Origin: a virus
Taxonomy: Duplodnaviria > Heunggongvirae > Uroviricota > Caudoviricetes
Reading direction: 5' to 3' (one strand)
Length of the DNA: 7,226 bases
IMG/VR virus record: IMGVR_UViG_2579778842_000006
Coordinates: 1 to 7,226 of that record
Shown here in pieces: positions 1 to 7,226 of the stretch. The notes beneath the pieces are model-generated. The model did not search any database. It was given only the letters and a program-made list of their open reading frames with translations, and was not told where the DNA came from. Both the position numbers and the translations under genes were made by a program. Numbering within the stretch: the first letter of the stretch is position 1; each line of letters begins with the position of its first letter.

Positions 1-232
1 AACCATAAGGCACTAACAGCCAGTGCGCCTGAAGGAAATGCAATAGGGAAATTACCTGTAGTTCCGTTAGTGTCCGCCCCATAAACATTCATCGAAAACA
101 TTTGGACAATATGACCACTTGGTAACTGAAACCAGTTTTTGCCAGATGGAAATGCAGACATATCTGGTATCTGATTTTCCCCTGTTCCCACGTTCCGTTT
201 TGCCGCTTCTCCCAAACCAACGTTTTTATGCA
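1..232 (-). CDS. Tail-fibre variable C-terminal cassette B, partial: runs off the left edge, has no start codon of its own, begins at crossover site 2
   Basis: Minus-strand frame open from 236 to position 1, with TGA at 239..237 just upstream. By hand translation it reads HKNVGLGEAAKRNVGTGENQIPDMSAFPSGKNWFQLPSGHIVQMFSMNVYGADTNGTTGNFPIAFPSGALAVSALW. The first residues (KNVGLGE) are encoded by the 26-bp crossover site, as in cassette A. First in-frame ATG is only at 161..159 and has no Shine-Dalgarno. Not in the supplied ORF track because it is open-ended. Confidence 0.45.
207..232. other. Hin/Gin/Cin/Pin-family crossover site 2 (TTCTCCCAAACC-AA-CGTTTTTATGCA), same orientation as site 1
   Basis: 26 bp with 12-bp half-sites flanking an AA core; the left half-site ends in the AAACC motif typical of hix/gix/cix sites (recalled from memory). 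Identical to site 1 at 21 of 26 positions, including an 18-bp perfect block (211..228 = 688..705). Overlaps the stop codon of cassette A and encodes the first residues of cassette B. Confidence 0.6.
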
Positions 233-744
233 GCTCTCACAATAAAGTTGAATGCAATATTGCGCGGTCGTGTTTCGCTCCCGCCTGTGTTACCAATACT
301 CCCTCGTGTATGTAGCGTTGGTGATGGAATCAGGGTTCCGCCTGCACTGGTACCATCCAGTCCCTTGCCCTGTGTATATGCTCTTCTGAAGATTGCCGCC
401 AGTTCCCATTCCTCTTTTGAGTCATACCCATCGTTGGCGACAACAGGATGACGGTGCTTTTCCAGCATTCCGGCCTGAATACTCAATAAAACACGTCCAG
501 CATCAATACCGCGCCCATCATCCCAGCCACGAATAAATTCACCGCGTAAATCAGGCAGTTTTCCTGACGGGTACGCTGTGGCTAGTTTGGGATACTTCAG
601 CTTATCAAAGGCAGCACCATTGCATTTTAGCCAGCCCTCTGGAGGTGTGGCTGAAGGCCACGGAACTGTTACACCAACAGGCAACGCAGAACCTTCCCCC
701 AAACCAACGTTTTTAACTTCGAAAACAGAGCTATCTAATAGCAT
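226..744 (-). CDS. Tail-fibre variable C-terminal cassette A (Mu S / P1 S / e14 StfE-type receptor-binding domain); the functional cassette probably begins at crossover site 1 rather than at the ATG
   Basis: 172-aa ORF. Contains VPWPSATPPEGWLKCNGAAFDKLKYPKLATAYPSGKLPDLRGEF and ends NIAFNFIVRAA, matching the conserved C-terminus of Mu/P1/e14-type tail-fibre variable domains (recalled from memory). No Shine-Dalgarno before the ATG at 744 (minus-strand upstream sequence GTTTCTGTTAGTAAAA); in-frame stop at 774..772. The N-terminal KNVGLGEG is encoded by the crossover site. Confidence 0.75.
   Translation of the reverse strand: MLLDSSVFEVKNVGLGEGSALPVGVTVPWPSATPPEGWLKCNGAAFDKLKYPKLATAYPSGKLPDLRGEFIRGWDDGRGIDAGRVLLSIQAGMLEKHRHPVVANDGYDSKEEWELAAIFRRAYTQGKGLDGTSAGGTLIPSPTLHTRGSIGNTGGSETRPRNIAFNFIVRAA
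684..709. other. Hin/Gin/Cin/Pin-family crossover site 1 (TTCCCCCAAACC-AA-CGTTTTTAACTT), invertase-proximal
   Basis: 26 bp with AAACC-AA-CGTTT centre; lies 64 bp upstream of the invertase start and within the 5' end of minus-strand cassette A. This is the position gixR occupies relative to gin and Sv' in phage Mu (established knowledge). Confidence 0.6.
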
Positions 745-772
745 TTTTACTAACAGAAACAGGATGCTTTTT

Positions 773-1372
773 ATGCAAATTGGCTATATTCGCGTATCAA
801 CAAATGACCAGAACACGGATTTGCAACGCAATGCGCTCAATAGCGCAGGATGTGAACTGATTTTTGAAGATAAAATCAGCGGAACAAAATCAGCCAGACC
901 GGGATTGAAAAAACTGCTCAGAACGTTATCAGCGGGGGATACGCTCGTTGTCTGGAAACTGGACAGGCTGGGCAGAAGCATGAAACACCTGATCACACTG
1001 ATTGAGGAATTGCGGAAAAAAGGTGTCAATTTTCGTAGTCTGACGGATTCAATTGATACCAGTACCCCAATGGGACGATTTTTCTTCCACGTGATGGGCG
1101 CCCTGGCTGAAATGGAACGTGAATTAATTGTAGAGCGTACACTGGCCGGACTGGCAGCAGCCCGCGCACAGGGGCGAATTGGTGGGCGTCGCCCGAAACT
1201 GACAAAAGAGCAACATGAGCAAATAGCGAGGCTGATTAAAAACGGCCACGACAGAAAACAGCTGGCCATAATTTACGACATCGGTATATCGACGATTTAT
1301 CGTTATCACCCTGTAGGTGACACGCAACCCGGAGGAATAATTGAGAATACTCAGGAAACAAAAAACCGCTAA
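773..1372 (+). CDS. pin: Serine DNA invertase, Hin/Gin/Cin/Pin family (small serine recombinase with C-terminal HTH)
   Basis: Translation from ATG 773 begins MQIGYIRVSTNDQNTDLQRNAL, with the catalytic Ser in the YIRVSTNDQ motif, then GDTLVVWKLDRLGRS and SLTDSIDTSTPMGRFFFHVMGALAEMERELIVERT, all hallmark invertase blocks. AGGA Shine-Dalgarno at 761..764. About 199 aa, typical size. The supplied ORF (578..1372) starts too far upstream; ATG 764 is an alternative start. Confidence 0.93.
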   Translation: MQIGYIRVSTNDQNTDLQRNALNSAGCELIFEDKISGTKSARPGLKKLLRTLSAGDTLVVWKLDRLGRSMKHLITLIEELRKKGVNFRSLTDSIDTSTPMGRFFFHVMGALAEMERELIVERTLAGLAAARAQGRIGGRRPKLTKEQHEQIARLIKNGHDRKQLAIIYDIGISTIYRYHPVGDTQPGGIIENTQETKNR

Positions 1373-1392
1373 TCTGAACATTAGCGGTTTTT
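1362..1392. terminator. Bidirectional rho-independent terminator between convergent invertase and U
   Basis: Perfect inverted repeat AAAACCGCTAAT (1362..1373) / ATTAGCGGTTTT (1380..1391) around a 6-nt loop CTGAAC. Followed by a T-run on the plus strand (1388..1392) and by TTTTTTGTTT on the minus strand (complement of 1356..1365). Includes the invertase stop codon and lies 10 nt past the U stop. Confidence 0.75.
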
Positions 1393-1400
1393 ACGTTAAA

Positions 1401-1889
1401 TCAGAACACCCCTTTAACTGAGCTGACCACATTGTTAAGGGATGATGTCACCTTATCTTTAAGACCGGACAGCATATCACTGAACGATGAGGATTGCAGG
1501 CGCTCCCGCAAATCCTCATCACAGCGTTCAAGGGTCAGGGAAAACTCTATCTTTTTCGCTTTCCCGTAGCGATCCAGTTCAGAGCGGGTCGTGCTCGTTT
1601 CAGTCAGAACATACATGCCGTAAATCTGCCCGACGCCATCAATCAGAGGCCACGGGCGTCCCGCATACGCCTGCGTGGCCAGCAGCGACAGCGACACTTC
1701 GCCGCCTGTAATCTCAGGATAAAGCACGCCGGAAAGAACGATGCGATCATCACCTGCACCGATATACTGCCAGCTTGCTGAACGGTTAACGCGCTCGTTT
1801 TTCACATGTCGCCAGCTTTTGTTTTGCTGTAACTGCTGATGCGGTAATGTGCGCAACTCAAAAACAAACATGCCGTAGATCATCATCAT
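1401..1889 (-). CDS. U: Tail protein U (P2 gpU family)
   Basis: 162 aa starting MMMIYGMFVFELRTLPHQQLQ, reminiscent of the P2 gpU N-terminus as I recall it; size matches. AAGGAG Shine-Dalgarno overlaps the stop codon of the upstream tape-measure gene. Confidence 0.85.
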   Translation of the reverse strand: MMMIYGMFVFELRTLPHQQLQQNKSWRHVKNERVNRSASWQYIGAGDDRIVLSGVLYPEITGGEVSLSLLATQAYAGRPWPLIDGVGQIYGMYVLTETSTTRSELDRYGKAKKIEFSLTLERCDEDLRERLQSSSFSDMLSGLKDKVTSSLNNVVSSVKGVF

Positions 1890-1900
1890 GGCACGACTCC

Positions 1901-4738
1901 TTACTCTTTATCATAAAAGCTACCACGCCCGGCACGGGTACGCCGCTCCAGTTCTGCCCTGACCATTTCGCCGACCAGTTTCGCCAGTTCGCGGGGATTC
2001 TGCGTAACAACGTTATGCAGATGGACATGAATTTCACCACCAAATTCGGGTGCCGCAGTCTCCCGGCTGCGGGAAGATGCGGAAACGGGCGCAACTGGCG
2101 CACGTGCGGCCTCCACGACCGGACGGGAGCTTGCTGCAACAACAGGGGGCAACACCGGAGATAACGGAGCCGGGACCACGGGTGTGATGTTGATTGCGGA
2201 AGCAGGCTTACTGACCTGCGCAATCTTCCGCTCCTGCCACTCCCCGCGAACAGCAAGCGCACGGGGCAGGTTCTTAAAGACAATATCACCGGGGCCGATA
2301 CGCTTTTTCGTCTCATCAACCAGCTTGCCTGTGTTATCTGCAATTTTGCTGAGCCTGCGCAGCGTGCCAGTGTTGTTGTCCGTGAGCGGCTTGTTGTCTT
2401 TAGGCTTATCGCCTCCGGTCCCTGTTTCCGCAGATTTCGGCGGATTGATTTTTGCCAGGTCCCCCTGAAGCAAAGCAACCTTGTCCTGAAGAATGGCCGC
2501 ACGCTGCGCGTCTTCGATTTTCTTTCTCGCCCTTTCCGCTTCATCTGGAAGGACGCCAAGTTTTTCCAGTATCCATGCCAGCGTATCCAGCAGCATTTTT
2601 GCAGGCGTCAGGACAAGCTGTAACGCACCGCCAAGAACGTTGCCGAACACCTCGCCAGCACTGGTGCATTTATCCAGCGTTTCCTTACTGGATTCCATCG
2701 GTGACAGCAGCGATGTAAACCAGTTAAAGACCTGAATCACGCCATCACGAACTAGTTCGAAAACAGGGCCAAACCGTTCAAAGGTTTCGCGTAACGGGGC
2801 CAGCCGCTCCATAATCCCGCTGAACACCCCGGCAAAAAATGCCCTGATTGGGTCCCAGTATTTCCAGATGAGAGCGGCAGCTCCGGCAAGCGCAGCCACG
2901 ATAAGACCGACCGGGCTGAACAACGCCCCGATAGCGCCTCCAAGTAAAGAGACGGAACCCGCCACCATTCCCCACAGCGCTGGCAGGACCCTGACAGCAT
3001 TCATTGATCCGGTCAGGAGGGAAAAACCAAGACGCAGTTTTGCCAGCGGGCCAGCAAGCACCCCAAGAGCCAGTGACAACGAGCCAACCGTTGCAGTCAT
3101 TGCCAGCAGCGCACCGCCTGCAATCAGTAGCTGGCGCGTCAGTGCCGGATGGGCCTGCGCCAGCTCCGTCACCTTTGAGACCACCCGAGTGAGCCACTGC
3201 GTGACAGAGCGCAGCGGACCGTCAATCAGATCCGCAATGCGGATACGCAGCCCCTCCCATGCACTGCCGAGTGATCTCAGGTCGCCATCAAGGTTATTGG
3301 CCATAACCTTTGCCGTGCGTTCAGCCTCACCGCGTGCGCCTTCAAGTTCTTTTCTCAGCTTGGGCAGAGAACCGTCACCTGCCGCATCAACGAGGGCCAT
3401 AAATGACGTGAAGGCCTCTTCTCCGGCTATGTCCTTAAAGAACGATACCCGGTCAACTTCCCCGTATTTGCGGGTGGCTTTATAAAGGTCGGCCAGCACA
3501 TCCTCCATCGGGCGCATTTTGCCGTTCGCATCAGAGACAGCCACACCAAGCTCTTTCAGCGCCTCTGCTGCCGCCTTTGGCGGTGATGCCAGACGAGCAA
3601 GGCTGGCACGCATTGCCGTCCCGGCATCACTCCCTCTGATACCCATATTCGCCAGCACGCCCGCCATCGCTGCGGCCTGCTCCAGCGATATTCCCAGCTT
3701 ACCCGCCACCGGACCTGCATATTTCATGGTTTCGCCCAGCGCGCGAAGGTCGGTGTTAGTACGGGTAAACGCCGCAGTAAGTGTGTCGCCGACCCGGTCC
3801 ATCTGGTCAGCAGAGAGACCGAACTGCGTCAGGATATTTGAGCCAATATCCGCCGTCTCGCCAAGGTCCATACCGCCAGCCGTTGCCATGCTCAGCACGC
3901 CGGGAAGCGCAGCCTGAATGGCTTCTGGTGTGAAGCCAGCCATAGCAAGAAATGCCTGCCCACTGGCGGCATCACTCGCAGTAAACTGCGTTTCAGAGCC
4001 GAGCTTTAGCGCCTGCTCACGCAGCGCCTTAAACTGCGGGCTGTTCTGGTCAATTCGCGTCAGCGCCTGCACACGGGACATCTCTTTCCCGAATCCGATA
4101 GCGGGCTGCAAAAAACGCCCGGCAGCATAGCCGCCAGCCGCTGCCGCACCAGTTGCCAGCGCACCACCCGTTTTCAGTTTTCCCGCTGTTTCCTGCGCGC
4201 GTGAATACTGCTCACGCGCCCGCGTTACACGCGCAAGCGCCTGTCGTTCGCGTTCAAGCTGGTTGTTGTACTGTTCGGTGCGTCTGATGGCCTGCTGGAT
4301 GGTGTTATCGCTGCCTGTCAGGGAAATACCGTGGCGTTTAAGCTCTCCGCCAAGCTCCCGCATTTTCTGAATTTCCCGCGTGCGCGATTCATTCAGGCGT
4401 TCAAGCCGGGTGCTTAACTGCTGCATCAGCCTTTGTTGTTTTTCGCTGAGCACAGTACCCGTGCGTTGTAACTGATGAAGGGCGTTAAGCTGGCGTCGTG
4501 CTTTCACGATGCCAGCATCCGCTTTACTGACAGCATCGCGGGCGCGCTCAAATGAACGCGCCTGACGCTCGAGATTTTTGATTGCCCCCTGCGTTTGCTG
4601 GATGGAGTCACCAAGCCGCCCCATCAGGCGGCGGGCGTTTTCGGCTGGCCGGGTCAGCCTGTCAACAGCACTGAAGGCGACCCGAATGTCAAGAGTCTTC
4701 ATTGTCTGCATTCCCACTGCGAAGTGCCGCCCGCTCAC
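1901..4738 (-). CDS. T: Tail tape-measure protein (P2 gpT-like); start codon uncertain
   Basis: About 945 aa, Ala/Leu/Gly/Arg-rich with coiled-coil-like segments and hydrophobic Gly/Ala-rich stretches. Sits between the E/E' chaperone pair and U as in P2. The ORF-track start at 4738 is a GTG; in-frame ATGs at 4711 and 4702 are alternatives. Confidence 0.88.
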   Translation of the reverse strand: MSGRHFAVGMQTMKTLDIRVAFSAVDRLTRPAENARRLMGRLGDSIQQTQGAIKNLERQARSFERARDAVSKADAGIVKARRQLNALHQLQRTGTVLSEKQQRLMQQLSTRLERLNESRTREIQKMRELGGELKRHGISLTGSDNTIQQAIRRTEQYNNQLERERQALARVTRAREQYSRAQETAGKLKTGGALATGAAAAGGYAAGRFLQPAIGFGKEMSRVQALTRIDQNSPQFKALREQALKLGSETQFTASDAASGQAFLAMAGFTPEAIQAALPGVLSMATAGGMDLGETADIGSNILTQFGLSADQMDRVGDTLTAAFTRTNTDLRALGETMKYAGPVAGKLGISLEQAAAMAGVLANMGIRGSDAGTAMRASLARLASPPKAAAEALKELGVAVSDANGKMRPMEDVLADLYKATRKYGEVDRVSFFKDIAGEEAFTSFMALVDAAGDGSLPKLRKELEGARGEAERTAKVMANNLDGDLRSLGSAWEGLRIRIADLIDGPLRSVTQWLTRVVSKVTELAQAHPALTRQLLIAGGALLAMTATVGSLSLALGVLAGPLAKLRLGFSLLTGSMNAVRVLPALWGMVAGSVSLLGGAIGALFSPVGLIVAALAGAAALIWKYWDPIRAFFAGVFSGIMERLAPLRETFERFGPVFELVRDGVIQVFNWFTSLLSPMESSKETLDKCTSAGEVFGNVLGGALQLVLTPAKMLLDTLAWILEKLGVLPDEAERARKKIEDAQRAAILQDKVALLQGDLAKINPPKSAETGTGGDKPKDNKPLTDNNTGTLRRLSKIADNTGKLVDETKKRIGPGDIVFKNLPRALAVRGEWQERKIAQVSKPASAINITPVVPAPLSPVLPPVVAASSRPVVEAARAPVAPVSASSRSRETAAPEFGGEIHVHLHNVVTQNPRELAKLVGEMVRAELERRTRAGRGSFYDKE

Positions 4739-5218
4739 GCCAGCTAACCACTTCGCCGGGCGTCATCATGAAGATTTCGGCGGGCGACCAGTTAAAAATA
4801 ACGGCAATATCTGCCACAAAGTCTTCTATGTGCTCAAAGCACACAACCGTGATCAGGCTTCCGTCGCCTGTTCGTTCTTCCCGCCAGAGTCCGCACCGCT
4901 CAAAAAATTTACGGCAACCACACATAACTGAATAAAGTCACGGGATGCCATTTTTTTGATCGTCACTTCATCCAGTCGCGGTGATGTCACGCGTGACAGC
5001 AGCGTAAACATGGATTCCGCTTTCAGATTCAGCACATCAGACAGCGACAAATCTCGCAGAGATCCAGCCTGCTCAATAGCCCCGGTGATCTCCACATACG
5101 TGATTTTTTCGCCGCCTCGCTCAATTGGTTGGGTAAGTTTTACGCCACGCTCACTGGTTTCTTTCACAGTGTCAGCAACTACCGTGTTTTCGGTATCGAT
5201 GTTTTTCGTCTCTTTCAT
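4689..5218 (-). CDS. E: Tail assembly chaperone fusion E+E', made by programmed -1 ribosomal frameshift at 4901..4907
   Basis: Zero-frame ORF 4853..5218 and -1-frame ORF 4689..4925 overlap at the heptamer T-TTT-TTG. The -1 frame continues to a stop at 4691..4689, overlapping the 5' end of T. Predicted fusion is about 176 aa. Confidence 0.7.
4853..5218 (-). CDS. E: Tail assembly chaperone E (P2 gpE family), zero-frame product
   Basis: 121 aa. AAAGGAG Shine-Dalgarno 7 nt before ATG 5218. Lies directly between the tube and tape-measure genes. Ends VVAVNFLSGADSGGKNEQATEA, with the slippery site in the NFL codons. Confidence 0.8.
   Translation of the reverse strand: MKETKNIDTENTVVADTVKETSERGVKLTQPIERGGEKITYVEITGAIEQAGSLRDLSLSDVLNLKAESMFTLLSRVTSPRLDEVTIKKMASRDFIQLCVVAVNFLSGADSGGKNEQATEA
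4901..4907 (-). other. Slippery heptamer T-TTT-TTG for programmed -1 frameshift (E to E')
   Basis: Plus strand reads CAAAAAA at 4901..4907. On the minus strand the zero-frame codons are AAT-TTT-TTG and the -1-frame codons are AAA-TTT-TTT-GAG. This is the classic X-XXY-YYZ arrangement; I recall the same heptamer for P2 E/E' and for lambda G/GT. Confidence 0.7.
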
Positions 5219-5272
5219 CAGGAAACTCCTTTCAGTCAGAGGCGACGCACTGCGCCGCCTGCATATTACTTA

Positions 5273-5785
5273 TCAGCCAAGCCCAAGCGCGGAACGGATA
5301 CGGTCAGGCACAATGTCCTTGCCGTCCTTCCGGTAGATGAAGTTCAGCAGGTCAATCTCCCACAACGGGCGATCGTTAACACTCAGCTTGTAGTAGGTGT
5401 TTTTAATGGCGTAAGTGTGTGATGTGGCTTCGCCCTGTTTGGCTTCCCCCATATCAATTTCCGTCACACGTCCGCGCATTTCGACTTCATACAGGTCGCT
5501 TTCTGCATCGGTGTAGTATTCACCCGCAAAACGCAGCAGCGTGCCGTCAATCGTGCCGCCATACTTAAGGAACAGCTCACGAACTGCGCCCCCCATGACA
5601 AAGCTCGCATCAAGCGCGGAGTCGTCCAGACCGAGATCAATACTTACCGCACCCATCATGCCGCCACCCCGGTAGCTGTCGGTTTTGCGCGTCAGCTTAG
5701 GCAGAGTGACGGACGTCACCTTACCCACTTCGTTTTCACCATCCACAAACAGCGTAAAAAAGCGAAGATGTTTTGGCACAGCCAT
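5273..5785 (-). CDS. FII: Major tail tube protein (P2 gpFII family)
   Basis: 170 aa, matching P2 FII in size and position immediately after the sheath gene. Its ATG (5785..5783) overlaps the sheath TGA stop by one nucleotide (TGATG), indicating translational coupling. Confidence 0.88.
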   Translation of the reverse strand: MAVPKHLRFFTLFVDGENEVGKVTSVTLPKLTRKTDSYRGGGMMGAVSIDLGLDDSALDASFVMGGAVRELFLKYGGTIDGTLLRFAGEYYTDAESDLYEVEMRGRVTEIDMGEAKQGEATSHTYAIKNTYYKLSVNDRPLWEIDLLNFIYRKDGKDIVPDRIRSALGLG

Positions 5786-6969
5786 CAGGCACCTCCCAGC
5801 ACCGCAAATGCGGGTTCAAAGTATTCATCAGTAAACGTCTGGTAAAGCTCCATGTCTTCCAGTGGCGGAACGGGCGTATATTTGTAGCGAATACGCACAC
5901 GCCCCTGACGTAAATCCGTGGTGCTGTTATCCACCACGTCATACCAGCACTCCGCGCCAATCAGTTTCCCGGCAGTCACCAGTGAATCCAGTTTTGCCCT
6001 GATGGCACTGATAACATCCTTCACGTTCGCAGGCGTCAGTGGACTGTCGATGGTTTCAAACTGCGCTTCCGCAATTGAATCAGCCAGCACCTGTGCGGTT
6101 CGGGTATACACCTCAAAGATGTAGGCGTTCGTTTCCGGTGTGCGGTTGCCCCAGAAGCGGAACCCGTTGCGACGAATAATGGTCGTGATTTCTTTGTTGT
6201 TGAGGCTGTTGGCATCACTGTCTTCGGCCTGTAATGACCAGAACACATGCCTCGACATCCCCAGCACATTTTTAACCGGAACGTTGGACAGTGATTTGTG
6301 CCACCCCTGCTCATGGTCAATGTACGCACGAAGGCCGCACGCATAGGCAGGCGCGGGGAACGTTTCGTTTTTGCCACTTTTCGGGTTGTAGGCGATGAAG
6401 TCCGGCCATAAGAGCATCACCTCACGTTCGTTGAATTTCTGGCGGTAGGTAATCGCCTCAGCCATCGTGTTACAGCCGTGACATGAGGCATACACAAACG
6501 CGCGCAGTTTACCTGCAATCACGCACAGGGATTTTGTTACTGCCTCCGTGTCCAGCTCCGGCGCTGCCAGAATACGCGGACGGTATCCGATGCTTTCATC
6601 CTGCTCTGCAACAAGCAGCGCATACATCCCCGTATAGCTGCCGTCAGATTCAGAACCACCGATAACCAGTTGATCCTGCGTTTTTCCGTCTTCTTCTTTG
6701 TGTTCAGCCACGCGAACGACGATCACCTTTGTGCTCACCTGGTCTGCGATGGCCTTAAGCGCACGATAAAGCGTTCCCGTTGTCCCGCATTTTCCCAGCA
6801 CGTCATTGACGCGGGTCAGCAGTGTGGGCTTGTTCAGCGGGAACAGCTTCGCGTCCGCATCATCCGCCGTTGCCACGATACCGATAACGCTGGAATCAAC
6901 ATCGTTAATCGCTGTTACCAGGTCGGTATTTTCCGTAACACGGGCACCATGAAAACGAGTTTCACTCAT
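5785..6969 (-). CDS. FI: Contractile tail sheath protein (P2 gpFI family)
   Basis: 394 aa. Contains FPLNKP, KLRAF, WPDF, EQGWHK.LSNV, RRNGFRFWGNRT, YTRTAQV and YKYTPVPPLE, blocks I recognise from P2-type sheath proteins. AAGGGG Shine-Dalgarno upstream of ATG 6969. Confidence 0.9.
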   Translation of the reverse strand: MSETRFHGARVTENTDLVTAINDVDSSVIGIVATADDADAKLFPLNKPTLLTRVNDVLGKCGTTGTLYRALKAIADQVSTKVIVVRVAEHKEEDGKTQDQLVIGGSESDGSYTGMYALLVAEQDESIGYRPRILAAPELDTEAVTKSLCVIAGKLRAFVYASCHGCNTMAEAITYRQKFNEREVMLLWPDFIAYNPKSGKNETFPAPAYACGLRAYIDHEQGWHKSLSNVPVKNVLGMSRHVFWSLQAEDSDANSLNNKEITTIIRRNGFRFWGNRTPETNAYIFEVYTRTAQVLADSIAEAQFETIDSPLTPANVKDVISAIRAKLDSLVTAGKLIGAECWYDVVDNSTTDLRQGRVRIRYKYTPVPPLEDMELYQTFTDEYFEPAFAVLGGA

Positions 6970-7126
6970 AGCTTCAGCCCCTTGTATCCGTTAAATGATT
7001 CGGCAACAATCATCACCCACCACGCGCGCAATCTCACCCCTGCGCCATTCTCCCGCCACGGCGACAACAAAAAGCAGTAACCCCCTCCGCACGCACATGC
7101 GACCATGCCACACAGGGAGGGAGCAG

Positions 7127-7226
7127 ATGACCGACACCACCATGCAATTGCTCAGTCAGGGCACAGACCCCGTGAAAATGCCGGATTTTGATATTCTCGC
7201 GGAGGGTAAAACGCTGTCAGGCGTGG
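7127..7226 (+). CDS. Divergent gene of unknown function, 5' end only (first 33 codons, runs off the right edge)
   Basis: ATG at 7127 preceded by GGGAGGGAG (7115..7123) at good spacing. Frame open to the window end (MTDTTMQLLSQGTDPVKMPDFDILAEGKTLSGV). All three minus-strand frames have stops between 7152 and 7219, so no minus-strand gene reads through here. Confidence 0.45.
   Translation, partial: MTDTTMQLLSQGTDPVKMPDFDILAEGKTLSGV

Follow-up and report, generated by a model that had tools for sequence, protein, structure and literature searches.

The left end of a 7,226-nt stretch of viral DNA (IMG/VR record IMGVR_UViG_2579778842_000006, positions 1 to 7,226; the window in the following) raises the question of whether the two startless tail fiber cassettes located next to a serine invertase gene belong to a switch with more than two states, and of which constant fiber gene they would complete. 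The best explanation, to which we assign a probability of about 0.9, is that the window holds the invertase-proximal end of a multiple-inversion tail fiber switch in a P2-like Escherichia coli prophage. This is the right-hand end of a tail fiber "shufflon" in which one Pin/Gin-type invertase can join any of three tips to the constant fiber gene. Fiber tip switching determines which bacteria can be attacked by a temperate phage, or by a tailocin derived from one, and multi-cassette versions broaden such bet-hedging.

Crossover sites and layout of the locus

In Din systems, the 26-bp crossover sites consist of two imperfect inverted 12-bp half-sites flanking a 2-bp core that must match between partners, and sites in inverted orientation flank the invertible DNA, which adjoins the invertase gene. 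The initial annotation had proposed two Hin-family sites of this size in the same orientation, at 207..232 and 684..709. We found a direct repeat of 23 nt (206-228 and 693-715; 22/23 identical; spacing of 487) containing a 17-nt core, CCAAACCAACGTTTTTA, that occurs exactly twice in the window, both times on the plus strand (0.01 occurrence expected by chance; two matches in 0/200 shuffles). The observation was therefore partly confirmed: the repeat, the common orientation, and the left-hand site with its junction at 219/220 are real, whereas some coordinates and labels required correction. Site 1 lies 10 nt further to the right, at 694-719, with its junction at 706/707 rather than 696/697, and the gap to the invertase ATG is for that reason 53 bp rather than 64. 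The sites are as follows.

207..232, plus strand: crossover site 2, TTCTCCCAAACC AA CGTTTTTATGCA (12+2+12), central AA at 219-220
694..719, plus strand: crossover site 1, TTCCCCCAAACC AA CGTTTTTAACTT (12+2+12), central AA at 706-707
L001 7389-7414 (window -1611..-1586), inverted relative to sites 1 and 2: site L, TTCTCGCATACC TT GGTTTGGGAGAA, central TT at -1599/-1598

The last of these sites bears on the prediction that the partner site and the constant fiber gene lay to the left of the window. Two E. coli genomes that match the first 2 kb of the window with 0 or 1 mismatch, ETEC4085 and OkiPb01713, provided the left flank, and both contain site L on the strand opposite to that of sites 2 and 1. 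The leftward search thus located the oppositely oriented site, 1.6 kb from the window, within a 499-aa P2 gpH-type fiber gene (H) and in frame with both cassettes. A scan tolerating up to 5 mismatches detected no further credible crossover site, and the three sites of the locus are served by one invertase gene. One strand carries, in order, the constant part of H, site L, Hv1, and Tfa1, this L side being outside the window; the other strand carries Tfa2, cassette B, site 2, cassette A, and site 1, followed by the invertase gene.

Sites L, 2, and 1 all read TTCYCCCAAACC-AA-(C/G)GT..., with the core AA/TT. The cassette-side half is TTCYCCCAAACC at every site and encodes ..GLGE, and the outer half derives from the last bases of H, from those of the cassette before it, stop codon included, or from the spacer before the invertase gene. 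Thus, the left half of site 2 encodes the start of B and its right half carries the stop codon of A (TAA, 228-226). Site 1 is the invertase-proximal boundary of the invertible region; it lies ~80 nt upstream of the invertase ATG, as does its counterpart in almost every related locus, and the gix site of Mu aligns at this same point in front of gin. Both window sites open a minus-strand frame in one and the same register, ..K N V G L G E.., in agreement with the proposal that the sites encode KNVGLGE, but the residues KNV would be missing from any fusion protein, since recombination at the central TT yields ...A-Y-L-G-L-G-E. Inversion in silico at the central dinucleotides generated open in-frame H-A and H-B fusions, all three sites sharing one reading frame.

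The RefSeq annotation of ETEC4085, OkiPb01713, and UMNK88 lists a P2-type tail and baseplate set (V, W, J, I, H, G-type Tfa, FI, FII, E/E+E', T, U, D, and ogr), and Pfam searches identified a Phage_tail_fib N-terminus in H and a GpU domain at 1401-1889. A slippery site, TTTTTTG, is present in gpE. An Rfam scan of the window matched no family.

Startless cassettes and invertase gene

The minus strand to the left of the invertase gene contains the following features.

226..708 (stop included), minus strand: cassette A, startless 160-aa Collar-domain tip, VGLGEGSALPVG...NIAFNFIVRAA
1..221, minus strand: cassette B, cut by the window edge, startless Gp53-like_C tip, translation VGLGEAAKRNVGTGENQIPDM...
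709..744, minus strand: spurious 5' extension of the annotated "phage tail protein" ORF, made of the outer half of site 1 plus spacer and present in no fusion protein

Cassette A ends in NIAFNFIVRAA and matches the Phage Tail Collar family (Pfam PF07484; E 1e-14). Cassette B, which in full extends over L001 8871-9221 (116 aa; first codon GTT, 221-219), matches Gp53-like_C (Pfam PF21882; E 9e-9) and is unrelated to A, as first noticed. Of the "Mu/P1/e14-type" label proposed for A, only the e14 part was retained: A is 57% identical to the StfE cassette of e14 and 84% identical to cassette c2 of the E. coli EPEC E2348/69 shufflon, whereas Mu S and S' had no similarity to A or Hv1 at E<1e-3, and the Mu label was therefore dropped. 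The N-termini of A and Hv1 have 67/75 residues in common, and B shares with both only the 23-nt site. The chaperone gene Tfa2 is located to the left of B, outside the window; cassette A has no chaperone gene of its own.

RefSeq presents A and B as independently translated small tail proteins, PGAP having called, from the ATG at 744, a "phage tail protein" of 172 aa (L001 9226-9744) and a 96-aa "gp53-like domain-containing protein" (L001 8871-9161). We consider it extremely unlikely that these are genuine independent genes. The 31 nt preceding the ATG at 744 lack a Shine-Dalgarno motif, in line with the initial statement that A lacks a ribosome-binding site, and a sigma-70 promoter scan of positions 1-1500 called nothing, thereby providing no support for separate expression of the cassettes and no called promoter for the invertase gene. 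In addition, the annotated start of B falls inside the domain, each of the two frames begins precisely at a crossover site, and elsewhere these sequences make up the C-terminal ends of full-length H proteins. For the displaced Hv1 of ETEC1749, PGAP itself gives the label "missing N-terminus." Startless cassettes are routinely miscalled as separate "phage tail protein" genes, and one reference assembly fixes one among several coexisting states.

The invertase gene and the adjoining features are as follows.

773..1372, plus strand: serine DNA invertase gene, 199 aa, Pin/Gin/Min ("Din") family, catalytic Ser9 in MQIGYIRVSTNDQ
794..860, plus strand: putative Fis-binding recombinational enhancer, 5' end of the invertase gene
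1361..1392, no strand assigned: perfect 13-bp hairpin, AAAAACCGCTAAT/ATTAGCGGTTTTT, between the convergent invertase and gpU genes

Din invertases are characterized by an N-terminal catalytic domain, an active-site serine near residue 9 or 10, and a C-terminal helix-turn-helix. The window protein displays these hallmarks (Resolvase, PF00239, E 2e-51; HTH_7, PF02796, E 1.5e-12), and its residues 1-181 align with the Gin structures 4M6F and 3UJ3 at E 1e-88, with conservation of VSTNDQ. It is 81.5% identical to PinE, 71% identical to Gin, and 94% identical to the invertase of the EPEC P2 prophage, so that the original Pin/Gin-like assignment stands. Din systems depend on a Fis-bound recombinational enhancer, usually in the 5' part of the invertase gene, and the Gin enhancer is said to have been placed within the invertase gene by Kahmann in 1985. 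At this position in the window, the 17-nt block TCAACAAATGACCAGAA (797-813) is invariant, including at synonymous positions, across six invertase genes including Mu gin; in the same six genes, GCAGGATG (845-852) is nearly invariant (7/8 positions, 847 being variable). These conserved blocks point to a putative Fis-bound enhancer. The hairpin is likely to be a bidirectional terminator insulating the switch from the tail operon.

Natural isomers and proposed switch

Comparison between strains supports inversion of the segment. Two simulated inversions at the central dinucleotides converted the ETEC4085 locus into that of ETEC1749 with 1 mismatch in 3300 bp, and strain rl0044 also has the same 3.3 kb in this arrangement. 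The rearrangement requires exchange at both window sites and fuses A in frame to the constant part of H in ETEC1749 and rl0044. The left arm of ETEC1749 differs, its H constant part being only ~77% identical overall, and the two isomers therefore sit in recombinant prophages rather than in one clone. UMNK88 carries the same prophage but lacks precisely the 487 bp that separate site 2 from site 1; identity to the left and right of this deletion is ~99.9%, and the hybrid site of the strain combines the left part of site 2 with the right part of site 1. The hybrid sites of UMNK88 and ETEC1749 contain halves of the window sites, with crossovers placed inside the 17-nt identical core, and a T/C polymorphism at site position 4 moves with the cassette half.

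RecA could have produced such exchanges irrespective of the invertase, through homologous recombination between collar cassettes over their conserved 5' parts of ~225 nt, and the similarity of the A and Hv1 N-termini, together with the repeats of 215 bp and 92% homology given for a related locus in 2014 (PMC4272514), would favor this possibility. It is nonetheless very unlikely, because B takes part in exchanges in spite of sharing so little with the other cassettes, because the hybrid sites confine the crossovers to the core, and because the central dinucleotide and the site orientations follow the rules of invertases. Moreover, deletion of gin abolished rearrangement in FRφ (bioRxiv 10.1101/2025.07.22.666180).

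An ordinary two-state switch of the e14 or Mu kind, in which either site 1 or site 2 is inactive and A is a decaying relic that is never expressed, would account for the two-site versions of the module in UMNK88 and PE144. Two-site loci are also the commonest class among relatives (39/71 loci with enough flank). We regard this reading as highly improbable, since A is an intact open frame of 160 aa that is fused to H in two strains, since the rearrangement separating ETEC4085 from ETEC1749 involves both window sites, and since the EPEC orthologue of A belongs to a locus in which all four variants were detected. Across the relatives, loci contain 2 to 8 cassettes, each with a reading frame that runs uninterrupted from one site until a stop codon within the following one. 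The shufflon-like layout with more than two states proposed at the outset is thus upheld by the three sites, the in-frame fusions, and the natural isomer, and the interpretation in terms of three fiber tips (Hv1, A, and B) and four isomers is supported. All initial predictions that could be checked were borne out, and none of the outcomes named beforehand as refuting them was encountered.

Among the four predicted isomers, only S0 and S3 were found at near-identity in 5,426 complete E. coli genomes, where neither S1 nor S2 of the exact module was present. In this set, the queries for the H-B junction and for Hv1 next to the invertase gene returned only 91-95% matches from related two-cassette prophages, the exact-module H-B state being absent. 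Because the Hv1|A junction is common to S1 and S3, the corresponding query re-found only ETEC1749 and rl0044. In PE144, a related H-B-Tfa2 fusion is an intact gene with 95% nucleotide identity across the predicted junction. Draft contigs ending 75-200 nt upstream of the invertase gene were considered as evidence of population heterogeneity and rejected as proof, since inverted repeats alone break short-read assemblies.

In the multiple-inversion switch that we propose, invertase dimers bound to two inverted sites would synapse, probably on the Fis-bound enhancer at the 5' end of the invertase gene, and, as expected for the family, the enzyme would cut at the central AA/TT, rotate, and religate the DNA. 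Startless cassettes would thereby become alternative C-termini on one constant N-terminus. The window corresponds to state S0, in which Hv1 is expressed and B and A are silent in tandem. Exchange between sites L and 2 would bring B, the Gp53-like tip, behind H together with its chaperone Tfa2, exchange between sites L and 1 would place the Collar tip A there, and an additional inversion would give H-A followed by silent Hv1 and Tfa1. State S2 may be unproductive, since the TfaE-type chaperone Tfa1 would face the wrong way. The three tips presumably differ in receptor specificity, and we infer that the switch is active in the source strain, depends on Fis, uses the chaperones, and affects host range.

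Since directly repeated sites flank the tandem cassettes, the invertase or short-homology recombination could also excise one of them. It is conceivable, although rather unlikely, that cassettes are mobile in this manner, being excised and possibly reinserted elsewhere through the sites. If so, P2-like prophages would trade fiber tips in an integron-like fashion, which would account for the exact 487-bp deletion of UMNK88, for the presence in the EPEC prophage of a cassette 84% identical to A, and for the fact that closely related backbones carry anywhere from 2 to 8 cassettes.

Comparison with known systems

The switch is not new in kind, contrary to what had been implied: relatives, both close and more remote, have already provided documented examples of its mechanism, of the three-site four-isomer layout, and of the effect on host range. 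Multi-cassette serine invertase switches of tail fibers are established, and the experimental demonstration of a near-identical three-site system in a P2-like prophage of E. coli dates from 2014, when four coexisting tail fiber variants were demonstrated by PCR and sequencing in EPEC E2348/69 (Goldberg et al. 2014, PMC4272514). That locus (NC_011601.1 1891695-1893703) has the same prophage backbone and the same order of H, cassettes, Tfa, and invertase gene, followed by convergent gpU and tape measure genes. Its invertase and A-like cassette are closely related to those of the window locus, its three sites belong to the same family (TTCCCCCAAACCAA(C/G)GT), its startless cassettes are arranged in tandem in one orientation, and it likewise has four isomers with three C-termini. 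The EPEC locus differs by its three Collar-type cassettes and single TfaE-like chaperone, in comparison to two Collar cassettes, one Gp53-like cassette, and two chaperone genes in the window locus. In the reference state, the tandem pair adjoins H in EPEC and the invertase gene in the window locus.

The Enterobacter phage FRφ likewise has three alternative fiber C-termini and a downstream gin-type recombinase. Deletion of gin locks this shufflon, the isoforms differ in infectivity, only one of the three infecting the host, and the authors describe related loci with up to six paralogues (bioRxiv 10.1101/2025.07.22.666180). Phage and host are different from those of the window locus.

In the P-segment/Pin system of e14 in E. 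coli K-12, the invertase is PinE and the pix sites, TTCTCCCAAACCAAGGTTTTCGAGAG and TTCTCCCAAACCAACGTTTATGAAAA, are of the family represented in the window. Tfa1 and Tfa2 have 90% and 53% identity to TfaE and TfaP, respectively; identity to the StfE cassette is 54-57% for A and Hv1, and B distantly resembles the StfP tip. However, e14 is a defective lambdoid element with two sites, two cassettes, and two states, whereas the window locus, in a P2-like prophage, has in tandem a third, StfE-type cassette lacking its own chaperone gene.

The Min system of p15B, reportedly described by Sandmeier et al. in 1990 and 1992, is said to combine one Din-family serine invertase with more than two crossover sites inside the tail fiber coding sequence, overlapping invertible segments, and many fiber C-termini. 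It reportedly has six sites on a P1-related plasmid prophage, in contrast to the three sites of the chromosomal P2-like prophage studied here. Finally, R64-type shufflons rely on the tyrosine recombinase Rci and 19-bp sfx sites to diversify a pilus adhesin (pilV). The logic of multiple inversions swapping C-terminal cassettes onto a constant N-terminus is the same, but the sole recombinase of the window locus is a protein of the serine resolvase/invertase family. Membership in the R64 type was therefore rejected, and the resemblance is an analogy.

Crossover sites and their partner in the fibre gene

A 23-nt direct repeat (22/23 bases identical) occurs in the window at 206-228 and 693-715, with a spacing of 487. 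Its 17-nt core, CCAAACCAACGTTTTTA, is present in exactly two copies, both on the + strand, against 0.01 copies expected by chance, and none of 200 shuffles contained two matches. The features of the locus are as follows, with each site set out as 12+2+12, as is usual for the Hin family, and L001 denoting the ETEC4085 prophage locus.

Features of the fibre-switching locus
207-232, + strand: site 2, TTCTCCCAAACC AA CGTTTTTATGCA
694-719, + strand: site 1, TTCCCCCAAACC AA CGTTTTTAACTT
708 to 226, - strand: cassette A, 160-aa Phage Tail Collar domain (PF07484, E 1e-14)
221 leftwards, - strand: cassette B, truncated by the window edge, Gp53-like_C domain (PF21882), unrelated to A
773-1372, + strand: invertase gene, Resolvase and HTH_7 domains
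L001 6353-7852, + strand: H, gpH-type fibre gene, 499 aa, Phage_tail_fib N-terminus and Collar C-terminus
L001 7389-7414 (window -1611..-1586), opposite to sites 1 and 2: site L, inside H, TTCTCGCATACC TT GGTTTGGGAGAA

The initial annotation had located site 2 correctly and had recognized site 1, which it placed at 684-709, 10 nt too far left. The gap between site 1 and the ATG of the invertase gene at 773 is therefore 53 bp rather than 64 bp, and the predicted crossover junction is 706/707 rather than 696/697. From each site a minus-strand frame opens, and the two frames share one register. The residues KNV, previously assigned to the cassettes, are encoded by the outer half-sites and would be absent from every fusion. 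Since the stop codon of A sits in the outer half of site 2, each site is a linker combining the end of one cassette with the start of the next, a design kept in every relative examined.

The first 2 kb of the window differ by at most one mismatch from two complete E. coli chromosomes, ETEC4085 and OkiPb01713, which carry the same P2-like prophage, adjoining serS in ETEC4085 (window = L001 - 9000). The baseplate genes V, W, J, and I are followed by H, Tfa1 (+), Tfa2 (-), B (-), A (-), and the invertase gene (+); Tfa1 and Tfa2 are chaperone genes. The right arm then comprises convergent gpU, tape measure, E/E', tube, and sheath genes. Site L belongs to the same family as the window sites, in reverse orientation and with a matching central dinucleotide, and codes ..A Y L G L G E.. 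in their register. The oppositely oriented site and constant fibre gene predicted to lie left of the window were thus found in both chromosomes, the site being inside H. In silico inversion at the central dinucleotides generated open H-A and H-B fusions.

Agreement with ETEC4085 and OkiPb01713 (≤1 mismatch) extends over window positions 1 to 4998, and the remaining 2.2 kb contain about 160 differences. This sharp mosaic boundary at about 4999, inside gpE, indicates that the source of the window is a recombinant relative of these prophages. A TTTTTTG slippery heptamer (4901-4907, - strand) within the gpE-like open reading frame (ORF) (5218-4853), together with an overlapping -1 frame ORF (4925-4689), resembles the tail-chaperone frameshift conserved in P2 (E/E+E'). 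Compared with the canonical P2 order, kept by PE144 (L004 7577-9810), the FI-FII-E-T-U tail block (1401-6969) is inverted. Its genes run toward the invertase gene, and gpD lies beyond the block, oriented the other way (L005 13129+); the EPEC and EC-107 prophages have this arrangement too.

Cassettes, invertase, and predicted isomers

Profile searches bore out the proposal of two unrelated cassettes, A, ending in NIAFNFIVRAA, being of the Collar type and B of the Gp53-like_C type. The RefSeq ORF for A starts at an ATG (744) within the spacer; neither a Shine-Dalgarno motif, in the 31 nt searched, nor a promoter-like site was found upstream of it. In RefSeq the silent cassettes are entered as separate proteins (window 226-744 and 1-161; L001 9226-9744 and 8871-9161), WP_032165971.1 starting at the spacer ATG and WP_236294969.1 at an ATG inside the domain. 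Both entries are likely annotation artefacts of startless cassettes.

Residues 1-181 of the invertase align to Gin crystal structures (E 1e-88). The protein is 81.5% identical to e14 PinE and 71% to Mu Gin, its catalytic serine motif is conserved, and the e14 pix sites are of the same family as the sites described here. Enhancers of this invertase family are located in the 5' end of the invertase gene. At this end, a 17-nt block (797-813) is invariant among six invertase genes including gin, synonymous positions included, and a block at 845-852 is nearly so (7/8 positions). This conservation would fit a putative Fis enhancer. The invertase has 199 aa, as in EPEC and EC-107, with a C-terminal tail (1315-1369) of 6-15 residues not found in the shorter PinE (184 aa), PE144 (188 aa), and Gin (193 aa) proteins. 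In a small survey, arrays of at least three sites occurred only with invertases ≥86% identical to that of the window, the 199-aa form and ~185-aa matches alike, and invertases 81-85% identical were associated with at most two sites.

Three sites would generate four isomers and three fibre tips, Hv1 being the third alternative tip.

Predicted isomers
S0 (window): H-Hv1
S1: H-B
S2: H-A, then B
S3: H-A, then Hv1

A search of 5,426 complete E. coli genomes detected S0 and S3 of the exact module and neither S1 nor S2. Tfa1 shares 90% identity with e14 TfaE, which partners the Collar-type StfE, and Tfa2 shares 53% with TfaP, which partners StfP. Cassette A comes without a dedicated chaperone gene; by analogy with the EPEC homologue, whose three Collar cassettes share one TfaE-like gene, A probably uses Tfa1. 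Isomer S2, in which Tfa1 would face the wrong way, may be less productive.

Rearrangements in other strains

The layout in ETEC1749 and rl0044 is H-site-A-site-Hv1 (startless)-Tfa1, then Tfa2-B-site-invertase. Two successive in silico inversions of the ETEC4085 sequence, between sites L and 1 and then between the middle and right sites, reproduced ETEC1749 over 3300 bp with one mismatch. At position 4 of the half-site on the cassette side, a T/C polymorphism moved with its cassette into the hybrid sites. The site is the only sequence that B has in common with A and Hv1, indicating that the exchanges took place within the 17-nt identical core.

UMNK88 carries the same prophage at the same chromosomal position. 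Sequence identity is ~99.9% to either side of a gap of exactly 487 bp, in which cassette A, the stretch from the centre of site 2 to that of site 1, is missing. Its remaining site (L002, NC_017641.1, 9207-9232; compare window 207-719) is a hybrid of the left part of site 2 and the right part of site 1. The difference amounts to the precise removal of one cassette between invertase sites in direct repeat or, read the other way, to its insertion. Judging from these junction sequences, both window sites have been used for recombination. In PE144, a two-cassette relative, the expressed arrangement is an H-B-type fusion followed by a Tfa2-type gene.

In the UMNK88 prophage, furthermore, the H gene is frameshifted and an IS3 element has inserted. 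ETEC1749 and ETEC4085 are essentially identical in the invertible module and right arm. Identity is just ~77-83% in the 1 kb encoding the N-terminal part of H and in the genes left of it (L003 3901-4937 versus L001 6353-7389), indicating a recombination boundary within or near the H constant region.

Related loci and known systems

Among 71 loci of invertase relatives with enough upstream flank, 13 had no site, 10 had one, 39 had two, 4 had three, 2 had eight, and one locus each had four, five, and six. The zero-site loci were mostly from more distant genera, in which the site motif may differ. In all multi-site loci examined, the cassettes were intact 144-198-aa Collar frames running from a site to a stop within the next. 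Loci of this family are thus common, and that of the window, with three sites, is a modest example. A less ordinary and unlikely reading is that directly repeated sites make cassettes excisable and perhaps exchangeable between prophages; thin evidence for it comes from the 487 bp lost in UMNK88, the sharing of cassette A, and the differing lengths of the arrays.

Six to eight sites accompany 92-95% identical invertases in L115 (IMGVR_UViG_2534682158_000010), L117, L107, and L006 (EC-107), each site heading an intact 144-198-aa Collar cassette. For L006 just one chaperone gene is annotated, and the IMG/VR loci are unannotated. The eight same-orientation sites of L117 are truncated by the contig end, and the array may be longer. 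Many draft contigs (L012, L014, L016, L018, L020, L030, L097, L122, and others) terminate at the proximal crossover site, 75-200 nt short of the 5' end of the invertase gene, suggesting that assemblies break there through repeats or mixed orientations.

The interpretation of the locus as a multi-cassette serine-invertase fibre switch was upheld in every testable respect. Its classical precedent is Min of p15B. The novelty claimed for the window locus is not supported, since this kind of system has been characterized experimentally in the P2-like prophage of EPEC E2348/69, in which three repeats support two overlapping inversions and four variants with three alternative C-termini were confirmed by PCR (Goldberg et al. 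2014, PMC4272514). That locus has the same backbone as the window, a 94% identical invertase, three sites that belong to the same family and coincide with the boundaries as published, and a cassette, c2, 84% identical to A. In phage FRφ, a three-isoform fibre shufflon was locked by deleting gin, and the host was infected by one isoform only; its authors report relatives with up to six paralogues (bioRxiv 10.1101/2025.07.22.666180). The window locus is a further case of this known kind, its sole peculiarity among related loci being the mixture of Collar and Gp53-like tips with two chaperone genes.

What the first reader, a model, noticed from the sequence alone, without database searches (positions are those of the whole stretch)
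1362..1889. Tail operon ends at U with no gene D, replaced by a terminator and a convergent invertase
In P2 and its relatives the order is FI-FII-E-E'-T-U-D. Here U is followed 10 nt later by a strong bidirectional hairpin terminator and then the 3' end of a convergent invertase gene, so D is not in its usual place. This suggests either a mosaic in which a fibre-inversion module was inserted at the end of the tail operon, or a tail gene layout different from canonical P2, for example a tailocin-like cluster.
Basis: partly seen in the sequence, partly recalled or inferred. Interest (0 to 1): 0.55.

Follow-up and report, generated by a model that had tools for sequence, protein, structure and literature searches.

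The report
P88-type prophage: inverted tail-gene block
The tail gene D is not missing: it starts at the other end of the same window. This gene order, with the sheath-to-U block flipped relative to phage P2, is the normal layout of phage P88 and its many relatives, so the finding is ordinary.

Summary
gpU (1401-1889, minus strand) is the last gene of its operon. Eight bases past its stop codon lies a 13-bp-stem hairpin (1361-1392), which also contains the stop codon of a convergent serine invertase (773-1372). No D gene follows U.

D is not lost, however. Its start codon is at 7127 on the plus strand, divergent from FI. The 33 residues in the window are identical to the N-terminus of phage P88 gp51, and gp51 is 49% identical to P2 gpD.

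Relative to P2 (H-G / FI-FII-E-E'-T-U-D-ogr), the FI-to-U block is inverted, while D-ogr keeps the orientation of the fibre genes.

This is the standard layout of a known phage group:
- Xuanwuvirus (P88, PhiSM, PhiR44_2) and Senquatrovirus (SEN4).
- About 40 Enterobacterales prophages found here.
- 1286 of 5426 complete E. coli genomes.

It also occurs in relatives that have no invertase, so the fibre-inversion module did not displace D. The closest relatives carry head, lysis and replication genes, so this is not a tailocin.

One mildly new inference: FI and D appear to share a single Ogr-type activator site, with the same geometry as P2's mapped pP/pO promoter pair.

Verdict: already known, low interest.

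The parts
1..228 (-). Partial second tail-fibre C-terminal cassette. It begins at the crossover site and runs off the left end of the window.
   Evidence: Read directly from the sequence: [24 protein letters not shown].... The segment 1-228 is found next to the invertase, or fused to the H gene, in other genomes.
207..228 (+). Invertase crossover site, copy 1 (TTCTCCCAAACCAACGTTTTTA).
   Evidence: Two matches in the window against 0.00 expected by chance. An inverted third copy lies inside the H gene of the ETEC4085 relative.
226..744 (-). Silent tail-fibre C-terminal cassette with a Collar domain.
   Evidence: Pfam Collar, E=1e-14. The same segment is found in the opposite orientation, inside the fibre gene, in L067 and L068.
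694..715 (+). Invertase crossover site, copy 2 (TTCCCCCAAACCAACGTTTTTA).
   Evidence: Rearrangement breakpoints between genomes fall here.
773..1372 (+). Serine DNA invertase of the Gin/Cin/Pin/Hin type, convergent with gpU.
   Evidence: Pfam Resolvase E=2.3e-51 and HTH_7 E=1.5e-12. Annotated as DNA invertase in P88 and PhiSM.
1361..1392 (.). Hairpin shared by the two convergent transcription units; a putative bidirectional intrinsic terminator.
   Evidence: 13-bp stem and 6-nt loop. Energy is -15.6 and -18.5 kcal/mol, with z-scores of -4.8 and -5.5. The stem is invariant in P88, PhiSM and ETEC4085, and the loop differs at one base, while the invertase 3' end next to it varies.
1401..1889 (-). 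gpU, an essential tail protein and the last gene of the FI operon.
   Evidence: Pfam Phage_P2_GpU E=6.4e-39. 46% identical to P2 gpU. PHROG 76, tail protein, E=1e-72.
1901..4702 (-). gpT, the tape measure protein. The start at 4702 follows the relatives' annotation; the ORF is open back to a GTG at 4738.
   Evidence: Pfam PhageMin_Tail E=4.9e-59. The gene is 933 aa in relatives.
4689..5218 (-). gpE (4853-5218) and the E+E' -1 frameshift product. The slippery T TTT TTG lies at 4907-4901, and the E' frame ends at 4689.
   Evidence: PHROG 103, tail protein, E=3.2e-35 for E. Pfam Phage_P2_GpE E=1.7e-12 for the -1 frame. The heptamer was read from the sequence. The P2 record annotates the same -1 frameshift.
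5273..5785 (-). gpFII, the tail tube protein.
   Evidence: Pfam Phage_tube E=7.5e-47.
5785..6969 (-). gpFI, the tail sheath protein and first gene of the operon.
   Evidence: Pfam Phage_sheath_1, Gp18_domIII_N and Phage_sheath_1C.
6970..7126 (.). 157-bp divergent control region between FI and D. It holds one Ogr-type dyad at 7049-7066 (TCT-N12-ACA on plus, TGT-N12-AGA on minus). -10-like hexamers start 44 nt from the dyad centre on both sides.
   Evidence: The dyad and both hexamers are conserved across 38 unique loci. They are present in 30/38 (FI side) and 28/38 (D side), against a background of 0.20. The geometry matches the single site annotated for pP/pO in the P2 record.
7127..7226 (+). 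First 33 codons of gpD, the baseplate hub / late control D family protein.
   Evidence: 33/33 identical to the P88 gp51 N-terminus. gp51 matches Pfam Phage_GPD at E=1.5e-17 and is 49% identical to P2 gpD, E=2e-121. Full-length Phage_GPD genes occupy this position in L064-L069.

Best explanation
The window is the tail end of a P88-type (Xuanwuvirus-like) P2-family prophage. In this lineage the block pF-FI-FII-E-E'-T-U is inverted relative to P2.

The resulting order is V-W-J-I-H-G [fibre cassettes, invertase] -> terminator <- U-T-E'-E-FII-FI <- control region -> D-ogr.

How it works:
- U is therefore the last gene of its late operon.
- That operon and the convergent fibre/invertase unit both end at one symmetric hairpin (1361-1392). 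The hairpin most likely terminates transcription in both directions and keeps each unit from reading antisense into the other (inferred).
- D is intact and is transcribed divergently from FI.
- The 157-bp FI-D spacer carries a single dyad-symmetric Ogr-type activator site, with -10-like hexamers 44-49 nt from its centre on both sides.
- D most likely gets its late expression from a bidirectional Ogr-dependent promoter of the same design as P2's pP/pO pair (inferred, about 0.55).
- The invertase with its cassettes is an optional accessory at the 3' end of the fibre operon. It is not the reason D is elsewhere.
For: Shown:
- All gene identities come from Pfam and PHROGs.
- The D N-terminus at 7127 is 33/33 identical to P88 gp51. 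gp51 is 49% identical to P2 gpD.
- The window is 93.1% identical to P88 over 779-7226.
- The full layout is visible in P88 and PhiSM, in ETEC4085 and in PhiR44_2, whose depositors labelled GpU..GpFI and then GpD. It is also in SEN4, of a different genus.
- All six contigs that encode the identical U protein show it as well.
- The canonical order is seen in P2 and in Gegavirus.
- Among 55 genome loci, every informative one whose U is at least 54% identical has D divergent from FI. These span about 20 Enterobacterales genera.
- Outgroups with U at most 46% identical (Halomonas, Acinetobacter, Idiomarina, Chitinimonas) have U followed by D.
- At least 80% of the window is colinear in 1286 of 5426 complete E. 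coli genomes.
- Other terminator-like hairpins follow U in many clade members that lack an invertase.

Supporting the promoter inference:
- The dyad lies 74-88 nt upstream of the FI start codon across the clade. In P2, the centre of the pF site is 83 nt upstream.
- The conserved columns of the intergenic alignment are the dyad and the two -10 positions.
- The hexamers start exactly 44 nt from the centre on both sides in most loci.
- The P2 record annotates one activator site (3057-3087) for the divergent pP and pO, with transcription starts 56 and 55 nt from its centre.
- The relative's own P/O spacer has TTCT-N12-ACAACAAAAG, matching the FI-D box.
- An Ogr_Delta gene follows D.
Against: - No transcript data exist. 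The start sites, Ogr dependence and termination are all inferred.
- The dyad in the window has one mismatch to TGT-N12-ACA (AGA half-site).
- The D-side hexamer GACCAT is a weak -10, matching 3 of 6 positions.
- A start about 55 nt from the centre would leave only about a 14-nt leader before the D start codon.
- The loci compared are phylogenetically related, so the 30/38 and 28/38 counts are not independent events.
- The Providencia/Morganella subgroup (L032, L035, L038, L050) lacks a good D-side hexamer.
- The window's own flanks were not available. The best public matches are 97.7% identical, not 100%.
Confidence: 0.88

Rival explanations
1. Mosaic by insertion. A Gin/Cin-type fibre-inversion module was inserted at the end of the tail operon and displaced or replaced D.
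For: - The invertase module is accessory and variable.
- Megablast homology of invertase-less phages PhiR44_2 and Chuche to the window begins at 1352-1353, the left edge of the hairpin.
- Only about 10 of the clade loci carry an invertase after U.
Against: - Relatives without an invertase gene still end the operon at U and have D upstream of FI. Examples are PhiR44_2, SEN4 and most genome loci, where a convergent tail-fibre assembly gene follows U.
- D is intact at 7127.
- PhiR44_2 retains what looks like a remnant of the invertase 3' end before the hairpin. This suggests loss of the invertase there, not gain here.
Confidence: 0.04
2. Tailocin-like or defective cluster. The region would be a headless phage-tail bacteriocin locus with a reduced or reordered gene set.
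For: - P2-derived tailocins exist in related bacteria, such as xenorhabdicin, photorhabdicin and pantailocin (PMC13280938).
- The window itself contains only tail and fibre genes.
- Some relatives carry IS insertions or pseudogenes.
Against: - The 97.7%-identical ETEC4085 prophage and P88 carry portal, terminase, scaffold, capsid, holin, endolysin, replication and ogr genes.
- P88 is inducible and lytic, and PhiSM is an active phage (PMC6456863).
- In the xenorhabdicin locus the variable fibre region lies between the fibre N-terminus and the sheath gene, which is a different layout.
Confidence: 0.04
3. Recent, strain-specific rearrangement or assembly artefact. For example, the resident invertase may have flipped the FI-U block through secondary crossover sites.
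For: The invertase is active in nature. The cassettes bounded by the 207-228 and 694-715 sites occur in different orders and orientations in otherwise near-identical prophages.
Against: - The same order is fixed in 1286 E. coli genomes and across about 20 genera, down to 54% U identity.
- No crossover-site-like sequence lies at either junction of the block, even with up to 3 mismatches allowed.
- No convincing inverted repeats flank the block.
Confidence: 0.02

Closest known systems
Escherichia phage P88 and other Xuanwuvirus (PhiSM, P884B11, 500465-2, PhiR44_2, Chuche)
   Same: The window is 91-94% identical to them in DNA over 779-7226 or 1352-7226. Gene order and orientation are identical: invertase > < U T E' E FII FI, then D >. 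The hairpin stem is identical and the loop differs at one base.
   Different: The fibre cassettes at 1-778 differ from those of P88, with no megablast match. The invertase 3' end is 12 nt longer than in P88. PhiR44_2 and Chuche lack the invertase.
Salmonella phage SEN4 (Senquatrovirus)
   Same: It has the same inverted FI-U block, with U convergent on the fibre operon. D is divergent from FI across a 157-bp spacer that carries a perfect TGT-N12-ACA dyad.
   Different: Its U is only 54% identical. It has no invertase; a tail-fibre assembly gene abuts U.
Phage P2 F operon (FI-FII-E-E'-T-U-D, then ogr)
   Same: It has the same gene set, the same E/E' -1 frameshift heptamer, and an Ogr-type site about 83 nt upstream of FI. 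D and ogr are adjacent.
   Different: In P2, D overlaps the end of U and is co-transcribed from pF. All of V through D lies on one strand, with fun(Z) between G and FI. Here the FI-U block is flipped and D is a separate divergent unit.
P2 pP/pO divergent late promoters with one shared activator site
   Same: The design is a single dyad midway between two divergent starts, each about 55 nt away. The FI-D spacer shows the same geometry and a similar box.
   Different: pP/pO start sites and the activator site are recorded as features in the P2 record. The FI-D version is only predicted, and its D-side -10 is weak.
Gin (Mu) / Cin (P1) / Pin (e14) / Min (p15B) fibre-switching invertase systems
   Same: These use a serine invertase of Resolvase plus HTH_7 architecture at the 3' end of the fibre operon, with about 22-26 bp crossover sites at the constant/variable junction. 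Alternative fibre C-termini with their own assembly chaperones are swapped in. The resemblance of the site sequence to gix/cix/hix rests on my own knowledge.
   Different: There are at least three crossover sites and two or more silent cassettes. That is a multi-segment arrangement closer to Min than to the two-site Gin.

Membership tests
P2-family (Peduoviridae) contractile tail module | Sheath FI, tube FII, chaperone pair E/E' with a -1 frameshift, tape measure T and gpU, in that order on one strand. | tested here: met
   Pfam and PHROG matches for every gene. The slippery T TTT TTG at 4907-4901 is in the correct frame.
P2-family (Peduoviridae) contractile tail module | A gpD (Phage_GPD hub) gene is present. 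| tested here: met
   The start is at 7127, with 33/33 identity to P88 gp51. Full-length Phage_GPD genes occupy that position in contigs with the identical U.
Canonical P2 FETUD operon | D lies immediately downstream of U, on the same strand and in the same transcript. | tested here: not met
   After U come 8 nt, a hairpin and a convergent invertase. D is on the opposite strand, 5.2 kb away.
Xuanwuvirus (P88-like phages) | High nucleotide identity to P88. | tested here: inconclusive
   Identity to P88 is 93.1% over 89% of the 7.2-kb window. Genus assignment needs the whole genome, which is not available.
Xuanwuvirus (P88-like phages) | Gene order H-G-[cassettes]-inv > < U-T-E'-E-FII-FI, then D-ogr >. 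| tested here: met
   compared with the window map.
R-type tailocin | No head, packaging or replication genes in the element. | not testable with these tools
   The window has no flanks. In the closest relatives, at 97.7% and 93% identity, those genes are present. P88 and PhiSM are viable phages.
Gin/Cin/Pin-type fibre-inversion system | A serine invertase with a Resolvase catalytic domain and a C-terminal HTH. | tested here: met
   Resolvase E=2.3e-51 and HTH_7 E=1.5e-12.
Gin/Cin/Pin-type fibre-inversion system | Crossover sites in inverted orientation bracketing the alternative fibre C-termini, with both orientations seen. | tested here: met
   There are two sites in the window and an inverted partner inside the H gene of relatives. 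Cassettes occur in alternative arrangements, with breakpoints at the sites.
Intrinsic (rho-independent) bidirectional terminator | A stable stem-loop followed by a U-run on both strands. | tested here: met
   13-bp stem, with TTTTT on plus and TTTTTTGTTT on minus. Only the inner 8 bp are GC-containing (4 GC pairs).
Intrinsic (rho-independent) bidirectional terminator | Transcripts actually end there. | not testable with these tools
   This needs term-seq or Northern blots.
P2-type Ogr-dependent late promoter | A TGT-N12-ACA dyad centred about 55 nt upstream of the start, a -10-like hexamer, no good -35, and an ogr gene in the element. | tested here: inconclusive
   The dyad has 1 mismatch at 7049-7066. 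Hexamers lie 44-49 nt from the centre on both sides and are conserved across the clade. ogr follows D in relatives. Start sites are unmapped. The exact pattern alone occurs at chance level in the window.

The most novel reading that the evidence does not exclude
An ancient inversion of the segment [pF-FI...U] placed the dyad-symmetric Ogr site of pF directly upstream of D. The single site was then co-opted as a second bidirectional late promoter, a copy of the pP/pO design. The end of the fibre operon became a shared bidirectional terminator. That would be a clean example of an operon being split and rewired in one rearrangement because the activator site and the terminator are both symmetric.
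Probability: 0.5. Interest if true: 0.3.

Novelty: already known. Interest (0 to 1): 0.12.

Why it matters
It matters little for discovery. The gene order is already present, and in PhiR44_2 explicitly labelled, in deposited genomes of two ICTV genera and in about a quarter of complete E. coli genomes.

It is useful for annotation. 'No D after U' in enterobacterial P2-like prophages should not be read as a defective tail cluster or a tailocin, because D is found divergent from FI. Some public records mislabel these genes. In the PhiSM record FI is called 'late control gene D protein' and D is called 'ogr/Delta-like'. The RefSeq ETEC4085 annotation truncates D.

The predicted shared FI/D late promoter is a small, testable addition to P2 late-gene regulation.

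Tried and rejected
- An exact TGT-N12-ACA search of the window gave only 2 hits, both inside coding sequence, against 1.74 expected by chance. The real box has one mismatch and was found only by comparative alignment.
- I looked for invertase crossover-site relics at the junctions of the inverted block, to test invertase-mediated inversion. There are none, even with 3 mismatches allowed.
- I looked for inverted repeats flanking the FI-U block. Only short pairs of 14-21 nt turned up, none at the two junctions of the block.
- An Rfam scan of the window found no family at gathering score.
- Literature: the P88 paper (PMC5285337) contains none of the terms searched (invert, gene order, synteny, tail sheath, gpD, rearrange). 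The C. rodentium prophage paper establishes only that P88 and PhiSM are active phages. I found no paper that describes the inversion explicitly. Five papers mention Xuanwuvirus, none on genome organisation.
- I considered a link to xenorhabdicin-type tailocins, because Xenorhabdus and Photorhabdus loci share the layout. The xnp1 locus, however, is described with the fibre region next to the sheath gene and without an invertase, so I rejected it as the same arrangement.
- I tried to recover the exact source contig. The identical U protein is listed in 585 blocks of the collection, but the six contigs read are at most 97.7% identical to the window overall.

Full report
**1. What is in the window**

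ORF listing and Pfam/PHROG scans give the map below.
- Minus strand, right to left:
  - FI sheath (5785-6969)
  - FII tube (5273-5785)
  - E (4853-5218)
  - the E' frame (4689-4925)
  - T tape measure (1901-4702; the ORF is open back to a GTG at 4738)
  - gpU (1401-1889)
- The -1 slippery heptamer T TTT TTG lies at 4907-4901, in the right frame for E/E'.
- Plus strand: a serine invertase (773-1372; Resolvase plus HTH_7).
- Minus strand again, left of the invertase: two tail-fibre C-terminal cassettes (226-744, with a Collar domain, and 1-228).
- Right end, plus strand: an ORF that starts at 7127 and runs out of the window.

**2.
- U (Phage_P2_GpU, E=6.4e-39) is 46% identical to P2 gpU. It is the last gene of the minus-strand operon.
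- Eight nucleotides past its stop codon is the hairpin at 1361-1392, with a 13-bp stem and a 6-nt loop.
- The hairpin folds at -15.6 kcal/mol on the plus strand and -18.5 on the minus strand. The z-scores are -4.8 and -5.5, and none of 200 shuffles fold as well.
- T-runs follow the stem on both strands. The invertase stop codon (1370-1372) lies inside the left arm.
- The stem is invariant in P88, PhiSM and an E. coli prophage, and the loop differs at one base. The adjoining invertase 3' end varies.
- No D homologue follows U.

**3. D is not missing**
- The 33 residues encoded from 7127 are 100% identical to the N-terminus of P88 gp51.
- gp51 matches Pfam Phage_GPD. It aligns with P2 gpD over its whole length at 49% identity, E=2e-121.
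- The identical U protein is listed in 585 blocks of the public assembly collection. All six contexts read show the same order: Ogr_Delta <- Phage_GPD <- | FI > FII > E > E' > T > U > | <- Resolvase | cassettes | <- TAP <- fibre <- I <- J <- W <- V.

**4. This is the standard layout of a known phage group**
- The window is 93.1% identical to phage P88 (Xuanwuvirus) over 779-7226. It is 91-94% identical to a dozen related phage records.
- The same order is present in the annotated genomes of P88 and PhiSM and PhiR44_2. The PhiR44_2 depositors labelled GpV-W-J-I-H-G, then GpU-T-E-FII-FI on the other strand, then GpD.
- A 97.7%-identical ETEC prophage integrated next to serS shows it too.
- SEN4, type species of a different genus (Senquatrovirus) with U 54% identical, has it as well.
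- P2 and Gegavirus ST15-OXA48phi14.1 (U 52% identical) have the canonical FI...U-D-ogr order.
- In a scan of one genome per species, every informative locus whose U is at least 54% identical to the window's has D divergent from FI.
  - These come from about 20 Enterobacterales genera: Salmonella, Serratia, Symbiopectobacterium, Enterobacter, Kosakonia, Pantoea, Klebsiella, Edwardsiella, Providencia, Morganella, Photorhabdus, Xenorhabdus, Citrobacter and others.
  - The distant hits with U at most 46% identical (Halomonas, Acinetobacter, Idiomarina, Chitinimonas) have U-D.
  - By parsimony the inverted block is a derived, old and fixed trait of one enterobacterial clade.
- In complete E. coli genomes, 1286 of 5426 have at least 80% of the window colinear in one place.

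**5. The invertase is not the cause**
- Only about ten of the clade loci have an invertase after U, and it is always convergent.
- Elsewhere the convergent neighbour is a tail-fibre assembly gene or cargo, often with a different terminator-like hairpin right after U.
- Homology of the invertase-less phages PhiR44_2 and Chuche to the window begins at 1352-1353, the edge of the hairpin.
- PhiR44_2 still carries what looks like a remnant of the invertase 3' end before the same hairpin.
- The fibre-inversion module is therefore an optional accessory at the 3' end of the fibre operon.

**6. It is not a tailocin**
- P88 and the ETEC4085 prophage carry portal, terminase, scaffold, capsid, lysis, replication and ogr genes.
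- P88 is inducible and lytic, and PhiSM is an active temperate phage (PMC6456863).
- The xenorhabdicin tailocin locus is described with its variable fibre region between the fibre N-terminus and the sheath gene, and without an invertase (PMC13280938). That is a different layout.

**7. How the rearranged unit most likely works (inferred)**

Because D is no longer downstream of pF, it needs its own promoter. That promoter can only lie in or near the 157-bp FI-D spacer (6970-7126).
- An alignment of this spacer from 21 diverged loci conserves little except three elements:
  - a GTTGTC...(G)ACA/AGA dyad
  - an A..AT element on the FI side
  - a GC-rich block followed by a -10-like element on the D side
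- The dyad is TGT-N12-AGA on the minus strand at 7066-7049, with its centre at 7057/7058.
- It lies 74-88 nt upstream of the FI start codon in all loci where it was found. In P2 the centre of the pF site is 83 nt upstream.
- In 38 unique loci, a hexamer of the form nAnnnT with at least 3 of 6 matches to TATAAT occurs at the expected -10 position, 43-47 nt from the dyad centre.
  - It starts exactly 44 nt from the centre in most loci.
  - It is present in 30/38 loci on the FI side and 28/38 on the D side, against a background of 0.20.
  - In the window the hexamers are GATGAT (FI side) and GACCAT (D side).
- The P2 RefSeq record annotates exactly this design for its other divergent pair. One activator site (3057-3087) serves pP and pO, with starts at 3016 and 3127, which are 56 and 55 nt from its centre.
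- The P/O spacer of the ETEC relative carries TTCT-N12-ACAACAAAAG, matching the FI-D box TTCT-N12-ACAACAAAAAG.
- An Ogr_Delta gene follows D.

I therefore propose a shared, bidirectional Ogr-dependent late promoter for FI...U and D-ogr.

The caveats are these:
- There are no transcript data.
- The dyad has one mismatch.
- The D-side -10 is weak in the window.
- The D leader would be short, about 14 nt.
- The loci compared are related.
- One subgroup (Providencia/Morganella) lacks a good D-side hexamer.

**8. Rejected alternatives**

A recent invertase-mediated flip or an assembly artefact is excluded for three reasons.
- The layout is phylogenetically deep.
- No crossover-like sites occur at the block junctions.
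- No flanking inverted repeats were found.

**9. Verdict**

The missing gene is in the window itself, and the order is the normal one for P88-type and SEN4-type P2-family phages. The finding is already known and of low interest. The only mildly new element is the predicted shared FI/D late promoter.

Noticed in passing
window 207-228 and 694-715; partner site in L003 18398-18415: There are two direct copies of a 22-bp invertase crossover site (TTCNCCCAAACCAACGTTTTTA) in the window, against 0 expected by chance. Relatives carry an inverted third copy inside the H fibre gene. This makes a multi-site system with at least two silent cassettes, Min/shufflon-like rather than a simple two-site switch.
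   Followed up: partly
window 1-744 compared with L064-L069 11146-13489: Near-identical prophages carry the window's cassettes in different orders and orientations, with breakpoints exactly at the crossover sites. For example, 206-707 is inverted and fused to the fibre gene in L067 and L068, and 1-220 is fused to it in L065. This shows the switch is active in natural populations.
   Followed up: partly
window 4901-4907 (minus strand), E 4853-5218 / E' to 4689: The P2-type -1 frameshift heptamer T TTT TTG is conserved in the right frame for an E+E' fusion. E itself has no Pfam hit but matches PHROG 103 (tail protein).
   Followed up: partly
L002 (PhiSM, OR565851.1) 17024-19475; L003 (ETEC4085) 26998-28230: Public annotations of this region contain errors. 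In the PhiSM record the sheath gene is labelled 'late control gene D protein' and D is labelled 'ogr/Delta-like zinc finger'. In RefSeq ETEC4085, D is called from an internal start (263 aa) although the full ORF is open.
   Followed up: no
L061 (PhiR44_2) 5960-6049: The invertase-less phage PhiR44_2 keeps the same hairpin, preceded by what looks like a remnant of the invertase 3' end. It also has its own separate terminator after G. This suggests secondary loss of the inversion module in that phage.
   Followed up: no
L005 (NZ_JBQPOM010000071.1, labelled Vagococcus sp. WN89Y): A contig in a genome labelled Vagococcus, a Gram-positive genus, carries this enterobacterial prophage at 94-99% protein identity. 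It is probably contamination or a mislabelled assembly.
   Followed up: no
window 7021-7030 and 7090-7100; L003 8900-8909; L062 3748-3760: A GC-rich (GCGCGCG-like) block sits just upstream of the predicted -10 in the D-direction, FI-direction and P-direction promoters of these phages. It may be a shared feature of their late promoters. Its significance is unknown.
   Followed up: no
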